Shown here: positions 1-64,000 of the stretch, one piece after another
How positions within the stretch are numbered: the first letter of the stretch is position 1
Layout: each line of letters opens with the position of its first letter
Origin: Octopus vulgaris
Lineage: Eukaryota
Direction: 5' to 3'
NCBI GenBank assembly: GCA_951406725.2
Contig: OX597824.1
Location: 74,214,001-74,278,000 of the forward strand
Length of the DNA: 64,000 nucleotides
Notes under the pieces: model-generated
Told to the model about the DNA's origin: nothing
Seen by the model: only the letters and a program-made list of their open reading frames with translations
Database searches by the model: none
Program-made: the position numbers and the translations under genes

Positions 1-339
1 TTTGATTGTCACTTAAATGTAATCATATAGAATTTGAGGGAACGTTAGTGGTGACCAGTTTTGGTGATAGCTGAAGCATTAAATGTTTGCACGGCTTCAC
101 AAAAGGTAACCCTTTTGGAAATTGAAGTTTGACTGGAAACTGTGAGATTACTGTTTGCTAGAATTTGAGGCAAGATTTAATTCTTTTGATACAAATTCAC
201 TGTTTTAAAGTGATCAGAATTAAAACCTTTCATCTAAATTTCATGTTAATTTATGTCCCAAACACCAGCTTTAATAAAGACAATGCTATTTTACGGAACT
301 TTTTGTTATTTTCAAAATTAATGAATACAAAAGTCAAAG

Positions 340-745
340 GGTAGGAGTGGCTGTGTGGTAAGTAGCTTGCTTACCAACCACATGGTTCTGGGTTCAGTAC
401 CGCTGCATGACACCTTGGATAAGTGTCTTCTACTATAGCCTCGGGCTGACCAAAACCTTGTGAGTGGATTTGTTAGACGGAAACTGAAAGAAGCCCGTTG
501 TATGTATATATATATATATGTATGTTTGTGTGTCTGTGTTTGTCCCCCCAACATCGCTTGACAACCGATGCTGGTGTGTTTACATCCTCGTAACTTAGCA
601 GTTCGGCAAAAGGGACCAATAGAATAAGTACTAGGCTTACAAAGAATAAGTCCTGGGGTCGATTTGCTCGACTAAAGGCGGTGCTCCAGCATGGCCACAG
701 TCAGATGACTGAAACAAGTAAAAGCATAAAAGAGAGAGTAAAGAG
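340..745 (+). mobile_element. tRNA-derived SINE family A
   Basis: GGAGTGGCTGTGTGGTAAG head, GGTTCAGTCC-like B box, internal (TA/TG)n, GTAAAAGA tail; more than 10 copies in the window. Confidence 0.85.
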
Positions 746-1112
746 TAGGGCCTTGTATATCAACAGCGTACGTAGATTAAGTATGTAACATAGATTGCTG
801 TTCTAATTTATTTAACACTGTTTCAGTTGTGCACACTGAGTTTTAATTCAGCCTGTTGGCTGTTTGCAAAATCAGTGTCCGAGTTATTCATTGATTCCTA
901 TTTGTTGGGGGCAAAAAATTTCATCTAGACATGTGGCTGTGAGTACATGTCATTGAGAAGGTTGAAAAAGGCTGAAATGCAGCTGGTGTTCTTGCTAGCC
1001 CCTGATGGGACAGTGTTTCAACTCTCTCTGATATATATTTTGTGTTTTTGACATGACCTGTCTGCCAGAGATTTTATCTTGGATGAAAATCACAGTATCT
1101 TGCCTGTCAGTG

Positions 1113-1171
<59 letters not shown>

Positions 1172-1889
1172 AAGTGTAGTACATAAAAGGCGGTATATTT
1201 CGACGGGAATAGGGTAACAAAATGATAGAAAATATTGGACCATTTGATCTAACTCCAGTCCTGCAGAACTTACTTTCAGAGACATTTCTAATATGATCAT
1301 TCTTGCTCTCTCCCCTGCATGCTAAAGGGTTAAGGGCTGAAAATTCCATGCATGGTACATATTAGTTTTATCTACACACACATGCACGTGCGCGCACACA
1401 CAGATTTTATAAAATCCATTTTGTCTGTGACTTTTCAGAACCAGTTGAATAAATTGTTTGGTGAAATTTTAAGTTTCACTCAAAACGAATTTATATTTTT
1501 AAAGTCGACTCTACCCTAAGTATTGAGTTTCCCAGTCGGTGAATGTTCTATTGTTGATCTTAAACTTGTTTTTAAAATAACAACTTCAGTCCAAAACACG
1601 TACACGTCTTTCTGCCATCTCACATGATACAACAATTACTTCTCTGCCCACATACCCACAGTAGTTCTTGCTAATTTCTGCATGTTTTAGCAGATTTTAT
1701 TTATTTATTTTTTAATGGGTGAAAGAACAACAAACACCCTTATGTCACTTTCCTCTCTATCGTTCCTTCTATCTCTTACAATGATTGCTCTTCTTCACAA
1801 ACTCAACTGTTTCTCCTCCTTATCTTATGTTTCAAACTTCGAATTTATGCATTCACCCCAATTAGTGTATCTCCAAAATCATATCTTAT

Positions 1890-2672
1890 ATCTTTTACTT
1901 GTTTCAGTCATTAGACTGCGGCCATGCTGGGGCATTGCCTTAAACGGTTTTAGTCAAACAAATCGACCCCAGCACTTTTTTAAAGACTATCGGTCATTTT
2001 TACTGAACTGAGAACGTAAACACACCAACACCAGTTCTCAAGCAGTGGAAGGAGAACAGACAAAAGATGCATGTGTGTGCACCCCCTCTACACACACACG
2101 ACAGGCTTCTTTCAGTTTCCCTCTACCAAATCCACTCACAAGGCTTTGATTGGCCCAAGGCTATAGTAGAAGAGACTTACCCAAGGTGCCATGCAGTGGG
2201 ACTGAACCTGAAACCATGTGGTTGGGAAGCTAGCTTCTTACCACAGCTGTGCCTGCTCCTATATACATATTTAAAAATATATTACTCTTTTACTTGTTTC
2301 AGTCATTTGATTGCGGCCATGCTGGAGCACCGCCTTTAGTCGACCAAATCGACCCCAGGACTTATTCTTTGTAAGCCTAGTACTTATTCCATTGGTCTCT
2401 TTTGCTGAACCGCTAAGTTACAGCGACGTAAACACACCAGCATCGGTTGTCAAGCGATGTTATGGGGACAAACAGACACAAAAACACACACATATATATA
2501 CTTATACATACATACGACGGGCTTCTTTCAGTTTCCGTCTACCAAATCCACTCACAAGGCTTTGGTTGGCCCGAGGCTATAGTAGAAGACACTTGCCCAA
2601 AGTGTCATACAGTGGGACTGAACCTGAAACCATGTGGTTGGTAAGCAAGCTACTTACCACACAGCCACTCCA
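1890..2672 (-). mobile_element. Two tandem SINE family A copies
   Basis: Reverse complements of 340-745 at about 1890-2260 and 2285-2672. Confidence 0.85.
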
Positions 2673-3240
2673 TTAGTGTTAACGTAAGGCAGGGTCTATC
2701 AGAAATTTTAATCTAACCATTTTTTGCCCACACATGACGTTATTAATTTCCTCCTTTTCACTAAAAGTAATTATACCGTGAGAAAAATGACTAAGAGTGT
2801 ATTCTTATATCTATATTGTGAGTGACTAGCTATTTTATAACTCCAGGTTATTGGCAAAACATGATTTGTTTGTAAGTACTGAAAAATCACCAATCAGAAT
2901 TCTAGCAAAATCAGCTGTCCTGTAGTTTACATTGATTATATCCTGTATAGAAATTCCTTTCCAACCACATCGATTATCTCCTGCGTAAGAATTCCTTTTG
3001 AACTGGCCTAGCATAGCGCATGACGACGGGGCCTGTTGCTTAGTCAGATGAGGAAGGGCGGCGCTCACGCCCTTCTACAGAGCGATTAGTGTGTATGGAG
3101 GGGGAGGAAAACACCTCAGAGCTAGTTGTTTGGCTCTTACTTAACCCTGTAATCGAGTCGAGATTACCACTTTCTCTTTGTATATCCTTGGCTACATTAT
3201 CTTATGTGTCATTTTCCTAGTGATTACGAGAGAGTGGGTG

Positions 3241-3649
3241 GGATCTGTTCTGTTTGAACGGCAGTTTTTTAAAATAATTTCCACGTAACTAAACACTTTT
3301 AAACTTCGTATACTGGTAGAATGTGTTTATAAAACATGTTTTTCTCTTGGCTTTATTGAGAAAATTCTATAGTTTGTAAGATATTTGTATTTCTTTTTTT
3401 CTTCAATTTCTGCAATTTCAACCAATCAATGACGTCTATTGAGGTAAAAAAACATTCTGTGCCGTATGTCCCTCGTTTAAGAAACAGATTGGGTTTACTT
3501 ACATTTGTGAAGAAAAAAAGATACCCTTCCCCCCACCCCTAACCCTAAAACAGATTGAAATGCAATAGATCGATACTAGGGTCATAATTATGGTTGACAA
3601 TTTCATATGACACTGCTAGAAAAAACTACCGTTCAAACCGAAAAGATCC
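3241..3649. mobile_element. GGATCT-TIR MITE (Merlin-like by inference)
   Basis: TIR GGATCTGTTCTGTTTGAACGGCAGTTTTT / AAAAACTACCGTTCAAACCGAAAAGATCC; flanks GAGTGGGTG / GAGTGGTG. Confidence 0.8.
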
Positions 3650-3872
3650 GAGTGGTGTGTGTGGTCCAAGAGCGATTTGACCGCTATATCTGCTAAGTCG
3701 AGTGATTACATAGAGGCCTGCTGGTGACCAGGGTTTAAATAATAATCGGCTTATTTCGACCCTGTTTCCTTTCGACTTATCGCTATTACAAGAGAATTAC
3801 GAATCAGAATTCCTGGAAATTGTAAACCCACTCTCTCACTGCTAGAGATAATAAATAGATAATATATTTTGA

Positions 3873-3926
3873 TCTCTCTCTCTCTCTCTCCTTATATATG
3901 TGTGTGTGTATGTGTATGTATGTATG

Positions 3927-3979
<53 letters not shown>

Positions 3980-4048
3980 GTATTTATTTCGTTTTTAAGC
4001 CCCCCAGACACAACAGTATATATATGTATATATATATATGTATATATA

Positions 4049-4101
<53 letters not shown>

Positions 4102-4225
4102 GTGTGTATATGTATATATATATATGTGTGTGTATATGTATATATATATGTGTATATATATGTATATATATATGTATATATATATATATATATATATGTG
4201 TATGTGTATATATATATATGATGAT

Positions 4226-4258
<33 letters not shown>

Positions 4259-4300
4259 GTGTATACATACATACACACACACACATATATATATATATCT
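3873..4300. repeat. Compound (TC)/(TG)/(TA)n microsatellite
   Basis: Directly visible; source of the YI-repeat ORFs. Confidence 0.97.
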
Positions 4301-4520
4301 CGATAATTCCCGCCATTCTATTGCAAGGAGCCACGGCACGACACGCTTTATCACTGCCATCTTCTTCGCCATTCACACACGGCCGTCGCCACATCCTCAC
4401 TGACACATATACACAAATTCAGCCACACACATACACACGCAAACTCACAAGTACGTACATTTTAACGCGCGCGCATTCATACGCTCGCACCATTTGCTCA
4501 CGTGTATTTCAGTCACACGA
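4299..4520. promoter_or_regulatory. CpG-rich candidate promoter/5' end with clustered YY1-like GCCAT motifs
   Basis: CpG-retaining segment in otherwise CpG-poor DNA with CCGCCATTC, TGCCATCTT and TCGCCATTC, followed by a long pyrimidine tract. Confidence 0.35.
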
Positions 4521-5167
4521 ACTGCATTTTTACCCTCATTTCTACACATTGCTCTCTACAACAAACCAGCTATTATTTCGCCTTTTACATTTTTTTTTTC
4601 TTTCTGATGTCTTCTTTTTCGACATATATTCTTTCTATTTCTTACTCTTTTCTTCTTACTTTCCTTTTCTCCTACCTCTTCCGTTTTATTTTTTCCTTGT
4701 TACATATTCTATTTTTGCTTTCTATCTTCCTCTCGACAGATAAACGTCATTGCACACTCACTAAGGTCAGCTCAGTCGTCCTTGATTGGGGTGGGGTTAC
4801 CGAATTAAGGCAATGCTTTTTGTTAAACAGCTGGTTTATGTGTGTGTGTGGGTCCGGGTGTGGTAATCTTTGACCAAAGCTTTGTTAATTAAAATGACAC
4901 CAACAATAGTAGGGAATACCGCTGTCGCTAAATAGATGTATGTGCGTATATGTGTGGTAAACCTTAGCTAAAGCCGAGTTAATCGAAATGACACCAGCGA
5001 TAAAGAATGCCACTGTCTTTCGTTTAAAGGATATACATGTTTGTGTGTGTATGTATGTGTGTGTGTCTACACGTGCCTATTAATTCAAATGCGACCGACA
5101 ATAGTAGGAGGGAATGTACAAAAATAACTTGTTTATCCTAAATGCTTAAAAGTAGGTTATATATTCA

Positions 5168-5530
5168 TTTCTTTACTACCCACAAAGGGGTTAAACACAG
5201 AGGGGACAAACAAGGACAGACAAACGGATTAAGTCGATTGCACGACCCCAGTGCGTAACTGGTATTTAATTTATCGATCCCGAAAGGATGAAAGGCAAAG
5301 TCGACCTCGGCGGAATTTGAACTCGGAACGTAACGACAGACGAAATACGGCTACGCATTTCGCCCGGCGTGCTAACGTTTCTGTTCCTTTATAACCCACA
5401 AGGGGCTAAACTTAGAGGGGACAAACGAGGACAGACAAACGGATTAAGTCGATTACATCGACTCCAGTGCGTAACTGGTACTTAATTTATCGACCCCGAA
5501 AGGATGAAAGGCAAAGTCGACCTCGGCGAT
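5168..5530 (-). mobile_element. SINE family B, two tandem partial copies
   Basis: Conserved block ATCGACCCCGAAAGGATGAAAGGCAAAGTCGACCTCGGCGGAATTTGAAC (B box on the minus strand); direct repeat AAAGTAGGTTATATATT on both flanks. Confidence 0.85.
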
Positions 5531-5854
5531 ATATAAAGTAGGTTATATATTACTAATGAAAAGAGTGATGGAGTGACAGAATCATCAACACACCGGACAA
5601 AATGCTTAGTGGCATTTATTCCGGCATATTATTGTTCTAGATTCAAATTCTGCCGAGGGCGAGTTCGCCTTTTATCCTTGTACTTACAGTAGAAAGAGTC
5701 GTTATACCGCCCACATTTTTACCGGTGGAGAGCAGTATCATTAGAAATGTCGGAAGAATGCTTTGTGGTATTTCTTCTGGCATTTTACATTCCAGTTTCA
5801 AATCACACCGAGAATCGTCGAAAAGAAAGTGTCAGTCAAATATTGGGGTCAGTG

Positions 5855-6533
5855 GGATCTTTACCTTTTGACCGACAGATTTAAAAAAATAATTTTTTGT
5901 AACTAAATACTTTCAAACTTCGGACACTGGTAGAATGTGTCATATAAAACATCTTGGATCTTTTCCTTTTGAACGGCAGACAATTTCTAGTTAACTAAAC
6001 ACTTTAAAACTTCGTATACAGGTAGAATGTGTCAAAATAAAACATTTTTTTCTCTTGGCTTTCTTGAGAAAATTGTAATTTGTTTGTTTAACGTAGTTTG
6101 ATTTTTCGAATCTTAACCAATCCTATGCTCTCTTTTGAGCTAAAATCATTTGCTGCGTCTAAAACTGAGACAACATCCTTTCACTACCCCTGAACATAAC
6201 CCTAGGGTTAGTTACAGGATGTTGTCTCAGTTTTAGACGCAGCAAATGATTTTAGTTGAAAGGAGGTAATCGATTGGTTAAAATTGCTGAAATGCTCGGA
6301 TTTTCAGACGAAATATCTTACAAACTATAGAATTTTCTCAATAAAGCCAAGAAAAAATGATGTTTTATAAACACATTCTACCAGTATAAGAAGTTTAAAA
6401 GCGTTTAGTTATCTAGAAATTGTGTTGACATCTGCCGTTCAAAAGGAAAAGATCCAACATCTTTTACGCTTAGCATTTTTGAGAAATACAAAAAATTATT
6501 TTTTTTAATCTGTCAGTCAAAAGGTAAAGATCC
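5855..6533. mobile_element. GGATCT-TIR MITE, outer element
   Basis: TIR GGATCTTTACCTTTTGAC / GTCAAAAGGTAAAGATCC; exact 8-bp TSD GGTCAGTG. Confidence 0.9.
5956..6455. mobile_element. GGATCT-TIR fold-back MITE nested in the previous element
   Basis: TIR GGATCTTTTCCTTTTGAACGGCAGA; exact 8-bp TSD AACATCTT; long inverted arms centred on TAACCCTAGGGTTA. Confidence 0.9.
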
Positions 6534-6869
6534 GGTCAGTGTAATCGACGGACGTCTCAACTTAGTATTGCTGACCTTATTACCTAATTCAAATCGACGG
6601 AAAATCCATCAAGACTTTTTTTTTTTTGAATTTTCAGAAAATTTTTGCGAATTTGTTCTTCACATGGGAATTCATTCAATTAGGAAAAAAAAATGTTTAA
6701 TTTTTTAACCACCATCCTCATAAATCCTAAAAGTTTCACTCTTTCTCGAATTTAAAAAAAATAAATCAGGTTAAAATACGAACAGTCCAAATTTTTTGCT
6801 TAAATCCCAGCAATGGACCGCCCTTGGGTGATTTAACATTCCATTTAATGTATTTATGAGAAGAAAAAT

Positions 6870-7440
6870 ATTTCTTTATTGCCCACAGGGGGCTAAACAT
6901 AGAGGGGACAAACAAGGATAGACAAAGGGATTAAGTCGATTACATCAACACCAGTGGTACTTATTTAATCAACCCCGAGAGGATGAAAGGCAAAGTCGAC
7001 CTCGGTGGGATTTGAACTCAGAACGTAGCAGCAGACGAAATACCTATTTCTTTACTACCCACAAGGGATTAAACACAGAGGGGACAGACAAACGGATAAG
7101 TCGATTATATCGACCCCAGTGCGTAACTGGTACTTATTTAATCGACCCCGAGAGGATGAAAGGCAAAGTCGACCTCGGCAGGATTTGAACTCAGAACGTA
7201 GCAGCAGACGAAATACCTATTTCTTTACTACCCACAAGGGATTAAACACAGAGAGGACAGACAAACGGATAAGTCGATTATATCGACCCCAGTGCGTAAC
7301 TGGTACTTATTTAATCGACCCCGAGAGGATGAGATGCAAAGTCGACCTCGGCGGAATTTGAAATCAGAACGTAGCAGCAGACGAAATACTGCTAAGCATT
7401 TTGCCCGGCATGCAAATGATTCTGCCAGCTTGCCACCCTA
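6870..7440 (-). mobile_element. SINE family B trimer
   Basis: One head plus three near-identical body repeats of about 172 bp. Confidence 0.88.
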
Positions 7441-8249
7441 TGGGGAGAAAAATATTGAAAAACATCAATTTACGTTAGAGTGACAAAGAAACAAGGAAGG
7501 TATCAGGTGATTGACAGATGTGCTAAAAATAACAACTAAATCGCCCTTAAATCACACACAAACATTTTTTTTCATAATCATATGCATTCTAATGTGTAGA
7601 TACAAATTTGCAAAAATTTTCTAAAAATTCCAAAAGATAAAAAAATTTACGAGATGTTATATGGGTTGCTTCAACCAGAATTCTGCCATCAAAATCATCA
7701 TTATAGATAAGGATCCTAATAGCAGTTACTCCTTTTTTTTTTCCCCCTCAGCACTGTCACCTGATTAACTAATAAATAGTATTCTCGAAAATAAAATGTT
7801 TATCTAATAAAAGGAAAAGAAAAACCTGATTCTTTTCAGAAAAGTAAACAAAAATAAGATTATTTATTCAAGCGCTTTCTGAAAAGAAACTTTTGAATGG
7901 GAATACCTATTTTCCTTGACAAGAGCTTAAAATATATGTTACAAGGCGTAATGATGTGTAAACAGTCAAGGAAATTTTGAAAAGGTGTAATTTTGTCTGT
8001 CATTTAATTTCATTACGTCAATAGCTAAACTATTTTTGCACATTAATCATTTATTTTAGGTTTCATTTTAGTTAAAAATTACCAACATAAGGTTAATGAT
8101 ACTAAAAACAGTTTCTATTTCATTTGATATATAATTTTTGTGTACTGCACACACTTGTCTCTGTATGTATATATGTGTGTGTGCGCGTGTGTGTATGTAT
8201 GCATGTATGTGTGTGTGTATATATGCACATATATATATATATATACATA

Positions 8250-8543
8250 TCACCGTGACCAACCAGGCTATCAGATGCTGCCACATCACTGGTCACAATG
8301 CGCTTCACATTGTTTTAGCCTTCAAATGATGCCACCCCGCTGAGTAAGTGAGCAGGCCAACAGAAGAAAGAGTGAAAGTTGTTGCAAAAGAGTACTGCAG
8401 GGACCCCCCCCCCCGCCGGAGCCTCGTGGAGCTTTAGGTGTTTTCATTCAATAAACATTCACAACGCCTGGTGTAGGAATCGAAACTGCAATCCTACGAC
8501 CGTGAGTCCGTTGCCCTAACTACTGGGCCATTGCGCCTCCACA
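8250..8543 (-). mobile_element. tRNA-headed SINE family D
   Basis: Minus-strand head GGAGGCGCAATGGCCCAGTAGTTAGG...GTTTCGATTCC; partial opposite-strand copy at about 9830-10030. Confidence 0.75.
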
Positions 8544-9059
8544 TATAATTATGTGGAGGTGCAATATATGTAACAAAAGTACAGGTGTCAATTCGTTACG
8601 GCTGTTTCAAGTGATGTCTTTAATTGATTAATGAAAACATTACATGATTGCAAAGAAACTGTTTTTGTCAGATGACTGCATCAACTTCAAACATAACGCT
8701 CAATTCGACTTATTAAGCATAACCACAACTCCACAGAGCCAAAATATTTACACTGATGCTGCTGCTATTTTGTTGGTAAAATGAATTTACCAAATATTTT
8801 ATATCTTGTCAGAATAGAATTTAGAGGATAGCAGAGGTTATAGTAGAGAGTGGGAATAATTGAAATCAGTGACCCAGTTACCTATATCTCAAACCAATAG
8901 AGGATTGTCTCTGTTGGTCTAGAATTAAGTTTTAGGGGAGTTGTACATGAATTTTGTTCAATTCACTTAATATTGTTTGGGTGTACATATTATGACCTAA
9001 CGAGGTACCTCAATTTAAGTACCTAATTCAACTGAATCTTAATTTTATTTTATATATAT

Positions 9060-9213
9060 ATGGCTGTGTGGCGAGTAGTTTGCTTACCAGCCACATGGTT
9101 CCAGGTTCAGTCCCACTGCATGGTACCTTGGGCAAGTGTTTTCTTTAATAACCTCGGGCTGACCAAATCTTTATGAGTGGATATGGTAGATGGAAACTGA
9201 AAGAAGCCTGTTG

Positions 9214-9244
<31 letters not shown>

Positions 9245-9440
9245 CTGTGTTTGTCCCCCAACATCACTTGACAACTGATGCTGGTGTGTTTACTATCCCC
9301 ATAACTTAGCGGTTCAGCAAAATGAGAACCATAGAATAAGTACTAGGCTTACAAAGAATAAGTCCTGGGGTCAAAATGCTTGAATAAAGGCAGTGCTCCA
9401 GCATGGCCGTAGTCAAATGACTGAAACAAGTAAAAGATTA
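9060..9440 (+). mobile_element. SINE family A
   Basis: Similar to 340-745. Confidence 0.85.
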
Positions 9441-10215
9441 AAAAAAAAAAAGAGATATTTAATTTCTCCTTTGCAGTAAATGATTCATAAGTTCTGCCCA
9501 TACTGACAATAATGGTAACAACAAATTTTTAAGTTTGCTTAACATTTTATAAGTGTGAAAGGGATTAAAATTTCAATACTCCTTCTCAAAGGTTCTGACA
9601 AGAATAGGCGGAAAAGAATTCTGTTTATCTAATCAGTTTGATTGGTCACCTTCCTCTGTCGGTTGAGTAAAATGTCATCCAAGCTGATGTTTATTGGTAA
9701 TTAAACTTAATTCGCAACACCTGTGCATATTTATCAGTTTTGTTTTTGTTAGTAATTCTTATCAACATCTTTTCCTGTGATTGTGATTTGAGAAGACATA
9801 TAGCAGTATGCTAAAGATCATGAATTCTTTTGTCTGGGTGTTGTGAGTGTTTATTGAGCGAAAACACCTAAAGCTTCATGAAGCTCTGGTAGTGAGGGTA
9901 GTCCCTGCTATACTCTTTCGCCAGAACTTTCACTCTTTCTTCTGTTGGCCTGCTCGCTTAGCCAGCTGGGCGGCATCATTTGAAGGCTTAAACAATGTGA
10001 AGCGCATCGTGACCAACGATGTACTAATCTCTTGCAGGCAACAAATGTAAAATAAAGTTTATTATAAACAACACAAACACTTTGTAATTTAATAGCTTTC
10101 AATGTGATACCTTTTAAACAGAAATTTTACATGAGTAGAAGCTTTTTTTAACAAATTTTATCCTGAAAATCATCTGCATAAATTACTCAGGTGTCCAAAT
10201 TACATGGGTTTTTAC

Positions 10216-10254
<39 letters not shown>

Positions 10255-10984
10255 TGTGTATGACTTCGAAGTTTTGGCTCAGTTACTTTTGTTGGACAAT
10301 CTGGTGAAGGTAAAGGAGCCAAAACATTGAAAACACTATCAACCTTTCCCTTGTGTATGTGTGTTCCCTAATTTTCAGTAATCTGTGGATATGGCTCTGC
10401 ATAGGACAGTATTACCTCCCTTGGAAAGAGGTTGGAGTTAATGACGGGAAGGGCGTTTGGCTATAGAAAATCCATCTAACCCATGCAAACATTGAAAAGT
10501 GGACGTTAAACCAATGATGGAAATGTTTCCACACACCCTTTCTGTTAGTCTATATTCTCTCCTCTATACATATTCATGAATCTCAACAATATGGTCTGAT
10601 TTCTCATTGCCACTCTTGTTGTCTTCTTTCCAGCTACCGGTGCTCACTCTTATTTACTGTAGGGTAACCATGTATCTTTTCTATTGCAAGACACTTGTGC
10701 CTGTCCTTCTATCATTACTTTAGCTCCTCACCATCTTGCATGATATCACTTCCCCTTCTACTCCAACCCTACTCAGTCAAGGGTCTCTTCTTGGTCTTGT
10801 GAGTTACTTGGTGACTTCACTAGCACTCGTGTCATGAAAATAGCACTCATTACACCCTAATGAGGAAGGGCTTCCTGCCAGACAAACCATGCCAAAACAG
10901 ACATTGAAGCACAATGGAGTCCTCTACCCTGTTAGATCCTGTCAAACCATCTGACCCTTGCTAGCATGAAAGACAGATGTTTAA

Positions 10985-11211
10985 CCCTTTCGTTACTTTA
11001 TTTATTTTGAGATTCTCTGTGTTTCTTTCAATTACTTTAAATATAACAAAGAATTTAGTAAAATAACTTAATTATCATTCAGCTAGTGTTAGAAACATAA
11101 ATGGTGATTAAGGTTTGGTGGAAGATTTTAATTCAAAACTTATGAAAACAAGACATTTGTACTACAGAGCCAGAGCCAGAGCCAATTTCAACCGGGTTGG
11201 TAACGAAAGGG
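10985..11211. mobile_element. piggyBac-type MITE family 1
   Basis: TTAA|CCCTTTCGTTAC ... GTAACGAAAGGG|TTAA. Confidence 0.88.
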
Positions 11212-12082
11212 TTAAATGATGTATATATACGTGTATCTATATGTATATTCATGTATATTTTTTTGTATATACATGTAAATATGTGTATATATGCATGTAT
11301 GTGTAAATATATACATATGTACTAATGTACGTACACAGAGACAATTAAGAAATTCAGGAAGAGAGAAAAGGAAACTGTCAGCTACTAACTATGCCACCCC
11401 TAAAACACACATACATGCATAAAGAAATTGTATATAAAGAGAATTGTATATTGTTTAGTCTACCAGTTAGGTTTCTAGCTATACAAACACGTCCGTTATC
11501 ATTTTGGGATTTATCCTCTAAATTCATGAAAGCAACTTGAAGTTTTTGTTTGCACACTGTGCATAATTTTAAAAGGTCCTTTACAATTTTCCCTGTGTTC
11601 AATCAGTTTAATGAAGTCTTGGGATTCCTAATATTAGCAGGAATAATATAATGATTGCTATTTGCAAATAAATTAATTGCTGATGTGTACCCAGACATCT
11701 CGTAAAATAAACAGATATCATCATTTTTGAAAGATTTAATTTCTGGACATTAGTGTGTGAATAAAATGTGCATAGGGGGTGCAAACCCAGAGCCAAAATT
11801 TTCAATAAACGAGGTTAATGTTTTTCAGCCTTCATATCAAAGCAAATACAGGTGTAATAATAATAAAAGTAATAGCAGAAGGTGGTGAGTGGCAGAAACA
11901 TTAGGATACTGGGCAAAATGCTTAGCAGTCTTTCATCTGTCTTCATGTTCTGAGTTCAAATTCTGCCGAGGTCGATTGTTTTCCATTGCTTCTCATTAAC
12001 ACACACTGATTTCAAGACCCCAGTATTACAACAGTACCTACATATACACACATGCACACACACACACACACACACCACACAC

Positions 12083-12121
<39 letters not shown>

Positions 12122-12535
12122 GTGGGCTTCCACAGGGTTCCAAGCTACCACATTCCTTTACAGAACATTGTTTAGACTGCAACACTTACCCCTGGTGCCA
12201 TACTGAGGGACTGAACACAAAATCATATGGTTGCTGCGAAGGGAATTTCTTAACTACACAGTGCAGGTGCAGGCATGACTGTGTGACTGTAATGGTTAAG
12301 AAGATTGCCTCCCAACCTCATAGTTTTCAGTTCAGTCCCGCCATGGAGTAACCTTGGGCAAATGTCATTTACTTATAGGCTCATACTGACCAAAGCCTTG
12401 TGAGTGAATTTGGTGGATGTACATATGTACATGTGTATGTGTATATCTATCTATTTATCTCTATCTATCTATCTTTCTTTCTATCTTTCTTTCTATCTGT
12501 CTATCTACTTATCTATCTATCTACCTACCTGCCTA

Positions 12536-12750
12536 CTTCTTTACTACCCACAAGGGGCTAAACACAGAGCGGACAAACAAGGACAGACAAACGGATTAAG
12601 TCGATTATATCGACCCCAGTGCATAACTGGTACTTATTTAATCGACCCCGAAAGGATGAAAGGCAAACTCGACCTCGGCGGAATTTGAACTCAGAACGTA
12701 ATGGCTACACATTTTGCCAGCATGCTAACGTTTCTGCCAGCTCGCCGCCT
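12536..12750 (-). mobile_element. SINE family B inserted in a (CTAT)n tract
   Basis: Full family B sequence with TACCTGCCTAC on both flanks. Confidence 0.85.
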
Positions 12751-13616
12751 TTACCTGCCTACCTACCTATCTATCTATCTATACATGATTGTATACACAT
12801 GTATGTATGTGCATGAGTGAGTGTGACTATGTATATTTGTCTCCTTGTAAATGAGTGTCACTGTCATACAAGCAGTGTCATTCATTTCCAATATTCTGCA
12901 AAAAAATGTCTGACCATGGGGGAAATATTATCTTTTTTGAAAACAGGTGAAGGTTGGCAACGGAAAGAGCATCCAGCCACACAAAATCTACCACGATAAA
13001 CTCCTAACTACTGCAAACAGAAAGTTGATTATGATGACAACACCCATTTTTGCACCTATTGATAACAGGAGAAAATACAATACTAATAAGCTATTGATAG
13101 AAAATAATTTTTTCCAAAAAATGTCTTCCCAACTCTTCCTTGTTCTAAGGTCAAAGTTATTTATATTCTAAAGTCAATTCAGTTCATTCCATAACTACCA
13201 CATCCATAATCGTTTTATCACCTGCGTGAGAAAATGATAATAGGTGTGACGACAGTGGTGGAATAATCATTATTTAGAAAAATGACACCAAAACGGAAGT
13301 GGTGAATAAAGAGAGAAAGTAATTTTTTTACATGTGTGTATGCGTATATATTTGTTTATATATATATATATATATATATATAAACATTAATAACGATGAG
13401 GAGAATGGATATTTTTCATATCCATAACAAGTTGCTGTAATTATGTTTGAATTATAAATCCATGCTCTAAAGTGGTACCAGATGTTATCCTTGTTGGTTC
13501 TCTCTTTCTAATATAATTTCTGTTGTCATTGGAGGGTATATAAAGCTCTTTATTTATTACAAAGTGGGAGGAGGAGAATGAGTGGGAGTGATTGATACTG
13601 GATTGTAAGAAGGCAC

Positions 13617-13699
<83 letters not shown>

Positions 13700-14465
13700 G
13701 GAACTTTAGGTTAGTTAAAATACATTTGTGACATGTGTGAGTATTTGTGTGTGTGTGCATTCATAAACTTTTGTTATGGCTGGTCAGAGAGTGACCATTT
13801 GCTTCACACCTATACTGCTTAGAGCAGTATAGGTGTGAAACCATACAGGGATAGGCAAAAGTAGGCATGCAGTTAGTCGACTTATGAATCACTTAGGTTT
13901 AAAAAAGAAACAGAAATGAAGATAGCATTCCATTCATATTAACACTTTAGCATTCAGATTATTCTGTCAAGTGTAAAGCTTATTTATTCATATTGTTTTC
14001 AATTTATTATGCATTATCTTGTAGCTTTGAGATTTCAATGATATGATTGTATATTTTTAGAATGATATTGTAGAGTAGGTGTGAGAGACCAGATTTAGCC
14101 AGTTCTGACATAAAACCGGTAGAATATTGAGGCCGGATATGGCTGGTTTAAATATGCTAAGGGGTTAAGCAACTTGTGTGTGTGTGTTCTTGAATAAGAA
14201 ATAGGAAGTCCTTGGTACAGTATTATATATTTGATAAAATGAATAGAAATGGCTTTTCTGATAATTTTTCCACTTCAATAATTAAATATTTATGAATTTC
14301 AGGTGCATACCATATTAGCTCTCAATTAAGTTCCAGTTAATGGCTAACTACAATCATCAGTATCTAATGTCTGTGTCTACATTTGGTTATTAGTTACTCT
14401 GAATTCTTCTGATGGCTAATTCCATGTGCTCTTCGCTGGACAGTAAGGAGGATTAATGTATATAT

Positions 14466-14900
14466 CATCATCATCGTTTAACGTCCGTTTTCCATACTAG
14501 CATGGGTTGGACAGTTCGACCAGGGTCTGGGAAGCCAGGAGGCTGCACCAGGCTCCAGTCTGATCTGGCAGTGTTTCTACTGCTGGATGCCCTTCCTAAC
14601 ACCAACCACTCTGTGAGTGTAGTGGGTGCTTTTTACGTACCACTGGCACAGGTGCCAGAGGAGGCTGGCAACAGTCACGATCGATTGGTGCTTTTTACGT
14701 GCCACCGGCACGGAAGTTAGTCAAGGCGGCGCCTGCATCAGCCACATTCGGATGGTGCTTTTTATGTGCCACTGGCATGGGTATCACAGCTACAATTTCC
14801 ATTTGATGTTGATGTACTTGACTCAATAGGTCTCCTCAAGCACAGCAGGTTACCCAACGATCCAAGGTAAGCACAGCAGGCCGTCCTGCTATCCAAGGTA
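14466..14900 (-). mobile_element. Retroposon family C with (GAT)n tail and internal GTGCCGGTGGCACGTAAAAAGCACC-type repeats
   Basis: Related copies near 16620-16790, 23985-24400, 24770-24925, 30440-30830, 34875-35130, 42245-42430, 45170-45450, 58143-58385. Confidence 0.8.
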
Positions 14901-15070
14901 CTTGGGCTGGGGCTGCTATATATATAGATATAAATATTTGTTTTGTAAGATTTTTGATGTGTTGAAACACATTCTGATACTTGGGGATTTTTTTTAGCAT
15001 GGATCCTGCACAAGGATGACATGCAAATTCATGAAGTGTTCCTTATTTTTTGGCACAGAAGTGGTCACTA

Positions 15071-15450
15071 GGCGCAGGAGCGGCTGTGTGGTAAGAAGCT
15101 TGCTTCCCAACCGCATGGTTCAGTTCCACTGCCTGGCACCTTGGGCAAGTGTTTTCTACTATTGCCTCAGTCCGACCAAAGCCCTGTGAGTGGACTTGGT
15201 AGACAGAAATTGAAAGGAGCTTGTTTGTGTGTGTGTGTGTGTATTTGTGTGTTTGTACCCCCACTGTCGCTTGACAACCGATGTTGGTATATTTACATCT
15301 CCGTAACTTAGCAGTTCAGCAGAAGAGGCCAATAGAATAAATACTAGGCTTACAAAGACTAAGTTCTGGTGTTGATTTGTTCAACTAAAGGTGGTGCTCC
15401 AGCATGACCGCAGTCAAATGAATGAAATAAGTAAAAGAATAAAAGAATAC
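15071..15450 (+). mobile_element. SINE family A
   Basis: Similar to 340-745. Confidence 0.82.
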
Positions 15451-15934
15451 CCTGCAACTAAAAATGAAACCACCAATAAGAAATAGGGTGCTGGTGTGTG
15501 TGTGTGTGTGTGTATTTGGTGAGGTTGGCTCCCTTTTAATTTCTAAAATAAACAATTAATTGCTCTGAAATAAGTTATAGATTATTGGTTTCATTTCTCA
15601 AACACCATTGATAAAATCATTTGGTTAACATATTTATACACTGTCCATGTTCTTAAGCCCTGTATTCGTCTCCACAAGTACTACTCAAAGTGAAAATAAC
15701 ATCCACAAATGTTTGTTTTGGGAAACATAGCTTGAAGTTATAAAGAACTGCTCTTTCATAGACATTGGCAATTACGAAATTAAGCCCCGGTCTGACTTAC
15801 TTGAGAGTGCTAAAGAAAAAAGAAAAAAAACCAATAAAATCCAAGTGTATGTTGTTTGGCTTTTGTTCCTTGCAAAACAGAATTTTGACCGTTTGGCATT
15901 CAGATTACCCTGTCAAATACAATAAAATAATAAT

Positions 15935-16183
15935 GAATGCACCCTTTTTAAAGCCTAGCCTGGCTCATGGGCCCGGTTTCCCAGTTTCTATGGCATATGT
16001 GTTCTCCAGCTGGACAGGACACCAGTCCATCGCAGCGTTACTCATTTTCGCCAGCTGAGTGGACTGGAGCAATGTGAAATGAGGTGTTTCACTCAAGAAC
16101 AACGCGTCGCCCGGTCCAGGAATCGAAACCACAATCTTACGATCATGATGCTGACACCCTAACCACTAAGCCACACGCCTCTA
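15935..16183 (-). mobile_element. tRNA-headed SINE family E
   Basis: Minus-strand head GGCGTGTGGCTTAGTGGTTAGG...GGTTTCGATTCCTGG. Confidence 0.72.
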
Positions 16184-17859
16184 CTCTGTCAAATATAATG
16201 CTTATTTATTCACATTGTTTTTAATTAATCATGCATTATCTTGTAATTTTAAGATTTTAATGAGGTAACTGTTTATTTTTAGAATGATATTGTAGGGTTG
16301 ATGTGAGAGGTCATATCTGGCTAGTTTCAACATAAAACAAATACTGTATATACATGTGGATGGGTTATACTTTTTTTTTTTTTAAACCAAGAATTTCAAT
16401 AAAAACCAAGGGTGCGACCTATCCACTTGACATCACAAGGACCTGAAGTAGACAGCAGTATGTCAGTAGTGGAGTTGATTTATCAATTAGACTACTTTCA
16501 TAAAGTCACTTCTGCTACAAAAAAAAAAATAATACAATTAAAAAAAAACACCATTGAAAGGGAAATTGGGAAAATTAATGTTGATTGGTTCTGAGTAATG
16601 CCAGTTGAGGCGGCCGATGCCAGCGCCGCCTCGACTGGCTTCCGTGTTGGTGGCACGTAAAAAGCACCATCCGAATCGTGGCCGAAGCCAGTGCCGCCTT
16701 GACTGGCTTCCGTGCAGATGGCATGTAAAATGCACCAATCCGACCGTGCTAGCATGGAGAACGGACGTTAAACGATGATGATGATGATTAACTGAATGTT
16801 AACATTGAATCAACATCATCATCATCATCATCAATTGATATGCTTTCTTGGGTCAGACAGAATTGGTTGAGGTAGATTTTCTCTAGATGGATACTCTTCC
16901 TGTTGCTTACCCTCACATGACATCAAGAGAATGGTATACCCCCCCCCACACACACACACACATGCACAATTATATGATGGGCTTCTTTCATTTTCTGTCA
17001 ACCAAATTCACTTATAAGGCTTTTGGTCAGCCCGGGGCTGCAGAGAGGACACTTGCTCAAGGTGCCATATGGTGGGGCTGAATCTGAGATAGCATGGTTG
17101 GGAAGCAAGCCACACCTGTAATGGAGTGTGACATTATTAAGATCGAAAGTGATTTTAATAAAATTTCTTATATGTATATCTTTTATTCATGTATCAAAAG
17201 GAACTATAAATTTACCTGTTGATTGTCCAGTCTTCTGTTTAACAGGTGAATGCCAGTTTGGCTTTGTGTCCAAATGTATCCATTAAGCTTACATTATCTC
17301 ACAGGTTTGAGATTTCAATATAATTGCTCATTCTTACTCTGACATTGTAGGGTAGGTGTGAAAGGCAGGACCTGACCAGTTTGAATGTAAAACAGGAAAA
17401 ATATTTTGGCTATGTATCCATTCTGTCATTTATATATCAGTGAAATACTTATTTGATTGAATGTCCACTGGTGAAATACCTGTTCAGCCAAACGCCATCA
17501 GCTGTCTGTCCTGGAGCCATTCCCCCATTTCCAGAAAGCATGTACGCACCAGATCACAGCATGCTCACTTCCTCCCATCCGTCTTCAGATACTGCTGTAT
17601 AGCTGCTCCAACTTGATATAAATCACTTCAGAAATTTGGCTCCACAACAACAGACTTAAAATAGCACCTACCAAATCCACTGTCTGCCTTGATACAAACA
17701 ACATAGAGAGGAAGAGTGAGAGAAAATATCAACTACAACCTTCATATTCAACAACATAAACATAACACACATACTCATGCGCACAGCGTCCGTAAATATG
17801 ATTTGTATACAAAACCTCCTCAACATTCACAACACAAATAGAAGACATTCTGCTTCAAG

Positions 17860-18250
17860 TGACCGCAACCAAGATGTCATGGCCCAGCATGCCAGGAGGA
17901 ATCTCAGTTGCCCGGCTAGCTTTGGTAGGTCCTCAATTTTCTGTTGTGTGTCTTTGCCAGTAGCATCAGTGTAGATGAGTAGTCTGTGTCTGCTATTAGA
18001 GTGTGCAAGTCTCTAAAATACATCATCTGATGTGGTATCAGGTTGTTCAGCATGAACGCAGTAGCCGGCAAAGCTTACCCTGGCTGGACTGAGCAATATC
18101 ACAAGAGATGAGTGGAAGGTGTTCATAAATCTCTTTGGTCTTCTGTCCACTCTATACAATGTTTTGATGTTTATAGTTATGAAAGAAAAACAAAAGATGA
18201 ACATTCTTAGTTTAATATCACAGATACTCCATTTGGTCCACAGATAGAAA
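17860..18250 (-). mobile_element. Decayed RTE-type LINE 3' fragment
   Basis: Minus-strand RVSFAGYCVHAEQ resembles the RTE C-terminal RLRFAGHC motif; frame disrupted. Confidence 0.5.
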
Positions 18251-20489
18251 TAACAATTGCATACAAACATAGCTGTATGATGGACTAAAATGAACCAAAA
18301 AATAAACACATACACACTCTCTCTCTCTCTCTCTCTCTCTCTATGCTAGAGCCTGAAAATTCTGAATTTTTGGTGGGGAAGATAAAATTGTTTCCCTTTG
18401 TCATTTGTCAGTTCAGTCTATTCTGTTGTCTCTTGTGAGCTTAATCTTGAGGCAGATGATCTGTTTAACCCTTAGGCAAGTTTATTCAATGTCAAGGCAT
18501 GTCTACACATAGGAGGACCTGTGTGATAAATGGCTAGAGGCCAGCCCTTCTCCAACTCCTGTATATGGTAACTACAGGGATATCCTTTGGTTTTTGATCC
18601 AATATTCAAGCACTTGACTGGCACTACCACCCTAAATCAAAGTGGACCTGGAAATAGTGGTGACTAAGAGTTAATTCTGTATTGCCATAGACACAAACTC
18701 ATTGTTGGAGCTTCACTGTCAGATATAAGTATATATACTCAAGACATAAGCACATATAAAATGTACATATAAAGTACATATGAAATGTGCAGTTTGCATC
18801 ATCATATCTTGATTACAGATCACCCTCATAATAAAACAAAACTACTAGTTGGCCTATGGTGAAGGGTGGAATTTCTGTCTTCTGTGAAAAAACATGTCGG
18901 ATCATAAGAAATATATTGCTTGGAAACAGGTGAGAGTTTGTGACAGCAAGAGCATCCAGCCATAGGCAACCTCCTTATCATCATCATTTAATGTCTGTTG
19001 TCTATACTGGCATGAGTTGGATGGTTTGACCAGAGCTGGCTGCACCAGACTCCAGTCTAATTTTACATGATTTCTATTACTGGATGCCCTTCCTAACACC
19101 AACCATTTTACAGAGTGTGCTGGGTGCTTTCATATGGTGCCACAACCTGCCTCAACATATTCTGTCTGATTCATGCAAGCATGGAAAAATGGATGCTAAA
19201 TGATGATGATGATTTATTAATTACTAAAAGGCCTTAAAAGAAATAACAGCAAATTAGGCATCATGTAAGTTTATATTGGGGGAAAACTGAGAACAGAGTG
19301 TTACTCCAACTCACAAAATATAAAACAAATATAACTATGTCGAAAGTTGACCTGAGGTGAGTGGGAATAAAGGGGCCATGTGATAAGAAACTTGCTTCCC
19401 AACAACATGGTTCCAGGTTCAGTCCCACTGCATGGTACATTGGGCAAGTGTCTTCTACTATAGCCTTGGGCTGACCAAAGCCATGTGAGTAGATTTGGTA
19501 GACAGAAACTGAAAGAAGCCTGTCATGTGTGTGTGTCTTTGTCCCACCACCACTTGATAACCAGTGTCAGTGTATTTATGTTCCTGTAACTTAGAGGTTC
19601 AGCAAAAGTGACCAATAGAATAAGTATTAGGCTTTAATTTTTTTCAGGATCAGGTAATTAATTCAATGTCCATCCTTCAACAGTTGAAGTGGGGTTGGTT
19701 TTCTTTTAGGGATTCCCTTCCTTAGACAAGCTCAGTGCTGCCCATACTTATGAGTTCCAACTGTTCCAGATTTGAAATCCTGAGAGAAGCTTACTTCTCC
19801 TTGGGAATTTTTTACGACTCCCCAATCTGACTACCCCGACTCTGTGACTCCTCAAATGTGGATGCTAAGACCTAGTCATGATATCTCCCCAGACATTTGC
19901 ACCTGTGCTGCGTTAGCTGTGGCCAGAGTCATGTCCACCTTGCTTTATATTCTGCGGAAACACATTAACATGTTGTGAAAGCGTGGTTACGGAGTTCACC
20001 CCTATCTAGGGACCCTCTGATCACCCTAAACTAGAAGCTCTAAGTAGATCAAATAATATCAGTTGTTTGGAAAAAAAACCCCAATGGGAACATAGTTTCC
20101 TTGACTTGCTTATGACATCAACTATCACCACTGCTATATAGGTCGACTTTGCCTTTCATCCTTTCGGGGTCGATAAGTAAAGTACCAGTTACGCACTGGG
20201 GTCGATGTAATCGACTTAATCCCTTTGTCTGTCCCCTCTATGTTTAGCTCCTTGCGGGCAATAAAGAAATATATCTAACGCTATCTTCCTTATTTAAGAC
20301 AGTAGGGTGAGTTTTTATGGAAGATTTAGCTGTTATTTCTAACAGGTTAAATGATATGGGTGTTCAGTAGTTGGCTCGGCTATACAACTGTAAATGCAGG
20401 TGGTGGCCTCAACAGGGGTGTGTTTACTTTGTGGCCTCCCAACCCAGTTGTGGACATTCACCACAAAAGTGTGGTAGAAGTGGGAGTTG

Positions 20490-20890
20490 GTCATGAATGT
20501 AGTGGCAGAAAATAATTACGATGATGATTATGATGTTGATGGTGATTGAAATATACTTGGTGATAGGGATAGTAGTTGTAGAGATGGTGGTGGCAGTAGT
20601 AGCTGTGGAGTGATGGTAGCAGTGCCTGGTGCAGAGTAGTGGTATATGTAGTAGGGGTAGCAGCGAGAGGAATGGTAGTGGTGGCAGAATAATGATGGTC
20701 ATAGCGAAACGGGTATAGAGGTGGTAGAAGTAGTAGTGAGTAGTGGTGGTAGCAATAGCTGAGGAGTGGTGGTAGGGTTAATTGTAAGGGTATATAGTTA
20801 GTTGGTAGTATTGATGGTAGTAAGTTAGTTAGTTAGCTAGCTAGAAGTTGTTGAAGAAATGTGAAGTGGAGCAGTGTAGTAGTATACTCA
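20490..20890. repeat. Degenerate (GTA/GTG/GAT)n low-complexity tract
   Basis: Directly visible. Confidence 0.85.
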
Positions 20891-21139
20891 ACATACCACA
20901 GCAGACGACATTGTGGTCTAAACATTCAAGTTATATATATAAGGCGTTATAGACATATATATATATATCTATCTTTACTACCCACAAGGGGCTAAACACA
21001 GAGGGGACAGACAAACGGATTAAGTCGATTATATCGACCTCAGTGCGTAACTGGTACTTATTTAATCGGCCCCGAAAGGAATTTGAACTAAGACGAAATT
21101 TCGCCCGGCGTGCTAACGTTTCTGCCAGCTCGCCTTTAT

Positions 21140-21204
<65 letters not shown>

Positions 21205-21244
21205 TATAAGGTATATAATTGGTAGAATTCCCTCAAATAATAAT

Positions 21245-21280
<36 letters not shown>

Positions 21281-21312
21281 CGTTATATGCACTTATATAT
21301 ATACTTTTTAGA

Positions 21313-21680
21313 CGTCATGTGTCGTCAGGAACATGTTTCAAAACAACTTTGAATTTTAAAATTTCATGTTGAAACTTGTCTTTCAGCTGCACGCTGAGAC
21401 AGTAACAAAAGCCTGCACAGACACGTTCCCAGCTTGGGTATAGCAATAAACGAACATGTTGAGACTTGTTTAGTGAAGGAAGGCTTGCACAGACATGTTG
21501 AGACGTGTTTTATGGAAGTGGGGGCTTGCATAGTACAAGTCTGTGCAAGTCCCTGCTGAAAGTAAGAGAACATGTCAAGACTTGTTTATAACTTGGGTGC
21601 TGCGGGGATGTTAGCTGTTTATCTGTTCAGACGTGTCTGGAGCTTGGCTGAAGACAGAACAGGTTGGATCTTGTCTGGAG
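21313..21680. promoter_or_regulatory. Cluster of p53/p63/p73-family response elements (candidate BAX enhancer)
   Basis: 4 perfect and about 13 one-mismatch RRRCWWGYYY half-sites, many with 0-bp spacers, e.g. GAACATGTTG-AGACTTGTTT 21452-21471, AGGCTTGCAC-AGACATGTTG-AGACGTGTTT 21481-21510, GAACATGTCA-AGACTTGTTT 21568-21587. Confidence 0.75.
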
Positions 21681-23273
21681 AAAGCTGAAAGTGAAAGGAA
21701 CGTGCATGCACGAAGTTGTCTTGCTGCTGCTTGGTTGAAGTAAAATTGCGTGTAGGGTAGTTTAAGTTTAAAGAGCTTTGCTGAAATTTGCTTCGCTTGA
21801 CTGAATTATAAAAGGAAAATAAAAAAGGGGGGAAAAAAAGAAAGAAAAAACACTTAACAAACAAAAAGTTGGCTAGATCTTTGTTGAAATGAAAGAACTT
21901 TTGTAAAAGTGTCTAGCTTGGCTGAAGTAAAATCTCATATGAAGACCTGTCTGTAAGATATTGAAAGTTGAAGCTTGTAGAAAGAAGCTTGGTTGTTGTC
22001 ACTTGGGTGAAAACATATCAGTTGGTAGTGTATTGAAGTGAAAGTAGAAAGAGAAAAAAAAAATGTGTATAGCAATGGCTTAAGAAAAGAAAGAAAAAAA
22101 CAACAATTATTGAGATGTTATGAAAAGTGCACACGGAAAATAAAAACTGGTTTGTTCGTAACGAAAAAAAAAATAATAGATCAGCTGTAATGTGCTGTGA
22201 GATGGAAATTGTTTTGGAGACGGCCCAGTCTTCAAGTGAATAATTAATATCCATCCATCATCATTATCACCATCGCAATCATTATCTCTTTCTTCTTCAT
22301 CCAACATCATCCAACTGCCAAACTAGTCCCCTATTTATTTATGTATTCCTTGAATGTCCATTGTACCATGATAAAATCTACACAAGGTAGGAAATTCACA
22401 TTTTTTTTTTATCAATGATTACAAAGCAAAATTATATTTTTTTCTCTCCATAATTTTTCTCTGACATTTTGGTTTTTTTTTTTTTTTTATAAGTAAAGGT
22501 GATATTACTTTGTGATCACTTAATAGCTGAGGCATGATTTACGAGAAAGATGATATTCAATAGAAATATGTTCACAGACATACATTCACCCTTCAAAACC
22601 TCTTCAAACGAACACCCACTCCTTCACACGCACATACACCCACATACTCTTTCTTACTATCTCTCCTATCTTCCTCTCTCCCTCTGTCTTCCTCTCTCTC
22701 TCTCGTACCTACACACGCGCGCTTACATAGCAACACAATATCTTGCAGATGTGGATGGGCTTATAATTGTTAAGAAATGTAAAATGCATAGAAAAAGAAA
22801 GAAAGTATCTTGCGTAGTAGCCCTTGGGCAAGTGCCTTCTAATAGCTCTGGGCTGACCGTAGCTTTGTGAGTGGATTTGGTTGACGGAAACTGAAAGAAG
22901 CCCGTCGTGTATGTGTGTGTGTATACATACATACATACATACACACACACATACTCTTTTACTTGTTTTTGTCATTTGACTGTGGCCATAATGGAGCACT
23001 GCCTTTAGTCGAGCAAACCGACCCCAGGACTTATTCTTTGTAAGCCTAGTACTTTCTTAGTTTTTGTCTACCAGATCCTCTTACAAGGCTTTTGGTTGGC
23101 TACAGTAGAAGGCACTCACCCAAGATGCCATGCAATGGGACTGAACCTGGAACCATGTGTTTGAGAAGCAAATTCCTTAACCTATACCTACACAGTCAAT
23201 ACTACACTTCATCAAAACTCGCATCCCTCCTCTATTCTGACAATGCAACACAACTATTCCAAATATGAGGATT

Positions 23274-23495
23274 AGGCGGCGAGCTGGCAGAAACGTTAGC
23301 GCGCCGGGCGAAATGCTTAGCGGTATTTCGTCTGCCGTTACGTTGTGTTCAAATTCCGCCGAGGTCAACTTTGCCTTTCATCCTTTCGGGGTCGATTAAA
23401 CAAGTACCAGTTACGCACTGGGGGTCAATGAAATCGACTTAATACCTATGTCTGTCACCTCTATGTTTAGCCCCTTGTGGGTAATAAAGAAATAG
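23274..23495 (+). mobile_element. SINE family B, full length
   Basis: GGCGGCGAGCTGGCAGAAACGTTAGC head, GTTCAAATTCC B box, AAAGAAAT tail; another copy at about 36149-36380. Confidence 0.88.
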
Positions 23496-26400
23496 GTTGT
23501 AAACAAATATCACCATCATATAAGCGATGTTGCTTGTTTCCAAACTTCTGTGGAAAACATTTCCGGCCATGGAGAAATATTGCTTACACAGGCACATACA
23601 TGTGTGTGTGTGTGTGTGTGATGGGCTTCTTGTTTTCATCCACCAGATCCACTCAAATGGCTTTGGTTGAACTCTAGACTACTTGGTTGAGATGCAAGCT
23701 TCTTAACAACTGCCACTCTTGTGTCTAATGTAGTAAAGAAAGCAACTTGACGCATAAACACATTTAGATCACTCACAGATGACAAATTTTTGCTTACAGT
23801 TACAAACCACAATAATTGTATACAAACAACATATGAGATATATCATAGACTAATCAGTCCTCTCTGGACATGCAATCTCACCCAAACAAACCACAAGTTA
23901 TGTAATACAGTGTATTACATATCAACACAGCAGTACAAAAGACAAATGACCTCTTGGACATGCAAATTTTACCTCTCACATTCCTTCATCATCATCATCA
24001 TCATCGTCGGCTTTCCATGCTAGTATGGGTTGGACGATTTGACTGAGGATTGGTGAACCGGATGGCTGCCCCAGGCTCCAATCTGATCTGGCAGAGTTTC
24101 AACAGCTGGATGCCCTTCCTAATGCCAACCACTCTGAGAGTGTAGTGGATGCTTTTATGTGCCACCGGCACGAGGGCCAGTCAGGTGGTACTGGCAACGG
24201 CCATGCTCATGGTGTTTTTTACGTGCCACCTGCACAGGAGCCAGTTCAGCGGCACTGGCAACGATCTTGCTCAAATGTTTTTTCACGTGCCAGTAAGGTG
24301 ATGCTGGTAACAATCACGCTCGAATGGTACTTTTTATGTGCTACCGGCACGGAAACCAATCAGCTGCTCTTGCAACGATCACAGTCTGATGGTTCTTTGT
24401 AAATTATCACTCCCTAATCATCTGGACTCTACTGCAACAGCATCCTGTCACAGACAAACGTTAAAAAACACATACACGCAGAAATAGCTGCAACCTCAAT
24501 AGCTTCACCAGCCCAAACATGTTATGCATGGATGCACACTACCAATAACAAGTATGGAGGAGCAGCTGTTGTTGAACTTTAACTATTTTGTCACCTTAGT
24601 TATGTTGAAACATACTACCTTATTTGCAATTAACTTTTAAAATAGTGAAGAATTTGTTAAAATTACTGTCATTATATGCTGATGCAAGGTAATGAGCTGA
24701 CAGAATCATTAGCACGACAGTCAAAATTCTTAAGTGCATTCTGCCTTGTCTTTACATTCATCCTCCTCCTCCTCATCATCATCATCATTTAATGTCCGTT
24801 TTCCATGCTAGCATGGGTTGGACGGTTTGACCAGGGTCTGGGAAGCCAGGAGGCTGCACCAGGCTCCAGTCTGATCTGGCAGTGTTTCTATATCTGGATG
24901 CCCTTCCTAATGCCAACCACTCAGTGAGTTCAAATTCCACCATGGTTGACTTTGCATTTCATCCTCTTGAGTGTTGATAAAATAAGTACCAGTTGAGGAC
25001 TGGGTTTGATGTAATTGACTTAGTCCTTCCCTTACAATTGCTGGCCTTGTGCCAAAATTTGAGACCATTTTATGCTGGTGTCTGGAATATGAATTAATGT
25101 GAAATTTTGATGGAAGGTTTTGTTTATATCACTTTAAAATAGAGAATTCGTATCAGGGAACCAAAGAGCAGTTTCAAATGAGTTGGTATCAAAAGAGTTG
25201 ATCAAGCTTACATTTCCTCCTCAACTGTTGCCACTGCCAGAATCAACAGGTATACAGAATAAGAAAACTGGATATTGGGAAGGGTAACAGGGTTAGGGTA
25301 CCTATTCCATGGAGTAGGGTACCTACTCCATGCTTGTTGGAGTGTACAGTCTCGTCTTCAGTTAGAGTATTTTATGAGTGGTAAAGTAGATCTGTGTGTC
25401 ACATCTAATCATTTGATTGGAGCTCAGCTGGAGCGGCATAAGAACGACAACAATACTTTCAGCTGTTGGTGAGTATATTAATTAACAGAGTAAAATATTT
25501 TCAGATATTGATCTCATATAGAGAGAAATACATTCACACAGTTTCAAATATTGGTGACTAATGTCTGTAGTGTAAAATATATTCACATACAGATCACTTA
25601 TGTTCAAACAATTTCCTTTTGATTAAATTAATTAATTTTGACTTAATTAAGTTATATCTTCTCATTATGGCACAATTAAATGGAAGTAGGAATCTCATCT
25701 GATGTAGTTGAAGTTTTTCTTCTTCTTTTTTTTTACTTTTCTTTTTATTTTGCTCAATTTTTCTGTACGGCAGATTTATCCAATCCATGCTAAGATGGGA
25801 GAAATGGACATTTAAAATGATGACAGTGTTGTTTGGCATCAGATCAGATCTGATTTAACTGGCCTGTGATCAAAGACATTCCATCTGTAACCATCCTGTC
25901 TTTTTAAGAAGTTTGTGGGATATACATTATTTAATATAAACGTTCCTTGTTGATAGCAATGTAGTGTACTTTGAGAGAAATTTAGCTGCTATTTCTAGCA
26001 GGGTTGAACAGCCATATTGAAGTTCCCTCTGATGATAAAATTGATGATGCTGTGATAGTGAACTAATTTTTAGTGACATAAGCAGGCTGCTTTTCTCCAT
26101 GCTTCTTTGTTTTTGGTTTGGTCTATAACAGTGTATCGCAAAAGGGTTTCCATTTTAAAATACTTGGGGTTTCTGTAAGATAAAATATAGGCATTTAATT
26201 AATAAAAAGGCTAACTGGAATCATGTCACCACATATTTATGTATATAAAAAAAACCCAAAAAACAGGCAAATAAAAGAATAATGTCGAAAAATTTTTAAT
26301 GGAAAGAAAATCATAAGCTTCAATTGTTAAACAAAAAAGAATACTCTAAATGTAATGAAGAAACTCATAAAAAGAAATCTTAAACCATAAATCACTTTTC

Positions 26401-26691
26401 AGCAGCTACTTTCTTCAAAACCTAGAAATTTGGCAATATCTTTGAATTCTGAGAAGTTTTCTTTCATCTCAGAATCTTATACATAGATATAATTTTCAAT
26501 GTCATATAAATTGTTACTTAAGCCACATTTCTCAAAAAACCTTCATAATAACTTTTTCTTTAATAGTCCTCTTAAGATTTCTTTGTCTACTCACAGATGA
26601 GTGTAATATTAGGATATTTTACTCAGCCAGTGGGAGTGAATGGTTGCTCACTTGGTGAAATCAGTAAACACTTCACTCATGAATTCTTTAA

Positions 26692-26912
26692 CCCTTTCGT
26701 TACTGTATTTATTTTGAGATGCTCTGTGTTTCTTTCAATTACTATAAATATAACAAAGAATTTAGTAAAATAACTTAATTATCATTCAGCTAGTGTTAGG
26801 AACATAAATTGTGACTAAGGTTTCTTGGAAGATTTTAATTCAAAACTTATGAAAATAAGACATTTGTACTGCAGATCCAGAGTCGGTTTCAGCTGGGTTG
26901 GTAACGAAAGGG
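26692..26912. mobile_element. piggyBac-type MITE family 1
   Basis: TTAA TSD, CCCTTTCGTTAC TIR. Confidence 0.88.
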
Positions 26913-27938
26913 TTAATGGGTTTTTTGATAAACAGATCCAGTGGTTGCATTTATAAACCAGGAATCATTGCAGTTTGGGTATTATAATTATGAAGTCTTT
27001 TTGTTCACTCAGTGATATGAGCTCTGAACTGATTTAGAGAAAATGAACTAGTGAAAATGGCTTGTTTAGTATCCCACTAGGATATCTTCTCCATACTTTC
27101 TGCCTCCAAATTTTCATTCCTTGTTCATCCATCCAATTTTAAGGATAAACATGACCAAAAATACATTAGGATAAATTTGTCTTTGGAAACATCTTTTTGT
27201 TGAAAAGGGAAGATGGTAATTTTTTACCATTTCACAAGCCTTCATGAGGCTTGTGAAATGGCACATGGCCTAGTAGTTAGAATGCTGCACTCACAATTGC
27301 CAGGTCATGGGTTTGATTCCTGGGCTGGGTGATATGTTGTGTTCTTGAGCAAAACATTTCACCTCATGCTGGTCTGGCACTGTGTGGGGACGGGCATGTC
27401 AAAAAAATAGACCCAATACTTCCTCTGCATATCATAAAAGGTGACTAAATAGGATTTGCACTGTGACCTCGTAAAACCCTCACAAGCAACAACTATCCAA
27501 ACACACCCTTAGGCTAGAAAGGTTGTTATGTGAGTGATGCAAAGGTGTTAAGAGTTGTGAATCACCAACAAATGGTGGATGCAGTGGTGTACTTTTACAG
27601 CACATGCTCTCATATTCCTACTAGCTCTATAAGTCAGAATGATGGTATAATACATTTTTAATGTCCAGTTGTTTTGTGATAGTTCTGGATCATTTAAAAA
27701 CTGACAGTTGACAGGGCATCAAAATTGAGAGGAATTTCATCCAGGTTTTCAATTTTGTGCCATTTCAAAATCTTTCTGCTTTCTCGTCTTTATGAAACTT
27801 GTGAAATTCCAATATTTTATCTTCACAAGCTTTGGACATTTTCTGGGAAATTCTAGTTCTTGTATGCAATTGTAAATTGTGTCTTTTCATAAATCTTTCA
27901 CATTCTTATGCTGTACCTTTAAAATCTGTTATTTTTAA

Positions 27939-28159
27939 CCCTTTCATTACCGTATTTATTTTGAGATGCTCTGTTTTTCTTTCAATTAATTTGAAATATA
28001 ACAAAGAATTAGTAAAATAACATCGTTATCATTAAGCTAGTGTTAGGAACATAAATTGTGACAAAGGTTTGATGGAAGTTTTTAATTCTAAACTTATGAA
28101 AACAAGACATTTGTACTACAGAGCCAGAGCCGGTTTCAGCCAGGTTGGTATTAAAAGGG
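27939..28159. mobile_element. piggyBac-type MITE family 1
   Basis: TTAA TSD, CCCTTT TIR, body matches the 10985 copy. Confidence 0.85.
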
Positions 28160-28589
28160 TTAAATCCTGTACAATTTTCTTTACTTCAAAAGTATTAATC
28201 ATCATTGTTGATAAAACACTCCCAGAATTTCTGTTGTCAATAGTCTAAGCATTTGCTTATTCTTCCAGTTTTGATCATTTAACAATTCCTCTTTTAAAAA
28301 TTGTATTTTGTTCATCCTAAAGTCTTGATACTTTCAGTAGATGATGGTCTAAAACTCCTAGTAGTAGTTCTATTGCTGTGTATTCTAGTGTATTCAGTAA
28401 CCAACGGCTTTATAACCAGCAGGATGTGTTAGTTGCTCCTGCCTGGATTCCATCTGAGTTTTTTATTTTGCAAAATAAGAATGAGGAAGTTGAATGCAAG
28501 AATGTGATGCAGGTAGAGCACTTACCTGTAAACCAGTAAAGGTGCCAAATTCTGCCATTATCTCTTTGCTGATTTTTAAATCAATAAGC

Positions 28590-29215
28590 AAATACTGGTA
28601 TATTCATTGTTGAAATGGATGGGAATATACAGGAAATAGAATAGAATTAACAGAATATTCAGGAATACCTTGTTACAAACTACAGTATCTAAAATAGACA
28701 TGCCTGCATGCACCAGACAGCTACTGTATCCCCTCTGAGCATCAAAAATAGACTCATCCACTTGTGCCAAGTGACGGCAGTATTTCCACCCATCCCATTT
28801 GAACATCTAGAATATATATATAAGGATGGCATAAGGACTACTATGAAGTCACTTGGAATGATTCCAGAAGATATAGAAACCCTTACTTTGGATTGAGTTG
28901 GATGGTGAACAAAGGTGTGGAGTAGAGTGAAAGCATTTGAAGAGGCCAAGATAATGCAAGTAAGACTCAAATGAGATCTAAGGAAGAATGTAACGATCAA
29001 GAAGACAAATGACAATGACCTTTTTGTGTGCACTGTCTGTGACAGACCTCACCTGTCTTTTGCTGGCCTCAAATCTCATCTGCAAACGCATGGAAAACGA
29101 ACCTCCACCAACTATTCTGCCTATATGTCTGTGCACACCTTTGAATGCAGTGTATGCCAGAAGGTCTGCAAATCCAATAAAGGCCTCAAAAGACATTTTA
29201 AGATCCACAAAGAGC
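28590..29215 (+). mobile_element. Decayed RTE-type LINE C-terminal fragment with two C2H2 zinc fingers
   Basis: YKDGIRTTMKSLGMIPEDIETLTLD*VGW*TKVWSRVKAFE then CTVCDRPHLSFAGLKSHLQTH and CSVCQKVCKSNKGLKRHFKIH; in-frame stops. Confidence 0.7.
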
Positions 29216-29504
29216 AGAACTTACAGTTCTTGGTGGTCCAAATTGGAGGTACAATCTATGTGGGTGTCTTTTCAGAACATTGTCTGGTTTAAAAAGCCAC
29301 ATCAGATACCATGATGGTGCTAAGATGCAGGTACAGGAGGTGGTCAAATTCTGCACAAGGAGTAAACAACCACATATATATATATATATATATATATATA
29401 GTAGAGTCCACAGTGATCCGTAGGTAGGAGAGGTGCAGCCAGAGGGTAAATGTCCGAAAGAGAATCCGTAAAGCACGAAAAACGGATGTTAAATGATGAT
29501 AATG

Positions 29505-29545
<41 letters not shown>

Positions 29546-31021
29546 TTCAGTTTGAGTTTCGCCCCTTAGTGTCAATGTTTTGCAACAGCAGGAAGGCAGC
29601 ATTTAAAATTCTCCATTATATAATCAGTAATGTCTTTCTGATTAACATAACATAATATTCTTGATGGTTTGAGTAAACACTGTTTTACCGTTTGAATTAA
29701 ATGAATTACAGTTATATCATTATACATTTAATTGTGTTTATCATAATGAAACAGCTGCTGAATACAATTAATGTATGAACTCTATATGCAATTTTATGCT
29801 TTTTATGCTAGATGTGCTGTTCTTAAAGATTGTTTTAGCTGATTATGTATATACATCCAAGTTGGTCCCACTTGGATTTATTGCAGTATAATAAAGTATT
29901 TGAGTTTAACAATATGTATTAATTGAGCTCTTCATATTGAGGATGTATTCTTTGAAGTTTATGCATCAATTTTCTATATGGATATATTGCATAAAACAGC
30001 TGTGGTTATCACTTAATGTGTTTATCACAAAACAGAAGTAAAACAAATTGAAACGAATCAAAACAATTATGCTGTGTACCCTTTCTATTGGTATAAACTT
30101 CACACGCACAACTCGGCTAATATTGAATTGAAAATTTAGAACTCTTTAAAAAAAATTTGTATAGCAGCTCTAATAAATCAATATTTCTTGGCCTACATCA
30201 AAATGTATATTTGTAAAGACTCTAATGAAGCCTGATGGCATGTTTGTTCAGAATCATTTTATATGACTTTATTAGCATATCGATATCCATATTTCGTGAT
30301 TGCTATTCTGTCTGTACCAAACTTCATTTACAAGGCATTAAGACAACAGACAGCTGCTTGACTCTCTTCATACAAACCTGCCTTAACCCTTTAACATTCA
30401 GCTTACTTCATCAAATATAATGCTTATTTATTCACATTCTTCATCATCATCGTTTAACATTCGCTTTCCATGCTAGCATGGGTTGCACGATTTAACTGAG
30501 GGCTGGCGAACCAGATGGCTGCACCAGGCTTCAATCTTGATCTGACAGAGTTTCTACTGCTGGATGCCCTTCCTAACACCAACCACTCCGAGAGTGTAGT
30601 GGGTGCTTTTTACGTGCCACCGGCACGGGGCCAGTCAAGCAGTATTGGCAATGACCTCGCTCGAATCTTTTACACATGCCACCGGCACAGGTGCCAATGA
30701 CGTGATGCTGGTAACGATCATTCTCGAATAGTGCCTTTTACATGCCACCGGCATGGAGGCCAGATAGCCGCTCTGGCAACAATCACACTGGTATGGTGCT
30801 CTTTGCACGCCGCTAGCACGGATGCCAGTCATCGATTTTGATTTTGATTTATTCACATTGTTTTGAATTAATCATGCATTATCTTGTAGCGTCATGATAT
30901 TGATGTTGAGACTGTATATTTTTAGAATGATATTGCTAAGATGTTGGATCTGGTCAATTTTAGCATAAAACACATAGAATATCGGGCTGGTTATGGCCAG
31001 TTTATATGCTAAAGAGTTAAC

Positions 31022-31410
31022 CGCCCCTAGTTTTGTGATACAGACTTCCTGTTTTAACCCTGTTGATACAAACCTGCCCAAGGTTGTCCCCTGTTCTGTG
31101 TTGCAAATTTCCTGTTTTAACCCTCTTGGTACTAACCTTGCCACTTGGTTCTATGATACAAGCTTTCTGTTTTAATACCAGCCCACCCAAAACAGCCCCT
31201 TGTGCTGTGATACAGACTTCCTGTTTTAACCCTGTTGATACAAACCTGCCCAAGGCTGCCCCCTGTTCTGTGTTGCAAATTTCCTGTTTTAACCCTCTTG
31301 GTACTAACCTTGCCATCTGGTTCTATGATACAAGCTGTCTGTTTTAATACTTTTAATACCAGCCCACCCAAAACAGCCCCTTGTGCTGTGATACAGAGTT
31401 CCTGTTTCAA
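31022..31410. repeat. Tandem repeat, about 172-bp unit x2.3, built from 50-60 bp subunits
   Basis: GTGATACAGA recurs at about 31036, 31208, 31388; CTGTTTTAA subrepeat. Confidence 0.9.
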
Positions 31411-31721
31411 AGTCATCTAAAAAACACCTTTCATCTAAATTTCATGTTAAGTTCTAATCATCAGATTAATAATCCTTTCTACCATAGGCACAAGGTCTTA
31501 AATTTTGAGGGAGGTGGCTAGTCAATTATATTAACCCCATTACATAACTGGTGCTTATTTCATCGACCCTGAAAGGATGAAAGACAAAGTAGACCTCGAA
31601 GGAATTTGAACTCAGAACATTGAAAGACAAACAAAATGCTGCTAAGCATATTGCCTGGCCTGCTAACAATTCTGCCAGATTGCTGCCTTAATTGCCAGAT
31701 TGATAATGACAATTATTTTTG

Positions 31722-31878
31722 AGTGGCTGTGTGGTAAGTAGCTTGCTTACCAACCACATGGTTCCGGGTTCAGTCCCACTGCGTGGCACCTTGGGCAAGT
31801 GTCTTCTACTATAGCCTCGGGCCGACCAAAGCCTAGTGAGTGGATTTGGTAGACAGAAACTGAAAGAAGCCCGTCGTA

Positions 31879-31927
<49 letters not shown>

Positions 31928-32160
31928 GATATGTATGTGTGTGTAAATGTTTGTATGTCTGTGTTTGTGCCCCCAACATCACTAGTCAACCGATGCTGGT
32001 GTGCTTACGTCCCCGTAACTTAGCGGTTCAGCAAACAAGGCCAATAGAATAGGTACTAGGCTTACAAAGAATAAGTCCTGGGGTCGATGTGCTCGACTAA
32101 AGGCGGTGCTCTAGCATGGCCACAGTCAAATGACTGAAACAAGTAAAAGAGTAAAAGAGT
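31722..32160 (+). mobile_element. SINE family A, well preserved
   Basis: Similar to 340-745; CpGs retained. Confidence 0.88.
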
Positions 32161-33734
32161 TATCTTTAAAATTAATTGAAACAAAAGCAGTGTATTTGGT
32201 CAGAAATATTGTAACGAAAAGGTTAAAGTAATCTAAATTACGCCTTTTTGTCAAAATTTTATGTTAACTGTTGTGTCTGGGGAGAGCCATGTATTATGTA
32301 ACACACTCACTATTGAAAATGTTGCAAGACGCAACGAAAATTTTAGGACAATAAAAATAAGGGAAAAAAGTGGAAATTTTACCGGTGAGTGTATTACATA
32401 ATAAGGCACAAAAAGAAAATGACCCTCCCCAGACACAACAGAATATGCTTCAACACACGAACTCATATAAAGAATCTTGCAAACCAAATCCAAAAAACAA
32501 AATATTTATGTTAACTTTTGTACCAAAAAGCGTATCAACAATGACTATTTTATTTTACTAATGTTAGTGTTATTTTAAAAATCGTTTCAGTAGAAATATG
32601 ATCACAAAATAGTTAAGATGTTATGCTGTTGAACAGAACATGAAATCACATGATTGCAAAACATACTATATCATCATCATCATAATGTACATGCTTATTG
32701 TTTATAGAGGCAGATTTTCTATGGTTAGATATGCATCTTGTTACCAAGCCACACCTGTTTCCAAGCAAGGTTAAATATCTCCCTAGCCAGACACATTTAC
32801 ATAAAGTACTGAAAGTGAATGGTAGTGCTTGTGTGACAGTGACATACATTGACGACTATTGTGCAAAGTCAAGACAAGGAAATACAAACATACACACAGT
32901 CACGTGCGTGTGTGTGTGTTTCTCTCTCTCCTTGTCATGATATCACATGACTGTTGTAAATGAATACCATCCATTTCCATTATTCTGCAAAAACTTGTCT
33001 GGCCATGAGGAAATATTATCTCGCTTGGGAACAAGTGAGTGTTGGTGACAAGAAGAGCATCCAGCTGTAGAAAATCCACCTGAAATCCATCTGAACCATG
33101 CAAGCATGGAAAAGTGGGCATTACAATAATGATGATAACACACACGCATGCATGCATGGGGACACACACACACACACACACACATACATTCTTTCAGTTT
33201 CTTATTTCTTTATTACCCACAAGGGGCTAAACATAGAGGGGACACACAAGGACAGACAAATGAATTAAGTCAATTACATCGACCCCGGTGCGTAACTGGT
33301 ACTTATTTAATCGACCCTGAAAGGATGAAAGGCAAAGTCGACCTCAGCGGAATTTGAACTCAGAACATATCGGCAGATGAAATACTGCTAAGCATTTCGC
33401 CCGGCGTGTTAACGTTTCTGTCTACCAAATGCATCCGGAAGGTTTGGGTCAACCTGAGGTGCAGTAGAAGAACAAATTACCCAGTGTTCCACACAATAGG
33501 GCTGAACCCAAAACCTCATGATACGGAACCAAACTTCTTAACCACACAGCTACTGACTGTGTGTATATATTCATTGTAAATAGGTTTGAAATATATTGAG
33601 AGAGGATTTTTATTTTTGTTTTTCTGCCATTGGTTCTACTGTGGAACTGAAATCTTCACTTCTTTTTGCTTCTTCTTATCTTATTTGTTGTATGACCCTT
33701 GCACTTCAATTATTATTATTTTTTTTTTTTTCAG

Positions 33735-33881
33735 AACCGCCCAGGAAAAACTTAAACAGAGATGATGTGGGCAACCAGGCGCGGTGTTTGTTGAACCAGT
33801 TCATCCATGACAGGATGGAAAATGAAGGCTTCGAAAATCCTCTGCAAGAGTCCAACCTCATCGAACCAGACACACCAACAG
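33735..33881 (+). CDS. BAX: BAX-like gene, first identifiable coding exon (N-terminal/alpha1 region); start exon not identified
   Basis: Poly-T tract + cag acceptor, ag|gtaagt donor; 147 nt, phase 1-1; (E)PPRKNLNRDDVGNQARCLLNQFIHDRMENEGFENPLQESNLIEPDTPT(G); in frame with the BH3 exon. Confidence 0.88.
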
Positions 33882-34227
33882 GTAAGTAACTATCTGTTCA
33901 GTCATAACTCAGCATTAACTTGCTTGTTGTACTTGCTCCTTGTTTCATGCTTTTTTTCTTTTGCAGCCACCCATCTATACAAGTGTAAACTGAATACGAG
34001 CTGCATTGATTTCATCACTCTGGGAAAGCTTACAAACATACACATATATAGTATTATTGGATTGCTACTTATCCCATGTTGTTTCTACAAACATTGATCA
34101 GACATCAACCGCATTTATCTTCTCAGGTTTCAGGAGCTTATTAAGCATGTGGCCACTGTTCCGCATTCCTTAATTAACTTAAGTATACTGCATGTTGATG
34201 TTAAGAATAAAGCACTCAAAACATTCT

Positions 34228-34645
34228 TATTTCTTTAGTGCCCACAAGGGGCCAAACATAGAGGGAACAAACAAGGACAGACAAAGGGATTAAGTCGATT
34301 ATATCGACTCCAGTGCATAACTGGTAATTAATTTATCGACCCCGAAAGGATGAAAGGCAAAGTCGACCTCGGCAGAATTTGAACTCAGAACATAGCAGCA
34401 GATGAAATACCTATTTCTTTACTACCCACAAGGGGCTAAACACAGAGGGGACAAATAAGGACAGACAAATGGATTAAGTCGATTATATCGACCTTAGTAC
34501 ATAACTGGTACTTATTTAATCAACCCCGAAAGAATGAAAGGCAAAGTCGACCTCGGCAGAATTTGAACTCAGAACATAGCAGCAGACGAAATAACGCTAG
34601 GCATTTCGCCCGGCATGCTAACGTTTCTGCCAGCTTGCCGCCTTA
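34228..34645 (-). mobile_element. SINE family B dimer in a BAX intron
   Basis: Head plus duplicated body; TCAAAACATTCT on both flanks. Confidence 0.85.
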
Positions 34646-35565
34646 ACATTCAAAACATTCTGTAGAGTGGTTGGCGTGATGAAGGGTAACAAACTGTAGA
34701 AGCCATTCCAAAGCAGTTACTGAAGCCTGGCACAATTATCTAGCTTGTCAGTCATTCTTAAACTGTCAAGCACATGTCAGCATGGAAAATGAATGTTGAG
34801 TGATGATGATATTAACCCTTTAGCATTCAAATTAATCTGTCGAATGTAAAACTTATTATTCACATTGTTTTGAACGGTTCGACTGGGGTCTGTGAAGCCA
34901 GGAGGCTGCACCAGGCTCCAATCTGATCTGGCAGTGTTTCTACAGCTGGATGCCCTTCCTAACGCCAACCACTCCGAGAGTGCAGTGGGTGCTTTTTACG
35001 TGCCACCGGCACAGGTGCCAGGCGAGGTTGGCAACGGCCACGATCTGTTGGTGCTTTTTACGTGCCACCGGCACGGAGGCCAGTCGAGGCAGTGCTGACA
35101 ACGGCCACGTTCAGATGGTTCTTTTACGTGCCATTCATTATTTTTAGAATGATGTTGCAGGGTAGGTGTGAGAGGACAGATCTGGTCAGATTGAACATAA
35201 AACATTTGGAACACTTGGGCCAGATATGGCCACATTAAATATTAAAGGGTTAGCAGTCATTAAGTTGCGACCATACTGGAATACCACCTTCATGGATTTT
35301 TATTTAGTGAATGTCTAAATTAATGCTTGACATAAAGGGAAGCAACTTGATATATCATTTTACACTGGTATACACACACATACACCCCAAGCTTCTGTAA
35401 AGGACCAAATTCCACATGTATGATATTTGTCAAACCTGGGGTACATCAGTGCTCCAGTGCTGTGTAGTAAGATCAAATGTGGAAACATGTAGTTGTAATA
35501 TGAATTTCCTAACCACATGATTAGACATCATCGTCATAATTTAATGTCTGCCATCCATGCTAGCA

Positions 35566-35585
35566 TATATCTATCTATCTATCTA

Positions 35586-35649
<64 letters not shown>

Positions 35650-35688
35650 CATAGATATATATATATATACATACATACATATACATAG

Positions 35689-35723
<35 letters not shown>

Positions 35724-35803
35724 CATACATACACATACATAGATAAATATATATATACACATACATATATATACACACACACACATACATACATATATAT
35801 ATA
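35566..35803. repeat. Compound microsatellite
   Basis: (CTAT)/(CT)/(AT)/(CATA)n. Confidence 0.95.
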
Positions 35804-35879
35804 AGGGGTAAAGACCCCCTTCGGTCATGAGTGACCATGGGTTTGCACCTATATATATATTCACATGCACACAGACACA

Positions 35880-36097
35880 CAAGAGGGTGTTGAAAAGTTC
35901 CTGGCTTTAAGGTATTGTGAAAGGCCTAGTTGGAGACCCAACCTTTCAAGTTTTTTTTACAAGGCTTAGAAAAACTGGTGGACTGCTGCAATAAGTGTGT
36001 GAATCTGAGAGGGGAATATGTTGAGTAAATTCATAATTAACAGATCCTCCTGTATTTTCTTTTACTCAAATCCAGGAACTTTTCAGCACCAGTTCAT
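35880..36097 (+). mobile_element. Internally deleted mariner element
   Basis: TIR GGTGTTGAAAAGTTCCTGG / CCAGGAACTTTTCAGCACC; internal LEKLVDCCNKCVNLRGEYVE* is a mariner transposase C-terminus. Confidence 0.8.
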
Positions 36098-37898
36098 GTG
36101 TATGCACACACGAACACACATGTATATACACATATATTTAGGTCATGAAGGCGGCAAGCTGGCAGAAATGTTAGCACGCCGGGCGAAATGCGTTGCCGTA
36201 TTTCGTCTGCCGTTACGTTCCGAGTTCAAATTCCACCGAGGTCGACTTTGCCTTTCATCCTTCCGGGGTCAATAAATTAAGTACCAGTTACGCACTGGGG
36301 TCGATGTAATCGACTTAATCCGTTTGTCTGTCCTTGTTTGTCTCCTCTGTGTTTAGCCCCTTGTGGGTAGTAAAGAAATATATATTTAGGTCATTGGTTT
36401 GCCATACTGCCTGGTTTAAATATGACACCACTTGAAGAAACAACATACGAACTGTACGGTCACCAACTCTTCCAGAACTTAGAATTTCCTGGTCGGAGTA
36501 CCAACCTGTACCTAGATAACATTCCGATTCCTCTACAAGTCATGCAGATATCATACAAAGATGATCTGATGACATAATACTTGGTCCCAAAACAGTACTG
36601 TGACACAACTACTTCAAACCTTATATCAGTCACTTAGAAACTACTATCACCTCCACCACCACCACCACCGTTGCTTGTTCCTTAGGTCAAGAGCTTCTCC
36701 AAACCATCTGATGTGGCATACCGGCAGTTTTTTTTTCCAGTATGCCAGGGACCAGTAATATTAATTTATACCAGAAACAATATATATAATGACTGTAATA
36801 AAAGTTGACAATTTTTTTATAACGTTTCTTTTCTAGAAACTTGCCATGTACTGGCGCTGGTCCTCAAACCACCACTTTGAGTGGCACTGCCTGAGGTGAC
36901 TTCGGAATCTATTATAAACTTACAGCCCCCTGCCCCTTTTCCCCTCCATTCCATGCTTATGCTGAAACCTGAGAAGATAAATGCGGTTGATGCTTGATCA
37001 ATGATTGTAGAAACAACATGGGATAAGTAACAATCCAATAATACTATATATGTGTATGTTTGTAAGCTTTCCCAGAGTGATGAAATCAATGCAGCTCATA
37101 TTCAGTTTACACTTGTATAGATGGGTGGCTGCATTAGTCTCACCAGTTGTAGAAGGTTTACAAATGTAGTGGGAGCCTGTACATGGTTGCTAGAACCAGC
37201 AATCAAATACTCCTTGAATCAAACTCCATAGTCTTAAACAAGGAAGGGCACATTAGATAATATAGACCTAAAAACCACTTAAAAGATGAGATGGCCATGG
37301 CCGGAATGCTTTTGATCATAAGTTTGCTCAGTTAAAGTTGGAGTAATCAGCAATGTATTAAAAAGTAAATTTATTAAATATTTTTCAATATATTGTGTAA
37401 TTAGTTAATCCAAACTTTTAAGTGGTTACTCATCTTGCTGGAAATTGCTGCCAATTCTCATTCAAATAACCCTAAGTGTACTGAAAAGGAAGAGAAAAAT
37501 TGGATAATGTAGTACTAGATGTATAGTGCTTGAAAGGAGATTAGGATTGTGGCATTTAATCATAGGTCTGCTCAGCCAGTGCTGACTCATGGCTAAAGAA
37601 TAAGGATAACAACATTAAGTGTCTACTACTTTATGGTTCTATCATTGCTACTTCATCAAGTTCACTAAAATCTATGCTTTTGCTGATGAGGTCTAATAAG
37701 ACCAAAACATGTCGAGAGTTGTCTCCCACACTTGCTGAAATGTTATTAACATATTAGTCATTGATCCAATGTTGACTTTTCATTACCACATTATTCCAAC
37801 ACATAGTCAGAACTTCCTTTAAGGTTTTTATCCATTGTTAGATAGCAGTGACCATTGCCCCGTTCTAACCAGTACAATGTGTTTGTATTTTGATCCAG

Positions 37899-37983
37899 GT
37901 CCACCGATGTCTCAGCTAGAAGAAATAGGACGTGCTCTACGGTGTATTGGTGATGAATTAGATGGAGACCAAAGACTGCAAGA
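37899..37983 (+). CDS. BAX: BAX-like exon, BH3 domain
   Basis: tgatccag acceptor, gtaagt donor; 85 nt, phase 1-2; PPMSQLEEIGRALRCIGDELDGDQRLQ; LRCIGDELD matches human BAX BH3 LKRIGDELD. Confidence 0.95.
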
Positions 37984-38717
37984 GTAAGTGACTCACTTCA
38001 GTAGTATTTGTCTGTTTGTCTCTATCTCTTTTTTTTTCTCTCTCTCTCTCACTCTCATATCTCATTTGCTCACTAGCTTACATCTCTCATCCTATATCTT
38101 CTAGGCTCTCTCTAGCTCTTTCTGTCTATCTGTCTGTCTCTCTCTCTTTGTCTAGTTCATTTCTCTGTCTCTCTGATTTTCACTTTCTCTCTAGCTGTCT
38201 TTTTGTTCTCTAGTTCTCTTTTTTGCTCTTTTGTCTTTATAGCTACCCTTTTTCTCTTTCTTCCTCTCTCCTTTAACTGTATCTCTCTTTACCTCTCTCT
38301 TCCTTCCTTCCTTTCTTTCTTTCTTTCCCGCTCTCTCTCTCTCTCTGGAGGACGTAAATAGTAATTAATTTCTAAATGTACATGAACGAACTAAGTACTG
38401 TATTGCACTCAGTTTTTTTTATTCAGTTCAACCATCAATAATAATGACATGCATTTTGAGTGAGGACACAATTACACTGACACAGGGTTTAATCTGACAT
38501 TTGCTTTATATCAACATCAGTGGGATATGAACTCATAATGCGAAGTACATGAAATACTGCAAAGCGTAGGTTTTCCTTCACTGTACTGATTCTACCAATA
38601 CACTAATACACTACCCTTTCAATACTAATGTGACTGATTGTTTCTAATCTTCACTCAAGGCCTAAAATTTGGGGAAAGGTGGAGGGTTGATTACATCAGC
38701 CCCACGTCCTGAAGGGT

Positions 38718-39130
38718 ACTCTTTTACTTACTTGTTTCAGTCATTTGACTGTGGCCATGCTGGAGCACCGCCTTTAGTCGAGCAAATCGACCCCAGGACT
38801 TATTCTTTGTAAGCCTAGTACTTATTCTATCGGTCTCTTTTGCTGAACCACTAAGTTATGGGGACGTAAACACACCAGTTGGTTGTCAAGTGATGTGGGG
38901 GGGGGGGGGCAAACACAGATACATAAACACACACACACATATATATATATATACACATACATACATATATACAATGAGCTTCTTTCAGTTTCCGTCTACC
39001 AAATCCACTCACAAGGCTTTGGTCGGCCTGAGGCTATAGAAGAAGACACTTGCCAAAGGTGCCACACAGTGGGAATGAACCCGGAACCATGTGGTTGGTA
39101 AGCAAGCTACTTACCACATAGCCACTCCTA
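38718..39130 (-). mobile_element. SINE family A
   Basis: Reverse complement of family A. Confidence 0.85.
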
Positions 39131-39349
39131 CACATCATCATCATCATCATCATCATCGTTTAACGTCCGTTTTCCGCGCTATACTTCATTTTATTAATAG
39201 GATGAAAAGCAAAGTTGACCTCAGTGGAATTTGAACTCAGAAAGCAGAGTCCAATGAAATGGCCACTAAGCATTTTGTCTGAACTGCAAACAATGCTGCC
39301 AGCTGCTTCCTGAATAATAATGATGATGATAACGACGATGACATCAACA

Positions 39350-40058
39350 ACAACAAGAGAACTCAGAGCACAAACCTGTGCCAAGGCAACACCAACGTCC
39401 TCTCAACAATTAGCTGAAGATGATTTTTAAAATGAGAATATCTGAAATAAACAGGGCTGCTCTCACAAAGAGAATACTAAAAATGAACCTAACTACTCTC
39501 AAACGGGAAAAATAATCCAAATATATATATATATATTGAGTGAGAGGTGAAGAGAGAGGAGGTGAAATACTAATACAGTGAAGGAGAAGTAGTGAGAGTA
39601 ATAGCCATGACTGAGAGAGAGTGAGAGGAAGACGAAATGAAGTGGCAAAGAGAGCATCATGAATGAGAAGGGAAGGGGTGATAGATGAATAACGAAGGAA
39701 GGAGTGAAAAAGCCGATAAACAGCGTTTGAAGTGTGTGTGTAAAAGAGAGGTATGTTTGTGTGCATATGTGTGTGTACAATGGAAATAGGATGGTAATGT
39801 TCAATGCTGAAAATGTGTGAGTGTATGTGTGTGCATATACAAGAGAATTATGTAAAACTTTACATATATATGTAAAGTAAAAAAAAATCGGAAAAATAAT
39901 CCAGAATCCTTGTCTGGTATTGGATCGATCACAAAATCTAATGAGACCATGCCAGTCACAAGGCCAAACATCCTTGAAAGTTTCATCCAAATCCATCCAG
40001 TGGTTCTTGAGATATCTTGTCCACTGACAAACAAACAAAGACAACTGAAAACAATACC
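39350..40058. mobile_element. Non-autonomous dispersed element (Helentron/DINE-like by inference) with internal low-complexity insert
   Basis: Both ends match 46537-46875 in inverted orientation. Confidence 0.6.
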
Positions 40059-40879
40059 AGTGTGCTAATGATTCTGCCAGCTTGCTGCCTTAATAATAAT
40101 AATAATAGTAATAGTGATGATGATGATGTATATGAAATTGAGATGAATACTGCAATGTTAATTTCTAATAATGATAATGATTACTGTATTTAAAAGGTTT
40201 AACAAACCACTCGATGTAACATCAAAATGCTTGGTCCTTCTAATGACCTTTTTTAGATGAGTTTAGTCTCCTCTATGCATTCAAACCAGATTCATGTTTT
40301 CATCCAAACCTATCAGTTTTTATACTGCAGATGTTTAGACTGGACATCAGTCTCACTAATAAGGGTGAAGGGCCTGCAATAGTCAGGGCCAATTTCTTAT
40401 TTTCATTGAAATAAATTATTGGAAGGGAGCAAAAGGGGAATAAAAAAACAAACATAACAAAAGAGATTTTATCGTTTTGGTGAGTCAAGCTTGCCTATCA
40501 CTTGACTGGCCTAATTTTTCCATGTAGTTTGGAATGTGTGTGTACAACAGCTGTTTGTACTACTGTAATGTGGGTTATGCTTTCACTGTCTTGTTTTCTT
40601 TTTTTCTGGTAGTCCTTTAACTCTATTAATTGTACGAGTAATAGTAATAATTATCTTTTCTTCATTAGCCACAAGAGCTTACAGAGATACAATAAACATG
40701 AAGAATGTTAATCAAGGGGTTTGCAAAGATATGCGTGGAGTCAGAGGAAAAAAATTTTTGCAGAAACAGAGAAGTGACAGATGTTGTGTAATGGAAGTGG
40801 AGACAACTTTAAGAATTAATAAGGACTTAAGTAATTACACAGAAATAAATAAAAAAAAAAAAAAGAGAGGATAAACTTT

Positions 40880-41630
40880 TCAATCTCATGGTTTCGGGTT
40901 CAGTCCTTGGGCAAGTGCCTTCTACTATAGCCTCAGGCTGACCAACGCCTTGTGAGTAGATTTAGTTGACAGAAACTCAAAGAAGCCTGTAGTGTATTTG
41001 CATATATCTACATGTGTGTGTCTGTGTTTGTCCCCCACCTCTGCTTGACAACCAGTGGTGGTGTGTTTACGTCCCTGTAATTTAGTGGTTCAGCAAAAAA
41101 GACCAATAGAATAATTGCTAGGCGTAGGAGTGGCTGTGTGGTAAGTAGCTTGCTTATGAACTACATAGTTCCGGGTTCAGTCCCACTGCGTGGCACCTTG
41201 GGTAAGTGTCTTCTACAAAAGCCTTGGGCCGACCAAAGCCTTGTGAGTGGATGTGGTAGACGGAAACTGAAAGAAGCCTGTCGTATATGTATTATATATA
41301 CGTATGTGTGTATGTATATGTTTGTGTATATGTTTGTGTGTCTGTGTTTGTCTCCCCAACATCGGTTGTCAAGCAATGCTGGTGTGCTTACGGTTCGGCA
41401 AAAGAGACTGATAGAATAAGTACTGGGCTTCCAAAGAATAAGTCCTGGGGTCGATGTGCTCGACTAAAGGCGGTGCTCCAGCATGGCCACAGTCAAAATG
41501 ACTGAAACAAGTAAAAGAGTAAAAGAGGCTTAAAAATAACAAGGTTAATTTGTTCGACTGAACTTTTCAAGGCGATGTCCCAGCATGGCCGCAGTCAAAT
41601 GACTGAAACAAGTAAAAGATAAAAGATAAG
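40880..41630 (+). mobile_element. Nested SINE family A copies
   Basis: Younger copy at about 41121-41527 inserted in an older copy whose tail resumes at about 41528. Confidence 0.82.
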
Positions 41631-42869
41631 ATTAAAACTGAAACAAGATATACTGTAAACAATAAAAGAAAAAAGAGGAAGAAAATATATGGAAAACATT
41701 TAGGATTCTCACCCACATATGAGCGAGAAATCATTTGTCAGATCATTTGTCACCCCATCCATGTCTCTACCCACCTGCCATTATTTGCACTACTGTCTGG
41801 TGCAATAAAAGGTGCTAATTAACATTTTCTGCATGAATTATCTCTTATAGTGTGAACCTAATTGTTTTTCATTGATTTGTACTTCCAAGCACAGTACTAC
41901 AGTACTTACTGCAAAAATATGTCATTGTGTTAATAAGGCACTGGTTATTCCTATGTAGGATAGTGAATTTCAATTCACCTTTTTCTTTGCTCCTGTCTTC
42001 ATTATTGTTTTCAGGTTGATGCTCCCCTTTACACATTTTTGCTGTTGTTTATCCCCTCCTTTTGGCCTTTCACTTTTTTTTCCTTTTTCTTCATTAGAGT
42101 TGTAACAAGGATGAAAGGTCTTGAACGCTTGAGGGGTGCAGGTCTCATCCCGTTACATTGAATTATTTGTCAAAGGAAAATGAAGATTTTGAATATCTTT
42201 AACAGCATAAATAATATTTATTTTTTCTGGATTCGCAATAATATATCATCATCATCATTTAACGTCTGTTTTCCATGCTAGCATGGGTTGGACGGTTCGA
42301 CCGGGGTCTGGTAAGCCATGGAGACTGCACCAGGCTCAAGTCTGATTTGGCAGTGTTTCTACAGCTGGATGCCCTTCCTAACACCAACCACTCCGTGAGT
42401 GTAGTGGGTGTTTCTTACGTGCCACCGGCACATTTCCTTCAGGGCGAACCGGTAGCCATTGGGAGCTAGTCACTGTCGTTAAATGGTGTGAACCAAATCC
42501 TGTTTCGCTCCAGCATAGTGTAGCTTCGCTACATGTTGGCTTTCTTGGGAGACCTATGATAACACATCCATTCAATTCGGTGTCCGCTTCGAGAGAGATC
42601 GATACAGTGGGAAATCTTGCTGTTGCTAGTTCTCTGAGCATGCGCATAAGGGAACTTCCAGCGGCGTCCCGGAAGAAATCCAGCTCTGCACATGTGCGCT
42701 GAAGACTTCCAAAATGGCATTACTACAGAGTAAATAGTAATCTGCAGCAAACGTCCATATCTGAAAGTTATTTCTTTATCTGTCACCTGTATTCTTTCCC
42801 TTGATCAGCTCAGGTTCCCATAGAGAGACACCCATGGGTGAGGAATCATCACACTGAATTCATGAATCA

Positions 42870-43032
42870 TATCTCTGAAGAATTTCCTCGCTATCATTTG
42901 CTCTCTTCATGACAGCGTAAAGTTCATTGTTATCAAATGGGTCAGCATCACTGTCATTTGAGGTCAAAAGTAGTGTGAAGCAAGGGGATGTCTTTACACT
43001 AAGTCTCTTCTTATTATACTTCTGTACTGTTC
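42870..43032 (+). mobile_element. RTE-type LINE reverse transcriptase fragment
   Basis: SNGSASLSFEVKSSVKQGDVFTLSLFLLYF resembles the RT motif GVKQGCVLAPTLF. Confidence 0.7.
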
Positions 43033-43040
43033 ATCTAGCT

Positions 43041-43576
43041 CAGTGGTTTCCAAAATGGGCTGTACTGCCCCCTTGGGGGCAGTGGAAAGATCCAGGGGGG
43101 ACATTGAAGAAAAGTAGGATGATAATGGGGCAGCCAAGATGGGGTGATAGATGTAAAATATATATATATATATTTTGATAGGTTAATTAGGTTTAAGTTT
43201 TATGGATCTTTACCTTTTGACCTACAGATTTAAAAAATAATTTTTTGTAACTAAGCACTTTCAAACTTCGGACACTGGTAGAATGTGGCATATAAAATAT
43301 CTTTTACTGTTAGCATTTTTGAGAAAAACTTATATTCACAAAGTTATTTCATGTTAAAGTTCTCGTATTTCGGTAATTTCAACCAATCAATGACGTGTAT
43401 TTCAGCTGAATAAAATTACAAAAAGGTAAAGATCCAGTTTTATTTGTGAAATACAGTTGTTTTGAATTTGCTGCAGAAAGTGGTCTATATTTGCAGTGGG
43501 TGGGGGTGAAGGGGTATCTAGGAATGTGTCATTGATGCCAAGGGGGCAGCAGCCTGCAAAAGTTTGGGAACTACTG
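43041..43576. mobile_element. hAT (Charlie-like) MITE
   Basis: CAGTGGTTTCCAAA / TTTGGGAACTACTG TIR; exact 8-bp TSD ATCTAGCT. Confidence 0.88.
43204..43435. mobile_element. GGATCT-TIR MITE nested in the hAT MITE
   Basis: GGATCTTTACCTTTT TIR; exact 8-bp TSD AGTTTTAT. Confidence 0.88.
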
Positions 43577-44045
43577 ATCTAGCTGATGTAAATGAAAACC
43601 TGCTTCGCATTTAGATCTAAAAACCAGGTGTTCTTAGATCTAAGTGTGTTCTAAAAGGTGTTCTTTAGATCTAAGAACCAGAAGACAATCCTTGTTGAAG
43701 TATATAATATCAATGAATGCCAGTATATGTTTGACAATGTGTGTGTGTGCCCTGATTTTGACATTATGTGATGGTAGCAAATAAGCATTGCTGTCATATA
43801 AGTGATGTTCCTTCCAGTCTTACATGAAAAAACATGTTTAGCTATGAAAAAAATATAATCTTACTTGGAACTGGTTGAGTGTTGGTGACAGGAGAGGCAT
43901 CCAGCAGTAGTACAAAAATCTGCTTCATAATTTCTGTGTGTCCCATGCAAGTATGGAAAAGTGGACATTAAATGATGCTGATTATGTTAAGGAATGCATT
44001 TTCTGATGTCTGATTTAATCTCGATTTTCCATTATTCTCTTACAG

Positions 44046-44178
44046 TTTGGTATCAAGGATAGAGCCTGAAGATATTCCCAATACATTTCTCAATGTTGCC
44101 AGTGCTATTGTCTCTGTAAACCTTACTTGGGATATAGTGGTTCGGTTCTTTTACTTTGCCTACAAAATGGCCATCAAG
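44046..44178 (+). CDS. BAX: BAX-like exon, alpha3-alpha5 with atypical BH1
   Basis: ctcttacag acceptor, aag|gtgagt donor; 133 nt, phase 2-0; LVSRIEPEDIPNTFLNVASAIVSVNLTWDIVVRFFYFAYKMAIK aligns to BAX FFRVAADMFSDGNFNWGRVVALFYFASKLVLK. Confidence 0.93.
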
Positions 44179-44205
44179 GTGAGTTCTAACAACTGCTTTA
44201 TAGTT

Positions 44206-44284
44206 CTATGTTTAAGAGATGAGGAATTATGTACATTATTTACATCCGACAGATATTTGTCCTCATCTTGTTTGTTGTTAACAC
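44206..44284 (-). mobile_element. Retroposed 3' fragment of the hammerhead SINE in a BAX intron
   Basis: Near-identical to 60602-60680; TSD TTTATAGTT at 44197-44205 and 44285-44293. Confidence 0.8.
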
Positions 44285-44553
44285 TTTATAGTTTTTTTTC
44301 TTTTTGCTTTAAACCTTGCTCCATTTGGCAGAGGGTCAGTTATGTTCTGAATTCAAATTGCTTGGAAGTCAACTTTGCCTTTTATCCTTTTGGGATCGAT
44401 AAATTAAGTAGGGGTTGTTGTAGCCAACTAGCCCCATTCTCCCCAAAATTTCAGACTTTGTGCCTATAGTAGAAAGGATTGTTTTTGTTATGTGCTTTTT
44501 CTTTGTTTCCCATGCTGAATGTTAAAACCTTTTTTTCTTTTTATATATTTCAG

Positions 44554-44652
44554 GCATTGGACCGGATTCCTTTAATCCGAGCCATCATCAACTTAGTTAT
44601 TAATTTTATAGTAGACAATCTTGCTGATTGGATTCTATCTCGAGGTGGATGG
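44554..44652 (+). CDS. BAX: BAX-like exon, alpha6 to BH2
   Basis: tttcag acceptor, tgg|gtgagt donor; 99 nt, phase 0-0; ALDRIPLIRAIINLVINFIVDNLADWILSRGGW; intron after GGW is the conserved Bcl-2 family position. Confidence 0.95.
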
Positions 44653-44709
44653 GTGAGTAAATATTTTAGAATTTTTTGGTAAAATTCAATTGGGGAGAGA
44701 TAATTAGTT

Positions 44710-45900
44710 CCCTGATGTCTTCCATGGTCTCCCTCTTCTGCAGATTCCACTAACTCGCAGTGCTTGGCATTCCGTTATGTGGCAGTTGTCCTCTAGAAGT
44801 CTTTGCTAATTTTCTGCATTCAAGGCCCATGACTTGCTACCTTACAGTATCACTGTTCTAACACAAACATCATACATTACTATGAAGTAAAAGACCTTTG
44901 TTGCCAGTAATTAACTTTTCCCAACCTGTTCTTACCCTGGCTTCAGCAGTTTATAAACAAGCAACTCTCCTGCTACTAAAGTCACATAGGTAATAGAAGC
45001 TATTAACTACATCTAGTCTGTCTGCCAGTATTTACTCCAGCTGTATCAGGGCCAAATATTCTACCTGTTTTATTTTCAAGTTAACCACATCATCCCTCTC
45101 ATTACTACCCTACAATGTCATTCTAAAAATAAACAATCATGTCATTTGAAATCTCACAGTTATGAGATCATCATCATCATCATCGTTTAACGTCCGCTTT
45201 CCATGGTAGCATGGGTTGGATGATTTGACTGAGGTCTGGCAAACCAGATGGCTGCACCAGACTCCAGTCTGATCTGGCAGAGTTTCTACAGCTGGATGCC
45301 CTTCCTAACGCCAACCACTCCGAGAGTGTAGTGGGTGCTTTTAAATGCCACCGGCACGAGGGCCAGTCAGGTGATACTGGCAACGGCCACACTCAGATGG
45401 TGCTTTTTATGTACCACCTGCACAGGAGCCAGTCCAGCGGCGCTGGTAACGTCCTCTCAAAACAGTCTGTATAAATAAGCATTACATTTGGCAGAGTAAT
45501 CTGAATGTTAAAGGGTTAAGAGAATCTATTTCTAATGTGTTCACGGTACATATTGCTCCAGTGCATCTGCCACAGGCAAAACACCTTCTCTGTTAGCCTG
45601 CCTGTGATTCCACTAAATTTCTTACCTGTCCAATGGGTACAGAACTTTTCTGCATTTTGAGCAAGGCAGTTTCCTTGACTACACCAGGGTTCTGTTTCCT
45701 TTCCTCCTTCCTAGCACTTTGAGTTTACCTTAAGCCCCTTAATTCTAGATTTAGTTGCCATGCCTGGAATTTCTTTTCTAATTCTGCTATAGAACTAGAT
45801 TACCAACATATAGGAGTGCTCAAGGACACTCACTCTTGAAAGTTCACTGTGATAGCCTATAGGACTGATGAATAGACGATATGAGAAATGAGTCTTAATG
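44710..45900 (-). mobile_element. Decayed RTE-type LINE RT fragment, interrupted by a MITE and a family C copy (about 45045-45520)
   Basis: Minus-strand FKSECP*ALLYVGNLV (cf. PWELLYADDLV), AELEKKFQAWQLNLELRGLKVN and MYDVCVRTVIL*GSKSWAL. Confidence 0.65.
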
Positions 45901-46536
45901 GACCCCTGTCTTCATGCTGAAAAAATTTTACTTAGATGTTAGAGGTGGGGAGACCTTAGCTGTTTCTTGGCAATACATACCAATACATACATCTAAGTAA
46001 AAAATTTTCAGGGGCCCTTAAAATACTATTGTGCATGCCCAATTTACTATTTCATTACATGGAACCTGGCTGAAAGGAATGAGGACAGAAACATTCCTCT
46101 TTGGTAAAGCTCTCATCGACTTTTTCAAGTTTCACTTGAAAAGGAGAGTGAGGTGCAACCCTTGAATGAATTTATGAAAAGGTGGGTGAAAGTTACACAA
46201 ATAGCAAGAGTGGATGGTACCACTCTAAGTGTAGAGTTGTGAGTCGGAAGAAAGGAGATGGAGAGGGCTCCCGTACTTGGTATTCAGAGTGATCTTGGAT
46301 GGTGGGGTTCTTTAATTATCCCTAGAGGTCCTCCTGAATCAAGGGAATTCCTCATCACGATCCTTTTTTTCTAGTGTCATATACTAAGTATACTTCCCTT
46401 CTAATGTTTATCATGTATACTCCTTATTTTATCATTCCATTATATGTAAACCTCCACACTTTATGTCTGTCTTTGTATTGTCCCCTTCATCCTTCACCCT
46501 GGTGGCGAATAAATGAAATCATTACTAATATTATTA

Positions 46537-46875
46537 TTACCTCTGCCTTGTTTGTTTGTTTGTCCGTGAACAAGATATCTCAAGAACCACTGGATGGATT
46601 CAGATGAAACTTTCAGGGATGTTTGACCTAATGACTGGCATGAGCTAATTAGATTTTGGGATCAATCTGGTTCCGGACAAGGACTCTGAATTATTTTTCC
46701 TGTTTTTTTTTACTTAATTTTTAAGAGCAGTTGGGTTCATTTTTAGTATTCTCATTTGTGAGAGCAGTCGAGTTTATTTCAGATATTCTCATTTTAAAAA
46801 TCATCTCTGGCTAATCGTTGAGAGGATGTTAGTGTTGCCTTGGTGGAGGCTTGCGCTATCTGAGTGTTCTTGTTA
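46537..46875. mobile_element. Same family as 39350-40058, inverted orientation
   Basis: CAAGATATCTCAAGAACCACTGGATGGATT and ATATTCTCATTTTAAAAATCATC blocks are reverse complements of the upstream copy. Confidence 0.7.
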
Positions 46876-47109
46876 TTTATTATTATTGTTAAGGCAAAAT
46901 GCTTAACAGCATTTCATCTGATTTTATGTTCTGGGTTCCAATTCCACAAAGGTCAACATTACCTTTCATTCTTTCAGGGTTGATAAAATAAGTATCAGTT
47001 GAGCACTGGGGTTAATTAATTAACAATTTAGTCCCTCTCCCAAAAATTGCTGGCCTCGTTGCCAAAATTTGAAACCAGTAATTATTTTACATTTTCTTTG
47101 TATTTACAG

Positions 47110-47220
47110 GAAGCCATCGTGGAATATTTTGGCACCCCAAAGAGGCAAGCCTTTGGTGTTTTAATAGCCGGTGTTCTTATCAGTGTTGGCGTCTATGCGT
47201 GGAAGAGTTTGGGTGATTAA
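47110..47220 (+). CDS. BAX: BAX-like terminal coding exon, alpha9 transmembrane tail and stop
   Basis: tttacag acceptor; EAIVEYFGTPKRQAFGVLIAGVLISVGVYAWKSLGD* versus human DGLLSYFGTPTWQTVTIFVAGVLTASLTIWKKMG; the YFGTP motif points to BAX rather than BAK or BCL2. Confidence 0.95.
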   Translation, partial: EAIVEYFGTPKRQAFGVLIAGVLISVGVYAWKSLGD

Positions 47221-48028
47221 AAATGAGTTAATCCATTGAACAAAAAAATAATTAAAAAAAATATTCTAAAATTTGGTCAGTACAATACACAAGAATTAAA
47301 GAAAAAAAAAATGACAATAATGGAAACAGGAAAGAAAAAAAATGAAGCTAAAAGCAAACTTGTCCCCTCTGTTCTCTCGGTGGTGCACAAGAAATTAATT
47401 CATTGTTTTTTACTTGTAATTTATTTTAATTTTTCTTGTTTTTTTCCTTTCCTTCCACCTCCAACTTCCCACTTAATTCATTTTTCCTTTCTTTCCCTCT
47501 TTGTCTCTCTCTTTCTCTCTCTCCTTTACTCAGACCCCTCTTCTTGTCCCTCTTTCCCCCTGCAGTAACAGCTAAGTCTCACGGTATGGTGAATCCTCTT
47601 CAGTTTGCAATATACATTAAAATCCTTAAAAAAATAAATAAATAAATAAATAAAAATATTGAGCCCTACACTGTCCCCATCCCAACCTATCCTCCTTATA
47701 AAAAAAAGAATGGTAAAGGAACCAAATTGGAACAGTTGGACGACTTTTTTTTTTCCTTGATTTTTAAGGAAAAAAATATTTCTGCTGATTTAAAAAGAAA
47801 CAAAACAAAATGTCTTCTTTTTTTGAATTTTTATTTTGACAAAACAACAGAACATTAATATCTATTTAATGTTTTTACACGATTTATTGTTTTTTTTGTT
47901 TTTGTTTTTAGGGGGCATGAAAGAAAGAAAGAAATGAAATGAAAAGTTCCGATATTTTGATAACATTTTTTTGCTTATTTTGTTTTTTGTTTTCTTTTTT
48001 ATTATTATTATTATTATTATGATTATTA

Positions 48029-49699
48029 AGGTGGCAACACAGCAGAATCGTAAGCATGCCAGATGAAATGCTTAGCGGCATTTCATTTGCCTTTACATTC
48101 TGAGTTCAAATTCCGCCGAGGTCGACTTTACCTTTCATCCTTTCGGGGTCGATAAATTAAGCACCAGTGAAACACTGGGGTCAATGATATTGACTTGTCT
48201 CCTCCCCAAAAATTTCCGGCCTTTTGGCTTTAGTAGGAAGGATTATTAAGATGGCAAGGCTGACAGAATCATTAGCGTGCCGGACAGAATTCTTATTAGC
48301 ATTCCTTCTGGCTTTATGTTTTGAGTTCAAATTCCACCGAGGTCAACTTTGCCTTTCATCCTTTCAGTCTCAATAAAATCAACTAGCTTCCCCACCCTGC
48401 AAAAAAGATTTCAGGCTCTGTGCCTAATGGAGAAAGTATTATCATTATTATTATTATTATTATTGGGCAGTGGGCTGGCAGAATCGTTAACACTTGGGAC
48501 AAAATGCTTAGCATTTCTTCCAGCTTCATGTTTTGGGTTCAAATTCTACCTTGCCTTTCATCCTTTTGGGGTCAATAAAATAAGCTCCAGTTATACACTG
48601 GAATCAATGTAATCAACTTGCCCCCCTTCCCTCCCCAAAAATGTCAGGCTTTGTGGCCTACAGTAGAAAGAATTATTATTATTATTATTATTATCATCAT
48701 CATCATTATTTAAGCAGAATTGTTAGTGTGTCACACAAAATGCTTAGTAGCATTTCTTTTGGCTCTTTACATTTTGGGTTCAAACCCTGCTGAGGTCGAC
48801 TTTGCCTTCCATCGTTTCAGGGCCAATAAAATAAATTACCAGTCAAATGCCAGGGTCAGTGTAAATGACTTGCCCCTCCTTTCAAAATTGCCGACCTTGT
48901 GCTAAAAATTTCAAACAATTATTATTATTAATTTTATTATTATTATTATTATTAGTTGTTGTAGTATCTTTTGTTTTTGTGTGTGTGAATGAGCACATGT
49001 GCAAATATTTGCATAACATCGAAACCCTTCTCCCTTAAAAAAATATGCAAAAATAGCCTCTTAGTGTTAAGAAATTTTTCTTTTTCTTCTTTGTGTTATT
49101 ATAATGATGATGATCATCATCATTATCATCGTATACGGTGGTAGACTAGCAGAATCATTAGAGCACCAGATAAAATAACTTGTGATATTCCAGCTTTTTA
49201 TATCTGGGTTAAAATCCCACCACAGTTTAACTTAACCTTTTTTTCCTTTCAGCTTTGATAAAATTGATAAGAGTCAACTACTAAGGATCGGTGTAATTCA
49301 ACTTCTCTCAAAACTGCTGGCTCTGTACCTAAATTCTGAGCTCAAATACTGCCGAGGTCAACTTTGCCTTTCATCCTCTCAAGTTTGATAAAATAAGAAA
49401 CCAATCAAATACTGGGGGTGGTTGATGTAATCAACTTGCCCCCTCCTCTCAAAATTGCTAGCCTTGTACCAAAATTAGAAAGGTATTATTATTATTATAA
49501 TAAGGTGATGAGCTGGCAGAATTCTTAGCATGCCAGGCATGTTAGCGGCATTTTGTCCATCTTCATGTTCTGGGTTCAAATTCTGCTGAGGTCGAGTTTG
49601 CCTTTCATCCTTTCGGGGTCCATAAAATAAATACCAATTGCCCTTCCCTCTCCTGAACTTATTGGCCTTGTGCCAAAATCATCATCATTATCATCATCA

Positions 49700-49746
<47 letters not shown>

Positions 49747-50665
49747 GATGCTTCTGCTCTTTTCTGAGTTTAAGCAGCACTGATGTCAACTTTGCTTCTG
49801 GGATTGAGAAAATAGTTAAGTACTGGACTTGGTGGTATTGATTAACTTCTTCCTCTTAGAATTGCTGGCCTTGTACCTGAATCCAAATCTTACCAACATC
49901 AACATTCCTCTAGGGTCAATAAAAATAAAGTATCTGTTCAGTACTAGAGTCAAAGGTGTTCCTTAATTTCATCCCTTCAAAATGTCTGGCCTTGTACCTA
50001 AATTAAACACTGTTATTATGATAGTGGACATGGAGACTCGTTAGGGTGCTAAATGTAATGCCCTACGGCATTTGATCTAGCTTTTTCTCATTCCAAGTTC
50101 AAATTCCACCAAACTCAACTTTTGCTTGTCATTGTTCTATATTTTATAAAATGAAGTACCAGTGAAATATTTGGGTTGATTCAATCATCTAATTATTCTT
50201 TCCCATTTGTAACCTCTATCTATGTTAGAAACCATTATTCTTTGATTCAGTAGCAGAGAAAACAAGCTGCATTGTATTAATTACATCTATCTGTGTTCTG
50301 AGTTCAAATTCCATTGATATCAAATTTACCTTTCATCTTGGGGGCAGGGCAAAATAAAAATACGAGTGCTTATTGGGGTGGATGTAACTTGCTATTCCCT
50401 CACCCCAAATCTAAAGCCTTGTGCATAAGAATTATTATTATCATTAGAGTGTGAGAGGTCAGTAAAGTGTTAAAGTTGATGGAGTATCAAATGAAATACC
50501 ATTTTAAGTTCTGCAATGAAATTCAGTCAAGGAGGTGAGGAAGAGAGTTGACATTGCCTTCCATCCTTCTGAGGACATTGAAGAAAATACTGGTAATATA
50601 CTGAGGCCATTTAAGGTGACTGCAACCTTGTGGCATTATGCTTATATATTAGGGTGATGAGCTGA

Positions 50666-50716
<51 letters not shown>

Positions 50717-53056
50717 GCGGAGAGCTGTCAGGATCGTTAGCATGCCGGGCAAAATGCTTTGTGGTACTTCATCTGCCACTATGTTCTGAGTTCAAATTCC
50801 GCCACGGTTAACTTTGCCTTTCGTCCTTTCATGGTCAATGAAATAAGTACCAGTTATGCACTGGGGTCGATGTAATCGACTAGCCCCCTTTTCCCCCAAA
50901 AATTTTCAAGGCTTTGTGCTCAGTGTAGAAATAATTATGCTTATGTATTATTATTATTATTAGATTTTCAGTGGATATGGGGTACTGGAAGGGCAGAATT
51001 GGTGAAACATAAGGCAAAGTGTCTTGTACCATTTGTTTTCCTGATCTTTATTCAAATCCTTTTGGGATCGACCTGAAGTTCCATCCGTCCTGGTTCGATG
51101 AAGAAAGTAGAAATAACATACTGGGTCAATTTAATAATTTATTAATTTGTGGCTTTGTGGTTATGTTAGCAAGAAATGAATGTTACGCCAGAATTGGTAG
51201 AACACCAGATAAATCCTCTTTTACATTTTGGTTCAAATCCTGGTGAAGTTGAATTTGAGATTCATTCTTCTGGAGTGGTGGTCAGTTAGAAATAAAGCAG
51301 CTGTCAATAACTGGAGGCATTTTTCTCATCTGTTTTTCCACCCATATTGTGGCCCTGTACCTAAGTTAAAAATTGGCATCACCGTCATTATTATCATCAG
51401 AGTACCAGATAAAATGCAATGTAGTATTTGGTTACTGTTCTTTACGTTTCTGAGTTCAGATCCCACCTAAGTCAACATTGCTTTTCATCCTTATTGGTCT
51501 TGTGCTTACCATTATTCTAAAATGGTTGGGCTGGAGATATTAGTGTGTGTATGAATTACAGCATTTGGATTCATTCTGCCAAATGTTTAGCAGCATTTCT
51601 TCTGGTTCTTTTCTGTCTGAGTTCAAATCCCATTGTGATCAACTTTGCCTTTCATGTTTTTTGGAGTTGATAAAATACAGTACCAGTCATGCACTGGGGT
51701 TGATGTAACTGACTTGCACCCTCCTCTCAAAACTCTGGGTCTTGTGCCAAAATTAGAATGAACTACTATTATTATTATTATTGAGTGAGAGAGCAGTGCG
51801 TGCCATCAAAGTGACACTAGGGTAAAATATACGAAGCCAAGTATACCCATCATGACTGCCCGTCTGATAAGGGTACACTAGGCACATGCATCACAACCAT
51901 ATGTGCGCGACATGGTGATCTCATATCAATTATTATTATTATTATTGAGGCGTTGTGCTGCAGGATCATTAGCATACCAGACAAAATGCTTAATGGCATT
52001 TCATCTGTCTTTACGTTCTAAGTTCAAATTCGGCTGAGGTTGATTTTGCCATCCACCCCCCAGGGTCAATAAAACATATACCTGTTGAGCACTGGGGTCA
52101 ATGTAATTGTCTTACCTCCTACCTCCATATTTCTGGTCTTGTGCCTATAACAGAAATAATTATTATTGGGACTGTTGTTGTTACATTCAAAGATCAAATC
52201 CCATTTAGGTCTACCTTACTTTTTTCCCCTCAGGGTCAATAAAAATATGGGGCTTGATAATATGTATTAACCCTTCACTTCAAAACTGCTGGACTTGTGT
52301 CTAAATTAGAAACATTGTCATTAGTTAGGTGGGGGATGGGGGATGGGCAGACTCATTTCATTGTTGGAAACATTGGTTTGCAGTATTTGTTTTGGCTCTT
52401 TACATTTTGTGTTCAATTCCTGCTGAGGTCAGCCTTGACTTTCATTCTTTTACATGCTTGATAAAATCAACTACTCGTCAAGAATTGGGATGCTAATCCC
52501 AGCTAACCCCTTCTCCCAAATTTCAGGTCATGTGCCTATGTTAGAAACAATTATTTAGGACAGCAGATTGGCAAAATCATTAAAGTATCAAACACCCACA
52601 AACACACACACAAAAAAAAGGACTCAAAAAAACTTGTAGTAATTCTTCTGGTTCCTTGTGTTTTGAGTTCAAATTCCACCTAGTTCAACACCACCTTTCA
52701 TACCCTTCAGGATCAATAAAATATAGTATCCATCTAAAACTGGATTTGATATAAATAACTGACTCCCTCCCTTCAGAACTGCTGGCTTTGTGCCTAAAGT
52801 GGAAACTACTACTATTATTATTATTATTATTATTAAGGCAGCGAGCTGGCTGAATTATTAGCATACCAGGCATAAATGCTTAGCAGCATTTTGTCCAACT
52901 TTACATTCTGGGTTCAAATTCCACTGAGGTTGACTTTGCCTTTCATCCTTTCGGGTTCAATAAAATAAGTACCAGTTGAACACTGGAGTCTATTTAGCCC
53001 CTCCCCTTTATTAACCCCTCCTCCAAACCTGCTGGCCCTGTGCCAAAATTTGAAAC

Positions 53057-53089
<33 letters not shown>

Positions 53090-53330
53090 CATTAGAGACT
53101 GGTTGAGTTGTAGAATGTTTGTGCAAGTGTAAAAAGTAAATTGATACACCTTGTAAAAATCATATTTTATTGAATTTAATTTAATCACACATCTTTCATG
53201 TGCAACAAACACAGACTGAACGACTTCAAAGACAATATATATATCTGTAAATAATTATAGTATTGTTATCATCATTGTCATCATCATTAGAATTTCTGAA
53301 TTCAAACCCTACCAAAGCCGATAAAATAAA
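48029..53330 (+). repeat. Head-to-tail array of about 20 or more diverged SINE family B-related units separated by (ATT)/(ATC)n
   Basis: Recurring GTTCAAAT..C..GAGGTCAACTTTGCCTTTCATCC...GGCCTTGTGCC every 200-270 bp, all on +. Confidence 0.85.
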
Positions 53331-53790
53331 TATTATTCATATAAGGTGCAAGCATAGCTGTGTGGTGAAGAAATTTGTTTTTCAATCATGTGATTTTGGG
53401 TTCAATCTCACTGTACATGCAGCACCATGGGCAAGTGTCTTCAACTATTTGCTGCAGGCCAACAAATCCGGCAGAGGCTTTGTGAGGAAATTTGGCAAAT
53501 AGAAACAGAAAGAAGCCCGTCATATATATATATGTATATATTGTATGTGTATGTGAATGTTCACAAATCTACACTGAGCTACATCAGTGATATTTGTTTA
53601 TATTTATGGTCAATAACTCATCTGCTGGCTCTGTACTTTCCAGTTCTTCTGGAATAAGGATAATGATGATAAATCATCCCTTGAAAACAAAGGTTCATGA
53701 TAGGGAAATCATCCAGCTGTAAAATCCTGCTTCAAGTTTCTCCCGTCTGGGTCTTGCCAATATGGAAAAAAGTAAATAAAAACACATTAA

Positions 53791-54001
53791 CCCTTTCGTT
53801 ACTGTATTTATTTTGAGATGCTCTGTGTTTCTTCCAATTATTTTAAATATAACAAAGAATTTAGTAAAATAACATCGTTATCATTAAGCTAGAGTTAGGA
53901 ACATAAATTGGGACTAAGATTTAGTGGAAGATTTGAATTCAAGACTTATGAAAACAAGACATTTATACTAAAGAGCCAGAGCCGGGTTGGTAACAAAAGG
54001 G
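53791..54001. mobile_element. piggyBac-type MITE family 1
   Basis: TTAA TSD and TIR. Confidence 0.87.
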
Positions 54002-54857
54002 TTAAACTAAACAAAATGAATTTATGATAGTATGTAAAGATTCAATCTATTGTTCAAGTTATATAACCTTGTGCTATTATCAGAAACCACCACCAAATTC
54101 ACCAAGGGGAAGGCCACTTTTCAGTTGAGGTTATTTACTAATCCTAAGGCTGCAGAGGATGTTAGATCTGGGGCGGCAACAGGGAGTTAACCTCTCCCAT
54201 TCATCCATGGTTATTCAGTTTTCATTTTTTGGTATGATGGTCTTTTTCCATGACTTGGTTTAAAAGCAATCAGCTGAAAATGTTAATATAATGTGGCATC
54301 AGCGATAGACATCATCTGTGGCATGGATCATTGGATTTCAAAAGCTTACTCCACCTAGCTCTGAGTTATGTACAGTTGAATTGACTTGCTGCTTTAAACA
54401 GGCCCTTCTATCTTCTGGTCACAGTCATTATCAGAAATAGCCTGGAAGGGGACCAATGTTTTTTTAGCACTTTTGTTACCATGTATTTGAATTAATTTTG
54501 AAAATAAAGAATTTAGTTAAATAATTTTGTCATTATTTCATGCTAATGTCTGGAACGCCAGCATGAAATTTTGACGGGAGGTTTTAGTTAAGATTATTTT
54601 CAAATTGAATTTGTATCATTGAACCACGGGTGGTTTCAGGTGGGTTAGTTTGAAAGCGGTTTATTTGAACATAATGGGAAGACCAGGAAGCTAAATCACA
54701 TAACTAGGATGTTTTTGTTGAAATACACTGCCTTTTGTTTCAATAGATTTTTGAAACTTTATGAATTTAGCAAGACAATTTTTCATCAATAAGTGGATGT
54801 TTGGAACATAAATTAACCCGAAATTTTGATGGAAGATTTTAGTTTAGATCACTTTAA

Positions 54858-55061
54858 CCCTTTCGTTACTGTCTTTATTTTGAGATGCTCTGTGTTTTAT
54901 TCAATTACTTTATATAACAAAGAATTTTGTAAAATAACTTAGTTATCATTCAGCTAGTGTTAATATAAATTGTGACTAAGGTTTGGTGGAAGATTTTTAT
55001 GGAAACAAGACATTTGTACTCGGAGTCAGAGCCGGTTTCAGCCGAGTTGGTAACGAAAGGG
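54858..55061. mobile_element. piggyBac-type MITE family 1
   Basis: TTAA TSD and TIR; nested in older related copies. Confidence 0.87.
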
Positions 55062-56920
55062 TTAAACTCTCAATTGATTCAATTTACCTATCTGTAAATA
55101 CATATCCTGAGATGTGTAAGTAGAGATGTAGGTATGGATTATGACTGAGCAGTACTCTTAGTTTTAGTTCCACCTGTGTAATCATCTCTAACTGCTGGGT
55201 TGGTAACAAAAAGGGTTAAGATGGAATTTTTATGATAGAACTTGGAGTGGTCTCAAAAGGTCTTAGCAAACCCAGCTCCTTTTGAGCGTAAATGTAAAGA
55301 GAAGAGGGACACAGCAAATGCATGAGTGTTTTAGTGATGTGCTGCAGTGCTGAGCTTCAAAGTCTCCAGTTAAACCCCTTCTCAGGGAGAAGTAGGTGTT
55401 GCTCCAAATATAAAAGCATCTATCATCATCATCATCATTAGGGCAGTGAGCTAGCAGAATTGTTAGCGTTGGTAAAAATGCGGCATTTCTCCTGACTCAT
55501 TACGTTTTGAGTTCCAAGTTCTTTTGGGGGGCAGCTTTGAGTTTTATTCTTAGAAAATCAATCAAATGGAGTACCAGTTAAGTACTGGGGGTCAGTGTTA
55601 TCAACTAGCTCCCTTCCCTTAAAATTGTGATGAGCATTGGCAAGCCTACCCAAGCCATCTTCTAGTATCAGCCTTTAGCTGGTTTTTTTTGTTTGTTTTT
55701 TTAATTTTTATAGTAAATTATATCTTAAGGTTATTATATTAATTGTTGACGAAGCTGGATTCTTTACGTATTCATTAACATAACAGCAAGATGAAAATAA
55801 ATAAATACATACCTATCCATTTAGTGTTGAAAAGAATACTTGGTACCATGGTAGAGATTAATAATATTTTAAATTTAGTTGAGTCTCTTGCTACTCTGAG
55901 TTTCGCCTGTGGGTACACAGGGTTGTTGGTGGGTACCTTATGTAGCCCACAAGGAAGACTGACTAAACCAATTTAAAAGTATATATATATATATGTATAT
56001 GCACCACCCTCCCCTTTTTTTTTTCTGTCTTTACATAGGTAACGTTCACTTATTGAAATAACTTGATTTTTCTGAAATTTGCCATTCCTGCTACTAAATT
56101 ACCAGACTCTGAAAATAGGAATAGAACTTGCTTTTATTTTGTTTGTTTTGTGGGCAGGCTGGAGCAAAACTGAGTAATATACTGTGCTCAAATGTGAATA
56201 AGGGAAGTTAGAGCAAACAACAATAACAGCAGTAGTCATTAAATCAAAATTTTTTCTTGTGGAGACAGCAGCAATTGATCTCGTATTCAGGTTTTTAAGC
56301 ATTTCCAAAACGAAATAAGGATTCTGATATAAAATATACATGAAAATCAAAAGTTAGTGCTGACCAATTTTTTCTCTTCGTCACTGATCTTGCTATTTTT
56401 GATTAAAGGAGTTAACAGTTTATGTTCTTCCTTTCTTTCTTTCTTTCTTTCCTTATGAATTTTCTTTGTGTCTGTTTTCAATTGATATTTTATTTTAAAC
56501 CATTTGTTCTGTGTAGAACAAAGCCATTTTGTTACACTTTTACAAATACTCACATAAAGACCTGTGTAATTTAATAATTATTATGTACTACAAATGAATA
56601 TATATATTGTACTTGGAGCGGGGTTTAAGCTAAGCGTTGCTTATCCAGAGTATTTATGAAATGAACTGACATAAAAAAAAAAAAGAAAAAAAAATTGTCC
56701 GAAACAGTGGATGAGACTGGCTTCAGACTAGACCAGAACAGAGGAAACTGGAACTGGTTGGATGAGTGGTTTATCTCCCTTAGAAATTATGATGCCCAGC
56801 TGCATCATTTACCATATATGGTAATAACATGTGGCTACATGTTATTACATGCAAATGTTGAAACAAGGTATCTCTCTCTCTCTCATATATATATATATAT
56901 GTATATATATATAGCAATAA

Positions 56921-57145
56921 GAAAATGGAGGAGATCAATAGGTGGTTCATCAACTTTTAGACATATTATGTTAACTTATTTATTTACTATTACTGGTATC
57001 CTTATATATTACTATATTTTATATCTTGTATGTATGTATATTATTGTAATTATCAGTTTAGTAAATAAATAAATAAGTTAACATAATATAATGTCTAAAA
57101 GTTGATGGACCACCTATTGATCCCCTTCATTTTCTTATTGCTATA
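56921..57145. repeat. Long inverted repeat, arms about 75-85 bp
   Basis: ATAGCAATAAGAAAATG...TTATTTATTTACTA and its reverse complement at 57060-57145. Confidence 0.9.
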
Positions 57146-57562
57146 TAAATTAATGGTAAAATATCTCTTTACCTTCACCCATTTAGTACACTGGGTAATG
57201 TAATTGCAATGCAATAAAAAACACTTGTGTATTAATAATTGGGTATTCTACCAGCAGTATATTGGATAGATATTATCCCTTAGTGGGTTGGATTCACAAC
57301 CTCTAACTTTCTTGGAGTTATATATATATATATATATATATGATATAGTGTATATTTATACACATGAGGAATCCACTTGAGCTTTTCTTTCTAATGTGTT
57401 GAATTCCCTTCAAGCGGATTCCTTATGTGTATAAATATACACTATATCGTATGACTAATATATAGTCTTCTTGACTAATTTTTTTTGCACGTTAGACCAC
57501 TGGAAATGTAAATTTTGATTGAATGTTTTAACTTTAATTAAATTCCATTTCCCTTTGACATG

Positions 57563-57603
<41 letters not shown>

Positions 57604-57604
57604 A

Positions 57605-57833
57605 CCCTTTAGCATTGACTTTTAAACTGGCCATATCCAGCCAAAATATTTGACCTGTTTTATGTTCAAGTTGGCCACATCTGGCCTCTTATGCCTACCT
57701 TATTATTTCAGTCTAAAAATAAACTATCACACCATCGAAATCTCAAAGCTATGAGATAATGGCATGATTAATTCAAAACAAATGTGAATAAATTAAGTAT
57801 TACATTCGACAGAATAATCTGAATGCTAAAAGG
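57605..57833. mobile_element. piggyBac-type MITE family 2
   Basis: CCCTTTAGCATT ... AATGCTAAAAGG|TTAA; related copies near 13940-14168, 30384-31020, 34813-35252, 45045-45520. Confidence 0.75.
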
Positions 57834-59179
57834 TTAAAGTTTAATGCTGAATTACATCGAGGTAGATAAAATGAAATGGTCTTGAAGCTGGAGGTGCATA
57901 CCTTGTTCATTGCAGTGCAGTTTAAGTAGATGACTAACAACAAGAGATGTTGATGGTGACGGCAGTGGTGATGATCGTTGGTGGAGTCTTTGCTCAAGTC
58001 CGGCAAGTTGCAATTTCAATGCAGGGTTTGAAAGATCTCATCAATGCAAAAAATAAATAAATAAATACTTTTTTCTTAAAATGTAAATGTTCTTTCTTGT
58101 TTTTTTCTTTGTTTTTTTTAATAAGTTTTTAAAAAATATTAACTGGCCTCGTGCCGGTGGCACGTAAAAAGCACCATCTGATCGTGGCCATTTGCCAGCT
58201 TCATCTGGCACATAAAAAGCACCCACTACACTCACTGAGTGGTTGGCGTTAGGAAGGGCATCCAGCCGTAGAAACATTGCCAGATCAGACTGGGCCTGGT
58301 GCAGCCTTCTGGCTTCCCAGATCCCAGTTGAACCGTCCAACCCATGCTAGCATGGAAAGCGGACGCTAAACGATGATGATGATGATTAACTGACAGGAGA
58401 CTTAGGGGTAGATTATGATTGGATAATATCCCACAGTCATCAGTCACACGAAGGAATCTAGCCAAAAAGTGTAATGATAGTTAACTTCTGATAGGACACC
58501 CTGGAGAAGGTACCTGGGACCCTTCCAGGAATAGTGGGGTGGAGAAGATGGTTGGATGATGATGAGGATGATAAATGCTCTGATACAATACCAGGCTGTG
58601 ACTTTCATGGTTACTGATCTCAACTGATTGGAAATGTTAACATGTATATCTTGGTTTGTCTTGGTGCAAAAGATGGACTATTATAAATATTCTGCTCAAT
58701 TCCACAGATTTGCTTGTCAGTTACTTAACCTTAATCAGTTGAGCATGTGCCTTAGTGGCTGTTGATATGTACATCTTTGATCATGAACAGGAATATTGGG
58801 AGAGCATCATAGTTACGTGTATGTATTGAAAGGGATTATTTGCGTTTGAATAATTCACCCCTGTAAACATGAGTGTTGTGTTCACCATACTTATTCAGGG
58901 ACCTTTTGAGTGTTGTTGGCTACTTGAACTGAAGAAAATTCTAAATGAGCCTCCACCTGCAAGGTCTTGTGCTGTTTATCTTGATATGAGGTCACCATGT
59001 TGCACACGTGTATCGTGATGCATGTACCTGGTGTACACTAATCAGACAAGTAGTCATGATGGGTGTATTGGGTTTCATATATTTGTACCCCAGCATCAGT
59101 TTGATGGTATCTGCTGCTTTCCCACTCAATAGTAATGATAATTATTGCCACAAGAACAGTAGTTGAGAGAATATTAAAG

Positions 59180-59543
59180 ACTAGCACTATGACCCGGCAA
59201 CGCCGGGTCATAGTGCTAGTGCATGCATATACAGCTACGTGCTTGCACACATACACGCGAGTACTGTCCAAATCTCCGACTAATCACATACAGCTAGCTG
59301 TCATTCAATTGGCGTATCAAGTTTCGGGCATTTTGATTGGGTTTTGGATAGAAAATTCACAAAAAAGTCACTTCTATTGATTTTTAATGGCTTTGCGGGG
59401 GTGACTGGGGAAATGTTAAGATGTTCATGACCACCCTTGGACGGTTTTGAATGACCATAGAAAGTGCGAGCCCTCTAACTGAAAAATTGTGGATTTGTAT
59501 AAAGGACACACACACAGACAGACATTTTGCCATTTATATATAG
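59180..59543. mobile_element. Helentron/Helitron-like non-autonomous element with terminal perfect hairpin
   Basis: 19-bp perfect stem ACTAGCACTATGACCCGGC-aac-GCCGGGTCATAGTGCTAGT; ends ACAGACAGACATTTTGCCATTTATATATAG. Confidence 0.55.
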
Positions 59544-60594
59544 TGAGATTTATTACAGAAAAAGCTCATTTGATGGAGACAGTTGTCCTCTCTCATTTTG
59601 TAAGTGTGTGTGTTTTTCTTTCTTTATTTTGGTCTGCAGAAAGGAGCTGTGTCCATAGCTCTCACCAGTTCTCAGGAATAGTGAATTTTCTGTCAGCATT
59701 TTTTCTTGAAATCAACAACAGAAAGGCAGACATGCTGAAGGAACGAATTCCATGCTGCTGGAATTTTGGGAAGAAGTAACTGCATAGTGGATTATGTAGG
59801 GGTCGTAGTAGGTACTGGAAGATAAGTGAAGGAGAGGTAAGTGAGTTGAGTGTGTCTGAATGGAGGTAACAAAAAACCAAGCAGCATTGTAAAGAAGCCA
59901 TTAGGGTAGTGGCCACATCTAGGGGTTAGGGGCTGGAGTGTATTTGTAATTGATTGGTATGATGGATGAAAGACCAAGTTGACCTCAGCAGGAATAGAAT
60001 CCAAAATGTTAAAAGCCACAAGAAATACTGCAAGATATTTTCCATGCTAGCATGGGTTGGACGGGAAGTTGCCCGGATTCTCCAACTTCCCGTTTTTCCC
60101 GTCCAACCCATGCTAGCATGGAAAATGGACGTTAAATGATGATTCTAACAATTTTGCCAGCTCTAGGCACAAGACCAGTAAAGATGAAAAGCAATGTTGA
60201 CCTAGGTGAAATTTGAACTTGTAATATAAAAAGCCGTAATCAAATATTGCAAAGCACTTTATCTGGTGCTCTGATAAGAATTATGATGATGATGGTGGTG
60301 GTGATTTTTAACTGAGGCACAGGTCCACAATATGGGTGAAGGAACAAACAAGAAAAATGCCTCCAATTCTTGACAGCTGCTTTATTTCTTACTGACCACC
60401 ACACCAGAAGAATGAATCCCAAGTCCAGTTTCAGAAGGATTTCATTCAAATCCACTAAATTAAGTGATCTTTTTTGGATGGGGTCAAAGATGCCTGTGGG
60501 ATGTAACAGCAGTACTTTCCTGTATTATGGCTTTGTCAGATGACAAGGGAAGTGTTCAGGATTTTCACAGCTCTTCTGGGTTAAAATAAATACA

Positions 60595-60862
60595 TACAGT
60601 TCTATATTTAAGAGATGAGGAATTATGTACATTATTTACATTTGATGGATATTTGTCCTCATCTTGTTTGTTGTTAACACAACGTTTCAGCTGATATACC
60701 CTCCAGCCTTCATCAGGTGTCTTGGGGAAATTTTGAATCTGGGTTCTCATTCCTAAGGTATTTTTCGATATTATTATTATTATTATTCAGGTCACTCCTT
60801 GGAATAGAACTCGGAATCTTGGGGTTAGTAGCCCGCACTCTTAACCACTATGCCATATGCCC
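60595..60862 (-). mobile_element. tRNA-headed SINE containing a hammerhead ribozyme
   Basis: Head GGGCATATGGCATAGTGGTTAAG...GAGTTCTATTCC (A and B boxes), (AAT)n linker, hammerhead, 3' tail; flanking direct repeat AAAATAAATACA at 60583-60594 and 60909-60920. Confidence 0.8.
60676..60721 (-). ncRNA. Minimal type I hammerhead ribozyme motif inside a SINE
   Basis: Minus strand gacac-CTGATGA-a-ggctg(gagggtatat)cagct-GAAAC-GT-T-gtgtt; stems I and II pair; stem III is the loopless palindrome AACGTT. Confidence 0.75.
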
Positions 60863-61097
60863 ATGGGCATACAACATGAGGAGAAATATCCATCAAATGT
60901 AAATAATGAAAATAAATACAGTTGATAATATGGTGGGCACAAGCATAATTATGTGGTTAAGAAACTGACTTTGCAACCACATGCTTGGGTTCAGTCCCAT
61001 TGTGTGTCACTTTGAGCTGTCTTCTGCTATAGCCCCAGACCAGCCAATGCCTCATGAGTGAATTTGGTAGATGGTAACTGCATTAAAGCCTGTTGTG

Positions 61098-61129
<32 letters not shown>

Positions 61130-61151
61130 TTTTATTTTATTTTATAGAAGG

Positions 61152-61202
61152 AGCTTCTACAGGACTAGAACTGTTTCATTCAAAAGAAATCATCAGGAAG
61201 CT
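61152..61202 (-). ncRNA. Type I hammerhead ribozyme motif (monomeric), probably from a Penelope-like element
   Basis: Minus strand agcttc-CTGATGA-tttc(tttt)gaat-GAAA-cag(ttctagtc)ctg-TA-gaagct; perfect 6-bp stem I, 4-bp stem III, GUA triplet; U.U at the base of stem II. Confidence 0.75.
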
Positions 61203-61424
61203 AGTAGACAAGAGTTGTTTTGGCATTTATACATTTAGGCAGGTTTAAATGGGTGGTGGTGGTGGACTTTTTTTGGGGTAGGCATGGCGCAAAAGCGTCA
61301 TTATTAGGGGAGTGGTCAAAGGAATCGGTGGTAAAGTAGATAAAAGAATAAATAAAAGAATAAAAAAATAAAAAAATATAAATAGAAAAATAGAGTTTTA
61401 GGTAAGTTGGGAGACTCTCACTTG

Positions 61425-61951
61425 TACATCTACATATATATATATACACATATATACACCCGCATATTCACATATATCTATACATATACATACATACCCA
61501 CATATACATACATATATACATATACATACACATACATATACATACATATATACATATATATACATACACATACCCATGTACGTACACACAGATACACATA
61601 TACATACACATACATACATATATGTATACCCACTCGCACATATATATACAAATGCATATACATGCACACACATACACACACATTTTTATTCTCTTATTTT
61701 AATTTTATTATTACTACTTATGTTTATATCTTTATTTTTATCTTGACCGGTCAGCCGGTCTCAAGGGATGATATAAAGATTCCGTTTATCTATCTACTTA
61801 CTGATACGAACGCAAGCACTCACTCACGCCCACACACTCACACGTACACACACGCACGTGTTATATTCATACACGCATACATCTACATACATTCACGTGT
61901 ATTCACATACACGCATACACATACATACCTCAACACACCCACAGAAGACTA

Positions 61952-61992
<41 letters not shown>
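61425..61992. repeat. Compound (CA)/(TA)n microsatellite
   Basis: Directly visible. Confidence 0.93.
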
Positions 61993-61994
<2 letters not shown>

Positions 61995-63205
61995 CATATG
62001 ACTTAATGGATAGGGGCCAAGAGTCTGTAGTACTGCTACTCAATTCAGAGAGGGTTGTATTTTCCAATTCATCAATAGGAATTTATCCATGTTTACATCT
62101 GCTGAAAATTTCAGATCTGGGATTCAGCAGTGCAGTGGAGTTCTTAAATCTGAAAAATATCTGTGTTCTTTCAGCTATGTATGGCTTACATTTTGTTTAT
62201 CTATTGACATATGGTGTAGACTTTTGAACTATTTTCCACTTGATTGTATGTGGTGTGACGTTAGACTTCAAACACCATATGTGACTAGTTAGCTCAGTGT
62301 CCTTTTGTCCCTGTCCCTGAAGATATATGGTTAGTATAGCGATTTTTGAAGTCACCTTCACTTAGCCCAATGTAGCTCTTTTTGGTTATGTTATCATCTA
62401 GTGTTGCTGTAACCTCTGACTCATATGTGACAGATTTAGTCATGCACCCCTGGTCAAGTAGGCAGGTTCCAGGGTCTCGACAGTTACAACTGGAAGTAGG
62501 TTCTTATATATATAGAATAGGCTCTATCTATCTATATCTATATATATGTGTGTGTGTGTGTGCATGCATAGTTGTGCAGTTAAGCTTACTTTGTAACCAC
62601 GAGGCACCTTGCGTAAGTGTCCTCTACTATTACCTAGGCTAACCAAAGCCTTGTGTGTGGATTTGGTAGACAGAAACTGGAAGAAGCTCATGTATATATT
62701 TATTTATATCTTATTTATTTCACAAGAAATTTGTCTCTTCAAAACTTTTATGAAAATATATTTTCATATCTCTCAAAGTTTCTAAACTTTTGTGGAATAA
62801 ACAACATGTAATCCTTGCTGGTAAGAACAAAGACTTAAAAGATTGATTTGGTATAATGGTAGAACATCTGTTATGCTTACAGAAGAGATGAGTTCATGCC
62901 CCATCAGTAGCATTTGATACTTTCTATCCCAGAACTGTGTTGGAACTGAATCTAAATATACGTGGTTTGGAAATAAGCTTCTCAACCACACCACCATACT
63001 TGTATCTTCAAAAACAGCAATATGACAATAAACAAATGCACCAGCTTGAATACTGTTTTAGCCACAGGTCAGTTGAACTTTATAAAAACAACTACAAATA
63101 CTACTACTACTACTACTACAACCATAATCACTATCAACATAATTATGGCCTCTTATGGCCACCAGTCAAAATATAAAGAGGGTCTATAGTAAAATAAAAA
63201 CAGCT

Positions 63206-63553
63206 AGGCATGGCCATGTGGTAAGAAGCTTGCTTCCCAACCACATGATTCTGGGTTCAGTTCTACTGCATGGCACCTTGGGCAAGTGTCTTCTGCTATA
63301 GCCTGGTGAGTGGATTTGGTAGATGGAAACTGAAAGAAGCCTGTATGTATATATTTATGTGTGTATGTTTTTGTGTCAGTGTTTGTACCCCTACCATTGC
63401 TTGACAATCAATGTTGGTGTATTTACCCCCCTGTAACTTAGCGGTTCTGCAAAAGAGACCGATAGAATAAGTACTAGGCTTACATAGAATAAGTCCTAGG
63501 GTCAATTTCTCTGACTAAAAACCCTTTAAGGTGGTGCTCCAGCATGGCCGCAG
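63206..63553 (+). mobile_element. SINE family A
   Basis: Similar to 340-745. Confidence 0.82.
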
Positions 63554-64000
63554 TAGTGATGGGAACAATAGAAAAGAATGAGATTTAGTTGCAAGAAATA
63601 TAGAGACACATGTAGTTTTGTGAGAAGGCAAGGAAAGAAGGTATTTTTGGATGAGCTCCAGGAGGTCTCACAGACATGAAAATAGATGCACAGTGACCTA
63701 CTGATGGGTAAAATACAAAAACTCAGAGGAAGATGGAAAGCTGCTTGAAGTCTATTTTGGAAGTAAAAGTCATGCATTGCCTGGGAAAAACAATTTAGTA
63801 CTTCTTATATTCATTTCAGTGACTAGACACTGCAACAATATTGAGGCACCACCTTCATAGGTTTGGTTGCTGAAATTGACTTTATTGTTTATTGGTTGAT
63901 TTATTACTGAAGTTGTGAGACTGCAGCCATGTTGGCTCATCAGTTGTCAAACCATCCCCAACTCATGCAAGCATGGAAAACACGTTAAATGCTGATGATA

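What the first reader, a model, noticed from the sequence alone, without database searches (positions are those of the whole stretch)
21313..21955. Dense, helically phased array of p53-family response elements upstream of an invertebrate BAX
Seen: perfect RRRCWWGYYY half-sites at 21329 (GAACATGTTT), 21372 (AAACTTGTCT), 21462 and 21578 (AGACTTGTTT), plus about 13 one-mismatch half-sites (e.g. 21419, 21452, 21481, 21491, 21501, 21522, 21533, 21543, 21568, 21629, 21640, 21667). Many abut with zero spacer, giving at least 5 full 20-mers and one triple (21481-21510); weaker sites trail to 21952. Assuming about 35% GC, a rough expectation is one perfect half-site per 5 kb. Known: p53 tetramers bind two such decamers with 0-bp spacer, BAX is a classic mammalian p53 target, and CGTG cores are favoured by p63. 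Inference: a high-occupancy p53/p63 enhancer for this BAX, built by local microduplication. It is not part of any dispersed repeat seen elsewhere in the window.
Basis: partly seen in the sequence, partly recalled or inferred. Interest (0 to 1): 0.9.

Follow-up and report, generated by a model that had tools for sequence, protein, structure and literature searches.

The report
p53-site cluster inside octopus BAX gene
An octopus cell-death gene (BAX) carries, in its first intron, an unusually dense single-copy cluster of p53-type binding motifs just ahead of a second first exon that is transcribed, and the cluster likely lets the animal's p53-like protein switch on this internal promoter, though binding is untested.

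Summary
The cluster is real. It has 4 perfect and 13 one-mismatch RRRCWWGYYY half-sites in 21313-21955 and 7 abutting pairs; 0 of 2000 dinucleotide shuffles reach this. It is single-copy.

Two corrections. (1) It is not simply upstream of BAX. It lies in a 66-kb first intron, 54 kb downstream of a CpG-rich first exon, and 460-800 bp ahead of an alternative first exon that an RNA contig shows spliced to exon 2. This is the MDM2-P2 layout. (2) Helical phasing holds only within abutting blocks.

The genome's one detected p53-family gene is p63-like. It keeps the DNA-reading motifs and lacks the cooperativity salt bridge. Best reading (0.7): a p63/p53-bound enhancer of an internal BAX promoter.

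Against: no binding data. Conservation is untestable here, and one core is mutated in a relative. A similar array on contig 9 has no gene detected nearby. Oyster Bax did not respond to a p53 inhibitor in hemocytes.

Side finding: this BAX has lost the BH1 Gly-Arg pair (3 of 38 homologues), two positions where human mutants are oligomerisation-deficient.

The parts
21329..21676 (.). Core cluster: 18 p53-type half-sites (4 perfect, 12 with one mismatch, 2 with two) covering 180 of 348 bp
21452..21471 (.). Zero-spacer 20-mer, 1 mismatch (CATG + CTTG cores)
21481..21510 (.). Triple abutting half-sites; 20 of 26 bases match a LINE 3'-end hairpin motif, but the flanks do not
21522..21552 (.). Second triple (1-bp spacer); its outer half-sites are inverted copies giving a 17-bp stem; inverted relative to 21484-21498
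21568..21587 (.). Zero-spacer 20-mer, 1 mismatch (CATG + CTTG cores)
21629..21676 (.). Two weaker pairs (1-bp and 0-bp spacer)
22135..22386 (+). Alternative first exon of BAX. The 5' end is only the end of a contig (depth 106). ATG at 22341; donor GT at 22387; spliced to 33735
   Evidence: X4 record 15 and its loose end; X13 record 9 stops at 22386; 15 of 15 aa identical to annotated isoforms P0003 and P0006
17798..17924 (+). Another annotated alternative first coding exon (isoform X1 of two Octopus species); not checked with RNA here
33735..33881 (+). BAX shared exon 2
37899..37983 (+). BAX exon 3 (BH3)
44046..44178 (+). BAX exon 4 (BH1, reads TWDI in place of NWGR)
44554..44652 (+). BAX exon 5 (BH2)
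47110..47220 (+). BAX last coding exon (membrane anchor, stop)

Best explanation
This single-copy cluster of p53-type half-sites lies 460-800 bp ahead of a spliced alternative first exon of octopus BAX and is likely a binding platform through which the p63-like protein activates an internal BAX promoter. SHOWN: the sites; their excess over chance; the two-promoter gene layout (CpG-rich first exon 54 kb upstream with no cluster; second first exon in intron 1); splicing of the internal exon to exon 2; a p63-like gene with conserved DNA-reading motifs and without the cooperativity residues. INFERRED: up to about 6-7 tetramers could dock on the abutting pairs. Many medium-strength sites would give avidity that one site cannot give a non-cooperative DNA-binding domain. 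Stress would then raise transcription from the internal promoter while the upstream promoter supplies basal BAX, as with MDM2 P1/P2. The cluster probably grew by short direct and inverted duplications whose spacers then drifted while the sites were kept.
For: Excess over shuffles and over 600 kb of background. Among the 22 distinct loci found genome-wide by a two-pair pattern (96 matches, 28 for the reversed control), I scored 18 of the 21 others plus 2 extra loci. This one has the most distinct half-sites (15), against 9 for the next; one plain tandem repeat has a higher raw count (19, 4 distinct). It sits at the first exon of BAX, a textbook p53 target whose mammalian gene has an intron-1 element (PMC5511239 passages and reference titles; PMC4039150 passages). 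p53 sites in intron 1 driving alternative initiation are known from MDM2. An RNA contig joins 22386 to exon 2; summed contig depth steps 3 -> 11 -> 106 towards 22135 (a weak hint only). Sites are more alike than the consensus demands while their flanks are at chance. The octopus p63-like protein keeps KETKSTTW, FMCLGSCVGGPNRRP and VRICACPGRDRK, aligned to p63. It has Ala-Thr where human p53 has the E180/R181 cooperativity bridge (PMC8901663 passages), and human BAX activation depends on that cooperativity (PMC3744428 abstract and passages). Oyster p53 activated an oyster Bax promoter reporter (PMC5550854 section 11). In run X5 the array diverges less than the downstream exon region (3 of 403 against 14 of 429, p=0.013).
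Against: No binding, reporter or stress-expression data. No pair is a perfect 20-mer, and 14 of 18 cores are not CATG; non-CATG cores are lower-affinity and more cooperativity-dependent in human p53. Conservation has little power: 3 substitutions fall in 21329-21676 across the laid runs, 1 in a core (C>T at 21332 in organism D) and 2 in spacers. The lower divergence seen in X5 is not significant in X12 (p=0.36) or X13 (p=0.59). A comparable array (13 half-sites, 7 pairs) on contig 9 lies among transposon remnants, with no host-gene domain in 140 of 293 ORFs scanned over 90 kb, so such arrays can occur away from detectable genes. No cluster was found near the p63-like gene, a SWIB-domain locus or another Bcl-2-family locus. 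In human cells one site suffices and clusters add no predictive power (PMC4937571 passages). Oyster Bax timing was mostly unchanged by a p53 inhibitor in hemocytes. The two-pair pattern was tuned on this array after seeing it.
Confidence: 0.7

Rival explanations
1. A neutral, decayed minisatellite or microduplication that happens to resemble p53 sites; the nearby exon is driven by other factors.
For: Direct and inverted internal repeats exist. The genome holds many tandem repeats with p53-like cores, including a dense 24-bp-unit array on contig 9 with no gene detected. One core is mutated in a close relative.
Against: Tandem Repeats Finder reports no array here. Block spacings are irregular and the flanks are no more alike than chance while the sites are. 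15 of 16 half-sites are distinct. Lying within 1 kb of a BAX first exon would be a coincidence.
Confidence: 0.13
2. The founding unit came from the hairpin at the 3' end of an abundant LINE, which carries three p53-like cores 10 bp apart, and was amplified locally. This is a claim about origin and is compatible with present function.
For: 21483-21508 matches a natural copy at 20 of 26 bases; 12 of 500 consensus-constrained nulls reach this. With motif-selected copies included, 21 of 26 and 5 of 400.
Against: The flanks do not align: 28 of 46, reached by 7 of 200 nulls, and the best hit is out of register. nhmmer and blastn find no significant match (best E 0.11 blastn, 1.7 nhmmer). A site preference narrower than my null would give the same likeness.
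Confidence: 0.12
3. The sites are bound, but they act on the upstream promoter, or are occupied by a repressive N-terminally truncated isoform, instead of inducing the internal promoter.
For: The cluster is inside intron 1 of the long isoform. Molluscan delta-N forms are named among the homologues (P0021).
Against: The internal exon starts within 0.5-0.8 kb, the upstream one 54 kb away.
Confidence: 0.1
4. The element works as RNA structure in a long 5' leader (or a small-RNA hairpin), not as DNA sites.
For: RNA-guess contigs cover 21358-22133 at low depth. The strand folds better than shuffles (z -3.0) with a 17-bp stem at about 21519-21559.
Against: Palindromic half-sites give such folding anyway. 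The centroid is mostly unpaired. No Rfam match near a gathering score. The stem is short for a pre-miRNA (my knowledge).
Confidence: 0.05

Closest known systems
MDM2 P2: p53-inducible promoter in intron 1 (PMC5511239 passages; PMC4039150 passages)
   Same: Upstream first exon plus an internal first exon in intron 1 preceded by p53-type elements, giving transcripts with a different first exon.
   Different: MDM2 has two elements in about 350 bp; here there are 7 pairs and 18 half-sites. The target is BAX. Inducibility is untested here.
Human/mouse BAX intron-1 p53 element (title in the reference list of PMC5511239; 400-bp intron-1 reporter in PMC4039150; primary paper not read)
   Same: Orthologous gene family, first intron, same consensus.
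   Different: No sequence homology tested or seen. The octopus intron is 66 kb and holds its own first exon, so independent origin is more likely (inference).
p53 'RE clusters' (17 genes in the list of PMC10710088, passages) and the synthetic PG13 reporter (13 repeats)
   Same: Several sites in tandem, reported to add affinity and transactivation.
   Different: Natural, non-periodic, in an invertebrate. A genome-wide human study found no benefit of clusters.
Oyster p53 -> Bak/Bax regulation (PMC5550854 section 11 and passages)
   Same: Mollusc p53-family protein acting on a Bax promoter in a reporter.
   Different: No sites were mapped there ('binding site': 0 occurrences), and Bax did not follow p53 inhibition in hemocytes. 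Most other molluscan BAX-like proteins keep W-G-R; octopus does not.

Membership tests
p53-family response element (cluster) | Two RRRCWWGYYY decamers with 0-bp spacer and intact C/G cores | tested here: met
   2 pairs with 1 mismatch, 5 with <=2, 7 with <=3; none perfect
p53-family response element (cluster) | Excess over compositional chance | tested here: met
   0 of 2000 shuffles for counts of <=1-mismatch sites and of pairs; background at most 5 per 400 bp in 60 stretches
p53-family response element (cluster) | Close to a start site or in the first intron of a transcribed gene | tested here: met
   Spliced first exon 460-800 bp downstream; the true start is not mappable with contigs
p53-family response element (cluster) | A cognate protein with conserved DNA-reading motifs is encoded | tested here: met
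   One p63-like gene found; L1, L3 and H2 motifs align to p63. Human p53 residue numbers are from PMC8901663 and recall
p53-family response element (cluster) | Cores conserved above spacers across species | tested here: inconclusive
   3 substitutions in the span: 1 core, 2 spacers; species about 1% apart
p53-family response element (cluster) | Direct binding and p53-family-dependent transactivation | not testable with these tools
   Needs EMSA, CUT&RUN or a reporter
Helically phased site array | Blocks spaced at multiples of about 10.5 bp | tested here: not met
   Rayleigh p 0.12-0.79 for 11 block starts
Dispersed repeat / transposon copy | Other copies in the genome | tested here: not met
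   1 match (itself) for 21300-21760 and for 21850-22390; the tool cautions that common words are skipped
Minisatellite | Regular head-to-tail period with similar spacers | tested here: not met
   No TRF array; flank identity at chance
BAX subfamily (target gene) | Closest to BAX among Bcl-2 proteins; BH3, BH2 and C-terminal anchor present | tested here: met
   96 bits to BAX against 46 or less to Bcl-xL/Bcl-2/BAK; 47-55% identity to the 14 non-cephalopod lophotrochozoan BAX-like proteins aligned, with one at 44%. No tree was built
BAX subfamily (target gene) | BH1 W-G-R signature | tested here: not met
   Reads W-D-I; 35 of 38 homologues have W-G-R/K

The most novel reading that the evidence does not exclude
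Octopus evolved a natural PG13-like avidity enhancer: a non-cooperative p63-like protein reaches a pro-death target by site number instead of protein-protein cooperativity, and it switches on an internal promoter of a BAX that has lost the BH1 Gly-Arg pair. The p53-BAX link would then be direct in a protostome but built independently, and the induced BAX would not be a conventional pore-former.
Probability: 0.2. Interest if true: 0.78.

Novelty: new variant of a known kind. Interest (0 to 1): 0.52.

Why it matters
Whether p53-family proteins directly transcribe BAX outside vertebrates is unsettled; the one mollusc test I found gave opposite answers in reporter and hemocytes. This locus offers mapped candidate sites, a specific promoter and a specific splice junction, so the question can be tested with one reporter and one qPCR. 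It also allows a test of whether site number replaces the DNA-binding cooperativity that invertebrate p53-family proteins lack. The altered BH1 raises a separate question about how octopods permeabilise mitochondria. If binding fails, the array is only an unusual decayed repeat.

Tried and rejected
Loose core-only genome pattern: 483 matches, mostly CA/TG microsatellites among those listed; useless for ranking. Perfect 20-mers genome-wide: 181 against 83 for the reversed control; dinucleotide bias and repeats confound this, so it is not used as support. A three-pair genome pattern could not be run, so the genome-wide rank rests on one two-pair pattern.

Positive-control hunt: 100 kb upstream of the p63-like exons, 100 kb at a Bcl-2-family locus (C2:134.4 Mb) and 120 kb at a SWIB-domain locus (C19:35.5 Mb, MDM2 identity unverified). 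No cluster; at most 5 half-sites per 400 bp. A host gene near the contig-9 array: only transposon domains and one DUF7083 hit in 140 of 293 ORFs; its uniqueness search was swamped by a flanking repeat (40 of 2111 candidates scored).

Second BAX paralogue: none found, but intron-rich genes are easily missed; one search missed this gene itself. The first exon of isoform P0001 was not found in the window or the 200 kb of flanks. No run was on record as RNA; X4 is treated as RNA because a contig crosses the splice junction. Absence of RNA cover before 21358 is not used as evidence. The sigma-70 scan is irrelevant to a eukaryote. Rfam: nothing near a gathering score. The profile-free search of representatives gave unnamed hits and was not used further.

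Earlier scan notes: none. Not found in print in searches (open-access library only). No supplements were read; those of PMC5550854 and PMC10710088 may list sites that bear on the comparison. PMC10959488, PMC9389742 and PMC10303687 (passages) had nothing on this element.

Full report
OBSERVATION. The four perfect half-sites and all twelve listed one-mismatch sites are at the stated coordinates. With 21943 there are 13 one-mismatch sites in 21313-21955. Zero-spacer pairs number 2, 5 and 7 at <=1, <=2 and <=3 mismatches, and none is perfect. The core is 21329-21676: 18 half-sites covering 180 of 348 bp, with cores CTTG 7, CATG 4, CAAG 2, CGTG/CACG 3 and CCTG/CAGG 2. Shuffles that keep di- or trinucleotides give 2.3-3.4 sites and 0.04-0.07 pairs; none of 2000 reaches 17 or 7 under either scheme. 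The four perfect sites alone are reached by 8 of 2000 trinucleotide shuffles. In 60 10-kb stretches not chosen by motif, the densest 400 bp holds at most 5 sites against 16 here. Phasing exists only as abutment inside blocks; block starts are not periodic. The trailing sites are not beyond chance.

GENE CONTEXT. The exons at 33735-47220 encode a protein identical over those exons to entries named Octopus vulgaris BAX-like, closest to BAX among solved structures. Annotated isoforms differ in their first exon. One begins with a 31-nt coding exon at window position -32836, in CpG-rich DNA (o/e 1.15 against 0.42 for the window) and without a cluster (at most 5 sites per 400 bp). Another begins at ATG 22341, with 15 of 15 residues identical in O. 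bimaculoides. A third is annotated at 17798. A contig of run X4 (depth 106) covers 22135-22386 and continues with the first 30 bases of exon 2. A contig of X13, from another study and organism code, stops at 22386, where the contig of run X5 goes on. Lower-depth X4 contigs reach back to 21358. So the cluster is in the 66-kb first intron of the long form and 460-800 bp ahead of the bulk of the internal first exon. Contigs cannot map a start site.

UNIQUENESS AND RANK. The stretch matches only itself in the genome. A pattern for two good pairs within 5-35 bp gave 96 matches at 22 distinct loci (control 28); the pattern was tuned on this array. Three of the other 21 are visibly perfect tandem repeats and were not fetched. 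Of 18 fetched plus 2 extra, only two approach this density: a plain tandem repeat (19 sites, 4 distinct, none perfect) and a decayed 24-bp-unit array on contig 9 (13 sites, 9 distinct, 7 pairs). No host-gene domain was found within 90 kb of the latter (140 of 293 ORFs scanned). That array shows that such density can occur away from a detectable gene, and it is the main caution.

ORIGIN. Direct repeats of 17-26 bp and one inverted copy link the blocks. The 20-mers share 12.7 of 20 bases on average, against 11.2 in consensus-constrained nulls (0 of 1000), while their 6-bp flanks are at chance (347 of 1000). This fits old duplications with the sites preserved, or convergence on a narrower motif; both imply constraint on the sites (inference). 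A LINE-like element in this genome ends in a hairpin with three p53-like cores 10 bp apart, just after an ORF stop in two of five copies translated; its arms change in pairs between subfamilies. One block matches a natural copy at 20 of 26 bases (12 of 500 nulls), but the flanks do not align, so a LINE seed is possible and unproven.

THE READER PROTEIN. One p53-family locus was found. Its close relative P0012 has DNA-binding, tetramer and SAM domains and aligns to p63 with the L1, L3 and H2 motifs kept. It has Ala-Thr where human p53 has Glu180-Arg181; of 89 homologues, 86 were parsed and none has Glu-Arg. PMC8901663 (passages) states that this bridge underlies cooperative binding and is absent from invertebrate homologues. 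PMC3744428 (abstract and passages) reports that BAX activation and non-CATG sites depend on cooperativity. A cluster of medium sites is therefore a plausible cis solution. This step is inference: other molluscs lack the bridge too, and I could not look at their BAX loci.

CONSERVATION. Only close relatives were reachable. Three substitutions fall in the core span: one hits the C of the first half-site (organism D), two are in spacers; a 4-bp insertion leaves the last half-site intact. Divergence is lower than in the downstream exon region in X5 (p=0.013) but not in X12 or X13. Inconclusive.

KNOWN SYSTEMS. It works like MDM2 P2 in layout and like the mammalian BAX intron-1 element in target (PMC5511239 passages and reference titles; PMC4039150 passages). 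Clusters of elements are known for a minority of human targets (PMC10710088 passages), yet a genome-wide assay found one site sufficient (PMC4937571 passages). In oyster, p53 activated a Bax promoter reporter in HEK293T cells, but Bax timing in hemocytes was mostly unchanged by a p53 inhibitor (PMC5550854 section 11). Membership as a p53-family response element meets the sequence, position and cognate-protein criteria; binding and conservation are open. I found no description of this element in six searches.

COMPLICATION. This BAX reads T-W-D-I where human BAX reads N-W-G-R. 35 of 38 homologues keep W-G-R/K. The three that do not are O. bimaculoides, Argonauta and an unnamed 79%-identical protein. 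Human G108V and R109D are described as oligomerisation-deficient (PMC13046825 passages). No second BAX was detected (low sensitivity). Induction of this gene may therefore not mean classical pore formation.

VERDICT. Best explanation: a p63/p53-bound enhancer of an internal BAX promoter (0.7). It is a new variant of a known kind; interest 0.52.

Noticed in passing
window 44046-44178 (BAX exon 4): The BH1 signature N-W-G-R is replaced by T-W-D-I; shared only with Argonauta and one unnamed close relative among 38 homologues. These are the two positions of human oligomerisation-deficient mutants.
   Followed up: partly
L099:4927-5190 (G000:C9, about 90.727 Mb): Second dense p53-like array: decayed unit of about 24 bp, 13 half-sites, 7 pairs, among transposon remnants; no host gene detected. 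Two further pairs with 1 mismatch lie 27-37 kb away (L166, L167).
   Followed up: partly
window 14841 (minus strand); L012, L021, L042, L103, L105, L106, L118: A LINE-like 3' end carries a conserved hairpin with three p53-like cores 10 bp apart; its arms change in pairs between subfamilies, so it is probably an RNA stem-loop. 10 copies in 664 kb not chosen by motif. In L102 it seeds a tandem array.
   Followed up: partly
window 21957-21975: All four laid runs have about 65 extra bases between two copies of this 19-mer, so this assembly or individual lacks about 84 bp here (table 8).
   Followed up: no
window 22190-22250 and 22354: Short upstream ORFs in the leader of the internal first exon; two in-frame ATGs at 22341 and 22368.
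   Followed up: no
G000:C8:100995558-100997971 and C28:14800765-14801311: 47-bp and 45-bp tandem satellites in which each unit carries a p53-like pair.
   Followed up: no
window 28975-29314: Open frames with C2H2 zinc fingers inside BAX intron 1, probably a transposon remnant.
   Followed up: no
L124, L126 (G000:C19, about 35.54-35.55 Mb): Two SWIB/MDM2-domain exons 15 kb apart, of unverified identity; no p53-site cluster in 120 kb.
   Followed up: partly

Follow-up and report, generated by a model that had tools for sequence, protein, structure and literature searches.

How far the BH1 motif of a BAX protein can be altered while the protein still acts as a mitochondrial pore former is a question raised by a gene of Octopus vulgaris that lies in the window analyzed here, a stretch of 64,000 nucleotides (GenBank assembly GCA_951406725.2, contig OX597824.1, positions 74,214,001 to 74,278,000 of the forward strand). 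Six exons on the + strand join in frame (Table 1), and their product matches letter for letter a database protein (P0003) recorded as BAX-like from Octopus vulgaris, so that the gene already carries a BAX annotation in public records. No paper on the BH1 change of cephalopod BAX was found in the open text of PMC and bioRxiv. The available parts of two surveys of invertebrate apoptosis genes have no passage on the cephalopod BAX sequence (PMC10959488, PMC11463336), and a squid paper, in its available part, treats Bax and Bak as ordinary (PMC9389742).

Table 1. Features of the octopus BAX gene, in window positions.
Feature	Positions	Strand	Basis or content
Predicted p53-type array, 13 half-sites (5 full 20-mers)	21329..21676	.	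0.7 kb before exon 1b, intronic to main first exon
Alternative first coding exon 1b	22341..22386	+	15/15 residues equal to P0003 N-terminus; similar isoforms recorded in three Octopus species
Exon 2: alpha1 and alpha1-alpha2 loop	33735..33881	+	Exon match; frame check; contig cover
Exon 3: BH3 (alpha2), intact	37899..37983	+	Exon match; alignment; frame check
Exon 4: alpha3-alpha5 and rebuilt BH1	44046..44178	+	Codons; contigs; frame check
Rebuilt turn	44110..44145	+	V(F100) S V(D102) N(G103) [deletion] L T W D(G108) I(R109) V V R(A112)
Exon 5: alpha6-alpha7 and BH2	44554..44652	+	Spliced in X4 and X12; frame check
Exon 6, coding part: alpha8 and hydrophobic tail alpha9	47110..47220	+	Spliced in X4 and X12; stop 47218-47220

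Exon 4, at 44046-44178, reads VNLTWDIVVRFFYFA. The splice sites of the gene are GT-AG; exons 4, 5 and 6 are joined in contigs of runs X4 and X12, two runs treated as RNA on the strength of their splicing, as no run is recorded as RNA, and contigs from X4, X12 and X2 span 33738-33883 and run on into exon 3. Exon 4 is covered in X4, X12 and X16, and not in X17. The spliced contigs of X4 and X12 have no differing letter over 44046-44176, nor does contig 7 of X16 over 43948-44228, i.e., the exon with its flanks; the one X12 difference, at 33832, is synonymous. Because spliced contigs from two runs agree completely in exon 4, an assembly error is rejected as the source of the BH1 change, as is an alternative exon. 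The initial annotation, which was made from the sequence alone, had allowed that transcripts might show NWGR, and none does among the X4 and X12 contigs. The codon for D108 (GAT, 44131-44133) is one in which A-to-I editing would give Gly; neither an edited nor an NWGR form was seen in X4 or X12, where the depth in the bin of this codon is a single contig in both, in contigs that drop rare variants.

That annotation described a BAX-like protein that lacks NWGR and reads TWDI..RF, with G108 changed to D, R109 to I and A112 to R. The motif is borne out by the codons and the spliced contigs, and the three replacements by alignment to human BAX (PDB) and to a mammalian BAX row: codons 44119-44160 encode N L T W D I V V R F F Y F A, with TGG starting at 44128, GAT at 44131, ATA at 44134 and CGG at 44143. 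Four further changes had been missed: the replacements F100V, D102V and G103N, and the loss of one residue at about 104; N106T and L113F are changed as well. The whole alpha4-alpha5 turn is rebuilt, with F100, D102, G103, G108 and R109 altered, one residue deleted and Arg or Lys at 112. In 6/6 cephalopod rows D102 and R109 are lost while D108 and Arg/Lys112 are gained, and the net charge of segment 98-112 stays 0. This exchange of one Asp and one Arg for a new Asp and a new Arg or Lys fits the earlier suggestion of a charge-rewired groove. F100 is invariant in 44/44 other rows and is V or I in cephalopods. With TWDI or SWDT in place of an NWGR that includes G108 and R109, the protein is therefore filed as a non-canonical variant of the BAX/BAK effectors.

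The change is not confined to one species. BH1 is identical in all 11 Octopus records (three species), Argonauta has TWDIVVRL, and Sepia pharaonis and two cluster-mates have SWDTVVKL. The other hits of the same search carry [N/S/T]WG[R/K] in 45/45 cases, the named ones being molluscs and a brachiopod; no squid, Vampyroteuthis or Nautilus BAX is among the named hits. Columns were counted in 44 of these 45 close rows, P0056 being left out for an internal deletion, and in the 119 of 148 distant representatives that have the BH1 and BH2 columns filled. A basic 112 and Asp108 both occur in 6/6 cephalopod rows vs. 0/44 other close rows and 0/119 distant representatives, none of the 119 having either one. 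Among 71 columns at least 85% conserved in the 44 rows, nine are changed in all six cephalopod rows, and five of the nine (F100, D102, G103, G108, R109) sit among six neighboring conserved columns, a clustering that is therefore not due to chance (scan permutation p 0.003). Glu at 108 is found in seven of the 119 distant representatives, and Arg or Lys is missing at 109 in six. Single departures thus occur elsewhere, and the full combination is, as judged from the rows compared, seen only in cephalopods. Six BAX-like proteins with WE[R/N]IAV (P0105, P0131, P0151, P0154, P0155, P0161) share a natural acidic residue at 108 with octopus BAX, but R109 is retained in five of them and a basic 112 is absent from all six; they resemble fish Bax2/Baxb.

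The initial annotation also offered a divergent paralog as an explanation. A 53-row tree unites the cephalopod rows (100/100) within molluscan BAX (93/93), on a stem of 0.47 with short crown branches, and the octopus gene sits in the starred BAX group (98/96) and the starred lophotrochozoan group (95/92), not with BAK, BOK or Bcl-2; a 28-row quick tree agrees at lower resolution. The exact depth of this nesting is not fixed, since placing the gene as an out-paralog, outside other bilaterian BAX, survives an AU test (p 0.12). Searches of the genome by Pfam, exon by exon and with abalone BAX found no second BAX, canonical or otherwise, the abalone query matching five exons of the window gene and only other subfamilies elsewhere. 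The absence of a second BAX from these searches and the nesting in molluscan BAX therefore make a paralog unlikely, and one-to-one BAX orthology is the simplest reading, one that the tree alone does not prove. Octopus BAX scores 56.6 bits against Pfam PF00452 (cut-off 31.4). Several weaker candidates for family membership were dropped: L008 and L009, weak Pfam hits, are simple repeats, L011/L044 get no better than E 0.7, and L053 contains a stop and matches nothing.

Outside the turn, octopus BAX resembles molluscan and vertebrate BAX (PF00452; PDB 1F16, 5W62, 5W63). It is 57-59% identical to abalone, limpet and oyster BAX, its 12 best PDB sequence matches and its best fold match are BAX, and the split of BH1 and BH2 between exons is kept. 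BH3 (LRCIGDELD) has the core L-x3-G-D-x-L, BH2 (WILSRGGW) has W-x4-GGW, and the hydrophobic tail follows; these elements and the splice sites are intact, as first described. Identity between octopus and cuttlefish is 0.94 in BH3, 0.76 in alpha5, 0.84 in alpha6, 1.00 in BH2-alpha8 and 0.81 in alpha9, compared with 0.69, 0.74, 0.61, 0.79 and 0.33 for the remaining rows, where older splits are included. The split between octopus and cuttlefish is younger than those among other molluscs, which partly explains the high identity. Conservation is not limited to BH3, the pattern looked for in a sensitizer, since BH2-alpha8, alpha6 and alpha9 reach the octopus-cuttlefish values just given. In the groove lining (18 positions, from the available part of PMC9004659), 15/18 positions carry residues also found in other close mollusc rows, and 98, 108 and 112 are new. 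Of the lipid-contact residues (list from the available part of PMC8280806), octopus BAX retains F114 and A117 and has lost F100, with residues of molluscan type at 93 and 118. The tail helix alpha9 (47110-47220), 81% identical between octopus and cuttlefish and widely variable in other molluscs, starts with an invariant Lys-Arg, a possible partner of D108 at rest.

An AlphaFold model gives a confident Bcl-2 fold (pLDDT 86), with catfish BAX as best Foldseek match; confidence in alpha3-alpha4 is 84-90 vs. 94 in an abalone control. The modeled octopus alpha4 reaches residue 115, vs. 112 in the abalone chain, which is two residues shorter, and the turn is shortened. Both models lie 11-14 A off full-length human BAX monomers, and neither places alpha9 as in those monomers; the models therefore cannot test groove occlusion. 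On displacement of alpha9 by R112 the models carry no information, because the abalone control gave the same high rmsd.

The rest of the Bcl-2 family in this genome bears on what octopus BAX has to do. Two pro-survival-type genes keep NWGR; presumably they are Bcl-xL-like and MCL1-like, subfamily labels given by motif. A Bcl2L13-like exon is also present. A further gene (G000:C2:134381241-134383837; L024, L025, L042) lacks the BH1 Trp, with NLGR at BH1 and NQGR in O. bimaculoides; records of O. vulgaris and O. sinensis label it BAX, those of O. bimaculoides BAK. As "BAX isoform X1" in the records of two species it was a candidate second canonical BAX, and it was rejected because the tree and its exon structure both mark it as BAK-like, BH1 and BH2 sharing one exon here and lying on separate exons in the window gene. 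The 53-row tree places it as the sister of BAK, with a branch length of 2.49 (91/81, not starred). Its identity between O. vulgaris and O. bimaculoides is 130/176 (74%) vs. 204/206 (99%) for BAX, which indicates that it is evolving fast. A third effector-like gene (G000:C15:58.71 Mb; L003, L029, L030) has ITHSRI at BH1 and a BH3-like exon and resembles TRERI/SRHRI representatives, and a divergent single-exon gene of Bcl-2 fold (G000:C15:39506690-39507004; L004) has HWRR at BH1. Exon-wise searches of the genome found no BOK exon with one BOK-like query and no canonical BAK with a scallop-BAK query; as the latter also missed the divergent BAK-like gene, the sensitivity of this search is limited.

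The p53-type array upstream of exon 2, to which the initial annotation had tied a sensitizer role under tight transcriptional control, is real in that its best 300 bp hold 12 half-sites vs. 3-5 in 40/40 shuffles, and all five full sites of the window lie in it. Human BAX is itself a p53 target, and the array therefore does not favor a sensitizer; it fits a killer equally well. The array stretch is single-copy, and a p53-family gene is present in the genome. The first exon of isoform P0002 lies at G000:C11:74181164 (L045), 33 kb upstream of the window; the array is therefore intronic, within a first intron of about 66 kb. The junction of exon 1b is not listed in 4/4 runs, and the 5' parts of the main contigs do not map within 17500-34100; low-depth contigs at 21876-22138 may be DNA. 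A candidate further first exon at 17798-17920 matches O. sinensis isoform X1 in 33/41 residues before the match breaks off. Intron 1 also contains an open frame of 105 aa (28975-29292) that carries two C2H2 zinc-finger-like motifs and is probably the decayed end of a mobile element.

What, then, does octopus BAX do? Our preferred reading, to which we give about an even chance on the sequences described, is that this protein, the only BAX found, may well still be the main mitochondrial pore former, the Asp/Arg pair of the groove having moved rather than been lost. A resting D102-R109 salt bridge is expected in BAX by analogy to Bcl-xL. In the rewired protein, Arg/Lys112, one helical turn below 109 on alpha5, would contact BH3 Asp68 of a partner BAX, and D108 would be its counter-ion at rest. 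BH3-only activators would find their canonical docking site at G108/R109 weakened. Killing would depend mainly on how much protein is made, through the p53-type array, and on its release from the Bcl-xL-like and MCL1-like proteins, both of which retain NWGR and might still bind the intact BH3 of octopus BAX. In the available part of a human study, A112C cross-links to alpha9, which places 112 on the groove side, one turn from 109 (PMC9004659). Counted in favor of the pore former are the fixation of the change in three Octopus species, Argonauta and Sepia, the nesting of a sole BAX in molluscan BAX, the Asp108 and basic 112 held in every cephalopod row, the largely ordinary groove lining, the conservation of BH3, alpha6, BH2-alpha8 and alpha9 and of F114 and A117, and the lack of a canonical partner effector among the genes found; counted against it are the inhibitory effects of human G108V and R109D, the replacement of lipid-facing F100 by V or I, the Trichoplax precedent discussed below, the AU result, the limits of the exon-wise searches, and the fact that an intact BH3 could be explained by binding to pro-survival proteins alone.

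Human mutants at the same positions are informative here, as far as the available parts of the papers go. G108E/S184V retained substantial permeabilizing activity (PMC4891688). R109D released cytochrome c at 200 nM without cBID, did not respond to low-dose cBID, and is a strong BAK activator (PMC7181796). G108V and R109D are described as potent inhibitors of BAX homodimerization and function, yet still bind a BAK BH3 peptide (PMC9004659). In a bicelle-bound core dimer, the end of alpha4 and start of alpha5 (F100-R109) tilt away and the D68-R109' distance lengthens (PMC8280806). In human BAX, damage at 108/109 lowers activity without necessarily abolishing it. The octopus acid at 108 resembles G108E; however, G108V, G108E and R109D are single laboratory changes without a gained Arg/Lys112 or a rebuilt loop, whereas the cephalopod set is natural and conserved (PMC9004659, PMC4891688, PMC7181796). 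We tentatively extend the rewired pore former to a wider picture, clearly the more speculative of the two, in which coleoid cells would die without any NWGR effector: the BAX groove would have been rebuilt on the coleoid stem as a new and conserved Asp108/Arg112 switch, insensitive to classical BH3-only activators, BAK would have decayed and BOK been lost, and BAX dosage would be driven by p53.

The strongest competing explanation, possible although we consider it rather unlikely, is a groove-dead BH3 donor that makes no pores of its own and whose BH3 neutralizes the Bcl-xL-like or MCL1-like protein or activates the BAK-like or third effector-like protein. Trichoplax trBak (Bcl-2L4) has SWRR for NWGR and, according to the available parts of two reports, does not permeabilize alone and relieves trBax inhibition, i.e., it acts as a sensitizer without the BH1 Gly (PMC8998228, PMC7527217). 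It shares with octopus BAX an effector-class fold and an intact BH3, and in both proteins another residue replaces the BH1 Gly, but trBak keeps the BH1 Arg, is a BAK, and stands beside a canonical killing trBax, whereas in the octopus the change is in BAX and the searches turned up no canonical effector. The gain of BAK-activating ability by human R109D (PMC7181796, available part) is consistent with a donor, as are a BH3 that is the best-kept functional motif (0.94) and the NWGR kept by both pro-survival-type genes. However, a donor requires another pore former, while the BAK-like gene lacks W107 and is fast-evolving and BOK was not found by the one query; BH2-alpha8, alpha6 and alpha9 are conserved as well as BH3; and the new charges at 108 and 112 are held between octopus and cuttlefish, beyond what simple loss needs. 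The BH3-only sensitizer proposed by the initial annotation thus retains the trBak precedent, but conservation outside BH3 and a degenerate BAK weigh against it.

An improbable variant keeps pore formation and gives up the symmetric BH3-in-groove dimer: the mouth of the groove would be blocked, contacts of alpha5, alpha6 and alpha9 would damage the membrane, and abundance would be the sole control. Dimer-defective human mutants are active at higher dose in the available parts of two papers (PMC7181796, PMC4891688), and the longer alpha4 and shorter turn predicted by the octopus model point the same way; against this, 15/18 ordinary groove positions suggest that a helix still binds there. More doubtful again is the idea that coleoids dropped BAX and BAK for outer-membrane permeabilization and that BAX has a mitochondrial, non-killing role, both effectors having been freed of constraint. 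NWGR is missing from BAX, from the BAK-like gene and from the third effector-like gene (ITHSRI), and Apaf-1 and caspase-9 are reported absent in molluscs (PMC10959488, available part), but other molluscs also lack Apaf-1 and yet keep WGR. Moreover, snail and oyster are reported to release cytochrome c (PMC11463336, available part), Apaf1, Bax and Bak transcripts are listed in squid (PMC9389742, available part), and the p53-type array is located in the BAX gene. Finally, an artefact, a pseudogene, RNA editing back to Gly or a minor paralog beside a canonical BAX is very improbable: GAT is one A-to-I step from Gly and the AU test gives p 0.12, but spliced contigs show no differences, the D108 codon has no second contig, ATA is not editable to Arg, the motif occurs in five named species, and there is no second BAX in the searches made.

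Arguments over the need for the G108/R109 BH3-in-groove contact in BAX activation and pore formation still draw on laboratory mutants with single changes. In cephalopods, nature supplies a conserved BAX that lacks this contact, in an animal whose other effectors also look non-canonical, and it bears on how the cells of octopus and cuttlefish commit to death.

Follow-up and report, generated by a model that had tools for sequence, protein, structure and literature searches.

An intronic copy of a Penelope-like element in Octopus vulgaris begins at or one base past a predicted hammerhead cut site, where copy ends sampled genome-wide form no spike

In the octopus genome, inserted copies of a Penelope-like element (PLE) do not owe their ends to cleavage by its predicted hammerhead ribozyme, except perhaps for a class of well under 1%. 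This mostly negative result comes from a single insertion in a window of 64,000 nucleotides (Octopus vulgaris contig OX597824.1, positions 74,214,001 to 74,278,000) and from the family of repeats to which it belongs, whose more than 11,000 copies make a genomic test of PLE hammerhead cleavage possible. The insertion lies in an intron and begins at the predicted cut or one base past it, and the first-pass annotation had taken it for the self-cleaved 3' product and hence for evidence that the ribozyme is active in vivo. That claim is not supported: there is no spike at the first base past the cut, a T-rich control site behaves equally, and replication gave 0 of 10. With a probability of roughly 0.7, we read the insert as a 5'-truncated one-arm copy of the element's terminal repeat (pLTR), likely made from uncut RNA, whose start at the cut site likely came about by chance or through a short match at the T-rich TT/GTGTT (the slash marks the cut or nick throughout).

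Positions are numbered from the predicted cut, +1 being the first base past it (60680 in the longer copy of the window, 44284 in the insert) and -1 the preceding base; 5' of the AAT repeat they follow a reference of our own, which places the first base of the tRNA-like head at -180 (window position 60862). The insert at 44206-44284 is identical to 60602-60680 at 74 of 79 bases in an ungapped alignment and is flanked by the 9-bp direct repeat TTTATAGTT at 44197-44205 and 44285-44293. The C at 44196/44284 lengthens this target site duplication (TSD) to 10 bp, so that the insert begins at +1 or +2. The match, its TSD and the start at the cut with one ambiguous terminal base had all been described beforehand and are borne out. 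The stub spans +1 to +79, 34-nt tail included, and is antisense to the host gene, its TSD starting 18 nt inside the intron; read on the element strand, the left TSD copy is AACTATA and overlaps element positions +80..+86. The earlier observation that both insertion targets of the window resemble the element end AACTGTA likewise stands, at 6/7 and 7/7 bases. Since genomic copies elsewhere match the insert at 97%, the stretch 60602-60680 is a relative of it and not its parent. Four DNA runs were compared at this site. Contigs of runs X8 and X9 continue unchanged 23 nt into the insert, and both runs therefore carry it; the contig of run X12 (organism C) covering window positions 43950-44205 reaches one base past the left TSD and breaks off there, a hint that the site is empty in X12. 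Among the contig rows listed for the four runs, no joint spans an empty site.

The intron had been assigned to BAX. It is intact (44179-44553, GT-AG), and the two flanking exons resemble Bcl-2 proteins in Pfam, with BAX as their top solved-structure match in the PDB (E 0.056). The similarity and the intron are thus upheld, but with Pfam matches that stay under the curated cut-off (Table 1) the gene is called BAX-like only.

Table 1. Features of the insertion site and of the longer element copy in the window.
Feature	Position	Strand	Basis or remark
BAX-like exon 5' of the intron	44046..44178	+	Pfam Bcl-2, E 9e-4, under curated cut-off
Left TSD copy of the insert	44196..44205	+	9 bp from 44197; 10 bp including the C at 44196
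5'-truncated one-arm Penelope pLTR stub	44206..44284	-	74/79 to 60602-60680; 97% to other genomic copies
Right TSD copy of the insert	44284..44293	+	base 44284 is TSD or element +1
BAX-like exon 3' of the intron	44554..44652	+	Pfam Bcl-2, E 2e-5, under curated cut-off
TSD of the two-arm insertion, 12 bp	60583..60594 (left), 60909-60920 (right)	+	sequence
Tail-bearing arm of the two-arm Penelope pLTR insertion	60595..60862	-	longer copy in the window
Penelope "tail", 34 nt, +53..+86, on one arm only	60595..60628	-	sequence
Minimal type I hammerhead (predicted)	60676..60721	-	cut predicted between 60681 and 60680
Likely ATG of the Penelope ORF	60748..60750	-	frame crosses hammerhead and tail into the N-terminal domain
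tRNA-like head	60801..60862	-	A-box-like 60855-60845, B-box-like 60812-60801
Inverted second arm without tail, +11..+51	60868..60908	+	sequence

What had been called a hammerhead SINE is the end repeat (pLTR) of a protein-coding Penelope-like element, and the module joins the ORF in coding copies. In locus L069 the end of the reverse transcriptase (RT) ORF continues directly into the tRNA-like head, the AAT repeat and the hammerhead, while in L246 and L265 one reading frame extends from the pLTR across the tail and on into the N-terminal domain. Among 30 ORF loci retrieved with the L069 RT protein, 17 have a sense-oriented tRNA-like head downstream of the RT ORF, mostly about 1 kb past the start of the query. 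The ORF matches RVT_1 in Pfam (E 2e-10), and its C-terminal part resembles GIY-YIG clusters (0.96, language-model features); on the decayed copy that gave RVT_1, Pfam reported no GIY-YIG match. Judged by domain order, the element is an autonomous PLE (RT plus GIY-YIG) of Penelope/Poseidon architecture. The contiguity of the head with the 3' end of the ORF in protein-coding copies argues against a free-standing, non-autonomous tRNA SINE. Across the 2.8 Gb of genome searched, an exact 19-mer anchor of the element has 11,846 matches. Most insertions are head-to-head arm pairs in which one arm carries the 34-nt tail, and their TSDs measure 8-16 bp, most often 12; we collected 98 distinct two-arm insertions with a TSD of at least 9 bp, and the window copy at 60583-60920 has the two arms and the TSD as well. 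In one copy (L507, G000:C3:123044172), TTAGGG repeats adjoin the 5' end.

Besides this element, the window holds several dispersed repeat families, each in 5-13 copies, many of which form inverted pairs. The 3' half of a U6 snRNA (Rfam) at 14993-15050 is followed immediately by a repeat copy at about 15117, and the two may form a U6-repeat chimera.

On the minus strand, the tail-bearing arm of the longer copy runs from the tRNA-like head through the AAT repeat, the ORF start and the hammerhead to the tail, and a single reading frame from -70 passes through the hammerhead. The predicted ribozyme reads GACAC-CUGAUGA-A-GGCUG..CAGCU-GAAAC-GUU/GUGUU. It has the features of a minimal type I hammerhead, namely the CUGANGA...GAAA core, an unpaired base before helix II, and helices I and II; in comparison with the available text of PMC4209133, it also has the palindromic remnant of helix III and an NUH triplet. 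When forced, stems I and II have a free energy of -9.6 kcal/mol. At 10.1-11.1 the window hammerhead has G-U instead of the G-C found in most of the family, and the Rfam search returned no hammerhead match in the window or in the element copies.

The chief alternative to our reading is that hammerhead cleavage takes place in vivo in a minority of transcripts, helped by dimerisation or a protein, and that the 86-nt 3' product, which retains the RT start sites, is reverse-transcribed up to its end and inserted as a one-arm stub such as the one in the BAX-like intron. We regard this as unlikely, even though that insert speaks for it by beginning exactly at +1/+2 without a TT overlap. By eye, 95 of the first 100 of the 11,846 anchor matches extend across the cut site, and 5 have a 5' junction within -19..+14, one of which is a fold-back at +1. 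Junctions were enriched with exact patterns that exclude the upstream consensus, at an efficiency of about 35% on random flank; these samples are small and favour young copies. From 660 pattern matches, 90 junctions in -19..+14 were called computationally, and the 56 that are not internal deletions include 1 at +1, 4 each at -2, +2, +3 and +4, and 5 at +6. Position-specific patterns were also used, with all matches listed (65, 64, 63 and 21). Raw by-eye counts were 8 at -11, 3 at -10, 17 at -2, 8 at -1, 12 at +1, 8 at +2, 19 at +3 and 8 at +4; by-eye tallies leave out internal deletions, copies of the deletion variants and full-length copies that have diverged, and count segmental duplicates once. 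Corrected for efficiency, +1 has 12 junctions vs a mean of 14 for five neighbours. No spike of 5' junctions at +1 is thus seen in the genome-wide pattern samples, which counts against cleavage. The first-pass annotation had expected a sharp peak of 5' ends at the cut base and had named a uniform spread as the sign that it was wrong; the profile around the cut is flat, which is largely that second outcome. In the contigs of one DNA run, no 5' end on the element falls at the cut among the best 6 loose-end rows, with 190 more behind them.

Junctions to unrelated DNA, counted by eye, give a more structured profile: about 1.5 per position at -19..-3 (100 of 120 listed), about 5 per position at -2..+4 and at +6..+12 (58/58), and about 2 per position at +22..+31 (64/64). 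They are about three times denser at -2..+12 than at -19..-3 or +22..+31, and that the step starts at the cut favours cleavage. However, base composition accounts for the step: in the T-rich control core at -54..-51, a reading of some three quarters of the 263 matches gave about 4 such junctions per position. The by-eye count of these junctions is highest at +1 (8 vs a neighbour mean of 4.6, P 0.095); computational re-calling leaves 5 "flank" junctions there, the others being joined to other element parts. Twelve loci are perfect fold-backs centred on the 8-bp palindrome TGTTAACA at +2..+9, and many inverted junctions fall at +2..+7. Three other fold-backs at +2..+9 keep +1 and not -1, none keeps -1/-2, and two have unrelated changes; those that retain +1 are a weak hint of cleavage. 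Separately, in L017, L411 and L412 the N-terminal ORF sequence from beyond the tail is joined in sense exactly to +1, a joint that could stem from template jumps or circular intermediates. In the article text available from the literature, as distinct from supplements and curated repeat libraries, we came across no genome-wide survey of copy 5' ends around a PLE hammerhead.

We then considered the one-arm stubs that carry a TSD. Among 79 flank-type rows, a TSD score of at least 9 was found in 6 of 27 at -2..+3, discovery copy included; leaving that copy out, 5 of 26 stubs are TSD-flanked there vs 1 of 52 elsewhere in -20..+31 (P 0.014), with a false TSD rate of 0.6% in the scan. A start at exactly +1 fits L141, L421, L422, L423, the weaker L426 and the window copy, and these six TSD-flanked stubs argue for cleavage. 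Against it, the T-rich control site at -57..-43, about 50 nt upstream of the cut, has the same rate (5/26), and its stub L514 shows the same TT overlap. In replication with two other patterns, none of 10 further flank-type junctions at -2..+1 was TSD-flanked; this count leaves out L564 and L573, which are in the register of the deletion variant and of which L573 has a 14-bp TSD, and counting both gives 1/12. Pooled at a looser threshold, the cut site has 6/36 vs 2/52 nearby (P 0.059) and is indistinguishable from the control. Moreover, TT precedes +1 in the TSD of 4 of the 5 non-discovery +1 stubs vs 24 of 98 TSDs ending in TT (P 0.014). This excess upstream of +1 also weighs against cleavage and fits annealing to a cDNA that still carries -2/-1. 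Given the symmetry of the target, the equal T-rich control and the failed replication, the stub excess at the cut is no proof of cleavage, and the first excess (P 0.014) was dropped as such after the control and replication samples.

The symmetry is seen in the 98 two-arm insertions, which have AAAC before the TSD and GTTT after it at a spacing of about 12 bp; T is the last TSD base in 56/98, and the first two bases past the TSD are G in 51/98 and T in 69/98, respectively. Such a target would fit a dimeric endonuclease nicking both strands. With a TSD ending in T and followed by GTT, the second nick reads TT/GT or T/GTT and mimics the hammerhead cut site. The preferred target of the endonuclease thus resembles the cut site, and single cases that start at the cut mislead. 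The target AAAC/about 12 bp/GTTT also resembles the element's own tail end. In these insertions the TSD overlaps the continuation of the element by a mean of 1.55 nt, mostly the dinucleotide TA, vs 0.81 in random DNA (two-sided; the top of 500 shuffles is 1.49) and 0.62 with swapped targets (highest 0.89). The overlap is exactly 2 nt in 32/98 and 6-7 nt in just 2/98, which places both window targets at the extreme. The suggestion that priming uses microhomology therefore holds in a weak form, as a short overlap (1.55 vs 0.62-0.81 nt); part of the likeness between target and tail is due to target preference, with AAAC before and GTTT after the TSD. The anole PLE enzyme is reported, in the available text of PMC11167929, to start at RNA sites without homology to the cut DNA, and the short primed-end overlap is a small addition to that picture.

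Our preferred reading, a truncated copy from uncut RNA, takes family membership, TSD, tail, target motif and the flat junction profile directly from the data and would join them as follows. The GIY-YIG endonuclease would nick an AAAC/TA-like site, and the RT would prime at the tail end, +84..+88, aided by 1-3 nt of pairing. At the BAX-like intron a single arm would have been made, and the second nick would have captured its cDNA; the sequence usual at this nick, a TSD ending in T and then GTT, would resemble element -2..+5. Repair would leave the TSD of 9-10 bp.

Copies that lack the cleavage triplet are common, which is a further point against cleavage. An in-frame 3-nt deletion without the triplet is present in 93 of the first 100 of 772 matches and, by eye, in about 9 of 100 unselected copies, and it is found on several haplotypes. 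Small deletions at the triplet (3 nt, also 2 and 5) are the commonest indels there and occur in 24 of the 107 segments that span the region, a sample with partial enrichment. In a deletion-enriched sample of arm pairs, 30 are intact/intact, 12 mixed and 4 deleted/deleted, near independence. We weighed whether the 3-nt deletion came from template jumps across cleaved RNA and set the idea aside: the deletion falls within a short direct repeat and preserves the reading frame, and lineage variants or slippage explain it equally. In the published record, as far as the available text goes, PLE minimal hammerheads cut poorly in vitro (PMC4209133), again to the detriment of cleavage, and ribozyme mutants of the anole PLE insert normally in vitro, with no RNA-seq reads ending at the cut (PMC11167929). 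The available text of PMC4209133, PMC8557442 and PMC11167929 leaves the role of the hammerhead in Penelope-like elements open, and the main text of PMC13282606 makes no mention of a ribozyme. On the other side, the R2 ribozyme sets the 5' junction and microhomology nevertheless varies it, according to the text available from PMC3774820, so that a blurred signal is what cleavage would be expected to leave.

Preferred starts are detectable in this family, and the tRNA-like head, where 5' ends really pile up, serves as a positive control. Among loci not picked for junctions, 45 of 56 head-bearing arms begin at -188..-171, and over all loci 120 of 192 do so. The head carries motifs that we take to be A-box-like and B-box-like; Rfam has no tRNA match for it, and ARAGORN calls no tRNA on it at default, with only weak overlapping calls at a lowered threshold. 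It adjoins the ORF end in L069, L247, L250 and L252 and is an integral part of the Penelope pLTR. That most short copies start at the head suggests, as the simplest reading, a Pol III transcript from within the Penelope-like element; a rival explanation is that a 12-nt palindrome at the same place sets the preferred start. We found no tRNA-like head inside a pLTR in the available text of the PLE literature including PMC6962438, as distinct from supplements and curated repeat libraries. A head of this kind within the pLTR, as the start point of most short copies, is the more unusual feature of this Penelope-like element. A broader scenario, which we consider quite improbable, would combine both features: the pLTR captured a tRNA-type Pol III promoter, a SINE-like RNA of about 270 nt templates most copies, and the hammerhead cuts few of these RNAs, giving rare one-arm stubs. 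If true, the genome would preserve, in stubs such as the one in the BAX-like intron, traces of in vivo cutting by a PLE ribozyme.

It is very improbable that the start reflects the palindrome at +2..+9 or a pause of the RT at ribozyme stem I, and not cleavage or target: the 12 perfect fold-back loci, the many inverted junctions at +2..+7 and, in the available text of PMC3846280, palindromes at the inverted junctions of rotifer PLEs are in its favour, but the insert in the BAX-like intron has no inverted arm, and the far stronger stem II has few junctions at its base (-10/-11).

The octopus element shares with endonuclease-bearing PLEs, as described in the available text on Poseidon_Ac (PMC11167929), Pen2a_Av (PMC3846280) and in an overview (PMC8557442), the order of an RT followed by a C-terminal GIY-YIG domain. 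With Penelope/Poseidon elements as described there, it also has in common a pLTR that holds the ORF start and the hammerhead, a head-to-head inverted arm, a tail of 30-40 nt on one arm (34 here), TSDs of 8-16 bp, AT-rich targets and microhomology at junctions. Unlike them, its pLTR begins with the tRNA-like head at which most short copies start. In contrast to what is described for the anole enzyme, the octopus target is symmetric, resembles the tail end of the element and shows a short overlap at the primed end. The minimal type I hammerheads that Cervera and de la Pena (2014, PMC4209133, available text) describe in metazoan PLEs have several features in common with the predicted ribozyme: the CUGANGA core, an additional base between 9 and 10.1, G10.1-C11.1 (in most of the octopus family), a 5-bp helix I and the palindromic helix III remnant AACGUU. 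The predicted octopus ribozyme differs in its helix II of 5 bp and in that a variant without the triplet is common. R2 with its HDV-like ribozyme (Eickbush et al. 2013, PMC3774820, available text) is the model behind the cleavage reading, as the cut there sets the inserted 5' end. In R2 the cut defines the ends of full-length copies, whereas here about 95 of 100 copies run past it.

Schistosoma Sm-alpha repeats join a tRNA and a hammerhead and occur in high copy. Animal non-LTR retrozymes, non-autonomous derivatives of PLEs, are likewise short, hammerhead-bearing, pLTR-related repeats of high copy number in the text available from bioRxiv 10.64898/2026.07.22.740005. Unlike the retrozymes and Sm-alpha as so described, the octopus repeats are mostly dispersed two-arm insertions rather than cut-to-cut tandem monomers, and their tRNA-like head is part of a coding element.
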